Source: Malacoraja senta (taxonomy: Eukaryota). From it: DNA of 64,000 nucleotides. The position numbers and the translations under genes were made by a program. Shown here piece by piece: positions 1 to 64,000 of this stretch; positions within the stretch are counted from its first letter, which is position 1; each line of letters opens with the position of its first letter. The DNA lies in assembly GCA_038087875.1 (NCBI GenBank), contig CM075988.1, positions 20,524,001 to 20,588,000 on the forward strand, written 5' to 3'. The notes below the pieces were generated by a model. The model made no database searches and was not told where the DNA came from. It saw only the letters and a list, made by a program, of their open reading frames with translations.

Positions 1-504
1 GGACTATTCTCACTGAAGGATCACATTTTGCTTGGTAATTTTTAACATATGGCGTTGCACCCCCTCAGAGAGGCAATTGCTCTTTACAGGGTCAATGCCA
101 TTTCTTGGTTCTCCCATGAAGTGCTATTATCAAGTGTTATTATATTTTGATGTCACTCCAATCCATTGGAATCATCAATTATTTAAGATAACTGGTTTTG
201 ACCTTTCACCAGTTCTAAACCTACGGACTCCAAGTTCGGAGTTTGTGCCAGTATAATTTTAGCCCGTGGTGAATCGATGAAGACATGATTATGCAAGATC
301 AGATCAGCATAGAGTGGAACGTGTTATGGTTGTGTTGCAGATATTCCCTTTGTGAAGGGAAATGTGGTGGGATACTCCCAGTGCAGAGCATTTGAATGCC
401 TGATCCACTCACTCTGCAGAAGTGTTAGCTGTGATTTGATTGCTATACTCAGCAGGAAATCCATTAATTCCAATTGTACTCCTGGGGCACGAGCAGAAGA
501 GTCT

Positions 505-1220
505 AGGCTCATAGCTTCAGTGCTTTAATGAGGGAGTACTACGCTGTACAGGAGCCTGAAAACCGTGACCACTCCGTTCAAGAACAGCTTCTTCCCAGCA
601 ACTATCAGACTCTTAAACATTGCGCAATACCAAACTGAGCCACGAGTCCAAGTTTGCGTTTATTGTCACTTAACCAACTAAAGTACAGTGACATTTGTTA
701 AAGTCCTTCTATGGACTTGTGGCTGCACTACAGAGTTCAGTTTTATATTATTGTTACCTAGTATTATGATTATTGTATTGTTGATTATTACATATATTTC
801 CCTGTGTTATTACGTTTACAGCTTGTAAAGACGTAGCAGGTAAGAATGTCATTGTTCCGCTGTTGGTACAATTACAATGAAAGACTCTTGACTGCTGGAG
901 ATGTGATGTGAGATGTTAAGCAGAGCACCTTCTGCTCTCTCAGGTGGATGTAAACGATCTTAGGGCACAACCTGAGGAAGGGCTTGTGAACTGCCACTGG
1001 AGTTCAGTTACCATAATCAACAGATGTATTCATTTTTTAATAAGCTATTATATTACAAAATGACTGTGGAAGTTTTGATGGTCGATTGTCAGCATGGACT
1101 CTGGGATGAATGGCCCGTTTACATTCTGTATCACTTAAACTAAAACTTTCTCTGTGGAAACAGCAACTTAGCATTGGACTTCCAATGGTTGTGAATGCTG
1201 CAAAAGGAATGCAAATTGAT
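505..1220 (+). mobile_element. Degraded Deu-domain SINE (AmnSINE/SacSINE-like), split by younger insertions
   Basis: Diagnostic-looking blocks 'tgagggagtactacgctg' (~528-545) and 'gatgttaagcagag..ctgctctctcaggtggatgtaaacgatc' (~912-960) resemble the Deu core as I recall it. A Rex1 fragment interrupts it at 549-891. Boundaries approximate. Confidence 0.5.
549..891 (+). mobile_element. Rex1/Babar-like LINE 3' fragment
   Basis: 'aggagcctgaaaaccgtgaccactccgttcaagaacagcttcttcccagcaactatcagactcttaaac' encodes RSLKT..FKNSFFP..IRLLN, matching the C-terminus of the Rex1 ORF at 16416-17729. Ends in a 'gactcttgact' tail. Confidence 0.7.
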
Positions 1221-1238
1221 TTTTTTTTTCAATGAATT

Positions 1239-2115
1239 GTAATTAATTTGTAATTAATTTATTAGCCAAGTATGTAAACATACAAGGAATTTGATTTGCC
1301 AACAGTCATACAAAAAGCAACAAGATGTATAACCACATAAAAATTAAACATAGACTTAAACAGCCACCACAATGGCATGTGCGAATCCCCAGGGCGCACA
1401 GCATAAGCGGAGACCCACAGCCGTCAGTTCAATGTCCGAGCCACACAATCGCCCCTTCACCGTGATGTGACCAGAGTTGTACTGACCGCTGTCACTCTGC
1501 AGTCCCTGTCAGCCCAAACAGTCAGAAAGCCGTCCACACGCGCACTACACTCATGGAGATATGTCCCTGTAAAACACCGAGATCACTGCACTCACGGCAC
1601 TCCCTCCGAGTCCTCTCCAGTGCAGGCAGCACGTCCATCTTGTTTTTTCGGCGACCTCACATTCCCCACTGTGATGGAAGGCAAGTAACTTATACCTTCT
1701 TTCCCCCTTTTCTCCCGCAGTCGGGGCGGTCGAAACTTCCGCATTCTGGGATTGAATCTCCCGCAGTTGGCGATCGAAGCTCCTGCATCGGGGCGATAAA
1801 AGCTCCCGCGATCGGGGCGCTCGAAGTTCCTGCGGTTGGAGCTCCCGCAGTCGATCACTAACAAAAGGACCGCCTGCTCCACGATGTTAAAGCTGCAGTG
1901 CAGACGGACATACGATGGAAAAGTCGCACCTCCGTTGAGGAAAGAGATTAAAAAGATTTCCCCCAACCCCCCCTCCCCCACCTCCACCCCCACATAATAC
2001 AAAAACTAAAGGTACATTAAAAACATACAAGTAAACACAGACCAAAACAGCAAAAGAAGAAAAAGACGAGACAGGCTGTTGGCACGGCTGCCATGTACAG
2101 CGCCACCTAGCTGGC
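1239..2115 (-). mobile_element. Internally deleted (bipartite) non-autonomous Rex1-like retroelement: 5' UTR + APE N-terminus remnant + 3' tail
   Basis: Minus strand reads YLPSITVGNVRS..KMD, RECS, VDGFLTVWADRD and DIELTAVGLR (decayed Rex1 endonuclease start). It ends with 'caaattccttgtatgtttacatacttggctaataaa' plus a repeat tail. Flanked by CAATGA(A/G)TT at 1230-1238 and 2116-2124. Confidence 0.7.
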
Positions 2116-2270
2116 CAATGAGTTCATTGTTCCATTCCTAGTAGATAAGACAATTAAATAGTCCTGAATAAAATAAATTTCTAATCTGTAACCAGATATT
2201 ATTGAAGTTCTTGCTGCTGGTGATCACGACAGAGACATTAGTTCTATTGGAATCAGTATTCCAATGCTGA

Positions 2271-2560
2271 CACGGTGACACAGCAGTAGAGTTGCTGCCT
2301 TACAGCGCCAGAGACCCAGGTTCGATCCTGACTACGTGTGTTGTCTACACGGAGTTTCATTTTCTCCCTGTGACCAGGTAGGTTTTCTCCGGGTGATTGG
2401 GTTTCCTTTCAAACGTACAGGTTTGTAGGTTAATTGGCTTTGGTAAAATTGTTAAATTGTCCCAAGTGTGTGGGATACCATTAGTGTGTGGGTCGGCGCA
2501 GACTCGATGGGCCGATCGGCCTGTTTCATCACTGCACCACAAAGTCTAAAAATGTCTAAA
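2271..2560 (+). mobile_element. tRNA-derived V-SINE (HE1-like)
   Basis: tRNA-like head with B-box 'ggttcgatcc', V-domain 'ggagttt..ttctccctgtgacc..ggttttctccgggtg', and CR1-like tail 'gggccgatcggcctgtttc'. Confidence 0.85.
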
Positions 2561-3449
2561 AATAGTTCACAAATTCTAAAACAAAAAAGGCATATGAAAA
2601 GATTCCAAAATATAAGGCATATGAAAATATTTCCTCCACTCTTGAAACCCCTTGGCTTCAAAATCCCATGAAATCTCTCCCCATCAGCATTGAGCTGCCA
2701 TGATGGGCCGGTGTTTGTTATATGGAAAGTGGGGCTTTGAGCTTCCCAAATATCTGTGGACAGTTATGATTCATGAGAAAATAGTGGAAGACAATCCCCT
2801 TGGAGTTGTCTCTTTGCTAACAAGAAAAAGATTTCAGTTTAGTCCTGCAGTTGGTGTGAGGTCCAAATGCTATAAGGCAATGTCTTGGTGGAGGTTTCAA
2901 ACTCTCTGTTCCATTGCGATCCCTTGTCGGACCATCAGCCTAGCTTCCTAATCATATTACTGGAGGTGAGCCAACGCATGTTACAGTCACCTCTTTGGTT
3001 CAACATTATGGGCCACAGCACACGAGCAATGAAGAGTGACGAATTACTCCCTGTTGTCCGCGTTTGTTCCCATTCTCTTCCCATTCTCTTCCCACAATCC
3101 TTCCCATTGATTTATCGAGGGAAGCTGCGACATTCGCTAAAACAGACCAATTATGATGTTGAATGCAAGTGTTGTTTCGGGTTACGAGCGTTCTAAGTTG
3201 AAGAATAGATTTTGTTTTCTAATGCATTTTCAAAAAAGAACCTCCGGTCTCGAAGGAGAGCCAGCGATTAGAACGTGCTTTATTCAAATCAGATGTCTGA
3301 TTTTTAAACGCATTGTTTAGTGTTGGGAGGTTCAATTTGAGCACTGGAAGAAAATACCAAGAATGGAGTTATATTTGGAATCTTCCAAGCACAGGGGGGT
3401 GGGGGTTGAAACATACACAAGGGCCATCGAGAAGAGTCTGCAACAAAAA

Positions 3450-3655
3450 AACATAGTACAGGAGGAACCTAGTGGGTCAGGCAGCATCTGGGGATTGAAA
3501 TGGACTATGTTTCTTATCAGGAGCCTTCTTCAGATTGATTGTAATTAGTCTGAAGAAGGGTCCATACTCAAAATATCACGCATTCGTGTCCTCTTGACCC
3601 ACTGAGCTTCTCCAGCACTGTGTCTATTTTTGTAAACCATCATCTGCAGTCCCTT
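3450..3655. mobile_element. Degenerate palindromic PLE pseudo-LTR unit
   Basis: Inverted arms around 'cttcttcagattgattgtaattagtctgaagaaggg'. Same family as 43845-44063. Confidence 0.65.
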
Positions 3656-4934
3656 GTACCGCCATGAATACTGGATGGTGTTTATTCTAGACTATAATCA
3701 CCATGCTATGAGGAATCAGTCCCTTCCATCCATTCTAAGCTACTCATAACTTCATACTTCTCAATTAAATCTCCCATCTTCTGTACTGGCAGAAATGACA
3801 TTAAGCTACACTATCTCACTGTACAACTCCAGCCCAGGCCTTATCCTACCTTGCTCCTTCTGTAATGTGGTAAATAGAACAGTTCACAAGCGATAACCCA
3901 ACCAATCTCTCATACAATTCCAGCTCAACCTCTTTGTTTCTGTATTCTGGATCTTGGCTAATAAAGTTAACAATCTAATTTGTCTTTCTCAGCCATATTC
4001 ATTTCCTTTGGGATTTGTGGACATTATAGTTTCCAGCAACCGTATATGGTGCAAGCTATCCCATCTCTAGAAGGAAGCTGGCTGCTCCATTAATATTGAT
4101 GTTCATTGCCAATTTTCTCGCTGCAGAGCCTGTGAAAGGGGCAGAGATCCCGAGGACAACCCAAATCTTTAAAAGGAGCAGGTGAACCAGAGGATTGCCA
4201 CAGACCAGAAGGAGGGCTCAACTCCCCATTGTTCCTCCCATTCACTTTGGATCCACTGTTGCTGGGAATGGTGGGCCCTCTTGATGGTGTGCCTGTGTCT
4301 CTGAGGGTCACCAGATGCCAGGGATATGGAGACAAGACTGATCTATGGCCAGGAAGCCCAAAACCCCAGCAACAGAAACCCCAAGGATAGAACCATTCTT
4401 CAAGGTCTATGTTCTGAGCCTAAGCCGTAGACCACGATGTTGTTGAGGACAGGTCCATCTCGATAAGATGGGAACAGAGCTGATGGTGAAGGTCCCATCA
4501 ATGCATGACATGAGTACACGGTATTGGTAAGCACAATAGACACAAAAAGCTGGAGACAGGCAGCATCTCTGGAGAGAAGGAATGGGTGACGTTTTGGGTC
4601 GAGACCCTTCTCAAATGCTGAGTTACTCCAGCATTTTGTGTCTACCTTTGATTTAAACCAGCATCTGCAGTTCCTACACATTGTTAAGCACAAACCTGTC
4701 AATGTACAACACCAGGATATGGATGGAGGCAGGACTGTCTTAGTAAAATGTGTACAATGCTGGTGGGAAGAGATTGGTCAATGTGTAGATTGTTGTGCCC
4801 TACTGATGATGATGGTATGTCACTGTACAACAATGATGCACCAACTACCAGTTTCAAAAAGTCTGAAGAAGTGTCCCACCCCCAAACGTCACCTATCTTT
4901 TTTCTCCAGAGATGCTGCCTGATCTATTGATTTA

Positions 4935-5554
4935 CTCCAGCACTTTGTGTCTGTCTACCAATTTCAAAGGGCTCATTTCAGGTGCTGGTTCAGGTGTAAT
5001 ATGCTGTGCATCGGTGTGATTTATCATGATCTTTGTCCAGCTTACTGGAGAAAAGCATTGACCACAAACCAGAGGCACTGATAATGAATCATGATAAATT
5101 GGCCTCTGTAAATTGCTTTCCGTGTGTAGTGAGTTGATGTGCAAGGAGGATAACATATAATTAATGTGAAAACAGGTGATCGATGGTCAGCGTGGCCATG
5201 GGTGGGCTGAAGTTCCTGTTTCCATGCTTTATCTCTAAACTAAACTAAACACTCCCGGATAAATCAAACCCTGCAAAATACCATGGCTATTAATGGTGGA
5301 CAGGGAGGAAACGTGTGCTGCCTGCCTTTGGGGTGTGGGAAATGGTTGCCTTCTAAGAGCAAAGCATGAACATCCAACTTTAGAAAGAATTGATGTACAT
5401 TTTCCAAATGACTCAGAGAGTCGGTTTTAATGTTCATCTCTGAGAAAAACCTCCAGGGAGTCATCTGTTGAAAATGGGCAATAAATTCACTGTCGTACAA
5501 CGAGAGTTCCAGGAATAGGTCTGAGCCTGCCTGTCTCCCTGTTGATGAATAAGA
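4935..5554 (+). repeat. 620-bp direct duplication, copy 1
   Basis: Matches 8389-9008 (offset 3454). I could see only two substitutions. Confidence 0.95.
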
Positions 5555-5662
5555 CCTACATGTGATCTTCCTCGATCTGGCCAATGCATTTGGTTCAGTT
5601 CCCCATGAACTCCTTTGGGAAACTTTTGCCTTTTTCCATGTACCAGAGCTCATCACCACCTT

Positions 5663-6228
5663 TATCTTTAGAGTTTAGAGATAAAGCATGACATAGTTGT
5701 AGAATAAGAGGGGGCTCTTTTAAAACTGAGATGAGGAAGAACTTCTTCACCCAGAGGGTGGTTAATTTATGGAATTCACTGCCCCAGGGAGCAGTGGAAG
5801 CAGAAACATTAAATATATTTAAGTCTAAAATAGATGGTTTTTTAGCTGCCAAGGGGATAAGGGGCTACGGGGAGAGGGCAGGGATATGGACCTAGGTATG
5901 GTTAGTATAGTAAGACCTGAGTGATCTCCTGGACAAGTGTCGATCGCCTGGATTGGGGTCGGAGAGGAATTTCCCGGATTTTTTTCCCGAATTGGACCTG
6001 GGTTTTTATCCGTTTTTTTGCCTCCCCCAGGAGATCACGCGGTTCTTGGGGTGGAGAGGGGTGATAGCGATATAAAGGGGAGGGTAGTGTCTTGTGTTCT
6101 GTGTCTTGTGTCTACTGTTTGTGGGTAAGGGTGTCTGTTTAGTGTTCAGCCATGAGCGAATGGCGGTGCGGGCTCGATGGGCCTGGTGGTCTACTCTCGC
6201 ACCTACTTTCTATGTTTCTATGTTTCTA
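5663..6228 (+). mobile_element. CR1-like LINE 3' fragment nested in the HERO-like RT
   Basis: Encodes FKTEMRKNFFTQRVVNLWNSLP, has a long 3' UTR, and ends in a (TTTCTATG)n tail. Confidence 0.85.
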
Positions 6229-6242
6229 TTGGCACAAGGGAC

Positions 6243-8111
6243 CACACAGCTGACTTCAGTACAACATGGCAGCGCTTGGAAGTAGGCATCATGGCAGGCT
6301 GCACAGTCTCACCCTTGGCCTTTACAATGGCCATGGAAGTCATCATCAGGGCCTCAAAATGGGTGGTGGGCGGTGAACGAACCAGGACTGGGCTCCGTCT
6401 GCCACCCATCAGGGCATACATGGACGACATGACAACACTAACCACTACTGCAACATGCACCAAGCGGCTACTTGGAAAGCTGCAGGAGAACATCAAGTGG
6501 GCCCGAATGAAAATCAAACCAAGTAAATCTTGAAGCATCTCCATAGTCAAGGGGGTGCTTAGAGACACAAGGTTCTGTATCGGTGACGACCCAATACCAA
6601 CAGTGTCTGAGCAGCCAGTTAAAAGCCTGGGAAGATGGTATAACGCAAGTCTCAAGGACATAGAGCAGGTGCAACAACTAAGGCCAGAAATTGTCAATGG
6701 ACTGGAGAACATCAATCAGACCCAACTGCCTGGGAAACTGAAGCTCTGGTGCCTACAGTTTGGACTCCTTCCTCGGACAATGTGGCCACTGACCGTTTAT
6801 GAAGCCCCAATAACAACTGTGGAGAAGATGGAGCGAACCATAACTTCATACGTGAAGAAATGGCTCGGTGTCCCACGATGTCTAACTAACATCGGCGTCT
6901 ATGGCAAAGGGGTCCTGGAACTACCTCTCACTAGTCTAACAGAGGAATATAAGTGTTCTAAAGTAAGACTCCAGATGACACTGAGGGACTCTAGAGACAA
7001 GATCATCAGTGCTGTTGCGCCGCCCCTAGCAACTGGCCGGAAGTGGACACCATCTGATGCAGTACAGCAAGCTTCATCAGCCCTGAGGCACAAAGACATA
7101 GTGGGGCAAGTCCAGCAGGGAAGAGGAGGCTTTGGCCTTACGACAAGTAAACCAACTTGGCGAAAGGCCGCAACATCAGAGCGGAGGACGTTGGTGGTTG
7201 AGGAGGTGCGGCGACAGGAGGAGGCTGCAAGAAGTGCAAAGGCGGTCTCTCTTGCCAAGCAGGGGCAATGGATGCAGTGGGAAGGTGTGGAGCGGAGGAA
7301 GATCAGCTGGAAAGAACTATGGGAAATGGAAGCAAGCAAGATCAGCTTCATCATCAGAGCGACATATGACGTGCTTCCATCACCAAAGAACCTCCATCAG
7401 TGGTACGGCGAGGATCCAACCTGTGCCATCTGCCCAACTCCAGCGACCCTCAAACACATCATGGTAGGCTGCAAGACCAGCCTCACGCAAGGGAGATACA
7501 CGTGGCGGCATAATCAGGTACTAAAAAGCCTGGCATCAGCCCTTGAGAACAGGCGGTGTGCGACCAACTCCTTGCCTCCGAGAGCAAGCAACCCCCCTCC
7601 CCTAAGGGTAACAACCTTTGTCCGAGAAGGACAGAAAACTTCTAAACTTCCTTCCACCAGATCAGAAGAAGGAAGCCAATGCAGGGCCCGTGACTGGAGG
7701 ATGCTGGCGGACATCGGCCGACAACTAATTTTTCCACCTGAAATTGCTTCCACCAACCTCAGGCCAGACTTGATGTTCTGGTCCCCTTCACAGAAGACTG
7801 CTTACATCATAGAGCTCACAGTTCCATGGGAGAACTCTGTTGAGGAGGCCTATGAGCGTAAGAAGCTGCGCTACGCAGAGCTTGCAGCAGAGGCAACGCA
7901 GCGTGGCTGGAACACCAAAGTCTATCCAGTTGAAGTGGGATGCAGAGGATTTGTTGCGTCATCTACGATCAGACTGCTGAAGGAGCTTGGAATCCACGGT
8001 CAGGCTCTGCGGAAGACCATAAGATCACTCTCAGAGGCGGCTGAAAGAAGCAGCCGGTGGATTTGGCTCAAGCGGAAAGACCCATGCTGGGCCCCAAGTA
8101 TGTCGGGGTGA
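6243..8111 (+). pseudogene. RT C-terminal half + CCHC + restriction-like endonuclease ORF of the HERO-like element
   Basis: ORFs 6177-6533 and 6555-8111 are in the same frame, separated by one TGA at 6531-6533 (KPSKS*SISIVKG). This is consistent with a CGA>TGA CpG transition. Confidence 0.9.
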
Positions 8112-8170
8112 ATCTTTGGGACGGTTTGACACGGGACATGCGCTGAGGGTTGATCATCCTGCAGCGGGCC

Positions 8171-8247
8171 GCCCTTGTGGAGGGTGTATAGTGTTAAAAG
8201 GCCGAAACACCCAGTGATGCAAGGGTACACTACTGATGATGTGTCCT
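8171..8247 (+). ncRNA. Candidate strand-rearranged hammerhead ribozyme in the HERO-like 3' UTR
   Basis: Stem III GGGUGU 8182-8187/ACACCC 8207-8212. GUA cleavage triplet 8186-8188. Stem I UAGUGU 8189-8194/ACACUA 8227-8232. CUGAUGA 8233-8239 and GAAA 8204-8207. Extra helix 8171-8178/8219-8226. Stem II is imperfect. Confidence 0.7.
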
Positions 8248-8388
8248 GTGCCCAACTGTCCTGAAGGTTACCCCCCCCCCCCCGATGTTGAGCGTCTACC
8301 ACTCTCAACAATCAACGAATGTCGTGAAATGCTCCCCACCTATTGGCACAAGGGACTTCTTAACATCTTGTCCTGTGTATTTGATTCT

Positions 8389-9008
8389 CTCCAGCACTTT
8401 GTGTCTGTCTACCAATTTCAAAGGGCTCATTTCAGGTGCTGGTACAGGTGTAATATGCTGTGCATCGGTGTGATTTATCATGATCTTTGTCCAGCTTACT
8501 GGAGAAAAGCATTGACCACAAACCAGAGGCACTGATAATGAATCATGATAAATTGGCCTCTGTAAATTGCTTTCCGTGTGTAGTGAGTTGATGTGCAAGG
8601 AGGATAACATATAATTAATGTGAAAACAGGTGATCGATGGTCAGCGTGGCCACGGGTGGGCTGAAGTTCCTGTTTCCATGCTTTATCTCTAAACTAAACT
8701 AAACACTCCCGGATAAATCAAACCCTGCAAAATACCATGGCTATTAATGGTGGACAGGGAGGAAACGTGTGCTGCCTGCCTTTGGGGTGTGGGAAATGGT
8801 TGCCTTCTAAGAGCAAAGCATGAACATCCAACTTTAGAAAGAATTGATGTACATTTTCCAAATGACTCAGAGAGTCGGTTTTAATGTTCATCTCTGAGAA
8901 AAACCTCCAGGGAGTCATCTGTTGAAAATGGGCAATAAATTCACTGTCGTACAACGAGAGTTCCAGGAATAGGTCTGAGCCTGCCTGTCTCCCTGTTGAT
9001 GAATAAGA
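8389..9008 (+). repeat. 620-bp direct duplication, copy 2
   Basis: Matches 4935-5554. Confidence 0.95.
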
Positions 9009-9200
9009 AGATAAAAATATTTATTGAGCTAATAACAAAGACCCTCTGATCGTTCACCTTAATCAACAGGTGCCTCCAGTGCTTTTTTTTTGTAAACAAT
9101 AAAGTAAAATATCAATTAAAAATAAAACTACACTTAACAATTTTGTTCCCATTAATATAGTCCCTCTTCTGTTTAGATTTTGTGACCAATCAACTTATAA

Positions 9201-9686
9201 TCTATATTACTAAAAGTAAGATATTGACCGCTTTTGACTCACTGCGATGTGATTTCCGAGAGAACGCCGCCACTTACGGCCGTAATTTTTGGCCACCTCG
9301 CTCAGAGCCCCCCTCCGCCAGACTGGACTGGAGGATTTTTCCCATCGATGAAAAATCTGAGAGATATTAATGTTTTTAAAATTGTCACCATTCTCTCTGT
9401 TGCCCCCCTGGCGGCAGGGGGGAGGGACTATAAAACCCGGAAGTGTGGTGGCTCACTCAGAGGGTGACGTCAAGATGGCGCCGAGTGGAGGCGCCATTGA
9501 ATAATTCAGGAGAGCTGCTCTGTCTATGGTGAGTGTGTTTGTTGGATGTTATTTAAAGCACGTTTTTGCTTCAGCACCAGCAGCCTTTACAGGAGTCTTT
9601 AAACATTCATTTTACGCACTGTATATTCAACATGTTCTGAAGTTACTTGGCATTTTAGTATTGGGTGAGTGTGTGTGAGTGAATGA

Positions 9687-9723
<37 letters not shown>

Positions 9724-10587
9724 AGTGTGTGTGTGTGTGAATGAGTCTGTGTGTGTGTGTGAATGAGTCTGTGTGTGTGTGTAGGTGTGTGTGTGTGTGA
9801 ATGAGTCTGTGTGTGAATGAGTCTGTGTGTGTGTGAATGAGTCTGTGTGTGTGTGTGTGAATGAGTCTCTGTGTGTGTGTGTATGTGTGAATGAGTCTGT
9901 GTGTGTATGTGTGTGTGTGAATGAGTCTGTGTGTGTGAATGAGTCTGTGTGTGTGAGACTGAGTCTGTGTGTGTGTGTGTGTCTGTTTGAGTGAGTCTGT
10001 GTGTATGTGTGTGTGTGTGAATGAGTCAGTGTGTGTGTGAATGAGTCTGTGTGAATGAGTCTGTGTGTGTGTGTGTGTGAATGACAAGGAGCAGAGTGGG
10101 GGGGGGGTGAAGGGAGGGGTGAAGGGAGGAGGGGTGATTGAGTGAACTGCCAGTGTACCAGGCGTGAGTGACTGCACTGCCAGCCCATGAGCCGTGAGTA
10201 AGTGAAATGTCAGCCCACCAGCCGTAAGTGACTGAACTGCCAGCCCAATAATCCATTCAGTCCACCCTCTCCCCCTTCTCTCTCTCACAGTCTGTCACCT
10301 GTTTTGGGCAGAATTCTCAGCTGCCAGCCTGCCAGGTTGGAGTGACTGTACTGCCAGGCCTCAGTGACTGAGCTGCCAGCCCAAGAATCCATTCGGCCCA
10401 CAATGTCTATACTAGCCCTCTGGAAACCAGTACCTTCGGCCCACAACACCCATACTAGCACAACAGAAAGCCCCCCCCCCCCCCACACTGGCGAGCAATA
10501 TTGGAATTGGTGGAGAGGTGGAATATTGCGTTGGGTGACAAGCCCTCCCGTGTGATGCTGGGACCCAACGGGTCCCACTTAGTCTAG
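9201..10587 (+). mobile_element. Non-autonomous Helitron
   Basis: 5' TC start after a host A (9200). Subterminal hairpin TGGGACCC-AAC-GGGTCCCA (10559-10577). 3' CTAG (10584-10587) followed by a host T. No TSD. 5' end shared with the element at 24307. Confidence 0.85.
9665..10082. repeat. Compound (TG)n / GAATGAGTC microsatellite inside the Helitron
   Basis: TG runs of variable length punctuated by GAATGAGTC. Confidence 0.95.
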
Positions 10588-11675
10588 TTTACTTTAGATT
10601 TATGATAAACAATCCGTGTTGCTATTATGTGTTTACGCTTCCAATAAAAATAATTTAAAAAAAAAGATTTATGGTTAGGTTTAGGTTTACTATTGTCCTG
10701 GGTACGAGGTACAGTGCAAAGCTTTGTTTTGCATGATGTACAAACAGATCAGATAATACTATACATAAATACAATCAAGCACAACTCAAGTACAATACAT
10801 CGAGCAAAGGAGAAGGTACAGAGTGCAGAATATAGTTCTCAGCATTGTAGCACAGTGTAGCTAATCAGTTCCTTAGACAAAGTTGAATGTCCTCAATGGG
10901 GTAGAGGTGAATCGGACAGTACCCCAGCTTATGGAAGGAACGTTCGGAAGCCTGAAAACAGTAAGGAAGAAGCTGCGCGCTTTCAAGTTTCTGTACCTTC
11001 TGCTGGATGGGAGCAGGGAGAAGAAGAATAACTCGGGTAGGACCAGTCTTTGATAATGTTGAAGGTAGACACAAAATGCTGGAGTAACTCAGTAGGTGAG
11101 GCAGCATTTATGGAGAGAAGGAATGGGTGATGTTTCGGGTCGAGACCCTTCTTCAGACTGACGTGTCGTGTCGAGACCCTTCTTCAGAATTCTACACTGG
11201 CTTTGATAATGTTGGCTGCTTTTGTGAGACAAAGTTAATAAACTAATTCGTAAAAAATATAAAATCAGCGCATGTTAAAACCTAAATATATTATCAAAAT
11301 AATACACACTAATAACTTTTTTAGAGGTGTCACAATGCCGTGCTGGTACATACCGTTACAAAGTAGCACTGGTACCATTAGTTTGTGCCTCTCTCCCTGT
11401 TAGTCATGCCCATTGGCACAGGTCATGGCTAGGGTTGAATGAGTGGCAAAGCTGAACTTCTGGTGGAAAACAAGAGATAGATTGCATGCCCAACCACAGG
11501 AATTCCTTGGAAAAGATCCAAAACCAATGATGGAAATGAAACACAATAATAGTTTCTGTTGCTTTTAATAGCTCTTATTGTACGGCTGTGTGTCTGGTTT
11601 TACAATCTTGGGATCCTGGTGATCAATTTTCCCTGTGAACAAGGAAATGGGCAACAAGTTTCACTTTCACTGTAA

Positions 11676-12005
11676 TGGCCCTGTCCCACCGTACGAGTTC
11701 ACTCCAAGAGCTCTCCCGAGTTTAAAAAAAATCAAACTCGTGGTAAGCACGGAGAATGAACGTAGCGGGTACGTCGGAGTTCGGGGACGTCTCTTAGTGG
11801 CTCGTAACGCTAACGGCAGGTACTCGGGAAGACTCGCTAACGGCAGGTAAGCACGGGAAGACACGTGAAGATTTTTCAACATGTTGAAAAATGTCCACGA
11901 GAGCCCCGAGTACCGACGAGCGGCCATTACCGTAAATCTCCGAGTTCGAATCAGGGCAAACTCGGGAGAGCTCTTGGAATGAACTCGTACCGTGGGACAG
12001 GGCTT
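11676..12005. mobile_element. Harbinger/PIF-type MITE, family A copy 1 (330 bp)
   Basis: ~48-bp TIRs beginning NNGCCCTGTCCCAC. TAA on both flanks (11673-11675, 12006-12008). Confidence 0.85.
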
Positions 12006-12788
12006 TAAGAATTGCACAAATCTTCATGACATTGCAAAGAGCAGCATACAAGTTCTCAATGCAAGCAGCAAATATATTTCAAAATATCACGCAAAAACCT
12101 GCTAGGTTTGATTTTAAACTTGAAGTGTGGGTCAGTTCAGAATGGTCAAGTACAGGTGTGAATCTTACATTGTCATAGAGTCATATAATTGGAAACAGGC
12201 CCTTTGGCCCAACATGTCCATGCTGACGAAGATCCCTCATCTAAGCTCGAGTCATTTGCCCGTGTTTGATCCATAACTCTCTAAGGTTTTCCGATCTGCA
12301 GAATTGTACAAACAGATTGCAATTTGGTCCTTTATGCTGATTTACAAAGCTGAACATTTTATTAGAGACGAGCAGTGAGTGAGATGTGAGGACTAACAGG
12401 CAGTGAGGTAAATGTTACTGTCTCTAATAGGTAGCAATGTTGTACTCCTCAATCCTCCAGACACGGACACAAGGCCTCTTCCTGTGCTGTAAACTTGTAT
12501 AATTTTGTAAACCATCAGTTTAACTTTATATTTACTGTACTTTGCACTGCCTCAGCAACGCCATCAGGACAATCAAGGACCAGTCTCATCCCGGTCACTC
12601 CCTCTTCTCCCTCTCCCATCAGGCAAGTGATATAGAAGTTTGAATACGCACACCTCCAAATTCAGGGACAGTTTCTTCCAGCTCTTATCAAGCAACTGAA
12701 CCATCCTATCACCAACTAGAGAGCAGTCCTGACCTCCCATCCACCTCATTGGAGACCTTTGAACAATCTTTAATCAGACTTTACTGGT

Positions 12789-12949
12789 TCTTCTTATCGA
12801 GTCCATGCACAAGATTAGAAGTTGTTCAGCCAGAGTTGAGCACACTTCTCGGCATCTGCATACAATGGTGTCTGTCTTGCGCTTCTTGTGCTTCTTGTGC
12901 GTGGTGGTGGAAAGCAGGGCCGTGACGTGAACGCTCTTTCCTTGATCCT
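12789..12949 (-). mobile_element. 161-bp short retroelement (Ingi/Vingi-like derivative, tentative) inserted into a Rex1 fragment
   Basis: 11-bp TSD ACTTTACTGGT (12778-12788, 12950-12960). 3' end 'ggactcgataagaagaa'. The 5' end is homologous to the HDV-like fold at 21670-21735. Confidence 0.7.
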
Positions 12950-14414
12950 ACTTTACTGGTCTTTATTTTGGACATCGCGTTATCCTCATTATCCTGTTTC
13001 GGTACACTGTGGATATCTTGATTGTAATCATGTTTTCACTGACTGGATGGCATGCAAGAAAAAGTTTTTCACTGTACCTCGGTACATGTGACAATAATAA
13101 ACTAAACTAAACTAATATTCTGGTCTTTAACCTCCATGGAAACCAACAACTTTTGAATAATGTAATAACAAGGATTTGCAGTTGCTGGTTTATACGAAAG
13201 ATAGACACAAAATGCTGGAGTAATTCAGTGGGTCAGGCAGCTTCTCTGGCGAAAATGGAAAGGTGACATTTCAGGTCAGGATTCATCTTCAGATTTTTTT
13301 GTATAAGTTGGTCTGATATGATGCTGTAATATGGAGACATAAGTGATTGCAGATGCTGGAATCTTGAGCAAAGCACAAAGTGCTAGAGGAACTCAGCAGG
13401 TTTGGGAGCATCTGTGGAGCGAATGGATAGGCGATGTTTCAGGTAAGGACCCTTCTTCAGACTCCGTCCACAAATGCTGCCTGACTTGTTGAGTTCCTCC
13501 AGCATTTTGATTGGTGCACATGTACCTTTTGTCAAATGTTCCAGACTCAGTATTTATATCTCAAGTGAGGCATTAGAACTTTATTTGATTAGTAATAAGG
13601 TAAAGAGTGAACAGTTTTAGCAAAACAGTGTGGAAACAGGCCCTTCGCCCACCGGGTCCATGCCAGCCATTGCTCACCCAAACACTAGTTCTATTGTACA
13701 CAGTAGGGACAATTTACACAAGCCAATTAACCTACAGATCTCCACGAATTTGAGAAAACCGGAGCACCCTGAAAAAATCCATGGGGTCCAAGGAAGAACG
13801 TGCTAATTCCATACGGACAGCACCCATAGTCATAATGGAACCCGAGGTTCTGGCGATGTAAGGCAGTAGATCTACAGCTGTGCCACTGTGCCACCCAACA
13901 GTGAGTGGATAGAACTTCCAAAGTTGTTCTAAAAGTTGTAATTCTTCAAGAGACGTCATGATCCTGCTCTGTAAGTGGATTTGAGAATTGAACATCTTGG
14001 TTGCCTGTGGTAGACTTTATGCCAAGCAGACGTCTAATTGTGGGGTCTGAGATCAGATATTAGAAGGAGCAGTATTTAGCTGTGGGTATTTCTCCAATGA
14101 ACGTCAGGTAGGAGTGCTCAAAAATCAAATCTTACAGAGCAAATTAATGTTAGATGCATAATTATTTTTCCAGACTAGTGTATCAAGCCAGTTGTTGCAG
14201 GGAAAGTGTTGTGCTAAATACAGCTTATTCACCTTATCTCATTCATCAGTGTGGAGCCACGTTATGCAGGTTCAGGAATTGGGAGAACTTGCTCCTGTTT
14301 GCCAGGAAAGTTGCATTCCATCGTACATCTCTCCTTTTTAGGGCAGTCTGTCCTGTAGCAAACGACGGGCCTCGTGGATTTGGAGAGCATTTGTAAATGG
14401 TGCACAGTGGAAGC

Positions 14415-14885
14415 AGAGGATGCTGCCAGGACTAGAGGCCCTGAGCTATAGGCAGAGTTTGAGCAGGCTGGGTCTCTATTCCTTGGAGCGCAGGAGGATG
14501 AGGGGTAATCTTACAGAGGTATATAAAATCATGAGAGGAATCGATCGGGTAGAAGCACAGAGTCTCTTGCCCAGGGTAGGGGAATCGAGGACCACAGGGC
14601 ATAGGTTTAAGTTGAAAAGGTTAAATGGGAATCTGGGGGCGTAACATTTTCACTGTAAAAGGGTGGTGGATGTATGGAACGAGCTGCCAGAGGAGGTAGT
14701 TGAGGCATGGACTATCGCAACGTTTAAGAAACAGTTAGACAGGTACATGGATGGGATAGGTTTGGAGAGATATGAGCCAAACGCAAGCAGGTGGGACTAG
14801 TGTAGCTGGGACATGTTGGCCGGTGTGGACAAGTTGGGCTGAAGGGCCTGTTTCCACACTGTATCACTCTATGACCCTATGACTC
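14415..14885 (+). mobile_element. CR1-like LINE 3' fragment
   Basis: Encodes LSRLGLYSLERRRMRG..VYKIMRGIDRV. Tail 'gggctgaagggcctgtttcc..ctctatgaccctatgact'. Confidence 0.85.
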
Positions 14886-16413
14886 CAGGTACTGCGATGA
14901 AGGAAATGAGTGTTAAGTGAGAATGTGGTGCAATTCCTGGATGGTGCTGGGCTTCCAGAGCTGCCTTCATGAACCATAGAACAGTACAGCATCGGTGCAC
15001 AACATGACGCCAAGTCAAGCTAATCCCCTCTATCTGCACTTGATCCACATCCCTCCATTCCCTGCATATCCACGAGCCTCTCTAAAGCCTCTTCAACACC
15101 ACTATCATATCTGCCACCACCACCCCTGGCAGCACGTTCCAGGCACCCACCGCCCTCTGTGTAAAATACTTGCCCCGCATATCTCCTCTAAACATTGCCC
15201 TTCTCATCTTAAAGCTATGCCCTCGAGTCTTTGACATTTCCATCCTGGGAAAATGATTCTGACTGTCAACTCTCTCTATCCCTCTTATAATTTTATAGAC
15301 TTCTATCAAGTCTCCGATGTTTAGTGCTGAACATGATGCCGTTAAACTAATCTCCTCTGCCAGAACTTGATCCATAGCCGTCCATATCCTGTATATCCAT
15401 GCGTCTATCTAAAAAAGTCCTATAAAACCGCAATATTTCATATCAATTTCCAAATGTAAGTTGCTGGCACTTTTTGCCCTGCCATTATTTGCATTGAGCA
15501 TATTCAAATCAATGATCGGTATCTTGTTTCAATAGAAAATAAATGATTTTAAAAAATCACTTTCTCTCAAGATAACTGCAAAAACAAACAGCTCTGTTTT
15601 CTATTCTGAAAACCACATCCATTCTCTTCTCATCTGAGCTCTTTAAAGTTTGTATGCACTTGGGAATTAGTTGATGATAATTTTTCAAAAGGAATTTTGT
15701 TACAGCTGTTATACATAACTTAATTCTCAATTGAATATATTTACCCCATGGACTGCAGTGTAAGAAACATTTGCCTGGCATCTGTTGTCTCGTTGCTTTC
15801 TCAATCAAATTATTTCACTCCGTAGTAATTAGCAGATAAACCACTCTGAAGACCCTGACTCTAAAATGAAGGAATGACTCATTTATTGAGAGCACCATCA
15901 TTGGTGACATTCACAGGACAACATCTTAAAGAAGGTTCAAGGTTGTTCTGGGACCCACAAGAAACTACAGATGCTGGAATCTTGAGCAAAACACAAAATG
16001 TTGGCGGAACTCAGTGGGTCAGGCAGCATCTGTGGAGGGAAGGCACAGATGTTTTGGGTTGCACCCTTCTTCAGCCTGATCAGTTGACCTGGATGGATGA
16101 ATTGTCAGAGACCAATAACGCCACTGCTTTGAAGTCACGACGTTTAACTAAGGTGGATGATGCAACATTGTCAAGGATGAAAAACTATAATCCATCTCCA
16201 GTGAAAACAATTAGTTTGTTTCTATATATCAGAATGCACATTAATATAAAAGTCACCCTCAATTTGCTTTGATCTAATTAGTTACTTGGAGAAAAAAAGA
16301 AACTGCAGATGTTAGACTCTTGCATAAAACACAAAGTGCTGGAGGAACTCTGTGTCAAGCAGCATCTGTGGAGGGAATGGACAGGCAATGTCCATTACAT
16401 CTTATTTCAAGCA

Positions 16414-17863
16414 GCATGCTCAGGGGATGTGCCGACCAGCTGGCTCTGGTTCTGACAGACATTTTTAACATCTCCTTGAACCAGGCCATTGTTCCATCAT
16501 GTTTCAAGACAGCTACCATCATACCAGTTCCCAAAAAGTCTACAATAACCTGCCTAAATGATTACCGCCCCGTAGCACTCACACCAATAATAATGAAGTG
16601 CTTTGAGAGGCTTATTAAGCAGCACATGGTCTCTAAACTCCCCTCCAGTTTTGACCCGTTCCAGTTTGCTTATCGCCCGAACCGCTCCACAGAGGATGCA
16701 ATCTCCTCTGCAGTCCACCTGAGCCTACAACACCTGGAGGAGAAGAATACCCAAGTGCGGATGCTGTTTGTTGATTTCAGCTCAGCATTTAACACGATAA
16801 TCCCCCAGCATCTGGTGAGCAAACTGGCACCCCTAGGTTTCAATACCATACTATGCAACTGGATCCTGGATTTCCTTTCCGAAAGACCCCAGTCTGTGCG
16901 GGTGGGGAAGAACACCTCCTCTGTCATCAAACTGAGCACAGGCTCCCCTCAGGGCTGTGTCCTGAGTCCGCTGCTCTTTACATTGATGACACATGACTGT
17001 GTCGCCAGGTCCACCACTAACCATATCATCAAATACGCGGATGACACAACAGTAGTGGGCCTCATCCGCAATAACGACGACCAGGCATATAGAGAGGAGG
17101 TGGAACAGCTGGTGAGCTGGTGCAGCAGGAACAACCTTCTCCTAAATGGCAACAAAACCAAGGAGATTGTAGTCGATTTCAGAAGGAAAATTCAGCCCAG
17201 TCACACTCCACTTTGCATCAACAACTCAGCAGTGGAGCAGGTGAAAAGCATCAAGTTCCTGGGGGTGCATATAACGGACACCTTAAACTGGTCCACAAAC
17301 ATTACATCTCTGGCAAAACGGGCACATCAGCGGTTGTACTTCCTCCGCAGGTTGAGAAGTTTACACCTCCACCCTCCCATCCTCGCCACTTTCTACAGAA
17401 GCACAATTGAGTCGGTCATGACCGGCTGTATCTCTACGTGGTGCGGCAGCTGTACAGCTGCAGACTGGAAGTGCCTTCAGAGAGTGGTGAGGACAGCGGA
17501 AAAAATCATTGGGACTTCTCTTCCTTCCATCATGGACATGGGGTACAAGCGCTGTCTGAGTAGAGCTAAGGGCATTACCAAAGCCCCCACACACCCACAA
17601 TTTGGACTGTTTATACTGCTTAACTCTGGGAGGAGGTACCGCAGCATGAAGAGCGGGACAACCAGGTTCTGCAACAGCTTCATCCCCCAGGCCATAAGAT
17701 TATTGAACAATCAATTAAACCGAGGCTAGAACTTTTAAAATATCGACACTTCTAAAAAAAAATAACTGGAGAGTCAAATGCAACGAAATTTCGTTCTAGG
17801 TGCACTGTGTATAGGTGTATATCTGAATGACAATAAAGTTTTCATTCATTCATTCATTCATTC
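16414..17863 (+). mobile_element. 5'-truncated Rex1/Babar LINE, inserted within a PLE-derived palindromic unit
   Basis: Uninterrupted RT ORF, AATAAA signal and (TTCA)n tail at 17841-17863. The flanks (16295-16390, 17866-17910) are opposite-orientation pieces of the PLE pseudo-LTR repeat. Confidence 0.9.
16416..17729 (+). CDS. Rex1/Babar reverse transcriptase (partial ORF, no endonuclease)
   Basis: Motifs [52 protein letters not shown] and KFLGVHI. The first ~32 codons of the tracked ORF (16320) derive from flanking repeat. Confidence 0.85.
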
Positions 17864-18324
17864 GCGAATGCTACTTGATCAGTTGAGTTCCTCCAGCACT
17901 TTGTGTGTTACTGTTGGGGTATCAGAATAATGACTTTTCAAATCAAACATAAAATATTCTGGCAAATTACATAATGCATTTCATTTTTAGACACACTAAG
18001 TATGGTTATTTTTATCATAATTTGCATGGTTGCGTCTCTAAATGTTACAACATTATGCAACAAAAACATTGGCTTGAATGGAACTTTAAGTAAACAATCA
18101 AACTACTATAAAGAACCACAACTAAAGCCTAGTGGTTTTCTTCATCTGATTCTATTTGTTCCTGTTCTATATTTGTTTAGGTAATGAGTAATTCACGAAG
18201 GAAGCAGCTTCAGGGGAATTGGTGAGTCCCGAGGTTGACTAAATAAAGGCAGCCATTCAAAGCAGCCAAAATATTCCATCTCCCCTTCTTTTGGGGAATG
18301 TTCACCCTTCTTTATTCCAGCATT

Positions 18325-18942
18325 TGGTTTTGTTTGGTTTAGAGATACAGCACGGAAGCAGGCTCTTCGGCCCACCGAGTCCGCACCGACCAGCGATCAC
18401 CCGCACATTAACAGGATCCTACACAAGGGCCAATTGTTACGTTTATACCAAGCCAATTGGTGCATGGTGACATGGTGGCGCAGCGGTAGAGTTGTGGTGC
18501 CGGAGATCCGGGTTCGATCCCGACTACGGGTGCTGTCTGTATGGAGTTTGTACGTTCTCCCCGTGACCGCGTGGTTTTTCTCCGAGATCTTCGGTTTTCT
18601 CCCACACTCCAAAGACGTACAGGTTTGTAGGTTAATTGACTTGGTACAAGTGTAAATTGTTAATGTGCGGGGATCGCTGGTCGGTGCGGACTCGGTGGGC
18701 CGACGGGCCTGTTTCCACACTGTATCTCTAAACTAAATTAAACTAAACTAATTAATCTATGAACCTGTACTTTTTTGGAGTGCGGGAGGAAACCGGAGCA
18801 CCCAGAGAAAACCCACACAGGTCACGGGTAGAATGTACAAACTACGTACAGACAGGCACCTTAGCCAGGATCGAACCCGGGTCTCTGGAGCTGTAAGTGC
18901 TGTAAGGCAGCAACTCTACCGCTGTGCCAACGTGCTGCCCAC
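18325..18942. mobile_element. Cluster of V-SINE pieces in alternating orientation (a + copy at ~18463-18750 inside a - copy)
   Basis: Minus-strand tail at 18325-18460, a full plus-strand SINE, then minus-strand V-domain and head at 18750-18942. Confidence 0.8.
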
Positions 18943-19954
18943 CATTACTCTGATTCCCTCCCTTAATTCTTCCTCCAGCTGAGAGCATTACTGCCACTTC
19001 CTGCTGCCTTCAGACCTGGTGAAACTTCTCCTGATGGGCTGTACAAACTTCTACAGATGTACCACATAAAGCGTACTGTCGAGTTGCATCACAGCTTGGT
19101 TTTGGAACAGCTCTGCCCAAGATTGCAAGAAATTGCAGCCAATTTTAGATGTAGCCCAGTCCATCACACAGACCAGACTCCCCACCATTGACTCCATCTA
19201 AACTTCATGATGCCTCAGAAAAGCTTAGCATTATTATTATCAACAATATGTCACGGACCAACCACATTGATAGGGCAGCCTAGAAGGCACACCGATGCCT
19301 CTACTATCTCAGGAGACTCAGGAAATTTGGTATGACTCTCACAAAGTTCTACAGATGCATCATAGCAAGCAGACTGTTGGGTTGCATCACAGTTTGGTCT
19401 TGGACCAGCTCTGCCCCAGACCACAAAAAATAGCTGAAAGTTGCAGTTGTAGCCCATTCCTTCACACAGACTAGACTACCCACCATCAATTGCATCTACA
19501 CTTTATTCTGTCTTGGAAAAGCAGCCAACATAATCAAATACTTGCTCCACCCTGGTCATTCCTCCTCCTCCCTGCTCTGGTCAGGCAGAAGGTACAGAGA
19601 TTTGAAAGCGTGCACCACCAGACTCAGGAACAGCTTCTTCCTGTTATCAGGCATTTGAACGGCCCTTCCATAAGCTAAGCTGCTCTGTCAGATTCACCTC
19701 TACGCTGTTGCAGACATTGGACTTTGTCTCGGGAACTGATGTTCGACAATACTGAGAACTATATGCCCTGAACTCCTGTTGATCCTGCAATTATATCCTA
19801 CACCTTGGTACATGTGACAATAATACATCTAAACTATTAACTTGCTTTACCTTTACATGGTTCACCTCTGCATTTTCCCTTCCTCTCCCAAGCATCTTCA
19901 TCACCATTTCAGACAATAAGCTAACAACATTCCACAGACACTGACAGCTAACAT

Positions 19955-20085
19955 ATCTTCACTTCCCCATTCCTGGGTCCTGTGAGGACCTTGATCCTTT
20001 CTCTTCGTTCCTTCATCTTCAGCGTATATGTCCTGACAATATCTCCTTCCACAGTAACAACCTGGTATGTCCTTCATTCTCTTCA
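19955..20085 (+). mobile_element. Old PLE RT thumb/linker remnant
   Basis: Translates as CEDLDPFSSFLHLQRICPDNISFH, resembling the PLE motif C....P.SQFLR.RRICS....F. Confidence 0.4.
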
Positions 20086-20784
20086 TTGCGTTATAGAGTC
20101 AAATGGCATAGAATAAACAATGTTGGAGAAACACAAGAGTGTTTTATCGTCAAATGTCCTGAAATAGAGCAATTACGTTCTTACTTGCAGTAACACAACA
20201 GATATGTAAGTAAGGTACTCAGTAGACACCATAATAAACAATAAAAGAAGATTGATATATAAAAACAAAACAAAAACGTAATATTGTGCAAAGAATAAAC
20301 CAAAGCCCCAAGTCCCTAATGTAATCAAGGTAGTTCACAGTTTGGGATTTAATTGGAGTTTGTAGTGTTCAATAACCTGATATTTGTTGGGAAGAAGCTG
20401 CTCCTGAACCTGACCGTTACAGTTTTTAGGCTCCTATACCATTTTTCTGATGGCAAAAGTAAAATGGGAGCTTGACCAGGGTGGTGTGGGTCATTGATGT
20501 TGCTGCCTGTCTTTTTGAGATGGTGTCTCATGTAGATCCCTTCGATGGTGGGAAGCAGGAGGTTAGTAGGGAATAGAAAGATGATGTTTCAGATCTGGAC
20601 CCTTCTTCAGCTTCTGCAGTCACTTGTGTTTCCTATGTACTTGTACTCCTAGGCCCCTCTGTTCTACAATACTCCCCAAGGCCCTACCACTCACTGTGAA
20701 AGTCTTACTCTGGTTTGATGTCCGGTCTTTAATGAAGCTGTCATATTCTTGACTCATCAATCTTTCCCACCAGTGTCACGGTGG

Positions 20785-21103
20785 TCATGGTGGTGCAGCG
20801 GTAGAATTGCTGCCTTACAGCGAATGCAGCGCCGGAGACCCGGGTTGGATCCCGACTACAGGTGCTGTCTGTACTACAGTTGGAGTTTGTAAATTCTCCC
20901 CGTGACCTGCGTGGGTTTTCTCCGAGATCTTCGGTTTCCTCCCACACTCCAAAGGCGTACAGGTTTGTAGGTTAATTGGCTTTGGTAAATGTAAAAATTG
21001 TCCCTAGTGGGTGTAAGATAATGTTAATGTGCGGGGATCGCTGGTCGGTGTGGACCTGGTGGGCCGAAGGGCCTGTTTCCGCGCTGTATCTCTAAACTAA
21101 ACC
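20785..21103 (+). mobile_element. tRNA-derived V-SINE (HE1-like)
   Basis: Same architecture as 2271-2560, with a (CTAAA)n tail. Further copies lie at ~13615-13895(-), 24105-24285(-), 35048-35353(+), 42735-42870(-), 44752-45028(-), 45825-46060(+), 49545-49675(-), 52052-52316(-), 53140-53390(-), 55845-56006(+), 60217-60531(+) and 61860-62480(+). Confidence 0.85.
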
Positions 21104-21538
21104 AAAAAAACGTGCTTTTTCTCAATGCACTGGTGGGAGCAGCTAATGAGTCAAGAATTGTCACAAAATATACAATATCATTAGTCTAAATCAATGTGAA
21201 AATTAGCTTGATTGATTGTCTCATCAAAATACTGGTCACAGGACATTGCTTGTTGGTGCATAAAAGGGGATTTTTACTGATTAAATGAACTTTTCCTATA
21301 GATTGTGATTGCAAGTGGTGCTGAGGGCCCTGACAGAGATGAGACCCCAACAGCAGAACGTATGTAAGAATACTCTTCTATTGTTGGCTTGAGAGCTGTT
21401 TGTTCTCTGGATTGTTTCATTAGACTCCCCCGACAAGCCGTGGTGTCAAGAAATATTAGAACTAAATTGAGTTGTATATGGTTCTTCATTTGTCACGTAC
21501 CAAGGTATAGCAAAATTCATTTTTGTATACAGTTCAGT

Positions 21539-21735
21539 CTTCTTCTTCTTCTTTTGTGTCCATCTTGTTACAAATGTTGACATCGCTATCATCGTCCGTC
21601 CTGAAAAGGACGCAAGCTTCCGGCGACAATCAGTGGGAGTCATCACTTGTTACAATAGATGATGGTGGTAGAAGAATTAGCTCAGGATACTTCCAGTTTC
21701 CAGCCCCGCGACGTGGACGCTTCTGCTATGGGGCC
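21539..21735 (-). mobile_element. 197-bp short non-autonomous retroelement (Ingi/Vingi-like, tentative) with a 5' HDV-like ribozyme
   Basis: 12-bp TSD ATACAGTTCAGT (21527-21538, 21736-21747). 3' end 'ggacacaaaa(gaa)n'. No ORF. Confidence 0.8.
21670..21735 (-). ncRNA. Candidate HDV-like self-cleaving ribozyme
   Basis: Minus-strand RNA: GGCCCC(P1) AU AGCAGAA(P2) GCG(P3) UCCACGU(L3) CGC(P3') GGGGCU(P1') GG(P1.1) AAACUGGAAGUAUCCUGAG(P4) CUAA(J4/2) UUCUUCU(P2'). G1.U wobble at the cleavage site. Confidence 0.8.
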
Positions 21736-21749
21736 ATACAGTTCAGTAC

Positions 21750-23176
21750 GGCCCCATAGCAGAAACGGGGAATTACAGACCAGTTAGTCTAACATCGGTA
21801 GTGGGGAAACTGCTAGAGTCAGTTATTAAAGATGGGATAGCAGCACATTTGGAAAGTGGTGAAATCATTGGACAAAGTCAGCATGGATTTACGAAAGGTA
21901 AATCATGTCTGACGAATCTTATAGAATTTTTCGAGGATGTAACTAGTAGAGTGGATAGGGGAGAACCAGTGGATGTGTTGTATCTGGACTTTCAGAAGGC
22001 TTTCGACAAGGTACCACATAAGAGATTAGGATTCAAACTTAAATCACACGGTATTGGGGGTTCAGTATTGATGTGGATAGAGAACTGGCTGGCAAACAGG
22101 AAACAAAGAGTAGGAGTAAACGGGTCCTTTTCACAATGGCAGGCAGTGACTAGTGGGGTACCGCAAGGCTCAGTGCTGGGACACCAGCTATTTACAATTT
22201 ATATTAATGATCTGGACGAGGGAATTGAAAGCAACATCTCCAAGTTTGCGGATGGCACTAAGCTGGGGGGCAGTGTTAGCTGTGAGGAGGATGCTAGGAG
22301 TCTGCAAGGTGACTTGGATAGGCTGGGTGAGTGGGCAAATGTTTGGCAGATGCAGTATAATGTGGATAAATGTGAGGTTATCAACTTTGGTGGCAAAAAC
22401 GGGAAGGCAGACTATTATCTAAATGGTGGCAGATTAGGAAATGGGGAGATGCAGCGAGACCTGGGTGTCATGGTACACCAGTCATTGAAAGTAGGCATGC
22501 AGGTGCAGCAGGCAGTGAAGAAAGCGAATGGTATGTTGGCCTTCATAGCAAGAGGATTTGAGTATAGGAGCAGGGAGGTTCTACTGCAGTTGTACAGGGT
22601 CTTGGTGAGACCACACCTGGAGTATTGCGTACAGTTTTGGTCTCCAAATCTGAGGAAGGACATTATAGCCATAGAGGGAGTGCAGAGAAGGTTCACCAGA
22701 CTGATTCCTGGGATGTCAGGACTTTCATATGAAGAAAGACTGGATAGACTTGGCTTATACTCGCTAGAATTTAGGAGATTGAGAGGGGATCTTATAGAAA
22801 CGTACAAAATTCTTATGGGGTTGGACAGGCTAGATGCAGGAAGATTGTTCCCGATGTTGGGGAAGTCCAGGACAAGGGGTCACAGCTTAAGGATAAGGGG
22901 GAAATCCTTTAAGACTGAGATGAGGAAAAACTTTTTCACACAGAGAGTGGTGAATCTCTGGAACTCTCTGCCACAGAGGGTAGTTGAGGCCAGTTCATTG
23001 GCTATATTTAAGAGGGAGTTAGATGTGGCCCTTGTGGCTAAAGGGATCAGGGGGGTATGGAGAGAAGGCAGGTACGGGATACTGAGTTGGATGATCAGCC
23101 ATGATCATATTGAATGGCGGTGCAGGCTCGAAGGGCCGAATGGCCTACTCCTGCACCTATTTTCTATGTATCTATA
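21750..23176 (+). mobile_element. Young 5'-truncated CR1-like (HER1-type) LINE
   Basis: RT ORF 21801-23177, 3' stem-loop 'ggctcgaagggccgaatggcc' and TTTCTATG tail. AGTAC on both flanks (21745-21749, 23177-23181). Confidence 0.92.
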
Positions 23177-23177
23177 A
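21801..23177 (+). pseudogene. CR1 ORF2 reverse transcriptase fragment, catalytically altered
   Basis: Motifs QHGFTKGKSC, YLDFQKAFDKVPH and GVPQGSVLG. The catalytic FADD is FADG here (GGC at 22254-22256) but FADD in the sister copy at 63761-63772. Confidence 0.85.
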
Positions 23178-23389
23178 GTACAAGTATGACTATAAATAAG
23201 CACTTACATATCAGATAAGCATCTCAGATAATTATTAAGAAATTAAAAGATCTACCTATTTTAATATTACAAATGCATGTTATTTATTTTTTCTAAATGT
23301 TTAATAAAATGATCAATTCAACATATTGATTGGATCAGAACAATATGGTAATAGATCAGAATTTTATGACAAGATCAGACAAGATCAAT

Positions 23390-23540
23390 TACATTGCCGC
23401 TTACAGGAGCTTTCTGTGCGCAAATTGGCTGCTGTGTTTTCTATGCTTCAATAGTGACTTCAATAAATACCTCACTGGCTGTAAAAGGTTTTAGGAATCC
23501 AACAAGCAAAGTAAAGCACTGGAGAACTGCAAGTTTATCT
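23390..23540 (+). mobile_element. DeuSINE 3' remnant
   Basis: 'ggagctttctgtgcgcaaattggctgctgtgttttcta..agtgact..ctggctgtaaaagg' resembles the SacSINE1/AmnSINE 3' half as I recall it. Similar remnants at ~48150-48350 and ~56008-56220. Confidence 0.55.
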
Positions 23541-24694
23541 CTGAGGCCACAAGAAGGAAGAAATGGCAACAAAAAGGAGATTTATTTATCTTTCTGCAGC
23601 TTGCGAATGTCAGGAAAATGGTGATACTTGAAATGTAAATCTGAGACTTTGAGGTTTAGTTTCCACAAGAGTCTCTGATAAATAAACCAAATTAAAAAGA
23701 TAACACTATGGACCCCGTTGAGAAATGATATATGGGCTTGTAATTTAGGTCTGGATTCTTGTACAATCTACTCTCTGTGGAGAACACATCCATCAACGTA
23801 CTGTAAACTGGAGACGCAAGAGTCAGCACCTTAGTGCGAGCACAAGGCCCTGAAGCTGCTGACGATGCTGCAATGCTGCAACAGGGAAACAAGGAACTGC
23901 GGATGCTGGTGGGGGGGCCATTAAGAACAAAGGGGGGACCCGGCAGGGGGATGAGGGGGAGAGAGGGAGGGGCTGCCTGTCGGCAGAGTGCGGCGGCAGA
24001 CAGTAGACAGGACAGTTCGATGAACCTTTGAAACTTTGTCGGCACCTAAATGTGGTGACACTTGTGTACTGTCTAGGTGAGGTCTACTGTAGGATTTTAC
24101 CGGGTTTAGTTTAGTTTAGTTTAGAGATACAGCGCAGAAACAGGCCCTTCGGCCCACCGAGTCCACAAAGACCATCGATACCTGCACATTAACACAATCC
24201 TACACACACTAGGGACAATTTACATTTATACCAAGCCAATTAACCTACAAACCTGTAGGTCTTTGGAGTGTGGGAGGAAACAGAAGCTATGTATGTTATA
24301 TATATATCTATATTACTAAAAGTCTGATCTTGACCACTTCCTGTTGTTCTCTATATTGATTTTAGAAAAAACGCTGCCAGTTACAGCTGTGATTTTTGGC
24401 CATCATACTCAGAGCCCCCCTCCGCTGTGCAGGACAAGAGGATTTTTCCCATCGATGAAAAATGAAAGAGTTATTAGTATTTAAAAAATGTTGAGATTCT
24501 CTCTCCTGAAGGCCACGCCCCTTCCAGAGGGACTATAAAACCCGGAAGTGTTGAGTGCCTCAGTCAGTATCTGCAAGTTGGGGGAGCGAGAGGGTCACGT
24601 CTCTCAGTCTGAGCTGTGAATAACACTGAACACATGTCTCCTAAACTGTGAGTGTGGTTTTACTGACGTTGAGTGCCCTTAATGTGGTTTGAAA

Positions 24695-24870
24695 ATGAAG
24701 TGGTGGTTGGTTTGAAGTGAAGCACTGCAAATGGCTGTTGGTGGTGGTTGGTTTGAAGTGAAGTACTTCAAATGGCTGTTGGTGGTGGTTGGTTTGAAGT
24801 GAAGTACTTCAAATGGCTGTTGGTGGTGGTTGGTTTTAAATGCTGCACTGCAAATGGTTGTTGGTGGTGG
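24695..24870. repeat. 41-bp minisatellite (~4 units)
   Basis: Unit gttggtggtggttggtttgaagtgaagtacttcaaatggct. Confidence 0.9.
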
Positions 24871-25270
24871 TAACTGGACAAATACCTGTTTGCACTGTAT
24901 ATTGATTTTTAGATAAAACGCTACCACTTACGGCTGTGATTTTTGGCCATCTTACTCAGTCTCCCTCCGCTCATCAGGTGCAGAGGATTCTTCCCATCAA
25001 TGAAAAATAAAAGTCTTATTAGGGTTTAAAAAAATGTTGAGAATCTCTCCTGTCAATCACGCCATGAAGGCTATGCCCCTTCCAGTGGGAGGGGGGAGGG
25101 ATTATAAAACCCGGAAGTGTGGGTGTGGCTCAGTCTCTGCAAGATGGGGGAAGGAGAGGTCACGACTGTCTGAGCTGTGAATCAACTGAACACACTGAAT
25201 GTCTACTGAACTGTGAGTGTGGTGTTTATATGGTGTTTTGTGTGGTTTTATGGCAGTTTTATGGTGGTTT

Positions 25271-25815
25271 CACCCTGCTTGAAATGGTATGAAACTGCAT
25301 TTGAATGTGGTGGCCTTGCATCCTGCATGAAATGGTATGAAACTGCATTTGAATTTGGTGGCCTTGCACCCTGCTTGAAATGGTATGAAACTGCACTTGA
25401 ATTTGGTTGTCTTGCACCCTGCTTGAAGTGGTATGAAACTGCACTTGAAGTTGGAGGCCTTGCACCCTGCTTGAAATGGCATGAAACTGCACTTACATTT
25501 TGTGGCATGGCACCCTGCTTGAAATGGCATGAAACTGCCTTGCATTTGGTGTCCTTGCACCCTGTTTGAAGTGGTATGAAACTGCACTTGAATTCGGTGG
25601 CCTTGCACCCTGCTTGAAGTGGTAGGAAACTGCACCTGAATTCGGTGGCCTTGCACCTTGTTTGAAGTGGTATGAAACTGCGCTTGAATTTGGTGGCCTT
25701 GCACCCTGCTTGAAGTGGTAAGAAACTGCACTTGAATTTGGTGGCCTTGCACCCTGCTCGAAATGGTAGGAAACTGCATTTGAATTTGATGGCTTTGCAC
25801 CCTGCTTGAAATGGA
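25271..25815. repeat. 48-bp minisatellite (~11 units)
   Basis: Unit ccctgcttgaaatggtatgaaactgcacttgaatttggtggccttgca. Confidence 0.95.
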
Positions 25816-28800
25816 ATTTCAAGGAATAGCCGTGAGTGTTTAAAGAGTACTACGTTTACATATCTGTTGTGCTGCTGCAAGCAGAAATTGTATTGTTCCG
25901 TCTTGGGACATATGAGTATAAAACACTTGACTCTTGACTATGACAGCGGTGTTTTTGTGAGAACCCTCTGTGTGCAGCTGGTTGCTGTGTTTCCTTCACT
26001 ATAACTACGGCCAGACCAAAAAAACGTTGTTATCTATAATGTGCTTTGGAATGTTGGAGATTACACAAGTACCAGAGAAATTGAAGCCGTTTTTATTTTG
26101 CAAAGCCAAGTATCTGGGCTGCAGCCCCCATGCTACATCTGGTCGGAGCGATCTCAGTTTTGTTTCTGTTTTTTCGATCAGTTTTCAATAGCTCTCTTCT
26201 GTGCGTGGCTGTTCCTGCTCTTGAAGTTATTCCCCACATCACTGGATTGGATAATAAGCATTCCCCACTGCACTCCAGTCAGATTTTATCAAAATAAACT
26301 TCTTAAGGGATGTTGCTCAGAACACACACAGAAACAGATTGGTATCAGTAACACTCAGCCTCATGGTTTCCTTTCTGCACTGTAAGCAAATGGGGTGTGC
26401 AGCGCTGTCCAACAAAAACAGGTCACTCCACGGACATCTCCCTAGCTTCTCCCCCATCTCTCCGCCTCTACATGCCCCACATCCCTGTCACAGCTGTGTT
26501 CAGTTACTAGAACACCCTGGCTGTACAACTAGGATACGTAAGATGTATCACACTCCCAGATCGTTCTCCTAGAAGGAGGGCTTATTATAACAGCCCTGCA
26601 AAACCAGACAACAGGGAGAAACCGTGCATCAGATGAGAGAGACCCAAGCTTGTGATGATTATTTAATTGGTGTAGGGAGAACAAATCTGTGGATTGCACA
26701 ATAAATCCATCGAACGCGGTTATAAGAAAGGTTCTTGTGGTTAGTGCTTCGTCTTAATCTTTTTTCAGCAAAAATAAGATGAAATAATAATTTGGCACCT
26801 GAAAAACAGAAGCTCTGATGTTCCTATTTTGTTTTCTGTTTATTTCTAAGGAGGTTGCAATAGATGTGACGCTTCCTACATCTCCTTCATCATTTGGTTT
26901 AGGTGTAATTCAGAGCAGGTGTTATACCAATCATAGATCTATACATCATGGACACAGGCCCATCGGCCCACCTTGCCCATGCCAACAAAGCTGGCATATT
27001 GGGCTAGCCTCATATTCCTCTACACCCTTCCTATTCAAATATCTGTCCAAATATATTTTAAATGTTCTCCTCTTCTATAAGCTTCCTCTGGCAGCTCATG
27101 CCAGATGCAGACTAATGTTTGAATCTACAAGAAAGTTGCTCTTAATTCTCTCCTCTCTCACTTTAAGCCGATGCCCTGTAGTTTTTGAATACTCTATCCC
27201 GGAGAAAAAGAATGGGAGCATTCACTTTATCCATGCCCCTCATGATCGTGTACACTTCAGTAAGGTCACCCCTTCGGCCTCCCATGCTCCAAAGAAAGAA
27301 GTCTCAGTCCATCCAACCTCTCCCTTCATTCAAATCCACAAGCCCAGGTAACATCTCAGTGAAAGTCTTTTGCACCTTGTCCAACTTAAAGGCATCTCTC
27401 CTGTAGCTCGGTGACCTGAACTGCATACAGTACTCTGTGGGATCTCACCGATGACTTGTAGTTAGATCATGTTGTCCCAGCTTTTATGCTCAATACCCTT
27501 CCCAATGAAGACAAGCATGCCAAAGGTCTTCTTCACCACGCTGTCCACCTTGCTCGCCACTTTCATGGAACCATGCACCCTTACGCCCCAATCTCTCCCA
27601 GGCATCTCCAGTTAAGATTATATAAAGGAAAAATATTGAAGCAGTTATGGCTATATTGTTTATATTGAAGCAGCCTGATGAAGTGATTTGGTATTGTTAT
27701 TCATGCATTTATAATATATCTACCCAATATGGCCACAGTCAAGAGACTCGGGTTTCGGGACGGACCTAGAACTCACAATCTTCCCACTGAGAGCTGAGAA
27801 CAAAACTAGCACCACATGAACTGCACCGTCAGTAGTGACGCCGACAAATCTGCCCCTCTCTTTCGCCCCATTTCGCTCCTGACGTTTGGAGGAAAAGCAG
27901 GACGTCTTTCCCGCACACACTTCACGTGAACCCTGACCAAGAACATTTCATATGAGTTGACGGAAAAGCAGGGGGTGAATCAGGCCGAGCCATTCAATAA
28001 CTGATGGGCAGATCAATAAAGTGAATAAAGTAAAAGTTCCAGCACTGAGCCCCCGAGAGTCCTTCTTTGCTTGTTTCTCAACAGGAGGGGCATTATAAAA
28101 GTAGTAAAACAAAGACGGCAAATAAGTAACAAATGTTTGAACCCAGTGACTGAATCAGACTTGGAAGAACATTGAGATTATTGCCAACTATCCATGAAGT
28201 GCACTCAGTGACTGCAAACTCCCACCAACCTCCCCATGTAAACTCACAGCTCTCACAGCAATGACCTAGATTTTAAGCTGCAAGAAATTCACAAATTCAA
28301 TCAGGAATTGGAACTCTCAGATTGAGAATTACCACACAACTTAAATTAGTCCAACCAAATATTTCATTGTAAATTCCTCACATTACTTTTGAGAAACAAT
28401 TGATTTTTACAAATGCAGAGATGACAGATAAATAGAAGAGCCTTAAACTGAGGGTTTTACTGACTTTAAAAAAATATACTGTGTGCGATATTTATGTAAA
28501 ATAACGTGATGAATAAACGTAAGTAAAAGTGAATGTGGTGTTGATTAACTTGATGTGATATTTGCGTAGATGTGTCTTTCACACTGCCCACCAATACTCA
28601 AACGGAAGTCTCAACCGATTTCAGATTAGCAAGTCAATGAATCCATAAAAGGAGCAAAGTGGTTTACATCAAACTTGTTAAGTCGTTGCTAATTTTACAT
28701 CACGAGTGTTTATTTGTCATATGCACCGGATATGAATAGAAGTGATTAAATTTTTACTTGCTGCAGCTTTACGGGCACTTTATACTCAACAATGAAAAGT

Positions 28801-29018
28801 ATAGGATAAATTATCAGTTATTCTGTGTAAACAGGAACATGAAAGTGCAAAAAACCATTGCGCAAGCGTAATAGTGCAAAGTCCGTAGTGGTTAGGTAGG
28901 GTTGTGGTAGAATGCCCAGAAACGAGGAGATTACAGAGTAGATAGACTGAACAGTGGTCTCAATCGAAAACGTCACCTATTCCTTCTCTCCAGAGATGCT
29001 GCCTGACCCATTGAGTTA

Positions 29019-29513
29019 AGGGCCTGTCCCACGAGCATGCGACTGCATGCGGCAAGCGCGACCTAACGTGGTCACGCTGGCCGTGCGGCCTCGCGGGGCC
29101 GGTCCCACTTCGATCGCGGGAGCCGCATGGAGTTGTGCGGAGCTGGTCCCGAAATCGCGCGGGGCTCCGAGAAACTGACAGTGTTCAAAAATTCCGTGCG
29201 GCAAAGGCCTGCCGACCCGCTGCTGCATGGAGGCCGCACGTACCGCCTCGACGGCGTACGCATCGTCCCGACGCCGTATGCAGCGTCTTGACGCCGTACG
29301 TCATGCGCAAACTTCCCGCGGACTTCGCTCGAACTTCACGTCAATCACTCGACCTCCGCGCGGCCCCCGCTTCCGGTTTGGTCGCGCTCGCCGCATGCAG
29401 CCGCATGCTGGTGGGACCGGTCCTGTACGGGGATCACTCGACTTCCGCACGGCCCCCGCTTCCGGTTTAGTCGCGCTTGCCGCATGCAGTCGCATGCTCG
29501 TGGGACTGGCCCT
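29019..29513. mobile_element. Harbinger/PIF-type MITE, family B, inserted in a PLE pseudo-LTR unit
   Basis: TIR AGGGCC(T/A)GTCCCACGAGCATGCGACTGCATGCGGCAAGCGCGAC. TSD TTA (29016-29018, 29514-29516). Removing it restores 'tgagTTActccagcattttgtgtc', as seen in other copies. Confidence 0.9.
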
Positions 29514-32500
29514 TTACTCCAGCATTTTGTGTCTGTCTTTGGTGTAAACCAGCATCTGCAGTTCCTTCCCACACAGATTACAAAGAGTGCCCTGTCCATC
29601 ATAGGTACTGACCTTCCCACCATCAAAGCGATCTATAGGAGGTGCTACCTCAGAAAGGGAGCCAGTATCATCATATACCACCTGGGCCACACTCTCATTT
29701 CACACCTACCATTGAGAAGAAGGTATAGGAAAAGGTGTATATGAAAATCATGACCACCAGCTTCTTCCCAACAACCATCGGGTTCTTGAACACAATCCAA
29801 CACTAACCTCAACTATAAACTACGGGTTTTTGTACTTCATTTTTCTTTTGCACTCTTATTGGCATGATTAGTTTATTGAATTTTTGTTGATGTTTTATCT
29901 GAATATTGCTGTAAAAAGCTTTATGCAATACATAGATACAGGTGAAACTAAACTAAACTGTAAATATTGTGTTTAGAGGTTGTTAAGGCAGGTACAGGAT
30001 ACTGAGTTGGATGATCAGCCATGATCATATTGAATGGCGGTGCAGGCTCGAAGGGCCGAATGGCCTACTCCTGCACCTATTTTCTATGTTTCTATGTTAA
30101 CCTGCTGCAAGTAAGAATTTCATTGTTCTGTGGTCGGTACATATGACAATTAAATACTCTTGGTTAGAGTTGTGCGGAATGGTTCTAGGACTTGAAGGTT
30201 GCTGGGAAGAAGCTGAAGGTCACCATTCTCAGACTCCTGTACCTTCCTCCCGATGGTAGTAACGAGATGAGAGCATGGGCCAGCTGGTCGTCGGTGGTCA
30301 TTGAGGAATGTCGCTCAGTTCCTCTTGGCCGCCAGTATTATCAATGTCCTTTTACGGATGACGGGGGTCTTGGTCCATTGTAGATGAGGGTGTCCGTGAA
30401 AACTCCAGCCAGTTGGTCCACGCAGGTTTTGAGAACATGCCCAGGTACACCATCAATCCGGATGCTTTCAAAGAAGGATTCCGTTATTGGTGTCTAGACT
30501 CAGATGACAGAGTTGTTTAGAGTTGCAGGAGTTCATGAAGGTACATCATTGTTCTCTCTTTGGAAGCGAGCATAGAAAGCATTCTCATCTGGGCGTGATG
30601 TGTCACTATCACTTGACCTACTTGGGTCATCTTGTAGGAAGTAATGGCGTGCAAGCTTTGCCACTGTAGCCGAGTGCCCATCTGAGCCTCCAGTTTGGTC
30701 CAGAAATGTATCTTTGTATTGTCAAAGGCCTTTTGGAACTCATAGCTGGATGTCTTGTATGACTCTGGTCATGATTCCAGATTACTTGATTTGAACGCTG
30801 CAGATCTGACCTGGATCCATTCAGAAGTCTGATAACAGAGGGGAAGAAGCTGTTCCTGAGTCTGGTGTTGCGCACTTTCAAGCTTCCACTGGATGAGAAC
30901 AGGGAGACGAAGGAATGATCGGGATGGGACATCTTAGATTATGTTGGCTACTTTTGCAGTGGGAAGTGCAGATGAAATCAATGGTGCGAAATCTGGATTA
31001 TTGTGACGGACAGGGCTATATCCACAACTCTCTGCAATTTCTTGTGATCTTGGGCAGAGCTGTTCCCAAATCAAGCTGTGATGCTTTCTTTGGTGCATCT
31101 GTAGACGTTTGCGAGAGCCATTGACAACATGGCAAATTTCCTCTGTCCCCTCAGGAAGTAGCAGCGCTGGTGTGCCACCTTGTCCGGCACGCCATTGTGG
31201 TTGCTTCACAACAGATCTTTGGTAATATTAACGCCAAGGAACTCGAACCTCTCAATCATTTCCACTTGCGCACCATTGGGACATGTACTCCACCATGAAC
31301 TATCTTCCTCAAGTGGTAATTTTCAAGTCTTCCATGTTTAGAAACTTAATTTGTTACATTGTGAAGTGTCCGATGTAATTTCCTCACTAGCTATGAATGA
31401 TTTTGATAATCTTGTCGAAAAGATTCTCCTAATCCTGGTTGTCATTGAGCTTTTCGGTAATATTGGGCTCCGTGGAACGTGGGCCTGCGTAATTGCTCCA
31501 TCGCTGAAATAATAGAGCAGAGGCAATTAAGTTGGGCTAATTGCATACCTGGCCACATGAAGAATTCCACTGCCTCAAGTCATGTCTCATTAACTCCCCT
31601 CACACAAAATTCCTGATCCAAACACAACACTTAAATTCAGCATCCCAACCCAGCCATAAATGATTCCCTAATTATTTGCTTCATAATACTTAGCACAGCA
31701 AGTCTAATTAATCAGCTGCTAAATGTGGCCAAGGAAACAGGGAGACATTGTTGAAACTGTTGAGGAATTTTTTGATTGGCGAAAGGGGAATAAAGCTCAT
31801 TGGGCCTCCCGGCCAATTATGCCCGCACTCAACAGTTAAAAATATTATACCCCTCGGGATGTTTGACGCTACATATTATGCACTTTTGAAAAGTCCAGCA
31901 TTGTTAAGGGACAGTTTCATATACTTACTGATTGACACTTCTATTAACACATAGAACAGTACAGCAGGAACAGGCCCTTCAGCCCACAATGTCCATGCTG
32001 AATGTGAAGCTGCCAAACTGATCCCCTTGGCTAACACGTAATCCATTTCTTTCCAATCCTTGTACATCTACATGCTCATCTACAAACCTCTTAAATGCCC
32101 TACTTAGCCTATTTTGTATTTCTGTTTTCAGAAATGTCTATTCAATTTTCCGAGAGAAACAAGGCTTTAAATAGCTCTGTGGAATTTGTAATTGAGGCAT
32201 TTCAAACATAGCGTGTCTGAAATTAATAACTGTAGAAACAAAGAACTGCAGATGCTGGTCAATACACAACAGGACAAAAAGTGCTGGAGTAACTCAGCAG
32301 GTCAGGCAGCATCTGTGGATAACATGGATAGGTGATGTTTCGGGTCGGGACCCTTCTTCAGACCAGTTAATTACTCTGTTCCTGTATCTATGAATCAAAA
32401 TCTTTCTTCATTTCTCTTTGTTATCAAGTAATAATTCCAGTGAATTTAATTCTTCTTCTTATCGAGTCCACACACAAGATTAAAAGTTGTTCAGCTTGAC

Positions 32501-35500
32501 CGAACTAGAATCCCACCCGCTCCTGATGAGGCCATGATCCTTTTCCCATTGCAGGCACCCAACTGGATTGCGCATACCCATTGTACCCTCAGAGGGATTG
32601 AGACCATTGGTGGTTTTCTTGAAGCAGGTGGGTACCAGAACAGAGTACGGAGAGATTAAAGATGTCCACGAATAATCCCGCCAGCTGGACTGCGCAGCTA
32701 CTAAGGACACAGCCAGGAACTTTGTCTGGTCCAGTTGCTTTTCATGGGTTTACCCTCAGGAAGGCTTATCTAACCTCTGCTACCCTGGGGAGATGCACAC
32801 CAGAGTTTGAAGGGCCAGGTGTCTCTGCCCTGTTGGCCTTCTACTTGAAGTGAGCATAGAAATAGGAAGGGACAGAGCATCTCAGCATAAAAATGTATTC
32901 ACATGTACAGTGGACGTACGAAAAAGTGTAAGGGTATTCAAAGATCTGTATCTGAGTGCAACAAGATGGGTGAGTTGGCAGCACAGATACAAAATAAATA
33001 GATAAGTAAAAGTGGTAGTGAGAATCAGCCGTGATCTTACTGGGTTTAGAGCAACTCGAGAGGCACTGACCTGCTCTTTCCTGAATCCTACACTGAGGAC
33101 ATCAGCTCTAGAATTTTACAGAACATCATTTCAACTTTCCAATCCGATACCTTCGCCATAAAACGGAATTCTGATAAATGTTCGTCCAAAAGCAAATTAA
33201 ACAACAGTTTGCAGTCTGATTGAGTTTTATCACCATTACATTCCTGAGTGTAATAAATCTTGGAATTTCTCCCAGGGCCTGAAGGCTGCGATTAGTTTGT
33301 CTGAGAGCTTGCGAGTCATTTGGTGATATTGTGGAGAGTATGAAAGTGTGTTGGAGGCTCAGCTCCAGCTCCCCAACAAATAATGCATTAAATCTCGAGG
33401 CCAAGGCACCCACACACAACAGACCCACAGAGTCTGGTTTTGAGAAGTAGGCTAATGAATTTGAACACAACTAGCTGGAACACTCCACAGACAAGCGGGT
33501 GAAAGTTGGGCTGCATTTTATCTAGTTATAATTTATTCATATCAATAAATATTATTTACATCAGTCTTAATTTAGTTGATCCCCCCCCCGTCCCATTCCA
33601 ATTTATGAAACTCCCTCTTCATTACCACAGCACATTGTGTAATCTACCACCACCACAGGCCAGCAACAGCGCACATACGTCCTCGTCTGCAACTCGGTTG
33701 ACGGTAAAGATAAGCTTGTAATCACTGAATGGCCTTCACATGTGCTCTTATAGAGGTGTATGGGGGGGAATTGATATGGTGAATGCACAGAGTCTTGGTC
33801 CAGGGTGTGGGAATCAAGAACCAGAGGACATGAGTTTAAGGTAAGAGGGGGGACATTTAATGGGAAAATTAAGCGGCATCATTTTCGCTCAGTAGGGTGG
33901 TGGGTAAATGGAACGAGCTGCCGCAGGGGGTAGCTGAGGAATTGGATTTAAACATTTTGATGGGCAAATGGATAGGAAAGGTTTAGAGGGATATGGCCCA
34001 AATGCAGACAAATGGGTCCAGCCTAGCTGGGGCATTTTAGTCGGCATGGACAAGTTGGGCCGAAGTGCCTGTTTCCATGCTGTATGGCTCTATGACTCTC
34101 TAACTATCAGAAGGGTTATGGGGAAACCACCGTATACTAATGCCACCTTATTCTCTCTATATTCATGTCAAATCACACATCCAACCTCCCACTTAGTTAA
34201 ATAATTTAATTTGTCTAACAGTGTGTCATGTAATCCTCATTCCGAGAAAAAAGTCTGATGTTACAGAGAGAAATGGAATAGATTTTAACATGGTTGTAAT
34301 TATTGGCATTAAGTAATTAATGTGAATTAAGAATTTGTTGGTCGACAAAAATGCTGGAGAAACTCAGCGGGTGAGGCAGCATCTATGGAGTGAAGGAAAT
34401 AGGCAACGTTTCGGGTCGAAACCCTTCTTCAGACTGATGTGAGGTGGGGGAAGGGGGGGAGAGAAGAAGAAAGGATGAGGTGGAGCTAGTGGGCTGAGGG
34501 AGAGCTGAGAAGGGGAGGAGAAGGTAGGGACTACCTGCATTTGTTTCTGGTTCCATTACAATCATTTACAAAAGTTCTTAACAAGCTTTCTGATGCACTC
34601 TTGCACAAAATGTTATCACTCCTTGATGTGCAGTTGGCTAACACAGAAGAAATATCTCAAAATATTGTTTAACGAGCCTTGACCTGATACTGGGCATTTA
34701 GTTGGATCACATGCTCACACTTGCAACCTCTGACTGTTCTCCCACACTTAATCATGAGCACAGCTCTGGAGAAAGATCAGTGCTAATACTTTATATTATG
34801 TTCCACTTCATTTGTTCACTCGGAATGTAAAATTGGTAATTATTTCAGAGAGTGCAGAAGAGGTTGGCCAGAATGCTGCATGGATTAGGTGGCATTAACT
34901 ACAAGGACAGGTTGGGGTAACTAGTATTGTTTACCCTGGAACGCCAGAGGTTGAGGGGAGACCTGAGAGATCCGTATAAAATTGTGGGAGGCATAGATAA
35001 GGTAGACAGTCAGAAGCATTTTCCCAGGATGGATATGTCAGAGACATTGGGCGGCACAGTGGCGCAGTGGTAGAGTTGCTGCTTCAAAGTGCCAGAGACC
35101 CGGGTTCGATCCTGATCCAGAGCTGTCTGTAGGGAGTTTGTACATTCTCCGGTTGACCGCGTGGTTTTTCTCCGGGTGCTCCGGTTTCCTTCAACGCTCC
35201 AAAGGCATACAGGTTTGTAGGTTAATTGGCTACGGTAAGTTGTAAAATTGTCCCTAGAGTGCAGGAACGTGTTATTGTACTGGGTGATCATTGGTCGACA
35301 TGGACTCGGTGGACCAAAGGGCCTGTTTCCACGCTGTATCTCTAAAATCTAAAGTCAATACTAAATGGCAGAGCTTGAAGGCGAGAAGGTCAAAGTTTAA
35401 AGGAGACGTGTGGGGCATTTGTTTGTACAGAGGGTAGTGGGTGCCTGGAAAATTTAAGGTGAGAGGGAGAACGTTCAAGGGTCAAGAGTTTTTGTTGTCA

Positions 35501-35621
35501 TATGTCCCAGATAGAACAATGAAATTCTTACTTGCAGCAGCACAACAGAATGTGTAAACATAGTACTCTGTAAAATATAATAATGAGAGAGAGAGAAAAA
35601 AAGTCCAGTGTGTATATATAA

Positions 35622-35761
<140 letters not shown>

Positions 35762-36279
35762 GCACACATATATATGCACACATACGTACACACAAAAAAA
35801 CCAACAATCAAACAAACAATAATAATGATAAGAACAATGAATGTGCAGGCCTGCAGCACACTGCCAGGGATGGTGGTGGATGGAGATCTGATAGTGGCAT
35901 TTAAGAGGCTTTTAGATAGGCACATGGATATGCGTGCAATGGAGGGATATGGATCACATGCACAGGCTGAGGAGATTAGTTTAACTTGGCATCATATTTG
36001 GCACGAGCATTGTGGAATGAAGGACATGTTCCTGTACTATTCTGTGTCTATATCCCTTCCTCCGATTGAGGCATTTGAAGAAACTTCCAACTTTCACGGT
36101 GGGCCAAAGGGCCTGTTCTTGTACTGTACTTTTCTATGTTCTATGTTTATTATTTATTGTCATGGTTGGGTTTCTTAACGTTGAATTTCTCATGATTCTG
36201 AAATTGCAAGTTAGCAAGTTAAGAACATGGCATGACTGGTGGACATTATGCATTCTAAATGACAGCAGGGAGAAGTGTA

Positions 36280-36373
36280 TCGGTCAGTATGGGAATGGGA
36301 AGGGGAGTTCAAATGGTCAGCAACTGGGAGATCCATTAGGCCTTGGCGGACCGAGCGCAAGTGCCTGGCGAAA
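36280..36373 (-). mobile_element. PLE GIY-YIG endonuclease fragment
   Basis: Minus strand FARHLRSVRQGLMDLPVADHLNSPSHSHTD, homologous to 40474-40770. Confidence 0.7.
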
Positions 36374-37581
36374 TAATAGTTTGACTTCTGTCATTGGGAA
36401 AGTGCTGGAAATAATCATTAAAGAAGTGGTAACAGGACATTTAGAAAATCACAACGCAATCAGGCAGACTCAAAGTGGTTTTATGAAAGAAGAAACATAT
36501 TTGAAATACAGTGCGGAAACAGGCCATTCGGCAACGCAAGTCCACACCGACCAGCGATCAACCATACACTAGCACTATTTGTGTTTTTCAAAGTGGTAAC
36601 AAACAGCATCGATCGGGGTGAGCTAGTAGATGCAATATAGTTGGATTTCCAAAAGGTGTCGGAAAATATACCATTTCTGCTTCCTGCAACATGTAAATGG
36701 TATCAGCAAGCTGGGAAACTCTTGGAAGAGTTACTGAATTTAATTTATTTTTAAAAAGTGTTACTTATCCACATAGTTTGATCTTTCTTTAAGGAACGCA
36801 TCAGTGACTGGTATGTTCGGTACACATTACATCTACATAGGCAGACTTCGATTGGGCAAGGAACAGGGACAAGCAAAGAGGGATAACAGCAGAAAGTATA
36901 TTAAAGTCTTAAAATTTTCCCAGGGAAACACTAAATATTACAAAGGCAGTCTTTGTCTCCTTCTTAAATAAGTGGTTTCTTTAGATTTTATTCTAGCAAA
37001 TATTGGAAAATAAGTTGTAGTGGCCAAACACGCTACAAATTAACTAAATTGAATTCATATGTTTCTCCAACAATCATCTGTTTCCTATTTGCTCTGTGCT
37101 GGCATAGTCTGGGCACATACTGTACAATGACGGTACTTCAGCAACCCTCTCATTGAGACCACTGTGACAGTAAAAAGCCTAGTACCAATTTTAAGAATTT
37201 ATGGTCTCTGCTGATGTGGACCACTTAATGTGGAAACTAGGGGCCGGAATGGGATTTACTAATTATTCAAATTGCCATTGAGGTTCGAGAGCAAATGGTC
37301 CAAATGAAACTAATCCCAATTGAAAAATTAGTCACATCAAGGCCCTAAAACAACGTCAATTTGAAATTTTTATTCGAAAGTATTTCATCAAGTTTGCTTC
37401 TCATGTTATATGAGGTTTTTCAGTTGCAATAATTTTGTTATATGTTTTGTTTCAATTTGCATAAATACATTCTATAAATTCTATGCAGAAAAGTCAGTTG
37501 AGTATGGAGTTGGTAACATTTCCATTTGGCTGGACTCTCTGGAGTTGGTTTAGCTGCAAGATCTTCGCTACTAAAGGGTGA

Positions 37582-37911
37582 AAGCCCTGTCCCACGGTAC
37601 GAGTTCATTCCAAGAGCTCTCCCGAGTTTGCCCTGATTCGAACTCGGAGATTTACAGTAATGGCCACTCATCGGTACTCGGGGCTCTCATGGACATTTTT
37701 CAACATGTTGAAAAATCTTCACGAGTCTTCCCGCGCTTACCTGCCGTTAGCGAGTCTTCCCGAGTATTTGCCGTTAGCGGTACTAGCCGCTAAGAGACGT
37801 CCCCGAGCTCCGATGTACCCGCTACGTTCATTCTCCGTGCTTACCACTAGTTTGATTTTTTTTAAACTCGGGAGAGCTCTTGGAATGAACTCGTACCGTG
37901 GGACAGGGCTT
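37582..37911. mobile_element. Harbinger/PIF-type MITE, family A copy 2 (330 bp, opposite orientation)
   Basis: TIR AAGCCCTGTCCCACGGTACGAGTTCATTCCAAGAGCTCTCCCGAGTTT. TSD TGA (37579-37581, 37912-37914). Confidence 0.9.
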
Positions 37912-39072
37912 TGAGAGTGGGATTGTAATCAGATCCCTCTGTCTGAAGGCAGTGTGAGTGCAGTCAATCTCTCCAACGTCACTCAGCTTCCCTGATCCAC
38001 CTGTTTCAGAGTTTAATGCACACCTGGTTACAGGCATCCTAACCACCTCTCTGAAGCTTAATCTTCCTCGTTATCCCTCGGTGATGATGCTCTCATTTAC
38101 CATTGAGCATAGAGTCGTAGAGTCATACAGCATGAAAACAGGTCCTTCGGCCCAACTCATCCATGCCGACCAAAATGTCCCATCTAAGCAAGTCCTGTTT
38201 TAATTTAGTTTTGAGATACATTGTGGAAACTTCGCCCTTCAACCCACCGAGTCCGTGCCGATCAGCGATCCTCGTACACTAGCACTATCCTACACAATTT
38301 GAACTACTTAAAGTACAGGTGATGACAATAGACAATAGACAATAGGTGCAGGGGTAGGCCATTCAGCCCTTCGAGCCAGCACCGCCATTCACTGCGATCA
38401 TGGCTGATCCTCCACAATCAGTACCCATTCCCCCCTACCTTTCATCATTCCGTGCTCTAGATACAAAGAATCTCAAAGACCCTTTTGTCCTTCATATGTG
38501 ACTGTCAGCAAATGTTTGATTTGGGAATAGCTCCATCCAAGACCGCAAGAAATTGCAGAGAGTTGTGGACATAGCCCAGATCATTACAGAAACCATCACA
38601 TCACATGTCTAGTCTTTTTGCAAAATGTATAGTCTTTTCTCTTATTGGGTAGCACAGAACAAAAAATATTTCACTGTACCTCGGTACATGTGACACTAAT
38701 ACACTAAACTAAACTAAACATGCATTCGCTTCTTTAGCTTCCTCTGGCTGCTCATTCCAGATATGGACTACCCTGCGAGTGAGAAAATGCCCCTGAGGTC
38801 CATCTTAAATCTCTCCCCTCTCACCTTAAGCCTCCGCCCTCTAGTTTTAGAATCCTCTGCCCAGGGGAAAATAGTGCTTCCAGCATTCTGTATCCTCCAG
38901 CACTGAGCAGCCACACAGACAGCCGAAGCCGATCTCTGTCCGTTCCAACTTCAATCTTATCGTGCGGATTTTCCCTTTCCTTACTCCTTGTAATTAGGTA
39001 GAAACAGCGATGCTGGCAAAAACTAATATTAAAAGATATTATTTTCTCCTGTGGGTTATATTCAGAAATTTA

Positions 39073-39399
39073 TAGCCCTGTCCCACGGTACGAGTTCATT
39101 CCAAGAGCTCTCCCGAGTTTTAAAAAAATCAAACTCGTAAGCACGGAGAATGAACGTAGCGGGTACGTCGGAGCTCGGGGACGTCTCTTAGAGGCTTGTA
39201 CCGCTAACGGCAGGTACTCGGGAAGACTCGCTAACGGCAGGCAAGCACGGGAAGACTCGGGAAGATTTTTTAACATGTTGAAAAATGTCCACGAGAGCCC
39301 CGAGTACCGACGAGTGGCCATTACCGTAAATCTCCGAGTTCGAATCAGGGCAAACTCGGGAGAGCTCTTGGAATGAACTCGTACCGTGGGAGAGGGCTT
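39073..39399. mobile_element. Harbinger/PIF-type MITE, family A copy 3
   Basis: Same TIRs and interior as 11676-12005. Flanks are TTA/TAA (imperfect TSD). Confidence 0.85.
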
Positions 39400-40275
39400 T
39401 AAATGAGCTGGAAATTCTTTTTCAAGGTTATCAAATTAGAAGAGATGAGAACTAAGTAATTTCACTTAATATCAGGCTGAAAATGTCAGGCTGAAAAAGT
39501 TTAGTTTAGTTTATTAATGTTACATGTTACATGTACATGTACAGTGAAAAGCTTTTGTTTGCTATCCAGTCAAGGAAAGGACTATACATGATTATAATCA
39601 AGCCATCCATAGTACATGGGTGCATTTTATAATCTCATATTCCTCCATAAGGTCACCTCTTAGCCTCCTCCATTCCAAGGAAAACAAGCCCAGCCTATTC
39701 AATCACACGACATAACTGGAGCCCTCCTACCCAGGCAACTTCCTGGTGAATCTCCTCTGCACTCTTTCCAATACAATCACATATTTATACTGGGGTGATC
39801 AGATCTGCAGATAATACTCTGTACAGTCTAATGGTGTTTGGCAATGAAACATCCCAACTTTTATATTCTCTGCTACAATCTGTGAAGTTAAGCCTTCTTC
39901 ATCTTCCCATCGACCTGTATTAACATTGAGAGAACTACGGGCTTAAACTTTAAGGTCCTTCTGTTCGTCAAGATTCCTTGGCAGACTATCATTTACTCTA
40001 TACATCCACCTCATTTGGCTTCCCAGATTGATCTCCTCTGCCTACATGTTATCAACATCCCTCCATTACCTGCATATCCATTTGCCCAACTAAAAGCCTC
40101 ATAAACATCACTATCACATCTGCCTTCACCACCACTCCTGGCAGCAATTTACAAGCACTCAACACTGTCTGTGTAAAAAAGCCTGCCCCGCACATCTCTT
40201 CATAATTTGCTCCTCTTGCCTTAGAGCTATGCCCTCTACTTTTTTACATTTCTACCATGTCTACTCTATCGTTAT

Positions 40276-40770
40276 CGAAAGTAGACAAAAAATGCTGGAG
40301 AAACTCAGCGGATGAGGCAACATCGATGGAGAGCAGGAATAGGTGACGTTTCAGGTCGAGACCCTTCTTCAGATTGATGTCGGGGGAGGGCTGGAAAAAG
40401 AAAGGAAGCAGGAGGAGACAGTAGGACTGTGGGAGAACTGAGAAGGGGAGGGGAAGGAGGGAGAAAGCAAGGGCTATCTAAAATTAGAGAAGTCAATGTT
40501 CATACCACTGGGGTGTAGACTACCCAAGCGAAATATGGGGTGCTGTTCCTCCAATTTGCGCTGGGCCTCACTCTGACAATGGAGGAGGCCCAGGACAGAA
40601 AGGTCAGATTGGGAATGGGAGGGGGAGTTGATGTGCAGGGCTACCGGGAGATCAGGTTGGTTAAGACGGACTGAGCGGAGATGTTCAGCGAAACGATCGC
40701 CGAGCCTGCGCTTGGTCTCACCGATATGGAGTTGACACCTGGAACAGTGGATGCAGTAGATGAGGTTGGA
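40276..40770 (-). mobile_element. Penelope-like element 3' end: GIY-YIG endonuclease C-terminus + pseudo-LTR with hammerhead core
   Basis: Open minus frame 40770-40474: SNLIYCIHCSRCQLHIGETKRRLGDRFAEHLRSV..PVALHIN..RKLEEQH.IFRLGSLHPSGMNIDF*. Followed by a pyrimidine tract and CTGAAGAAGGGTCTCGACCTGAAACGTC (40372-40345). Confidence 0.9.
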
Positions 40771-41652
40771 TCTATGCCTCTAATTATTTTAAATACTTCT
40801 ATCTACCATCAAACTCTGACAATACATAGAAAACAATCCAAGTTTGTCCAACCTCTCCTTGTAGCTAATACTCTCGAATACAGGCAGTATTCTGGTAAAC
40901 CTCTTCTGCATCTGCTCCAAAGCCTCCACATCCTTCCTATAATGGGGCGACCAGAACTACACGCATTCTTGGTCTGTGAGGTCACCAGCTGCTCGAAGGA
41001 TGCTAGACACACGTCAAAGGTGAACTGAGTGACATTTCACATGTGATAATACATTATCAATCAAACATAAGATAGATCTGATAGTCTGAAGATAGGTCGC
41101 AACCCAAAACGTCACCTATTCCTCCACTCCAGTGATGCTGCCTGTCCCGCTGAGTAATTCCAGCATTTTGTGTCTATCTTCGGTTTAAACCAGCAGTTCC
41201 TTCCTACACAATCAATCAAACATGCTGGGGAAAATAGCCCTAAGTGATCGGGAATGATCTTCCCAACTCCTAGACCACACGGTTCAATCCTGCGAAATAT
41301 CAGTAAGCCTCATTATCCCAAATTTCCAAGGCTTGATTTTGCTGAAAATTAAGGAAGCGCAGAACATTTCTTAAGTCTTTAATATTCTTGGCATAAACAC
41401 AAGGCGGTGCATTGTTTGGGAGGCAGAAAGGGTTTCCTCATCACCATCTAATGCACTCAAGATCTGAAATCCAGTAATGTGTTTGATTGAGAAGTCAAGG
41501 CCAATTTAATCTGTGATTGAGATTCAAATAAAATAATGTCTCAAACAGGCAGGTGGTAGAAACTATAGATCTAAACATGGAATGAAATAGAAATATTTTA
41601 TAACAGCCTCATGATACATTCTTCCCCCAGCAAGGAATGAATTGAATTCGGT

Positions 41653-41820
41653 TACTCCAGCTTTTTGTGTCGACCTTCGATACTCCAGCTTTCTGTGTCG
41701 ACCTTCGATACTCCAGCTTTCTGTGTCGACCTTCGATACTCCAGCTTTCTGTGTCGACCTTCGATACTCCAGCTTTCTGTGTCGACCTTCGATACTCCAG
41801 CTTTCTGTGTCGACCTTCGA
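41653..41820 (+). repeat. Six tandem 28-bp units derived from the PLE pseudo-LTR tail
   Basis: Unit TACTCCAGCTTTCTGTGTCGACCTTCGA. Flanked by GAATTGAATT (41639-41648, 41819-41828). Confidence 0.9.
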
Positions 41821-42027
41821 ATTGAATTGCTGCTTTGTTTATAGACACAAAATGCTGGAGTAACACAGAAGGACAGGTAGCAACTCTGGAGAGAAGGAAA
41901 GGGTGACATTTCGGCTCAAAACCCTTCTTCAGACTGAGAGTCAGAGGAGAGGGAAACTAGAGATATTGTATGAGGGGTACAAAGAGAAAAGTTGCTGCTT
42001 TGTTTGCCTGGGTATGAAATTGTACAC

Positions 42028-42122
42028 AATTCATAATTATCCTATTCACTGCTGGCGTCTACCTTTGAAAGTACAGTGATTGGTAAATCAAGAGTTAGCA
42101 GTGAATAGGATGATTATGAATT
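42028..42122. other. Isolated hairpin / inverted repeat with 26-bp arms
   Basis: AATTCATAATTATCCTATTCACTGCT (42028-42053) vs AGCAGTGAATAGGATGATTATGAATT (42097-42122), one mismatch. Confidence 0.85.
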
Positions 42123-43844
42123 TTGTTCTTATCACACCACACATTTGTGGCATCATTAGTGATTTTGCCTCATTGTATTAGATGGTAGTCCGGTCCATCC
42201 ACTATTCCCTGCTTTTCAAAGGCAGTCTTGTGTTTATCCACAAGCTGTTTGTCCATGTTTCAGCTAACCAATCTGTGCACAAGTGCTGTACATACTCAAC
42301 AGGTCAGGCAGCAACTGTGGAGAGAGAAAATGCTTAAGTCAATGATCCAGTGCATTTCTTTGTGGAGAAAAGGATGCTGGCACATATATCAATTAAAAGT
42401 AAATTAATCAATATTTTTTTCCCATTAATATACCGAATGTTGAGGACAATTTAACTTATAATATTATACATGAATACAATCAAGTCGAGCTCAAGTACAA
42501 TAAGTAGGGTAAAGAGAAAGATACAATGTGCAGAAGATAGTTCTCAGCATTGTAGTGCAACAGTTCCTAAGAAAAACGTTAAATGTTTGCAATGAAAGGA
42601 GCAATCAGAAGCATGAAAACAGAAGGGAAGAAACTATTCCTAAGTCTGATGGTGCATGTTTTCAAGTTTCTGTGTCTTCTAGCGATGGGAGAGGGGAGAA
42701 GACGGAATAGCCGGGGTGGGAATGGTGGAGGGAACTGGAGCACCCGGAGAAAACCCATGCACTCACAGGGAGAACTGACAAACTCTGTACAGACTGCAGC
42801 CGTAGCCACGATCGAACCCGGATCTCTGGCGCTGTAAGGCAGCAACTCTACTGCTGGGCCATCTGCCACCAAAGTGATTCCTATTCTCCCATCCCTTTAA
42901 AGTTGCCCCATGAGCTATTATAGGAGCTAAAGTTGCTAAAGCTGAAGCTAAACTTGCCCCATAAGTGGTTCAAGGACCACGAGAGGTGGGCATTTAGGAG
43001 TGACCCAACCTGTGATGCCTGCATGAAATAAGTCGCATTGCATGGGCTTGCTCTCTGCAAGGGTTGTACAGGTGAGAGGTTAAGGAGATAGCGAAGCAAT
43101 AGAGGTATTTGAAGGCTTTGGAACGGGTTGATTATAGCTCTGGGAACATACAGCAGGGGTTATGGCTGAACGGGTTGTACTTTGCTTCAGCGCGGGCAGC
43201 AATATTTCAGATGGGCTCACGTTTCACTAAATTTACCTCGAGGATTTCCCTCACCGCAGTTTCCTTCCTTCAATATTTAATCTTGTGGTTCTTCTTTAAA
43301 CTGTCCCGAGGGCTTGAATGGCTCTGTATTATGTTGCTAACATGACGTGGATTCTGTTCTTGAGGTTGAACCCAGATATTTCTTTCAATGACTGACTGTA
43401 GAGGTTAGTTGGTTTCTTCTCACCATTTGAACACCACTTTTGTCAACATTCTCATTATTTAAATTCATTCCTTATTATTTCAGAGATTTAAATGATTAAC
43501 TACAAATAATTATTATTTTCTCTTGAAATCACTGTGTTATTGTAGCTATTAACTTCTGCCAACTAGTTTAAACTTTCTAGTCATAGGGTCATAGACTCAT
43601 AGAGTCACACAGCAAAGAAACAGGCCCTTTGGCCCATCTTGCCCACATCGGCCAACATGTCCCAGCTGCACTAGTCCCACCTGCCTGCATTTGGATTATA
43701 TTCCTCTGAACCTGTCCTATCCATGTACCTGTCTAATTGTTTCTTAAACTTTGCAACAGTCCCTGCCTCAACTGCCTCCTCTGGCAGCTCTTTCCATGCA
43801 CCCATCACCCTTTGTGTGAAACAGTTACCACTCAGATTCCTATT

Positions 43845-44063
43845 GTTTAAGAAAGAACTGCAGATGCTGGAAAAATCAAAGGTAGACAAAAATGCTGGAG
43901 AAACTCAGCGGGCGAGGCAGCATCTATGGAGCGAAGGAATAGGGGACGTTTCGGATCGAGAGCCTTCTTCAGACTGAAGAAGGGTCTCAACCCGAAACGT
44001 CACCTATTCCTTCGCTCCATAGATGCTGCCTCACCCGTTGAGTTTCTCCAACATTTTTGTCTG
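43845..44063. mobile_element. Palindromic PLE-derived unit with two back-to-back hammerhead cores, inserted in a CR1 fragment (43585-44150, minus)
   Basis: Symmetry centre at 43973 (cttcag-a-ctgaag). 15-bp TSD ACTCAG(A/G)TTCCTATT at 43830-43844 and 44064-44078. Confidence 0.85.
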
Positions 44064-47000
44064 ACTCAGGTTCCTATTAAATCCTTTCCCCTTCACATTA
44101 AACCGATGTCCTCTGGTATTTTCGATTCCCGTACTCTGGGCAAGTTTTTATAAATTATCTCTGCCAGATAATTTTATCATGATCAGGCCAAATGGTTTAT
44201 CACTAGAAGTCTTTTATCACCAGCATAGCAATGTCATTGTGCAGTCAATAATGTGTCAGTATCTCCTAGAAAACTGTAAACAATTTGTAAAAGGCAGTGA
44301 GGGATTAAATGTGGAAGGAGATTAGTCGCTAATTTCTGAGAGTGGTAGACACTGCCTGGCAAAGGCACAGGGACCTGACCTGCCCCACCATCAAAGGTAT
44401 CTACAGAGGAGGTGCTGCCTCAAAGTGGCAGCCAATAGCATCAAAACCCATACCACCCTTGCCACCCTCCAATCTCACTGCTACCATCGAGAAGAAGATG
44501 CAGAAGCCTGAGAACTGATCTACAGGTTCAATAACAGCATATTCCCCACAATCATCATGTTCTTTAACGCTGCACAACATTCACCGCTACTCTACCTCAG
44601 AAATTACTAAGGACTTTGTTTTGGTTGCATATGATTTTATATTTATCTTAACTTTTAATATTTATTCACAGGGCTTGGACAATATATGTTGTGCTTCAAT
44701 TATGGTCCATTGCTGGGACACTGTAAAGACAGTTCTCTGTGTCTCTAGGATGTTTAGTTTAGAGATACAACATGGAATCAGGCTCTTCGGCTCACCGCGT
44801 TCAAGCCGACCAGCGATCATCTGTAAACTAATTCCAACCTACACACACGAGGGACAATTTAACGAACCCAATTAACTTACAAACCTGCACGCCTTTGGAA
44901 TGTGGGCAGAAACCGGAGCACCCAGTGAAAACCCACGTGGTCACGTATACCAACTCCATACAGAGAGCACCTGTAGTCAGGATCGAACGCTGTAAGGCAG
45001 CAACTCTACCACTACACCACGGTGCCTCCCCAATGTGATTGGAGTTACATGTAGGCTATACAAGGTTAGGACAACAGAGTTCCTTCTCTGGATCTTTGTG
45101 AACCAGATGGCCTTTCGCAAGAATCCGATAGTTTCAAGGCTACTGTTAATGCGACTGGCGTCCTTTTATATATAAAAAAGTCAACATTTATTTAGTCCCT
45201 GGAATTTAAACTCCCCAGCTGCAGTGGTGAGATCCAAAATCACATCTCCAGATTAACGGACCAGGTCTCTGGGTACAAGTCTGGTAACTTAACCGCTTCA
45301 CTGGTTTATAACTGTGCAGTGTTTATCCCATGCAATGCAGAACTGATTTAGAGTGAAAGAATATCACATTCTGATTTTATGACTGAGTGAGCTGATATGC
45401 TTCTTAATTTTTAAGGGAATGCATTCTGTGACGGAACTGAACTGAACACAATGCCTTTGCTTTATCTTCATTTATCTAAGTGTGTGATCTTACCTTGCCA
45501 TCTCTGACTGGGAAAGGTGCTGAGATTTACATGCTGGATACTCCTGGGCCTATGTTTCCTCCCAATAACCATTATGCTCTTGATCACAACAAAACACAAA
45601 CTAAACTAGGAACTATAGACTCTCTTTGGTTGCACCAGGGACATTGGGCTTTTTTTGCACGAGAGTAGGGTAATTAATTTATTGATTTATTTTTGATCAT
45701 GAGTATTGTGTATATTGACCCTTTAAGCTGCTGAAGTAAGAATCTCATTCTTCTGTTGTTGGTCATATGACAATGAACCATTCTGGACAGGCTCCATGCT
45801 GGTGGGGGGGAGGTGTGGGAATCCAAACGGCACAGTGGCGCAGCGGTAGAGCTGCTGCCTTGCAGCGGTGGAGTTGCTGCCTTACAGCGCCAGAGACCCA
45901 AAGCGCTTGATACTTTGCTCGGGTGCTATCTGTGAGGAGTTTGTGCGTTCTCCCTGTGACTGCATGGGTTCCCTCCGGGTGCTCCGGTTTCCCCCCACAT
46001 CCCAAAGGCGTGCGGGTTTGTAGGTTAAATGGCCTCTACAAATTGTCCCTAGTGTGTTGGGAGTGGGTGTGAAAATGAACCGTGGAACTGGTTAATGGAA
46101 TAGTTAGTGAAGGAAAGGGTGGTGGGAAGGGGGGGGAAACGAGGGGAGGGGGAGGAGAATTATCATCTGATGTATGTTCTCCTGTCACATTCAACTCCTG
46201 ATTTGTCAGTACATAGGATGCTGAGACTGAGTTGTACCCACAGTTCTACATTGATTTTGTTCACCGTTCACATCCAAATAATGAATGCACCATGACGATG
46301 CTTTCAAACTTGGGTTACAAGCTGTGCTTCATAAGATTCTTATTAAGTAGGGCTGAGATCAATTGAATTAGACAGTAATGGGACAAGTTTACAAGACTCT
46401 GCTGAATAAGTTAAAACAAAAAGTAAGTTATAGTCAGTGAATGGGCCGGAATGATACTTGGTTTGCAGGGTTTATCATATTTCTGATGGTGTTCAACAAA
46501 CTTTAAGTCGATCATGAGCATCCAGTAACAGGATATAAGGGTCCTGACCCAAAATATCACCCATCCTTTTTCTCCAGCGATGCTGCCTGACCTGTTGAGT
46601 TACTCCAGCACTTTGTGCCTGTCTTTGGTATAAACCAGCATCTGCAGTTCTTTGTTTCTACAGTATATTTGTTATTTGCTTTACCCTATGAGGCGATTCC
46701 TGTTGGTTTTATTAGCTTTTATTGGCTGGATCGTAATTGTTTATGTGATGAAGGTGTGGAAAATGGAAGAGATGTTTTGCCAGTAGATTGGTTGTTGATA
46801 TGATGTAATGTGGTTCACGAGGAAATTGCTTGGCTTAAGGTCTGTGGTGTATCTAGGTACTTTTGCCAATCCTCTGCAAAGGGCAGACTTACTGCATAAA
46901 CATCGGGCACTCAAACTTTTCTGTCTACTCTCCTGGTGGAGATAATGGCACAAATATCTTCAACAGATTAATGCCCCTATGATTGATATAATGATCAAAA

Positions 47001-47127
47001 GATTCCGGCAAATGACTGAGCTAAGAATCTCATAGGACATAGAACAGTGCAGCACAAGAACTGACCTTTGGCCCACTATGTCATTGTCAAACATAATACA
47101 TGATCAGCTAATTACCTCTGTCTGCAG

Positions 47128-47655
47128 ATCAAGTCAAGTCAAGTCAACTTTATTTGTCACATACACATACAAGATGTGTAGTGAAATGAAAGTGGCAATG
47201 CCTGCGGATTGTGCAAAAACTACAGAACAGAATCCGTATTTACATGTTAGAAAGAATTCTTTACTAAAGACACAACACAACAGTAAATGAGTACAGTAAA
47301 TTAGTCCCTGGTGGGATAAGAGTTTACATTCCTGATGGCCTGTGGGAAGAAACTCCGTCTCATCCTCTCTGTTTTCACAGCATGACAGCGGAGGCGTTTG
47401 CCTGACCGTAACAGCTGGAACAGTCTGTTGCTGGGGTGGTAGGGGTCCCCCATAATGGTACTGGCTCTGAATCTGCACCTCCTGGTGTAAACGTCCTGCA
47501 GGGGGGCGAGTGTAGTTCCCATAGTGCGTTCGGCCGAACGCACTACTCTCTGCAGAGCCTTCAGGTCCTGGGCTGAACTGTTCCAAAACCAGTTTGTGAT
47601 GTTGCCGGACAAGATGCTTTCTACAGCCGCAGAGTAGATGCACTGAGGGATCCCC
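47128..47655 (-). mobile_element. Rex1/Babar-like LINE 3' fragment
   Basis: Encodes YSAAVESILSGNIT.WF..LQRVVRSAE..HPSNRLFQLLRSGKR..SFFPQAIR, with a (GACTT)n tail. Confidence 0.85.
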
Positions 47656-47659
47656 AGAG

Positions 47660-48105
47660 ATAATCCATATCCCTCCAATCCCCGCATATACTTACGCCTG
47701 TCTGAAACCATCTTAAATGCCACTAACGTATCTTCCTCCACCATCGCCCCCAGCAGCAAGTTCCAGGCACCACCATCCTCTGTGTAAAAAACTTGCCTTG
47801 CACATCTTCTTAAATCCTTGCCCTTTCTCCATGGGCTCTAGTCTTTGACATTTCCACTCATGGAGAAAAAGGTCCTATGTCTCTCATAATTTGATCTCGG
47901 GCCTCCCCTCAATCTCTGATGCTGCAGAGAACACAATCCAAGTTTGTCCAATCTCTTCTTAGAGCTAATGCCCTCTAATCCAGGCAACATTCTAATAAAG
48001 CTCTTCTGCACCATTTCCAAAACCTCTACATCCTTTCTGTATTGAGGTGACCAGAGCCTCATACAATACTCCAAATGCAACCCAACCAAAGTCCCATAAA
48101 GCTGC
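47660..48105 (-). mobile_element. CR1-like LINE fragment
   Basis: Encodes HLEYCMRLWSPQYRKDV..MLPGLEGIS..RLDKLGL. Confidence 0.8.
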
Positions 48106-49039
48106 TACAAAGTCTCGCAAGAAAACTAGGGACTGAAATTAGTTCAGTCGTGAGTGAATGCAACACTGCCAATCCTGCCTTGTTCTCAAACTAAGATCCC
48201 ATCTATTTCTCCACTGATCCAAAGGCACTATTTCAAAGGACTGCCTTTCCTAATATTTATTTCCCAGCAGATGACAGTGAAATAAATTATTGACGATCAT
48301 CACACTGTTGTGAGTGGGAGATTTCTCTGCACAAAATGGTTACCCCTTTCATAGGAACGAGGAACTTCAGGAGCTGGATTTCACAAAACGACACAAAGTG
48401 CTGGAGTAACGCAGTGGGTCATGCAGCAACTCTGGAGAACATGGATCGGTGACGTTTCGGGTCAGGACCCTTCTTCAGACATTATCATATCTGCCTCTTC
48501 CAGGCAGCATGTTCCAGTCACCACCATTCTCTGTGTAAAACAAATTTGCCCTGTAAACCCCTTTAAACTCCACCCCTCTTGCCTTAAAGCTATGGCCTCT
48601 TGTCTTTGCCAGTTTCACCTGGGAAAAAGGTTCTAATAGTCTATCCTATCTATGTACCTCCTAAAATTTGTATACTTCTACAGGTCTCCCTGTAACCTCC
48701 GATACTCCAGAGAAAAGAATGCAAGTTTGACCAATCTCTCCATTTGCTGCACGAGATCACTGTTCAAAAGTAAACTATGAGATTACATAGACCTGGGAAT
48801 ACAAAATGTGCGATGGAAATGCAAATTTTTATTGTGATGACGTAGCAGTTGCAAACAGCACCTTTTGGTGGTGGAACTCAGCCAATGACTTGTTGCTGTT
48901 CTTGGATATTCTCAGCCTGACCACTTCCTTTGCACAGCTCCCTCCTTCCCCAACTCTGAGTGCCCAGGAGGCCCTTTCTGGGAGGGATGTCTCCGAATGC
49001 CAAGTTCTCTCCGACCACCCTCCTCAACAACACCACATC

Positions 49040-49255
49040 TACCTTAAAAACACATCAGTCAAGCCCTCAAATTGTGTTTCTGATTTTCTTTTTTGTGTTT
49101 TTGGAAGGAATTCTGTCCCTGATTTGTGTAATGGCCTTTATAACTTATTTTTTTAATTCTGATTATATGTTAACCATAAATCTCTGTAAGGTGTCCTTGA
49201 GACCTCGGTATAAGGCGCCCATAAATAAAATTCATTATTATTATTATTATATTAT
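49040..49255 (+). mobile_element. L2-like LINE 3' end
   Basis: LKTH-like coding end and 'tgtaaggtgtccttgag..aggcgcccataaataaaa' followed by an (ATT)n tail. A second copy lies at ~58912-59043. Confidence 0.6.
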
Positions 49256-49866
49256 TTCATCACTTCATCACCAGAGGTTCCTTTAACCCTCTCCATGAAT
49301 ACTCCATCCATTTTTAATCATCTTATTTTACGTACTCTACAAATTTAATGGATCAGTGTTGGCCATTGAGCTCTGCTGCTCATGTGAGAAGAGTTCCTTT
49401 TTTTCTCTGATGAATGGCATAACTGCCCACAAACCCAGGTCTGCTGTGTATATTCTGACTGGCTGAAGATGTGAACATACACAGTGCACCAGGCTTCCCA
49501 CTTCCAGAACTTTCAATGGGATCATTTTGCTGGATTCAGGCTGTGGGATGTGGGAGAAAACCCTCATGGTCACAGGAAGAAGGTGCAAACTCCATACAGA
49601 CAGCACCCGAGGTCAGGATCGAACGTGGTTTTCTGGCGCTGTGAGACTGCAGTTCTACCTGCTGCGCCACTGTGCCATAGCTTATACTGAAAAGATCAGT
49701 TTTGGATTGAAGAGGTTATACATCCGTGCAAAAGCACCAAGAGAATTGGCTTGGTTTAAAGCAGTATTTTTCAGAAATATTGTTGCTACCCCATAACTTA
49801 TTATTTCCACAGAGATAAACTGGAGTTTGGCTTTGGCTGTATCCTACAGAGGCTGTTGACAAGTTA

Positions 49867-50561
49867 AGGGCCTGTCCCACTTACGTGTCCTTGGCACGCA
49901 AATTACGCGACCTTGTGGTCGCGTTGAGGCGCACGGGCATCGTGTGGCCGCGCGGGGCCGGTCCCACTGAGAAGCGTGGAGGGGTATGTAGTTGTGCACG
50001 ACATCGCGTGGGGCTCTGAAATTTTTGTAGCCAACGAAATCTTCGCGCGCCAACGGCCTGTCACGTAACTGACGGCCAAAGTGGGACAGGCCCAAGACCA
50101 TGGCGCGACGCAACGTCTCACCTCCAACAGCAGCAGAAGCAGGCAAACGATCGCCGAGCTCGGCCTGGGGCTCACGGCCGTTGCGGTCCGGATCCGCCAC
50201 CACTTCTACTCCCAGAGCAGGGCCAAGAAAATTGAAGATAGACACAAAATGCAGGATTAACTCAGCGGGACTGGCAGCATTTCTGGAGAGAAGCAATGGG
50301 TGACGTTTCGGGTCAAGACCCTTCTTTTCAGACTGAAGAAGAGTCTCGACACGAAACGTCACCCATTGCTTCTCTCCAGAGATGCTGCCGGTCCCGCTGA
50401 GTTACTCCAGCTTTGTGTCCATCTTCAAATGACGTCACACGCTCCAGACGTCTGTACGTACGCATGAAATCGCGCGGGACCTTCGCGGTACCGTCTCGGC
50501 TCAACGCGACCACGAGGTCACGTAATTAGCGTGCCAAGGACACGTAAGTGGGACAGGCCCT
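49867..50561. mobile_element. Harbinger/PIF-type MITE, family C, carrying a nested PLE palindrome (~50231-50428)
   Basis: ~60-bp TIR AGGGCCTGTCCCACTTACGTGTCCTTGGCACGC. TSD TTA (49864-49866, 50562-50564). Confidence 0.9.
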
Positions 50562-51524
50562 TTAGTCCTGTAAGGTGTGGCTGCATTATTGAGACCGTGC
50601 TTTCCATTGAGGTCCTCTGTGCTGCGGGTTCTGTTTGTGGATTCCTGAACCCGAATCTACTGGAGCAGACACCTTAGTGTGCAGATGTGTAGAGACCTAA
50701 TGTCAAGAATGTCTTGTTTTTTTTTGCACACTTCCTTCTTTTGGAATTTTATGTGTCATTTAAGTATAATTTTGTTTCTTGTGTATTGTCTGAGTCAATG
50801 TGATGTTGCTACAAGCAATGGTTTTCAATGCACCCATGCCTCGCCATTCTTGTACATATGGAAAAAAAAACCATGAACGATCTAGTCATGGAGCTAGAGA
50901 AAAAGGCCCTTTGGCCCATGTTGTCCCTGCAGACCAAGTTGGCATACTAGGCTAGTCCCATTTTTATTGGTATTTTGTGCTGTCTTTGTATTGAGAATTA
51001 ATGCGTGTGAAGTGAATCGCTAGGTTCAATGATGACAGCCTGTTTAAGGTTCTCGTGGTTCCTAATTATCTGTAGCATGTATGTTTTGAGATGTGAAGTG
51101 AGATACAAGGAGCACTGGAGCTTTGGAAGAGAGGACCGGAGTAGGCTAGTTTCGCCATTCAATGAGAGGTGGTGGACTTGTGAGCGACCGCTATCAAACA
51201 TCTTGTTCCACATTTCTTTAACATGGTACCAGTGATGGACAAGAGTTTAACATTCTCATATTTAACATTAATACTTGGCCTGATATCAACCACTGTGTGT
51301 GAGGAACCCTTTAGTGTTGTTGTCTGTTTATTTTATTTTGCGTCTTTCCAAAATCAGACAAATTTAAATTCCTGCGTTTATCTCTGATCTTCTTGTGGAT
51401 TCCTGTTCACATTTTGAATCACATACCCAGCACGTAAACCATAGGCATGGGTTTGGTGAGTGAAATTGTTAGATTTTATAACATTTCGTGGTGTTACAAT
51501 TTGAGTTTAGTTTTATTTGACTCA

Positions 51525-52050
51525 TAAGTTCATAAGGTCATAAGTGATAGCAGCAGAATTAGGCCATTTGGCTCATCGTCTACTCCGCCATTCATTCGTG
51601 GCTGATCTATCTCTCCCTTGTAACCCCATTCTCCTGCCTTCTCCCCATAACCCCTGTCACCTGTACTAATCAAGAATCTATCTATCTCTGCCGTAAAAAT
51701 ATGACATGGTCTCCTAAGCCTTCTGTGGCAAAGAATTCCATTGATTCACCACCCTCTGACTAAAGAAATTCCTATTCATCTCCTTCCTGAAGGAAAGTCC
51801 TTTAATTCTGAGGCTATGACTAGTCCTAGACTCTCCCACCAGTGGAAGTATCGTTCCCGCATCCACCCTATCCAAGCATTTCAATGTTTGGTAAATTTCA
51901 ACGAGGTCCCCCCTCATTCTTCCAAACTCCAGCGAGCTCAAGCCCAGTGGCGTCAAATGCTCATCATATGTTAACCCACTCATTCTTGGGATCATTCTTG
52001 TAAACCTCTTCTGGACCCTCTCCAGAGCCAGCACAACCTTCCTCAGATAC
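51525..52050 (-). mobile_element. CR1-like LINE 3' fragment
   Basis: Encodes LERVQKRFTRMIP..NFFSQRVVNQWNSLPQ, with an 8-nt repeat tail. Confidence 0.85.
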
Positions 52051-53884
52051 GTTTAGCGATACAGCGTGGAAACAGGCCCTTCGGCCCACCGAGTCCGCAC
52101 CGACCAGCGATTTGCGCACTCTAACGCTACCCTACTCACACTAGGGACAATTTACACATACACCAAGCCAATTAACCTGTACGTCTTTGGAGTTTGGGAG
52201 GAAACCGAAGATCTCAGAGAAAACCCACGCAAGTCACGGGGAGGACGTACAAACTCCGTACAGACAGCACCCGTAGTCTCCGGCGCTGCAAGGTCGCAAC
52301 TCTGCCGCCGTGCCACTATAAAAATAATTCAAATTGCAGACTGTGCCCAAACTTGCTCACAATACTACAAATGCTGTCTGCCCGCCACCTTATAGAGCCT
52401 CAGCATTACATCCATGGTTTTGTGTTCTAGCCCTCTCTAAATAAATGCTAGCATGCATGGAAGCACTCAGTGCCTGAGTACCTAATTGTTCATCAAGGTT
52501 GAAACATTTTGTTGGGGTGAATGGCAAGTTTGGTGGGACTTATTAATTTCCCTCGGGGGTTCTGAGAACATAGCAGCTCCAAGCTGGGTGCGTCGTGGTT
52601 TGCTTGAAGTCCCACAGAATGGCAATCATTGTTCTCCATACCTCTGGGATTTTGTTGACTTTGTATGTAACTTCGTTGCCAAAGAAAACACAACCAGAGC
52701 AATTATTTCAAAATAAATTGAATACAAAGTTGCTGAATAAGCATTTAGAAGGCGTTGGGTAGGGAACAGAGAGTACCCTAACCCAGATAGAACATCCAAA
52801 CGGAGCAAGATGACATTATCTCAGCAGCGTTAGATGCCAATAACAGACATTTTAACCATCCAAATAATGTCTCAGTTTTCCACTGATTTAAAAAATGTTC
52901 CTGGAAGGAAATCATTTTCAGAGAGAGAGATAGCCAAAAGTGCAGATTATGATGTTTAGTTTTAGTTTAGTTTACAGATACAGTGTGGAAACAGGCCGTT
53001 TCATTCTCTGAGTCCACGCCAACCATCGATCAGTCTATACACTAGTTCTATGTCATTCTTCACGCTGCCTGAAGAAGGGTCTCGATCTGAAACATCACCT
53101 ATCCATGTTCTCCAGAGAGGCTGCCTGATCTTTACCTGAGTTTAGTTTAGAGATACAGATAGCTAGCACTAGCACTAGCCTGCACACTAGGGACAATTTA
53201 CAAGTTACAAAAGCCAATTAACCTACAAACCTGTACGTCTTTGGAATGTGGGAGGAAACCGGAAAAACGCGGAGAGAACCCACGCGGTCAAAGGGAGAAC
53301 GTACAAACTCTGTACAGACAGCGCCCAGAGTCAGGATTGAATCCGGGTCTCTGGTGTCGTAAGGCAGCAACTGTACCATTGTGCCACCTTTTTGCCCTTA
53401 AGTTAAGGCTTTTGGAGTGTAATAACTCACAGCCCTGGAGGCGTAGTAAAGACCTTTGTCATGTCTAAATAGGATTTGTACTTTAAGAGCTATGACCTGG
53501 AGAGTAATATATTGAGTGCTCAAAGTTGGTCATGGGCTAAATTGTTTCTTTTTTCTGATACAGAGATGACGGACAAAATTTTGTAATAATCCCTGTTAAA
53601 ATGTTTGTAATAGTCCCTATTACGAAACCCATGATTTTGGTAATAGTGACTGTTGTCCTGTGAACGCAGGGTAGGCTTTGAGGAGTTGGGACAGGAGTTA
53701 CATTTCTAATGGACCATTGCCCAGTTGCAAAGTTTGCAGATCCTAAACTTGTGACTCATGCATCAACCAAGTCATAGAACTGTACAGCAGGGAACAGGCC
53801 CTTCGGCCCACCTTGTCCGTGCCGACCAAGTTGACATTCTTGTCCAGTCCCATTTGCCTGCATTTGGCCCGTATCACTTTTAAC

Positions 53885-54225
53885 ATATATGATACGGTAC
53901 GATAGAACTTTACTTATCCCAGGAGGGAAATTGATCTGCCAACAGTCATGAATACACAAAATACATGAAACATTAAATTAAAACGACGAGTGGAAAGGAT
54001 TGGGGGGTGTGCAAAGATTGGGGAGGGTGAGCAGGGGAAAGGAGTTAGTCTACCCCACGACAGAAGGGGGCGGAGTTGTACAGTTTGATATCCACGGGGA
54101 AGAAGGATCTCTTGTGGTGTTCTGTGCTGCATCTTGGTGGAACCAGTCTGTTGCTGAAGGTGCTCCTCAGGTTGACCAGTGTGTCATGGAGGGGGTGAGC
54201 TGTATTGTCCAAGATGCTCCGCATT
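53885..54225 (-). mobile_element. Rex1/Babar-like LINE 3' fragment
   Basis: Encodes SILDNTAHPLH..RL..PRCSTE..KRSFFP..IKLYN. Confidence 0.8.
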
Positions 54226-54449
54226 TCAAATATACCAGGGATGATTTGAATTATCATCTCTGGCGTCATCACTTAGGTTATTCATGGTGTCTTTGCCTGT
54301 TGCTGAAGCCATGTGTTAATGCTCCTGGGTAACGTCAGTGCAGATATTGGCCTCCCATGACATGCTTGGCAATAGATAGACTTTCTTCTGGATGTTTCTG
54401 TTATTTACTGATACGCACTGCGTTTTCCCAGTCACCATGGGTTGCTGGA

Positions 54450-54620
54450 ACTTCTCACTGAGTTCATAACATTGGGTTGTAAGCTGCCCATGTGGAATTT
54501 GAGGTGTAACTCCTCCAGTTTGTGTGTGGCCGCACTCTGGCAATGGAGGAGGTCACGGACCAAAATGTCAGAATGGGAATGGGAACAGAAGTCGAAATGG
54601 TTAGCGACCCGGAGATCTAC
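54450..54620 (-). mobile_element. Degraded PLE GIY-YIG fragment
   Basis: Collinear similarity to 40490-40655 (caatggaggagg..gtcagaatgggaatggga..ggagatc). Confidence 0.65.
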
Positions 54621-56405
54621 TCAGTTAGGATGGCTAAACACGCTCTGAGATCCAGGTTCCCTTTTAGATTGGAAGACTTACACATGCAGTGGGATGGGAC
54701 ATCCATGCTAAGGTGGAATAGTGCTCTGAGCTGCAATTGAAATCAAGTAAAGCTAATGCTTTCAATCGCGGTAACCCAATCTATATCATTATCATCGGCA
54801 TCATTCCCACAAGAAGCTTTAAACAAGACGAGAGAGAGAATAATTTCCACAGCAAGCAGAGTAGTACTTCACTGTAATGAAGTGTTTCTAATATAAAATT
54901 GTTCAAACAAGCGTAGCAGGTACCAAACGTACAAGTTTTTCTTTCATTCTTTCAATGTGTTATTTGAGAAAACTATCCATTGTTTTGCTTTGTGCATTCC
55001 TTTTAGAACTAAGCTCTTGTAAGTGGGTGTTACTGAGATATGCCTACTCCCTGGAGGTGATATTTCACACTGGCTAAATAAAATGGCTATTGCACATGTG
55101 TGAAACTGGTGCAGGGGGGCTGTGTGTGATTTTCCATCGGTTACCCAGAGAATTTGTTGCTTTTATTAGCACGCGGTGTCAGACACTCTCCCATGTACCA
55201 TTTTGTATTCTTTAACTTGTGCGGATGTCAGGGTGCAAATGAAGTCAAGAGCCAAGGGTGTTTAATTATCATATGTACTGGCAAGGGAATGAAATTCTTA
55301 CTTGCTGCAGCTTTATAGGCCCATTAATGCAATTACATACAGATAAATATACAATAATCAATATTACAACACTATTAATTATCAATACTAGCTAACCAGA
55401 CCACAGTAGTACATGTTCATGGTCCAATTAAATTCACAGGAGATCATAAGTGCTGAGGTAGGGTTGTGGTTAGTGTTGTGCAGTGTTCAAGAACTTGCTA
55501 GTTCACAATTTTCAAACTCCAGGTTCTTCTTCCCAATGGCAGCATTGAGATGTGAGCTTGGCCAGGGTGGTGTGGATCTTTTATGATATTAGCTGCCTTT
55601 CTGAGCCAGGGCCTCCTATAGATCCTTTTGACGGTGGGGAGGTCAATATGTTGACTGGATAATGGACCATGATGACAGGGCAATGTCTACAGACTCGATG
55701 ATGATTCCATGCCTCAGGTGTAGTGCCTTGCCTGTCCCAAGGAAATGCCATTTAACTTTTCCTTCGGCTTACCTCCCTGTTCCTCCAGTGAATCATTAAG
55801 TTGGGGTCTGCTTCCCTGCCATGGTGGACTTTAAAAATCTCTCTGCTCCAAAGACATACAGGTTTGTAGGTTAATTGGCTTGGTATAATAATTGTAATTT
55901 GTCCCTAGTGTGTGTAGGGTGGTGTTGGTGTGCGGGAATTGCTGGTCAGCGCGGACTCGGTGGGCCGACGAGCCTCTTTCCCCGCTGTATCTTGAAACTA
56001 AACTAAAAATATTGAAACAGCAAAGAGTTCCCGCGGTGCCTTGGCCAACGTTCCTTTCTCATTAACTGGTGATTGATAGCACTGGGCTTTACGGGGGAGA
56101 GTGTTGGCACGCAATGCCTGCCAAATTTGCCAACCTATCAGTCATCTTATGCAGTGAAAGTATGTCAGTGAAGTTCTGTGAAACATTTTCACATGATAAG
56201 CTGTTGCACAAATGTGTCCTTTTGATTCATTAAAATTTTAGATTATTTCAGACTATTTACATTCTATATTGTTCATAATGTTATTGCTTCAGAATCGCAC
56301 GAGCAACTAAAATCATTCTGTGGCTACATTTTCTGGAATGTGGTTTTTGGACATGGAGTTATTTGGGTTAATACCTGCCCATGCATGTCAAGCCTTTCTC
56401 ATGCT

Positions 56406-57367
56406 TTTTCTAAATTAAACTCTAATATTACTAATTTTGTCTGGGACTATAAATCACATAGAATTAAAAAAGAACACTTATGTAAACCAAAAGATGTCGG
56501 GGGACTTTCACTCCCGAATTTTCTGTATTACTATTGGGCAATACATATTAAGAATATAATTTATTGGTTGGATAGTTCTACCCAACAGACAGAATGGATA
56601 AAAATGGAGAAAGAGGATTGTTTCCCTTGTAATATAGGAACGATCCTCTTCTCCCCGAAAAAAATGAACAATACAATATATAAGAAGAACCCAATTATAC
56701 AGGATACAATAAGAATATGGAAACAAATAAAATTATCCTTAAAATTAAGAAACCTATCATTGTTAACACCAATAGCGAATAATCCTTTATTTAAACCATC
56801 TCTTATGGACAAAATATATAATCAATGGGAAAGGTTAGGAATTAAAAGGATCGGGGACATGTATGAAATGGGAGATTTACTATCATTTCAACAATTACAA
56901 TTACAATTTAAATTGAAAAACAATCATTATTTTAAATATTTTCAGATTTGCAACTTCTTGAAGACATACATACAAGGATATCAAAAAATAATTCCTGATT
57001 TATTGGAAGAAGTAATGAATATTAAAGCTGATACACAAAAATGAATATCATATTTATATAATAGTATTTTAAATATAGATTTACCAGCGACAGAGGTAAT
57101 TAGAGAAGAGTGGGAACGGGAATTAATGAAAAAATTACGAAGGTTACATGGGAAAAGTATTTGACATACATTCACAAATGTTCGATTAATGCAAGACATA
57201 ATCTAATTCAATTTAAAATTTTACATAGATTATATTACTCAAAAACAAGATTAAATAAATGTTACCCAAATATATCCCCCACTTGCGATAAATGTTTAAC
57301 CCAAGATGCAACTATAACACACTCTTTTGTTTCCTGTATAAAACTTTATAGATTTTGGATTTTATTT

Positions 57368-57415
<48 letters not shown>

Positions 57416-58140
57416 GTTCGGCACGGACTTGAAGGGCCGAGATGGCCTGTTTCCGTGCTGTTATGGTTATATGGTTATATGGAGTGATATTTTCGAAATA
57501 TTCACAAAATTATTTTAGATAAAAATGGAACCTAATAATGAATTGATTATATTTGGGGTAATGGAAGATGGGAATAAACTGAATCCATCTCAAAAATTAT
57601 TTTTTAATTATGGTTTAATAATAGCAAAAAAATTAATACTTAAATTTTTTGAAAAATACACCAATACCAACGCTCAAAATGTGGATTGCAAGTATGTTGG
57701 ACACTGCACATCTTGAGGAAATGCGATTCCTCCTAATAGATAAATTTGACCAATTCACAACGAGTTGGTCTCCATTTGTCGTCTTTTTGGAATCATATGG
57801 TGCAACACAATTGTAAAAGCTAACTCGTGACTGGACGAGGGATGGTCAAGATTATAAATAAGATCTCCTTACTTCTTTTTTCTTTTTCTTCCCTTTTCTT
57901 CTTTTATTCTCTTTTTCGTTTTCTATTCTTTAACTTTCTTCTTTCACTTTCTATTTTTCTTTTCCACACACTATATATCTCACATTTTTCTATACTTCAT
58001 TATCTAACTTCTTTTTCTTTTTCTTCTTTATTATAAAAAATAGAAAAAAGAAGCTGTACATAAAATGTATTATGAAAATATGATTGTATACAATTGTACT
58101 TACTTCTAATAAAATAAAAATAAAAAATAAAAATAAAAAG
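56406..58140 (+). mobile_element. 5'-truncated L1-clade (L1/Tx1) LINE with A-rich tail
   Basis: ORF2 C-terminal motifs FVW, KPKDVGGLSLPNFLYYYWA, FKILHRLY and CDKC..THSFVSC (frameshifted). 15-bp TSD AGCCTTTCTCATGCT at 56391-56405 and 58141-58155. Confidence 0.9.
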
Positions 58141-58185
58141 AGCCTTTCTCATGCTATAGGTTCAATCATCAGGGTGGTTCAGTGG

Positions 58186-58495
58186 ATAGACACAAAATGT
58201 TGGAGTAACTCAGCGGGATAGGCAGCATCTCTGGAGAGAAGGACTGGGTGATGTTTAGGGTCGAGACCCTTTTTCAGACTAGAGTCAGGGGAAAGGGAAA
58301 CAAGAGATATAGTTGGTGATGTAGAGAGATATCACCATCTATATCTCTCGTTTCCCTTTCTCCTGACTCTAGTCTGAAGAAGGGTCCCGACACAAAAAGT
58401 CACCCGTTTCTTCGCTCCAGAGATGCTGCCAGTACTCCAGCATTTTGTGTCTATCTTCGGTTTAAATCAGCATCGGCAGTTCCTTCCTACACACA
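58186..58495. mobile_element. Long palindromic PLE pseudo-LTR unit
   Basis: Arms of ~135 bp centred near 58325, with degenerate hammerhead cores at 58250-58277(-) and 58374-58401(+). Confidence 0.8.
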
Positions 58496-58738
58496 GGGTG
58501 GTGCAGTGGTGCATCTGGAAGAATCGCTGCCTTGCATCACCAGAGTCCCGGGTTCAATCCTGACCTCGGGTGCTGTCTGTGTGGAGTTTGCACATTCTTC
58601 CTGTGGCTGCATGGGTTTCCTCCAGGTGCTCCCATTTCCTCCCACATTCCAAATATGTGTGGGTTTGTAGGTTAATTAGCTTCTGTAAATTGCCCCCAGT
58701 GTTGAGGGAGTGGATGTGAAAATAGGATAACATGGAAC

Positions 58739-59627
58739 TGTTAATTCTGGCCAAATTGGAGATGCCAGGACACTAAAATTGAGTAAAGGCTTCTGGGCTG
58801 CTAGGCCATTTGGTCAATTTAAATGTGCCTTCCGCAGAAATGGGACAAGCTGCAGAATGGTGCCAGTTTGTCTAGAGCCTAGATAAGAGTTGCAGGAAGA
58901 GAATGGAACAACAATTTATGTATTGGTCTTTATAACCTATTTTTTTTAAATTCTGATTATATGTTTTCTATAAATCTCTGTATGGTGTCCTTGAGACCTC
59001 GGTATAAGGCGCCCGTAAATAAAATCCATTATTATTATTATTATCTGCAGATTCTGACAATTAGGTGTAAATTGCATGAAACGGATTGGATGAATGCAAA
59101 CCACATTGTAAATATTGTTGCAAAGCTTTACTTTGCTAGATGTTGATTGGGTTAAGTGTTGCGCCTTGTCTAGGTTTCTTGAATATCCAGGCACATGGTG
59201 CATAATTCATCTCTGTTAACCTGCATCTAGAAACTTCGCCAGATACATTGTATTAGTCACTGTTTTATTGGGTTCAGGAAATGTCTATCATGTACTGTGT
59301 TAATCGATATCTGTTATTGGACTGTATAGATACCACCCCCATGTGGCTCAGCTCCTCAAGGTTCGGGGACCTATAAAAGGCTGCTCCCACGAGGTCCTGT
59401 GACGATCTTCTGGGAGAACGCTTAGGACTGCGTGACCTTTTGGAGTGTCTCTGCTTGCACGAGGCTAGAAGGGCTTGGTCAAGCAGATACAAGGATCAAA
59501 CCCACGGTGGTTAGGTATTTTGGTGGGGAACTGTTATTGTGTTTTTCCAAAATAAAATTTAGTGCTTGACTCAGTATTTTATTGACTGAAACTAGACTGG
59601 GGGGAAGCTTAGAACGAGCTATTTACA
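58739..59627 (+). mobile_element. Solo LTR (Gypsy-like) inserted into a V-SINE
   Basis: TGTTAAT...ATTTACA termini and 4-bp TSD GAAC (58735-58738, 59628-59631). TATAAAAG near 59372 and AATAAA near 59551. The SINE 5' part (58500-58738) and tail (59628-59700) rejoin when it is removed. Confidence 0.8.
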
Positions 59628-62011
59628 GAACTGGTGTGAACGGGTGATCGATGGTCGGCATGGACTCGGTGGGCTGAAGGGCCTGTTTCTGCTGTATCTT
59701 TCAATCAATCAATCAACCAATCAATCCAATCAATCAATCTATCAATCAATCGTCTTTCTGGGTGTGAGGACCACAGCCAAAGAGTGTCTGCAGAACATGG
59801 TAGTCAAAGTGGCCACGAACAGTCTCTTTGGTTTGGCCTGTAGTGTGGCACAGAGGTGAACCATCTGACACCCATCCAACTCACCTGCAGAAGGTTAAAT
59901 ATGGTTAAAAAATCTTTCATTTATAGTTGTTCTTTTTGCATTATAGTATTTAATATGTGTTCAAGTCATTGTTTGAATCTTTCATTGTCCTTGCTTTGCT
60001 TCCGACTTCACAAGCTGGAGAATGCCTGTTAATTATCTTGACCATGTGGAATCTATTTTAAAATTCACCTGTTCCACCACCCACAGCCCATCTGTAAGAT
60101 GTACTGCAGCAACTTGCCAAGGTTTCTTTGGAGGTGCGTCCCAAAACAATGACCATGATCTCCTCAAAGGACAAGAGAATTGGGGTAAGCCACCACATGC
60201 AGTTCTCTAACTCGCAGGGCGGCATGGTAGCACAGCGGCAGAGCTACAGCCTTACAGCGCCAGAGACCAGGGTTCGATCTCGACTACGGGTGCTGTCTGC
60301 ACGGAGTTTGTACGTTCTCCCCGTGACCGCGTGGGTTTTCTCTGAGATCTTCAGTTTCCTCCCACATTCCAAAGACATACAGGTTTGTAGGTTAATTGGC
60401 TTGGTGTAAGTGTAAATTGTCCCTAGTGTGTGTAGGATAATGTAAGTGTGCAGAGATCACTGGTCGGTGCATACTCGGTAGGCCGAAGGGCCTGTTTCTG
60501 CACTGTATCTCCAAACTGAAATAAACTAAACATACTTCCTCATTTGGAAATTGGTGGACACTGCCAGGTCCATCACAGGTACTGACCTCCTCACCATAGA
60601 AGGGATCTCTAAGAGGTGCCTCATCACGAAAGCAACCAGCATCATCAAAGACTCACACCACCCCGGCCATGCTCTCATTTCACTCCTACCATCGGGAAGA
60701 AGGTCAAAACCATATCCATTGGATTCAAAATAAGTTTCTTCCCAACAACCATGAACATTTAAAGAACATTTAGACAGTTACATGGATAGGACAGGTTTAG
60801 CGGGATATTGGCAAATCACAGGAAGGTGGGACTAGTGTAGATGGGACATGTTGGCCAGTGTGGGCAAGTTGGGCTGAAGGGCCTGTTTCCACTGTAAGAT
60901 TCTATGACCCATGAACACCACACAGCACTAACAAAACTCTGAACAATGGACTGTCTTTGATTGCACTAAGGACTTCGAACTTTCTTGCATTAATATTGGG
61001 GTTAATAATATATTTTTTTGTTTGTTTAATATATATAATGTATGATTATTGTGTCTAGAAGCCTGTTATGCTGCTGCAAGTAAAACAAATCCATTGTTCC
61101 ATTGTCAGTACACAAGACAATAAAACATTATTGACACTTGACTCTTGAATTATATATCCCAGTCTTTCATTGTTGCTGGTTCCAAATCGACGACCTCCCT
61201 CCCGACAGCACATGGCAGCTTATTCACCATGATGACTGCAGCCGTTTGTGAAGCAAGCTCATTACCATCTTCACAAGAGCGATCAGTGATGGGCAAAAAT
61301 ATAACTGAAACCTGGGGGTTCGGAAAGAATTTAGCATTTCGATACTAACACCATTCCAAACGATAGTGTTCGCGCGAGTAAGTGGCCAATAATGGGATTG
61401 AGGAAAAAATTGTTCTTGTAGGACAATTTCCAGACCATTGGGGTGGTGTTTCTCAACTTCAATGGGTCTTTTGTGGGCCTCCCAAGCTGAAAGCCATATA
61501 TTATCCATAAATCACATCGTTAAATAGTTAGCCGTGCCAGTAATTTTCGGTTTAATTGAGTGATGGTGTAAATCCATGAAATGGCCCATGACCGTTGATG
61601 GAAAAGGGCTGAGGGATGAGAGGTGGCTTGTATCAGCTTTGCTGAGGTTAATAGTGGAGAAGCGTATGTGTGGCAACAAACACTGAGACAACACAACTCA
61701 CACTCTGCGATGTGGCTACTTATCTGTTCCATGGAACCTTTGCTTATTAACCATGGTGCGAGCCATTAATGGCTCATTAGACTCATGCTGCCAATCCTAT
61801 TTTAGCAGAACAATATAAATGTTGTGAAAATGCTATAATTTACACGGTATTTAGAACATAGCGGCACAGCTGTAGAGTTGCTCCTTGCAGTGGTACAGAG
61901 AATGTGGGGGCGGAGTTTCACTCACATTAAAGTTGCTGCCAGGGACCTGAGTTCGATCCTGACTGCGGCTGCTGTCAGTACAGAGTTTGTACATTCTCCC
62001 TGTGAACGCAG

Positions 62012-62438
62012 GGCTTGTACTCGCTAGAATTTAGAAGATTGAGGGGCGATCTTATAGAAACTTACAAAATTCTTAAGGGGTTGGACAGGCTAGATGCAGG
62101 AAGATTGTTCCCAATGTTGGGGAAGTCCAGAAAAAGGGGTCACAGTTTAAGGATAAGGGGGAAATCTTTTTGGACCGAGATGAGAAAAACATTTTTCACA
62201 CAGAGAGTGGTGAATCTCTGGAATTCTCTGCCACAGAAGATAGTTGAGGCCAGTTCATTGGCTATATTTAAGAGGGAGTTAGATGTGGCCCTTGTGGCTA
62301 AAGGTATCGGGGGTATGGAGAGAAGGTACAGGATACTGAGTTGGATGATCAGCCATGATCATATTGAATGGCGGTGCAGGCTCGAAGGGCCGAATGGCCT
62401 ACTCCTGCACCTATTTTCTATGTTTCTATGTTTCTATG
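62012..62438 (+). mobile_element. CR1-like 3' fragment (same young family as 21750-23176) inserted in a V-SINE
   Basis: Near-identical to 22752-23170, with a (TTTCTATG)3 tail. The SINE V-domain resumes at 62439. Confidence 0.9.
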
Positions 62439-62674
62439 TTTTCTCCGGGTGCTCCGGTTTCCTCCCACATCCCAGGTTAATTGGCTTCTGGATGTGGTTT
62501 TCCATCCAAATTAGTTGTTGTCGACTCTTACTGGCCTAAATTGTGCTGATTAAAGTGTGACGAATCAAGTGCAGTTAGAGATTAGTTTAACTTGACGTCA
62601 TGTTTGGCAGGGACATTGTGGGCCGAAGGGCCTGTTCCTGCGCTATGCTGTTCTATGTTCTAACTGACTCTAGC

Positions 62675-64000
62675 AGGGATAGTATCAAAGCAAAAGATGA
62701 TGCGTACAAATTAGCCAGAAAAAGCAGCACACCAGAGGACTGGGAGAAATTCAGAGACCAGCAGAGGAGGACAAAGGGCTTAATTAGGAAAGGGAAAATA
62801 GATTATGAAAGAAAACTGGCAGGGAACATAAAAACTGACTGCAAAAGTTTTTATAGATATGTGAAGAGAAAGAGATTAGTTAAAACAAATGTAGGTCCCT
62901 TGCAGTCAGAAACAGGTGAATTGATCATGGGGAACAAGGATATGGCGGACCAATTGAATAACTACTTTGGTTCCGTCTTCACTATGGAAGACATAAATAA
63001 TCTGCCGGAAATAGCAGGGGACCGCGGGTCAAAGGAGATGGAGGAACTGAGTGAAATCCAGGTTAGTCGGGAAGTGGTGTTGGGTAAATTGAGTGGATTA
63101 AAGGCCGATAAATCACCAGGGCCAGATAGGCTGCATCCCAGAGTACTTAAGGAAGTAGCTCCAGAAATAGTGGATGCATTAGTGATAATTTTTCAAAACT
63201 CTTTAGATTCTGGAGTAGTTCCTGAGGATTGGAGGGTAGCAAACATAACCCCACTTTTTAAGAAGGGAGGGAGAGAGAAAATGGGGAATTACAGACCAGT
63301 TAGTCTAACATCGGTAGTGGGGAAACTGCTAGAGTCAGTTATTAAAGATGGGATAGCAGCACATTTGGAAAGTGGTGAAATCATTGGACAAAGTCAGCAT
63401 GGATTTACAAAAGGTAAATCATGTCTGACGAATCTTATAGAATTTTTCGAGGATGTAACTAGTAGAGTGGATAGGGGAGAACCAGTGGATGTGTTGTATC
63501 TGGACTTTCAGAAGGCTTTCGACAAGGTCCCACATAAGAGATTAGTATACAAGCTTAAAGCACACAGTATTGGGGGTTCAGTATTGATGTGGATAGAGAA
63601 CTGGCTGGCAAACAGGAAGCAAAGAGTAGGAGTAAACGGGTCCTTTTCACAATGGCAGGCGGTGACTAGTGGGGTACCGCAAGGCTCAGTGCTGGGACCC
63701 CAGCTATTTACAATTTATATTAATGAACTGGATGAGGGAATTGAAGGCAACATCTCCAAATTTGCGGATGACACTAAGCTGGGGGGCAGTGTTAGCTGTG
63801 AGGAGGATGCTAGGAGACAGCAAGGTGACTTGGATAGGCTGGGTGAGTGGGCAAATGTTTGGCAGATGCAGTATAATGTGGATAAATGTGAGGTTATCCA
63901 CTTTGGTGGCAAAAACAAGAAAGCAGACTATTATCTAAATGGTGGCCGATTAGGAAAAGGGGAGATGCAGCGAGACCTGGGTGTCATGGTACACCAGTCA
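62675..64000 (+). mobile_element. Young 5'-truncated CR1-like LINE; ORF2 appears open to the window edge
   Basis: RDSIKAKD..KSFYRYVKRK, KSPGPDRLHPRVLKE, NYRPVSLTS, YLDFQKAFDKVPH and FADDTKL. Highly similar to 21761-22480. Confidence 0.92.

What the first reader, a model, noticed from the sequence alone, without database searches (positions are those of the whole stretch)
8171..8247. Strand-rearranged (non-circularly permuted) hammerhead ribozyme in the 3' UTR of an RLE retrotransposon
Seen: all hammerhead core elements are present with perfect 6-bp stems I and III, but in the order [stem III-GUA-stem I] -> [GAAA-stem III'] -> [stem I'-CUGAUGA]. An extra 8-bp helix (8171-8178/8219-8226) extends stem III. 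Stem II (8241-8247 with 8199-8203) is imperfect. Established: types I/II/III hammerheads are circular permutations with order NUH -> CUGANGA -> GAAA, and R2-group elements are known mainly for 5' HDV-like ribozymes. Inference: a pseudoknotted or trans/dimeric hammerhead cutting after A8188, 77 nt past the stop codon, that processes element RNA ends. Standard type I-III descriptors would miss it. Rearranged hammerheads have been reported, so novelty needs a literature check.
Basis: partly seen in the sequence, partly recalled or inferred. Interest (0 to 1): 0.9.

Follow-up and report, generated by a model that had tools for sequence, protein, structure and literature searches.

The report
Rewired hammerhead ribozyme in a LINE
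Just behind the protein-coding part of a jumping gene lies a conserved, knotted version of the self-cutting hammerhead RNA whose pieces come in an order not described before, and the same RNA is kept in related jumping genes of many other animals.

Summary
Window 8130-8250 (+) carries every hammerhead core element in the order cleavage-site block, GAAA block, CUGAUGA block. It is not chance: the same descriptor hits the window once, hits relatives' DNA 46 times, and hits reversed or shuffled controls 0-1 times. An intact motif follows the stop codon in 42 of 56 related elements that have enough 3' sequence.

The strand before GAAA (8200-8203) pairs with an upstream strand (8167-8170). The strand after CUGAUGA (8240-8250) pairs with 8130-8140 (helix P1). 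P1, a hairpin (Px, 8141-8166), stem II and the core meet in a linker-free four-way junction between A9 and G10.1. A kink-turn-like loop joins stem III to the extra helix.

The published type-SGC hammerhead (Eckert 2023) has the same block order but keeps A9 joined to stem II. This RNA reads as a circular permutation of it, opened inside the core.

Host: a young, over-1000-copy RLE LINE arranged in head-to-tail arrays. Self-cleavage after A8188 is predicted, not shown. Genomic copies and sparse RNA reads give no sign of cut ends. Verdict: a new variant of a known kind.

The parts
5552..8388 (+). 5'-truncated copy of the RLE LINE. The full unit is 3954 bp in locus L034. This copy carries a foreign insertion at about 5660-6242.
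   Evidence: all 30 genomic copies sampled end at window 8386-8392, mostly 8388. 5552-5659 and 6243-8388 are collinear with the full unit.
6534..8111 (+). 3' part of the single ORF (end of the RT, linker, CCHC-like zinc knuckle, RLE-like domain), with the stop codon at 8109-8111.
   Evidence: RVT_1 is found in the full 1179-aa ORF of L034. The zinc-knuckle and RLE motifs were read by eye only.
8130..8140 (+). P1, 5' strand. It pairs with 8240-8250.
   Evidence: RNAalifold predicts 9 pairs, each with 8-13 of 28 sequences changed on both sides.
8141..8166 (+). Hairpin Px. Its apical loop holds the palindrome UGAUCA (8151-8156).
   Evidence: A hairpin of 15-27 nt sits in this slot in most relatives. 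23 of 42 have a 6-nt palindrome in the loop.
8167..8170 (+). Stem II, 10.x strand (G10.1 = 8167). It pairs with 8200-8203.
   Evidence: helix 1: 3 of 4 pairs show changes on both sides; G-C at the 10.1-11.1 pair in 33 of 42.
8171..8178 (+). It pairs with 8219-8226.
   Evidence: helix 2: 7 of 7 pairs show changes on both sides.
8179..8181 (+). Non-bulged side of the kink-turn-like loop (G8180 and A8181 opposite A8217 and G8216).
   Evidence: Read from the sequences. The K-turn consensus is recalled. No 3D test was made.
8182..8188 (+). Stem III 16.x strand (8182-8187) and H17 (A8188). The predicted cleavage is between 8188 and 8189.
   Evidence: U16.1-A15.1 is invariant in 42 of 42. H17 is A 17, U 14, C 10, G 1.
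8189..8194 (+). Stem I, 1.x strand.
   Evidence: helix 4: 5 of 5 pairs show changes on both sides; 97% of cells paired.
8195..8199 (+). Conserved A-rich linker (UAAAA here, UUAAA in most relatives) between stem I and stem II.
8200..8212 (+). Block G: stem II 11.x strand (8200-8203), G12 A13 A14 A15.1 (8204-8207), and stem III 15.x strand (8207-8212).
8213..8218 (+). Bulged side of the kink-turn-like loop (AGU bulge, then G8216, A8217, U8218).
   Evidence: The weak Rfam C/D-box match covers it.
8219..8226 (+). P2, 3' strand.
8227..8239 (+). Stem I 2.x strand (8227-8232) and CUGAUGA (C3 to A9, 8233-8239).
8240..8250 (+). P1, 3' strand. It follows A9 directly, with no linker.
8251..8388 (+). 3' tail of the element (C-run at 8265-8277, hairpin at about 8280-8310, and a terminal ...CUGUGUAUUUGAUUCU).

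Best explanation
Window 8130-8250 encodes a hammerhead-type self-cleaving ribozyme with a strand order not described before.

Core. All canonical elements are present: C3-A9, the G10.1-C11.1 pair, G12-A14, the A15.1-U16.1 pair, and H17.

Strand order, 5' to 3'. P1 5' strand, hairpin Px, stem II 10.x strand, P2 5' strand, kink, cleavage-site block (III-UH-I), UAAAA linker, GAAA block (II-GAAA-III), kink, P2 3' strand, stem I strand plus CUGAUGA, P1 3' strand.

Relation to type SGC. The block order S, G, C is that of the published type-SGC hammerhead. Here, however, the backbone between A9 and G10.1 is opened and bridged by helix P1. P1, Px, stem II and the core therefore form a linker-free four-way junction. 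P2 corresponds to the helix that ties the far ends of stems I and II together in type SGC. In most members P2 is joined to stem III by a kink-turn-like loop. Formally the RNA is a circular permutation of type SGC whose ends lie inside block C.

Predicted chemistry. Cleavage between A8188 and U8189 would give a 2',3'-cyclic phosphate and a 5'-OH. This is inferred, not shown.

Likely role (inferred). The host LINE clade lives in head-to-tail arrays, so each ribozyme sits about 260-390 nt upstream of the next unit's ORF. The ribozyme most likely cuts multi-unit or read-through transcripts into unit-length RNAs. This parallels the hammerheads in Penelope-like elements and retrozymes and the 5' HDV-like ribozymes of R2. 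The two products would stay held together by about 29 base pairs (P1, II, P2, III). Cleavage is therefore probably reversible, or followed by ligation or circularisation, which fits cDNA copies that read through the site.
For: Shown:
- Core letters and helices are in the window. The nested helices P1, Px, P2 and III are recovered by an unguided MFE fold (-48.6 kcal/mol, z = -2.33).
- Window 8130-8246 is the best-conserved part of the 3' UTR in relatives that share only 44-84% protein identity.
- An intact motif is present in 42 of 56 relatives' loci with at least 150 nt behind the stop.
- Descriptor specificity: 46 real hits against 0 reversed and 0-1 shuffled.
- Covariation on 42 distinct sequences: 88.4% of cells paired, against 65.3% in shuffles and 36-46% in slid controls. 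230 cells are changed on both sides, against 65.8 expected (0 of 500 shuffles reach it). 20 of 22 pairs show changes on both sides.
- Swap control: each helix fits its own sequence better than unrelated ones. Stem II scores 4.71 of 5 against 3.65. P1 scores 7.34 of 8 against 5.81. P2 scores 6.09 of 7 against 4.91.
- RNAalifold on 28 sequences independently predicts P1, with 8-13 of 28 sequences changed on both sides at every pair.
- H17 is G in only 1 of 42 sequences, and U16.1-A15.1 is invariant.
- Type-SGC ribozymes with the same block order, a similar A/U-rich linker and a helix equivalent to P2 cleave in vitro at the analogous site (PMC10085705, sections 13-14; alignment in supplement part 19).
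- Arrays: 18 of 18 sampled copies with a complete 5' end are preceded, without extra letters, by another copy's 3' end. Tandems are also seen in 9 relatives' loci.
Against: - No cleavage assay exists for this RNA.
- The backbone break between A9 and G10.1 was assumed by Eckert et al. not to occur, and its effect on catalysis is unknown.
- DNA copies do not mark the cut. 0 of 30 sampled 3' ends start at unit position 3755. Only 1 of 18 upstream partial copies starts near it, at 3759. The other 17 are 16 that read through the site and 1 that starts downstream of it, at 3790. The RNAs that were copied were therefore uncut or rejoined.
- A cut at 8188 would separate the ORF from the last 200 nt, which every copy retains.
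- RNA reads show no pile-up of starts or ends at the site. Depth across it (about 4-5 per strand class) is similar to the neighbouring bins. One contig of run X1 bridges it. Depth is low and comes from both strands, so this is weak evidence.
- 14 of 56 relatives lack an intact motif. By eye, four of them carry mutated cores.
Confidence: 0.6

Rival explanations
1. The RNA is a conserved structured 3' UTR element that looks like a hammerhead but does not cut. It would serve as the binding or positioning site for the element's reverse transcriptase (as the R2 3' UTR does), or for a K-turn-binding protein.
For: - The motif sits in the 3' UTR, where RLE LINE proteins bind their RNA (established for R2; the abstract listing of PMC12222951 mentions a pseudoknotted RNA).
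- Genomic copies always read through the site.
- RNA reads show no ends there.
- A kink-turn-like loop is a typical protein-binding site (recalled).
Against: A binding role alone does not explain why exactly the 13 catalytic-core positions of the hammerhead are kept, why H17 avoids G (41 of 42), or why G10.1-C11.1 and U16.1-A15.1 are kept. The helices match those of type-SGC RNAs that do cleave (PMC10085705 section 14). The two roles are not exclusive.
Confidence: 0.15
2. The hammerhead works only as a dimer or in trans. Two element RNAs would kiss through the palindromic Px loop and complete each other's cores.
For: - 23 of 42 Px hairpins carry a 6-nt palindrome in the apical loop, in six different spellings (UGAUCA, UGGCCA, UGUACA, UCAUGA, GACGUC, CCUAGG).
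- Hammerheads of Penelope-like elements cleave as dimers (Lunse 2017; seen only in the reference list of PMC10085705).
Against: - Every helix has an in-cis partner with zero-length linkers, so a monomer is complete.
- 19 of 42 Px hairpins have no such palindrome.
- About a third of shuffled Px sequences contain some 6-nt palindrome anywhere, so the excess is moderate.
Confidence: 0.12
3. The resemblance is a chance match, or the RNA is a C/D-box small RNA.
For: - The first stage scanned very many windows.
- Rfam gives a weak sR52 match (17.7 bits, E = 0.36).
Against: - Descriptor controls: 46 real hits against 0-1 in controls.
- Conservation holds across 44-84% protein identity and covariation is strong.
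- The sR52 score is far below its gathering score of 50. It is explained by the GA/GA kink-turn-like loop plus CUGA.
Confidence: 0.01

Closest known systems
Type-SGC hammerhead ribozymes (HRIMA-1 motif and type-SGC variants; Eckert, Friedrich, Weinberg & Weinberg, NAR 2023, PMC10085705)
   Same: - Block order: cleavage site, then GAAA, then CUGANGA.
- Two core pseudoknots.
- A short A/U-rich linker from stem I straight into the stem II strand before GAAA.
- A fourth helix made by the strand just 5' of the stem I 2.x strand and the strand just 3' of the stem II 10.x strand (our P2).
- The same puzzle of a short connection between that helix and the far end of stem III.
   Different: - In type SGC the 10.x strand follows A9 directly or after one nucleotide (alignment). 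Here A9 runs into an 11-bp helix P1, and the 10.x strand comes from upstream, behind P1 and hairpin Px (a four-way junction).
- Here both strands of P2 are joined to stem III (a closed ring, kink-turn-like), and the RNA's ends lie at P1.
- Type SGC was found on viroid-like metatranscriptome contigs. No retrotransposon link is mentioned there: 'retrotranspos' occurs only in the reference lists.
Classic type I, II and III hammerheads (Rfam RF00163, RF02276, RF00008)
   Same: The same 13-nucleotide core, the NUH rule, stems I-III, and a G10.1-C11.1 closing pair.
   Different: The strand order is not a circular permutation of theirs, and there is no pseudoknot-free three-way junction. No Rfam 15 hammerhead model matches, even at E up to 10.
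Hammerheads of Penelope-like elements (in pseudo-LTRs) and of retrozymes
   Same: A hammerhead carried by a retroelement that occurs as a full copy behind a partial upstream copy, or in tandem arrays. The ribozyme lies upstream of the next unit. The proposed role is cutting multimeric transcripts, with circular RNA in retrozymes.
   Different: - Those are type I or type III, often minimal, dimeric hammerheads. Their elements use GIY-YIG or LTR machinery, or are non-autonomous.
- Here the element is an autonomous RLE LINE and the hammerhead topology is new.
- Basis for the comparison: abstracts listed and reference lists. The papers themselves were not read.
HDV-like 5' ribozymes of R2 and other non-LTR elements
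   Same: A self-cleaving ribozyme built into an RLE LINE that is probably expressed by co-transcription. In arrays this ribozyme also lies upstream of the ORF it would release.
   Different: - A different ribozyme class, placed in the 3' UTR rather than at the 5' end.
- DNA copies of HDV-type elements begin at the cut. This is seen for the unrelated CPEB3-like repeat in this window. Copies of this element do not begin at the hammerhead site.

Membership tests
Hammerhead ribozyme (class) | Conserved core: CUGANGA, GAAA, and a U-H cleavage dinucleotide with H not G. | tested here: met
   (window).: CUGA-GA, three A's of GAAA (A13-A15.1) and U16.1 are invariant in 42 sequences, though the descriptor had required them.: H17 is A 17, U 14, C 10, G 1 of 42, and H17 was not required by the descriptor.
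Hammerhead ribozyme (class) | Stems I, II and III placed directly against the core, supported by covariation, with an A15.1-U16.1 pair and a G10.1-C11.1 pair. | tested here: met
   Stem I: 5 of 5 pairs changed on both sides. Stem III: 5 of 6. Stem II: 3 of 4. U-A in 42 of 42. G-C at 10.1-11.1 in 33 of 42, plus 3 G-U.
Hammerhead ribozyme (class) | Continuous backbone from A9 into stem II (the block 'stem I strand, CUGANGA, stem II strand' is uninterrupted). | tested here: not met
   A9 is followed by P1. The 10.x strand lies about 70 nt upstream.
Hammerhead ribozyme (class) | Site-specific self-cleavage that depends on the core. | not testable with these tools
   The RNA reads are too sparse to tell.
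Type-SGC hammerhead (Eckert 2023) | 5'-to-3' order S, G, C, with a short linker from stem I to stem II. | tested here: met
   There are 6-13 nt between the stem I strand and GAAA, of which 4-6 are the stem II strand.
Type-SGC hammerhead (Eckert 2023) | Stem II formed by the strand before GAAA and the strand directly after CUGANGA. | tested here: not met
   The partner is upstream. In the window the first letter after A9 is U and faces C11.1.
Type-SGC hammerhead (Eckert 2023) | A fourth helix joining the far ends of the stem I 2.x strand and the stem II 10.x strand. | tested here: met
   P2 (8171-8178 with 8219-8226) has exactly these neighbours.
Rfam hammerhead families | A score at or above the gathering threshold of any hammerhead model. 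| tested here: not met
   no hammerhead match, even at E up to 10.
Kink-turn | A canonical stem, a 3-nt bulge, tandem sheared G-A/A-G pairs, then a non-canonical stem. | tested here: inconclusive
   The sequence pattern fits in the window (AGU bulge; G8216-A8181; A8217-G8180) and in most relatives read. One subgroup (L059, L080, L092, L094, L099, L100, L107) has a plain bulge instead. The consensus is recalled, and no 3D test was made.
HERO clade of RLE non-LTR retrotransposons | RT phylogeny placing the element in HERO, a single ORF with RT plus a C-terminal zinc knuckle and RLE, and mostly non-specific insertion. | tested here: inconclusive
   - A single 1179-aa ORF with RVT_1.
- Zinc-knuckle and RLE motifs were read by eye only.
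- 3' flanks are diverse, as a passage of PMC4640811 says of HERO.
- No RT tree was built and no TE library is held. Sources name the relatives 'R2' or 'reverse transcriptase'.

The most novel reading that the evidence does not exclude
This is a seventh hammerhead topology, which the block model of Eckert et al. does not list. The catalytic core itself is opened between A9 and G10.1 and held shut by a four-way junction and a kink-turn-closed ring of helices.

An ancient LINE clade of fishes, lancelets, molluscs and echinoderms would use it as a reversible nick-and-reseal or circularising device. Unit-length, possibly circular, RNAs cut out of array transcripts would then be copied round and round. 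This would explain why every complete copy is preceded by part of another.

Two further features could extend the reading. The palindromic Px loop could pair two element RNAs. The overlap of P1/Px with the last codons in many relatives could couple cutting to translation.
Probability: 0.2. Interest if true: 0.92.

Novelty: new variant of a known kind. Interest (0 to 1): 0.82.

Why it matters
Non-circularly permuted hammerheads were described only in 2023, from viroid-like environmental RNAs. If this reading holds, three things follow.

1. Such rewired ribozymes also live in animal genomes, inside an autonomous and widespread LINE clade.
2. The hammerhead core tolerates a backbone opening between A9 and G10.1. 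Pattern searches have assumed the core blocks are unbreakable, so many ribozymes may be missed.
3. A third retroelement lineage, after Penelope-like elements and retrozymes, would combine tandem arrangement with a hammerhead. This makes the open question of what these ribozymes do in retrotransposition testable in a young, highly repeated vertebrate family.

The fold (a four-way junction, a kink-turn and two pseudoknots in about 120 nt) is also of interest for RNA structure work and RNA engineering.

Tried and rejected
- **Rfam.** Gathering search on the whole window; E up to 10 on 7900-8600; E up to 5 on a full unit plus junction. No hammerhead and no HDV-like match in the element. The only hits were weak archaeal C/D-box look-alikes (sR52 and sR53, 16-18 bits), rejected as a by-product of the GA/GA loop plus CUGA.
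Rejected: there is no matching complementarity in relatives, and both strands have other covarying partners.
- **Divergent families in the same genome.** Protein searches returned only the one young family (matches about 50% and 70% identical to the two queries, all the same element), so covariation had to come from metagenome contigs.
- **Genome contigs.** Only 2 distant loci, both without the motif.
- **Pfam on the C-terminal 518 aa.** No family.
- **RNA runs.** No RNA holder listed. Laying four runs gave low depth on both strands and no begin/end pile-up at the site, which is too thin to decide.
- **DNA copies starting at the cut.** None among 30 sampled.
- **A second ribozyme at the unit junction that could make the exact 3' end.** None found by Rfam. 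The alignment of junction regions instead shows a conserved series of small hairpins with GAAAGA-type loops in the 5' UTR.
- **Earlier findings of this scan**. Nothing bears on this.
- **Literature searches for a prior report.** 'type-SGC' + hammerhead; 'hammerhead ribozyme' + non-LTR + 'restriction-like endonuclease'; hammerhead + retrotransposon + tandem + circRNA + non-LTR; hammerhead + HERO + retrotransposon + LINE (0 papers); hammerhead + kink-turn + four-way junction. None describes this RNA. Subscription journals and Repbase Reports are not covered.
- **Not done.** R-scape, 3D modelling, and an RT phylogeny.
- **Eckert supplement.** Only part 19 of 42 was read, plus one term search.
Full report
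**1. What is in the window**

- Stem III is 8182-8187 with 8207-8212. It includes the U8187-A8207 pair, which corresponds to U16.1-A15.1.
- The triplet GUA is at 8186-8188.
- Stem I is 8189-8194 with 8227-8232.
- GAAA is at 8204-8207 and CUGAUGA at 8233-8239.
- The extra helix is 8171-8178 with 8219-8226.
- The ORF's stop codon ends at 8111, 77 nt before A8188.

The order of the three hammerhead strands is cleavage-site strand, GAAA strand, CUGAUGA strand. This is not a circular permutation of types I-III. Rfam 15 has no hammerhead match here, either at gathering thresholds or at E up to 10. The only match is a weak archaeal C/D-box look-alike (sR52, 17.7 bits, against a gathering score of 50).

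**2. The host element**

The ORF fragment belongs to a non-LTR retrotransposon. In locus L034 the full unit is 3954 bp. It has a 131-nt 5' UTR, one 1179-aa ORF with an RVT_1 domain, and a 283-nt 3' UTR. A C-terminal zinc-knuckle and a restriction-like endonuclease motif were read by eye.

The window copy (5552-8388) is 5'-truncated and carries an insertion at about 5660-6242.

The family is young and abundant. There were 1014 first-look candidates, and all 40 scored matches were 99-100% identical to 8100-8330. All 30 sampled copies end at the same base, window 8388, give or take a few nt. Their 5' ends are scattered, as expected for target-primed reverse transcription. The 3' flanks are unrelated to each other. 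This fits the description of the HERO clade as mostly non-specific (passage of PMC4640811). I could not test the clade label itself.

Protein relatives are named from many teleosts, a sturgeon, Branchiostoma, bivalves and a sea urchin (530 proteins at E up to 0.001 among 8000 candidates scored).

**3. Conservation**

All copies in this genome are nearly identical, so I fetched relatives' DNA: 79 metagenome loci and 2 genome-contig loci, with 26-84% protein identity.

With blastn and nhmmer, the window's 3' UTR aligns to relatives mainly over 8130-8246, that is, exactly the motif. This holds even for elements with about 44-47% protein identity.

The descriptor (CUGANGA; [G/A]AAA 13-45 nt upstream; at least 5 of 6 pairs in each of stems I and III) gave these results:
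- It finds the motif in 42 of 56 loci that have at least 150 nt after the stop codon.
- The cleavage site lies 29-723 nt behind the stop (median 67; 38 of 42 within 200 nt).
- Across all 81 loci and both strands it makes 46 hits, 45 of them on the coding strand 3' of the ORF.
- It makes 0 hits in the reversed sequences and 0, 0, 1, 1, 0 hits in five shuffles.
- It hits the 64-kb window once.
- Of the 14 loci without a hit, four (L041, L043, L069, L109) show a recognisable motif with a mutated CUGANGA, and two (L075, L079) show one with a weaker stem I. These were read by eye. Eight show nothing.

**4. Helices and covariation**

On a MAFFT alignment of 42 distinct sequences (A2) I counted the four helices next to the core.

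| Measure | Observed | Controls |
|---|---|---|
| Cells forming standard pairs | 88.4% | 65.3% in shuffles (0 of 500 reach it); 36-46% when partners are slid by 1-3 columns |
| Cells changed on both sides | 230 | 65.8 expected (0 of 500 reach it) |
| Pairs with a change on both sides | 20 of 22 | - |

Per helix, the number of pairs with changes on both sides:

| Helix | Pairs changed on both sides |
|---|---|
| Stem I | 5 of 5 |
| Stem III | 5 of 6 (the sixth, U16.1-A15.1, is invariant in 42 of 42) |
| Stem II as I assign it (8167-8170 with 8200-8203) | 3 of 4 |

In my stem II, the pair next to G12 is G-C in 33 of 42 sequences and G-U in 3, which matches the canonical G10.1-C11.1. Examples of stem II spellings are GCUCC/GGAGC (L053), GACCCC/GGGGUC (L065), GGGGC/GCCCC (L094) and GCCC/GGGC (L050).

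Stems I and III were used to pick the sequences, so their percentage paired is biased upward. Stem II, P2 and P1 were not used for selection. In a swap control each strand fits its own sequence better than unrelated sequences. Stem II scores 4.71 of 5 against 3.65. P2 scores 6.09 of 7 against 4.91. P1 scores 7.34 of 8 against 5.81.

H17, which the descriptor did not constrain, is A 17, U 14, C 10 and G 1 of 42. This follows the NUH rule.

**5. The strand after CUGANGA**

In no relative does the strand after CUGANGA complement the strand before GAAA. In the window the first letter after A9 is U and faces C. Instead it pairs with a strand far upstream.
- In the window this is 8240-8250 with 8130-8140: 11 pairs, 3 of them G-U.
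- Other examples are 11 pairs in L046 and L053, 14 in L058 and 15 in L064, all with unrelated sequences. The P1 score is at least 7 in 35 of 44 sequences.
- RNAalifold, run without guidance on 28 sequences (A3), predicts this helix. Each of its 9 pairs has 8-13 sequences changed on both sides.
- An unguided MFE fold of 8128-8252 gives P1, Px, P2 and stem III (-48.6 kcal/mol; z = -2.33; 2 of 200 shuffles fold as well).

Between the P1 5' strand and the stem II strand lies a hairpin, Px (8141-8166). In the window all four connections have zero linker nucleotides: 8140 to 8141, 8166 to 8167, C8203 to G8204, and A8239 to U8240. The result is a perfect four-way junction of P1, Px, stem II and the core stack. 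That it stacks like a Holliday-type junction is my inference.

**6. The junction between stem III and P2**

In the window and in most relatives this junction has the sequence signature of a kink-turn. Stem III acts as the canonical stem, followed by a 3-nt bulge (A8213-U8215). G8216 and A8217 lie opposite A8181 and G8180, and P2 follows. The consensus is recalled, and the pattern was read. This accounts for the weak C/D-box hit.

One subgroup (L059, L080, L092, L094, L099, L100, L107) has a plain 3-5-nt bulge instead.

A sharp bend here is what geometry requires. P2 is attached without linkers to the far ends of stems I and II, and by 3 and 6 nt to the far end of stem III. All helices can therefore only coexist if P2 folds back along the stem II/III stack. 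This is inference.

**7. Comparison with what is published**

I read sections 13, 14, 15 and 18 of Eckert et al. 2023 (PMC10085705), and part 19 of 42 of the supplement, which holds the Stockholm alignment of the type-SGC variants.

They describe hammerheads in the order S-G-C and validate them by cleavage assays with disruptive and compensatory mutants. These carry a short linker from stem I into stem II, and a fourth helix formed by the strand 5' of the stem I 2.x strand and the strand 3' of the stem II 10.x strand.

In their alignment the 10.x strand follows A9 directly or after one nucleotide. Their scheme assumes that the block 'stem I strand, CUGANGA, stem II strand' cannot be interrupted. 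That assumption yields six possible orders.

The RNA here shares the S-G-C order, the A/U-rich linker and the fourth helix (P2 has exactly those neighbours). It differs in two ways. The two ends of a type-SGC molecule are joined (P2 5' strand into stem III). New ends lie between A9 and G10.1, clamped by P1.

It is therefore a circular permutation of type SGC that breaks block C, an arrangement outside their six.

Their RNAs came from viroid-like metatranscriptome contigs and other environmental sequences. Retrotransposons appear only in their reference lists. Five further literature searches found no report of a hammerhead in RLE or HERO LINEs, or of this topology. Subscription journals and Repbase Reports were not searchable.

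**8. Genomic arrangement and what it says about function**

Elements often lie head to tail at 3954-nt spacing.

I sampled 20 copies with full-length open frames.
- 18 have a complete 5' end. All 18 are directly preceded, without extra letters, by the 3' end of another copy.
- The upstream copy starts at unit position 3636, 3759, 3447, 2888, 3329, 3174, 3200, 3585, 3660 or 3790, or (8 cases) beyond the 1200 nt fetched.
- The 2 copies that are slightly 5'-truncated (at positions 88 and 122) have no upstream copy.

The RNAs that were copied therefore spanned more than one unit, and the junction is templated.

Relatives from other organisms are arranged the same way. The next unit's ORF starts about 260-390 nt after the ribozyme in L046, L050, L058, L061, L065, L080, L090 and L104. 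L064 has two ribozymes 3733 nt apart. In arrays the ribozyme thus sits upstream of the next ORF. 16 of the 18 upstream partial copies are long enough to contain it whole.

This resembles the partial-tandem-plus-hammerhead layout of Penelope-like elements and retrozymes, and functionally the 5' HDV-like ribozyme of R2. These comparisons rest on abstracts and reference lists seen, and otherwise on recall.

**9. Evidence against simple end-making**

The predicted cut is at unit position 3754|3755.
- 0 of 30 sampled 3' copies begin there. Their truncation points are 3660, 2824, 3658, 2879, 3329, 3831, 3591, 3831, 3510, 3302 and 3794; the rest are longer.
- Only 1 of the 18 upstream partial copies begins near it, at 3759.
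- 16 of the 18 run through it.
- By contrast, the unrelated CPEB3/HDV-like repeat elsewhere in this window has copies that begin at its predicted cut.

The retrotransposed RNAs were therefore uncut or rejoined at the hammerhead.

After cleavage the two products would remain paired through P1, stem II, P2 and stem III, about 29 bp in all. A reversible nick, or ligation or circularisation by a host ligase, is therefore plausible. A circular or multimeric template would also explain the arrays. None of this is shown.

In 16 of 42 relatives the cut lies only 29-41 nt behind the stop. There the P1 5' strand and half of Px are coding, and a terminating ribosome must melt them. This is a possible link between translation and cutting (inference).

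**10. RNA data**

No run is on record as an RNA holder. I laid two oligo-dT RNA-seq runs, one single-cell run and one contig set on L034:3500-7400.
- Depth is low (about 2-17 per bin and strand class in the bulk runs) and comes from both orientations.
- Most reads are 95-99% alike.
- No pile-up of read starts or ends is listed near the site (L034 3822|3823).
- Depth across the site is about the same as in the neighbouring bins.
- One X1 contig bridges it.

This neither shows nor excludes cleavage.

**11. Verdict**

The hammerhead reading is supported by core conservation, by the NUH rule, by covariation in five helices, and by close structural analogy to RNAs that do cleave.

Catalysis and biological role remain to be tested.

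My probabilities are about 0.85 that it is a functional hammerhead-type ribozyme, and about 0.4-0.5 that its role is cutting array or read-through transcripts into units. The confidence of 0.6 given for the best explanation combines the two.

Noticed in passing
window 21670-21747 (-): An Rfam CPEB3-ribozyme (HDV-like) match: 40.3 bits against a gathering score of 35, E = 2.6e-07. It is the 5' end of an unrelated, highly repeated element (1908 first-look candidates). The 39 other scored + strand-of-query copies begin at query positions 43-57, that is, at or a few bases from the ribozyme's predicted cleavage site, as expected for 5' HDV-like ribozymes of retroelements. The CPEB3 family is described as mammalian, and this genome carries an active fish-type LINE.
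   Followed up: partly
window 4918-5554 and 8372-9008: A 637-bp direct repeat (98.9% identical) flanks the truncated element copy. It overlaps the element's last 17 bases. It could be a very long target duplication, or the element may have inserted into one of two duplicated segments.
   Followed up: no
window 8141-8166 and the same slot in relatives (L037-L111): The apical loop of hairpin Px carries a 6-nt palindrome in 23 of 42 sequences, in six spellings (UGAUCA, UGGCCA, UGUACA, UCAUGA, GACGUC, CCUAGG). This suggests loop-loop pairing of two element RNAs. About a third of shuffled Px sequences hold some 6-nt palindrome anywhere, so the excess is moderate.
   Followed up: partly
L034 4023-4153 (5' UTR of the unit) and junction regions of L046, L047, L050, L051, L058, L061, L062, L065, L080, L090, L104, L111: The 5' UTR is a conserved series of four to six small hairpins with GAAAGA-type loops, separated by UGAC(A)AC-like spacers. 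It is alignable across elements with about 45% protein identity. No Rfam match. Function unknown.
   Followed up: partly
own genome, e.g. L034, L035, L036, L118-L137: Every sampled copy with a complete 5' end (18 of 18) is preceded seamlessly by part of another copy. 9 of 30 sampled 3' ends are followed by a new unit. The templates of retrotransposition were therefore longer than one unit.
   Followed up: yes
L034 5812 joined to 3861 (unit 1790 to 3793) in RNA reads of runs X23 and X24: Five reads join these two places. This suggests an internally deleted derivative that lacks the RT C-terminal half, the endonuclease region and the cleavage-site part of the ribozyme.
   Followed up: no
window 5660-6242: About 580 bp interrupt the element copy where other copies have about 40 bp. 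Parts of it match short repeats elsewhere in the window, so it is probably a nested insertion.
   Followed up: no
window 8265-8277: A C-run in the 3' tail varies in length between copies (matches of 230-233 bases for a 231-base query; one-base deletion in reads).
   Followed up: no

What the first reader, a model, noticed from the sequence alone, without database searches (positions are those of the whole stretch)
21539..21735. 197-bp mobile element whose 5' end is precisely an HDV-like ribozyme
Seen: on the minus strand the first 66 nt form the full nested double pseudoknot. P1 is 6 bp with a G1.U wobble, P3 is GCG/CGC, L3 is UCCACGU, P1.1 is CC/GG, P4 is present, J4/2 is G-C-U-A-A with the candidate catalytic C, and P2 has one mismatch. 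G1 (21735) abuts the 12-bp TSD, so the predicted cleavage site equals the insertion boundary. The other end is a (GAA)n tail. Established: HDV-like ribozymes define 5' ends of R2, RTE and ingi/L1Tc elements and their short derivatives. Inference: a promoter-independent 'ribozyme SINE' in a vertebrate, released from read-through transcripts and mobilised by a Vingi/Ingi-like LINE.
Basis: partly seen in the sequence, partly recalled or inferred. Interest (0 to 1): 0.85.

Follow-up and report, generated by a model that had tools for sequence, protein, structure and literature searches.

The report
Ribozyme-headed mini-retrotransposon resembling CPEB3 ribozyme
This is a short jumping DNA element, a shrunken copy of a Vingi-type retrotransposon, that begins exactly at the predicted cut site of a self-cleaving RNA. 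Its sister elements carry self-cleaving-RNA sequences almost identical to the one in the mammalian memory gene CPEB3, which hints at where that gene's ribozyme came from.

Summary
Confirmed. Window 21539-21735 (-) is one copy of a family of roughly a thousand or more. It has a 12-bp TSD, a (GAA)n tail and an HDV-like fold starting at base 1. In a sample picked by the 3' end, 55 of 70 copies start at base 1-2, with unrelated flanks. I found the parent: a 3.1-kb Vingi-type APE-RT LINE with the same ribozyme, ORF start and 3' tail. So this is an internally deleted non-autonomous LINE (NARTc/RIME/SIDE kind), not an RNA-gene-headed SINE. Stems covary across six sister families. 'Promoter-independent' is untested, and cleavage was not assayed. 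The unexpected result is that these ribozymes match the mammalian CPEB3 ribozyme model (40 bits here, up to 64 in sisters). One sister family equals the CPEB3 consensus at 59 of 67 positions (counted by eye), including the dispensable P4 stem. The CPEB3 ribozyme may be a domesticated Vingi 5' end. My searches found no paper saying so, but four key papers were not held.

The parts
21736..21747 (.). Target-site duplication, copy abutting G1
   Evidence: identical 12-mer at both ends
21670..21735 (-). HDV-like ribozyme, element nt 1-66. P1 21735-21730/21707-21702; P2 21727-21721/21676-21670 (private mismatch at 21672); P3 21720-21718/21710-21708; L3 21717-21711; P1.1 G's 21701-21700; weak P4 21699-21681; candidate catalytic C 21680
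21644..21669 (-). Rest of the parent's 5'UTR, carrying a ~41-nt deletion relative to the parent LINE
   Evidence: alignment to L205
21579..21643 (-). Remnant of the first ~22 codons of the parent ORF, broken off just before the APE domain
   Evidence: family majority nt 87-157 match L205 and L206 at 63 of 71 each
21539..21578 (-). 3' terminus of the parent LINE plus (GAA)n tail; presumed RT recognition end
   Evidence: family majority nt 158-190 match family G tails at 29-30 of 32 (L206-L209); the terminal motif is also in family B
21527..21538 (.). Target-site duplication, tail-side copy
21750..21767 (+). Locus-specific inverted duplicate of the element's first 18 nt (17 of 18), starting exactly at G1 and fused to the CR1 5' junction; pairs with P1/P2 in a read-through RNA
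   Evidence: hairpin -54.2 kcal/mol, z -6.1
21763..23176 (+). Neighbouring 5'-truncated CR1-like LINE (RT frame), apparent 5-bp TSD at 21745-21749 and 23177-23181; not part of the element
   Evidence: the CR1 label is recalled from its RT motifs and was not scanned

Best explanation
The element is a non-autonomous, internally deleted derivative of a Vingi-type non-LTR retrotransposon (family G here). Steps: (1, inferred) A source copy is transcribed from a host read-through or from an internal promoter. (2, inferred from fold and family precedent) The HDV-like ribozyme cuts 5' of G1, giving a unit RNA with a 5'-OH end that carries no upstream flank. (3, inferred) A Vingi APE-RT protein (parent G, or the younger family B with the same terminal motif) binds the 3' tail in trans, nicks the target and reverse-transcribes the RNA by TPRT. 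(4, shown) The products are dispersed copies that start at G1, end in (GAA)n and carry TSDs. Inserted copies decay neutrally, and this copy is probably crippled. The ribozyme belongs to a Vingi-associated lineage that by sequence includes the mammalian CPEB3 ribozyme (see novel case).
For: Family size: 2069 first-look candidates, 40 scored; 173 exact matches to the first 36 nt, control 0; 333 exact matches to a 23-nt 3' motif, control 0. 5' ends: among the first 70 of those 333, alignments start at nt 1 in 50, nt 2 in 5, nt 3-10 in 3 and beyond nt 10 in 12; six pairs are segmental duplicates, so 49 of 64 independent insertions start at nt 1-2; flanks share no sequence. Loose ends pile up at 21735-21737 with agreement 0.36-0.45 in contigs of public runs X1, X19 and X21. 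Parent: L205 and L206 carry the same ribozyme, then an APE-RT ORF and the same tail (nt 2-82 77/81; nt 87-157 63/71; nt 158-190 29-30/32). L206 is ~3.1 kb with a TSD. Sister family B protein has APE and RT and no RNase H. Covariation over 18 copies of 6 families: 88.9% of cells paired, 8 of 17 pairs with double changes, 0 of 500 shuffles reach the score, slid controls 40-55%. P1.1 switches CC/GG versus UC/GU between families. A 6-bp P1 is normal (PMC4908430), and drz-Spur-3, a self-cleaving HDV-like ribozyme, has the same segment lengths (read from primers in PMC5984629). In 5'-inverted Vingi copies the inverted piece ends at or within a few bases of G1 (L068, L082 complete; L072, L078 lack 3 nt; L084, L086 lack more). 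Only 2 of 55 copies have G at -1, so there is no sign of a cap-templated extra G (weak, by analogy to L1 from recall).
Against: No cleavage or RNA data: no RNA holder was listed and only contigs were laid. Within the family the ribozyme decays as fast as the body (non-CpG 3.4% vs 3.9%), so covariation comes only from related families, where shuffles overstate significance. Only 14 of 70 copies still pass my descriptor. P4 is weak and competes with P1.1. Both full-length parent copies start at nt 2 and are broken, with G copies 88-96% identical pairwise, so the actual mobiliser is not identified. None of six family B copies examined has a complete frame; L091 stops about 60 codons early. A short RNA with an internal promoter would also give uniform 5' ends.
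Confidence: 0.85

Rival explanations
1. The first 66 nt act mainly as an internal Pol II promoter that starts at G1, and the ribozyme is a backup or vestige (Pr77-type dual element). The family is then not promoter-independent.
For: L1Tc/NARTc Pr77 is both promoter and ribozyme and cleaves at +1 (PMC3383444, abstract and passages). Vingi is the sister clade of Ingi (PMC13708176). Insertion is dispersed rather than site-specific.
Against: Stems are kept by compensatory change across families, which a DNA promoter alone would not need. There is no extra G at -1. This rival is compatible with the best explanation as an added function.
Confidence: 0.35
2. The family A ribozyme is degenerate (6-bp P1, weak P4) and inactive; the family spread passively because it is short.
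For: The minimum-energy fold uses the P1.1 G's in another hairpin, and its stability is no better than shuffles (z 0.66-0.74). There is no purifying signal within the family.
Against: ViennaRNA cannot model the pseudoknot. All core positions in the published descriptor are kept (G1.U, the L3 U/C/G, a two-pair P1.1, the catalytic C). P1.1 has a C-G pair where CPEB3 has U.U. The autonomous parent carries the same ribozyme.
Confidence: 0.12
3. The likeness to the CPEB3 ribozyme is convergence on a constrained fold, not common descent.
For: R2 and HDV cores share 21 of 27 nt (quoted in PMC8256844). Short G/C-rich stems have limited options. Six families were available from which to pick the best match. 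No mammalian flank was examined for Vingi remnants or a TSD.
Against: Identity extends to positions that are free to vary: P1, P2 and all 7 pairs of P4 in family C. P4 differs or is absent among sister families. drz-Spur-3 shares the core but not P1 or P4 (by eye, PMC5984629 primers). The weak U.U P1.1, described as a CPEB3 trait that HDV lacks (bioRxiv 2022.09.22.508989), is present in families B-F, and the ACGU loop palindrome is in B, D, E and F.
Confidence: 0.25

Closest known systems
NARTc / RIME / SIDER (short internally deleted derivatives of L1Tc/ingi in trypanosomatids)
   Same: Short non-coding element made of the LINE's 5' and 3' ends; HDV-like ribozyme whose cut site is +1; trans-mobilised (PMC3383444, PMC4035085, passages).
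   Different: Animal host, Vingi-type parent, (GAA)n tail, CPEB3-type ribozyme sequence; promoter activity unknown here.
Non-autonomous Vingi derivatives (Vingi-1_EE deletions; Vingi-2_ACar-related SINE bodies)
   Same: Bipartite internal-deletion products of Vingi (PMC5786205, passages); parent ~3.1 kb, single APE-RT ORF.
   Different: [quoted passage not shown] Here six Vingi-type families carry one; direct RT linkage was seen for A (via G), B, C, D and F, not for E.
R2 SIDEs (Drosophila)
   Same: Ribozyme-headed, internally deleted non-autonomous retroelement (PMC3414825, search listing and abstract start only).
   Different: R2 SIDEs are rDNA-specific and use a restriction-like endonuclease; this family is dispersed and APE-driven with ~9-13 bp TSDs.
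Mammalian CPEB3 ribozyme (Rfam RF00622)
   Same: Same fold and near-same sequence. The window copy matches the Rfam consensus at 22 of 24 nt from J1/2 into the P1 3' strand, and the family P2 is identical; sister family C majority matches at 59 of 67 (by eye).
   Different: CPEB3's is a single-copy intronic element kept across mammals (PMC8233481). These are multicopy 5' ends of mobile elements. Family A has a 6-bp P1, CC/GG P1.1 and an unrelated P4.

Membership tests
HDV-like ribozyme | Nested double pseudoknot P1, P1.1, P2, P3, P4 with 6-7 bp P1 | tested here: met
   P4 weak; 6- or 7-bp P1 per PMC4908430
HDV-like ribozyme | Core residues: G1.Y, L3 U...C-G, C-G pair(s) in P1.1, catalytic C in J4/2 | tested here: met
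   against the descriptor in PMC6326823; J4/2 is C-U-A-A whereas that descriptor has C-R-R-A (family F has the same variant)
HDV-like ribozyme | Compensatory change in stems | tested here: met
   across six families (P1, P2; P3 nearly invariant); not testable within the family because decay is neutral
HDV-like ribozyme | Mg-dependent self-cleavage 5' of G1 | not testable with these tools
   needs an in vitro assay
Bipartite non-autonomous LINE (SIDE type) | 5' and 3' ends both match an autonomous LINE, with the middle deleted | tested here: met
   (L205-L209)
Bipartite non-autonomous LINE (SIDE type) | TPRT hallmarks: TSD, simple-repeat tail, some 5'-truncated copies | tested here: met
   TSD of 7+ nt in 44 of 55 full-length copies (mismatches allowed, no chance control); 15 of 70 start after nt 2
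Classical SINE | Head derived from tRNA, 7SL or 5S RNA (Pol III promoter) | tested here: not met
   no tRNA in the window; no such Rfam family over the element; the head is the LINE's own 5' end
Vingi clade (parent) | Compact single ORF with APE and RT, no RNase H | tested here: met
   Pfam on family B protein P0001; parent G aligns to it over aa 35-940 at 45-63%; definition from PMC13708176
Vingi clade (parent) | RT phylogeny groups with named Vingi elements rather than RTE or Ingi | tested here: inconclusive
   no named references were available; relatives include a 939-aa Anolis protein at 50% identity and lancelet, sea urchin and insect proteins; no tree was built
CPEB3 ribozyme (RF00622) | Score above the Rfam gathering threshold | tested here: met
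   40.3 bits; sister families up to 64.2
CPEB3 ribozyme (RF00622) | Located in the CPEB3 intron as an orthologous single copy | tested here: not met
   multicopy and TSD-bounded; a homologue at most, not an orthologue

The most novel reading that the evidence does not exclude
Vingi-type retrotransposons carry a distinct lineage of 5' HDV-like ribozymes, and the mammalian CPEB3 ribozyme is a member of it: the surviving 5' end of a Vingi element (or of a mini-derivative like this one) that inserted into the CPEB3 intron in an early mammal and was domesticated. Every segment of the CPEB3 ribozyme has a near-exact counterpart among Vingi-type families in this one genome (P1 and P4 in C, P2 in A, L3, U.U P1.1 and J4/2 in B and D), and a metagenome contig shows the same ribozyme type heading a Vingi-type ORF in another record (L223).
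Probability: 0.6. Interest if true: 0.85.

Novelty: new variant of a known kind. Interest (0 to 1): 0.66.

Why it matters
The element type is known, but this extends ribozyme-defined 5' ends to Vingi-type LINEs and their mini-derivatives in an animal genome. Vingi is being built into RNA-based gene-insertion tools that retain the native 5'UTR (PMC13708176), and that review mentions ribozymes only for R2. More important, the origin of the CPEB3 ribozyme, conserved for over 100 million years and linked to memory, is not addressed in the CPEB3 papers I searched. A near-identical ribozyme heading mobile elements gives a concrete, testable source, and it bears on the proposal that HDV took its ribozyme from CPEB3. 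The six natural families are also a ready series of variants (with and without P4, one- or two-pair P1.1, 6- or 7-bp P1) for ribozyme biochemistry.

Tried and rejected
(1) A guess that the deletion junction lay at nt ~137: a pattern for a parent continuing there gave 3 hits, all point-mutated short copies. The junction is at ~nt 157/158. (2) Family B as the parent: it shares only the ribozyme core and the terminal ~20 nt, so it is kept only as a possible trans-mobiliser. (3) The first two copy searches are score-ranked and favour full-length copies, so they were not used for the 5'-end count. (4) miRNA hits at 21716-21769 are the local inverted duplicate. (5) A 7-bp P1 register using base -1 was rejected, because L3 and the P1.1 G's covary in the 6-bp register. 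(6) Expression: no RNA holder listed; contigs cannot show RNA ends. (7) The sigma-70 scan is irrelevant to a eukaryote. (8) No host exon was recognised by eye among 48 open frames of 70+ codons in unmasked window sequence, so the read-through source and host taxon are unknown. (9) A collinear full-length family C element was not found (5 matches). (10) Of 4 metagenome hits (3 distinct loci), only L223 has a Vingi-type ORF; L224/L225 and L226 have none in the flank held. (11) Look-ups of earlier scan findings returned nothing. (12) Webb 2009, Webb and Luptak 2011, Ruminski 2011 and Kojima 2011 were not held, so whether they or their supplements already note the CPEB3-Vingi likeness is open.

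Full report
Observation. The sequence is as described. A 12-bp direct repeat at 21527-21538 and 21736-21747 encloses 197 bp whose minus strand starts at G 21735 and ends in (GAA)n. The first 66 nt parse as P1 (6 bp, G1.U), J1/2 (2 nt), P2 (7 bp), P3 (3 bp), a 7-nt L3, a two-pair P1.1, a weak P4 and a J4/2 with C at 21680. A post hoc descriptor finds only this site in the window and none in 600 shuffled strands. Rfam's CPEB3 ribozyme model scores it 40.3 bits, above the gathering score of 35. The P2 mismatch is private to this copy.

Family. The genome search gave 2069 first-look candidates, of which 40 were scored at 93-100% identity. Exact patterns gave 173 matches for the first 36 nt and 333 for a 23-nt 3' motif, with reversed controls at 0. 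To avoid selecting for full length I took the first 70 of the 333 in coordinate order, all on contig C1. Alignments start at nt 1 in 50, nt 2 in 5, nt 3-10 in 3 and later in 12; after removing six duplicate pairs, 49 of 64 start at nt 1-2. No shared sequence extends upstream of G1. TSD-like repeats were found for 44 of 55 full-length copies (mismatches allowed, no chance control); exact ones are mostly 9-13 bp. Mean identity to the majority sequence is 95.7%, and the ribozyme decays like the body (3.4% vs 3.9% at non-CpG sites), so copies drift neutrally and 14 of 70 still pass the descriptor. Contigs from four public runs of three coded organisms hold the family. In three of the runs many loose ends fall at 21735-21737 with unrelated flanks, and the fourth has two single contigs there. 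These are contigs and say nothing about RNA.

Parent. Searching the genome with RF00622 gave 51 matches among 59 scored candidates, up to 64.2 bits. The 30 loci fetched fall into five further families, B-F. Family B is a 3.1-kb element, 96-98% identical among six copies, whose ribozyme is followed at once by one ORF with APE and RT domains and no RNase H. An RT search exposed another family, G, whose 3' tail matches the element. Two full-length G copies, L205 and L206, begin with this element's ribozyme, continue through a 5'UTR into an ORF whose first ~22 codons are the element's middle, and end in the same tail. The majority sequence matches at 77 of 81 (nt 2-82), 63 of 71 (nt 87-157) and 29-30 of 32 (nt 158-190). 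The element is therefore G with about 2.9 kb removed, plus a ~41-nt deletion in the UTR. G copies are broken and 88-96% identical pairwise. B is younger and shares the terminal motif, so either may have mobilised it. The architecture fits Vingi as defined in PMC13708176 (passages), and relatives include a 939-aa Anolis protein, but no tree with named references was built.

Structure. Across 18 copies of six families (16 distinct), 88.9% of P1/P2/P3 cells pair, 8 of 17 pairs show changes on both sides, 0 of 500 shuffles reach the covariation score, and slid controls pair at 40-55% (relatedness inflates the shuffle test). L3 position 2 and its P1.1 partner change together, C-G in A and U.U in B-F. 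A 6- or 7-bp P1 is usual (PMC4908430, passages), and drz-Spur-3 has the same segment lengths as family A (read from primers in PMC5984629). Seven loci are 5'-inverted Vingi insertions in which the ribozyme end is fused to an RT fragment. Three have a TSD around the whole insertion (L068, L072, L082). The inverted piece runs to G1 in L068 and L082 and stops a few or more bases short in the rest. Against: P4 is weak and an alternative hairpin competes for P1.1.

This copy. An inverted duplicate of the first 18 nt lies at 21750-21767, at the 5' junction of a CR1-like insertion. In a read-through RNA it forms a -54 kcal/mol hairpin over P1 and P2.

Mechanism. Shown: boundaries, parentage, TSDs, tail and covariation. 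Inferred: transcription, cleavage at G1 to give a 5'-OH unit RNA, and trans TPRT by a Vingi protein. Whether the RNA comes from read-through or an internal promoter is open, since L1Tc/NARTc use the same 77 nt for both (PMC3383444, abstract and passages).

Comparison with what is known. [quoted passage not shown] Ribozyme-headed short elements are established in trypanosomatids (PMC4035085, passages) and noted generally in a review (PMC6765202, passages). So the kind is known. It works like NARTc and is a member of the bipartite class, not of RNA-gene-headed SINEs.

The CPEB3 link. Counted by eye against the Rfam consensus line, the window copy matches 22 of 24 nt from J1/2 into the P1 3' strand. 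Family C, tied to a Vingi RT and a shared 3' end within single TSD-bounded insertions, matches 54 of 64 positions in one decayed copy (L072) and 59 of 67 by majority of five copies. The match includes P1 and all seven pairs of P4, a stem that differs or is absent in sister families; two of the eight differences are one compensated P2 pair and three are in the L4 loop. The weak U.U P1.1 that distinguishes CPEB3 from HDV (bioRxiv 2022.09.22.508989, passages) is in families B-F. A metagenome scan gave 4 records at 3 distinct loci scoring 52-66.5 bits; one (L223) heads a Vingi-type ORF at 46% identity and the other two loci show no ORF in the flank held. Convergence cannot be excluded (R2 and HDV cores share 21 of 27 nt, PMC8256844, passages), and no mammalian flank was examined.

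Literature coverage. 'CPEB3' with 'Vingi' gave 0 papers; 'HDV-like ribozyme' with 'Vingi' gave 1 review, whose ribozyme passages concern R2 only; 'CPEB3, ribozyme, shark' gave 1 review, listing only. Term searches of PMC8233481 found no 'origin' or 'retrotranspos', and PMC10919898 mentions retrotransposons only as another setting. All papers were seen as abstracts or passages, none whole, and no supplements were read. Webb 2009, Webb and Luptak 2011, Ruminski 2011 and Kojima 2011 were not held and could contain the observation.

Verdict. A real feature, correctly read, and a new variant of a known kind: element identity about 0.85, self-cleavage likely but unproven, promoter independence unknown. 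The CPEB3-from-Vingi reading has probability about 0.6 and carries most of the interest. Overall interest 0.66.

Noticed in passing
window 21750-21767 (+): The inverted duplicate at the CR1 5' junction starts exactly at G1. Either the CR1 RT switched onto a ribozyme-cleaved RNA and ran off its 5' end, or DNA snapped back on a 3-bp hairpin in the TSD. The first would be a trace of cleavage in vivo.
   Followed up: partly
L068, L072, L076, L078, L082, L084, L086: 5'-inverted Vingi insertions in which the inverted piece is the element's extreme 5' ~90-110 nt, fused to a distant RT fragment; twin-priming-like but with a very large gap.
   Followed up: partly
L081, L083, L087-L090: Family E: a ~190-nt TSD-bounded element whose ribozyme lacks P4 altogether (minimal HDV-like form, ~54 nt); parent not found.
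   Followed up: partly
55 full-length copies: Base -1 is T in 37, A in 15, G in 2 and C in 1: a target-site or junction preference, also seen by eye in families B and E.
   Followed up: no
L224/L225 1188-1267 and L226 1188-1254: CPEB3-type ribozymes (66.5 and 52.1 bits) with no RT ORF in the flank held; possible independent orphan or domesticated copies in other organisms.
   Followed up: no
L022, L025, L129: A subfamily with a 4-nt longer 3' tail closer to the parent's; it also shows as loose ends at 21566 in the public runs, so it is probably the older form.
   Followed up: partly
L181, L182, L185-L188, L190, L194-L196, L202, L203: A further Vingi-type family that recurs on small unplaced contigs, apparently in tandem arrays 10-18 kb apart.
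   Followed up: no
window 6534-8108 (+) and 56226-57373 (+): A 525-codon frame resembling a restriction-like-endonuclease LINE and an L1/Tx1-like ORF2 end; labels by recall, not scanned.
   Followed up: no
window 21480-21538 and from 23182: The element and the CR1 both sit within a few bases of each other inside the 3' tail of an older repeat (Rex1-like by recall).
   Followed up: no
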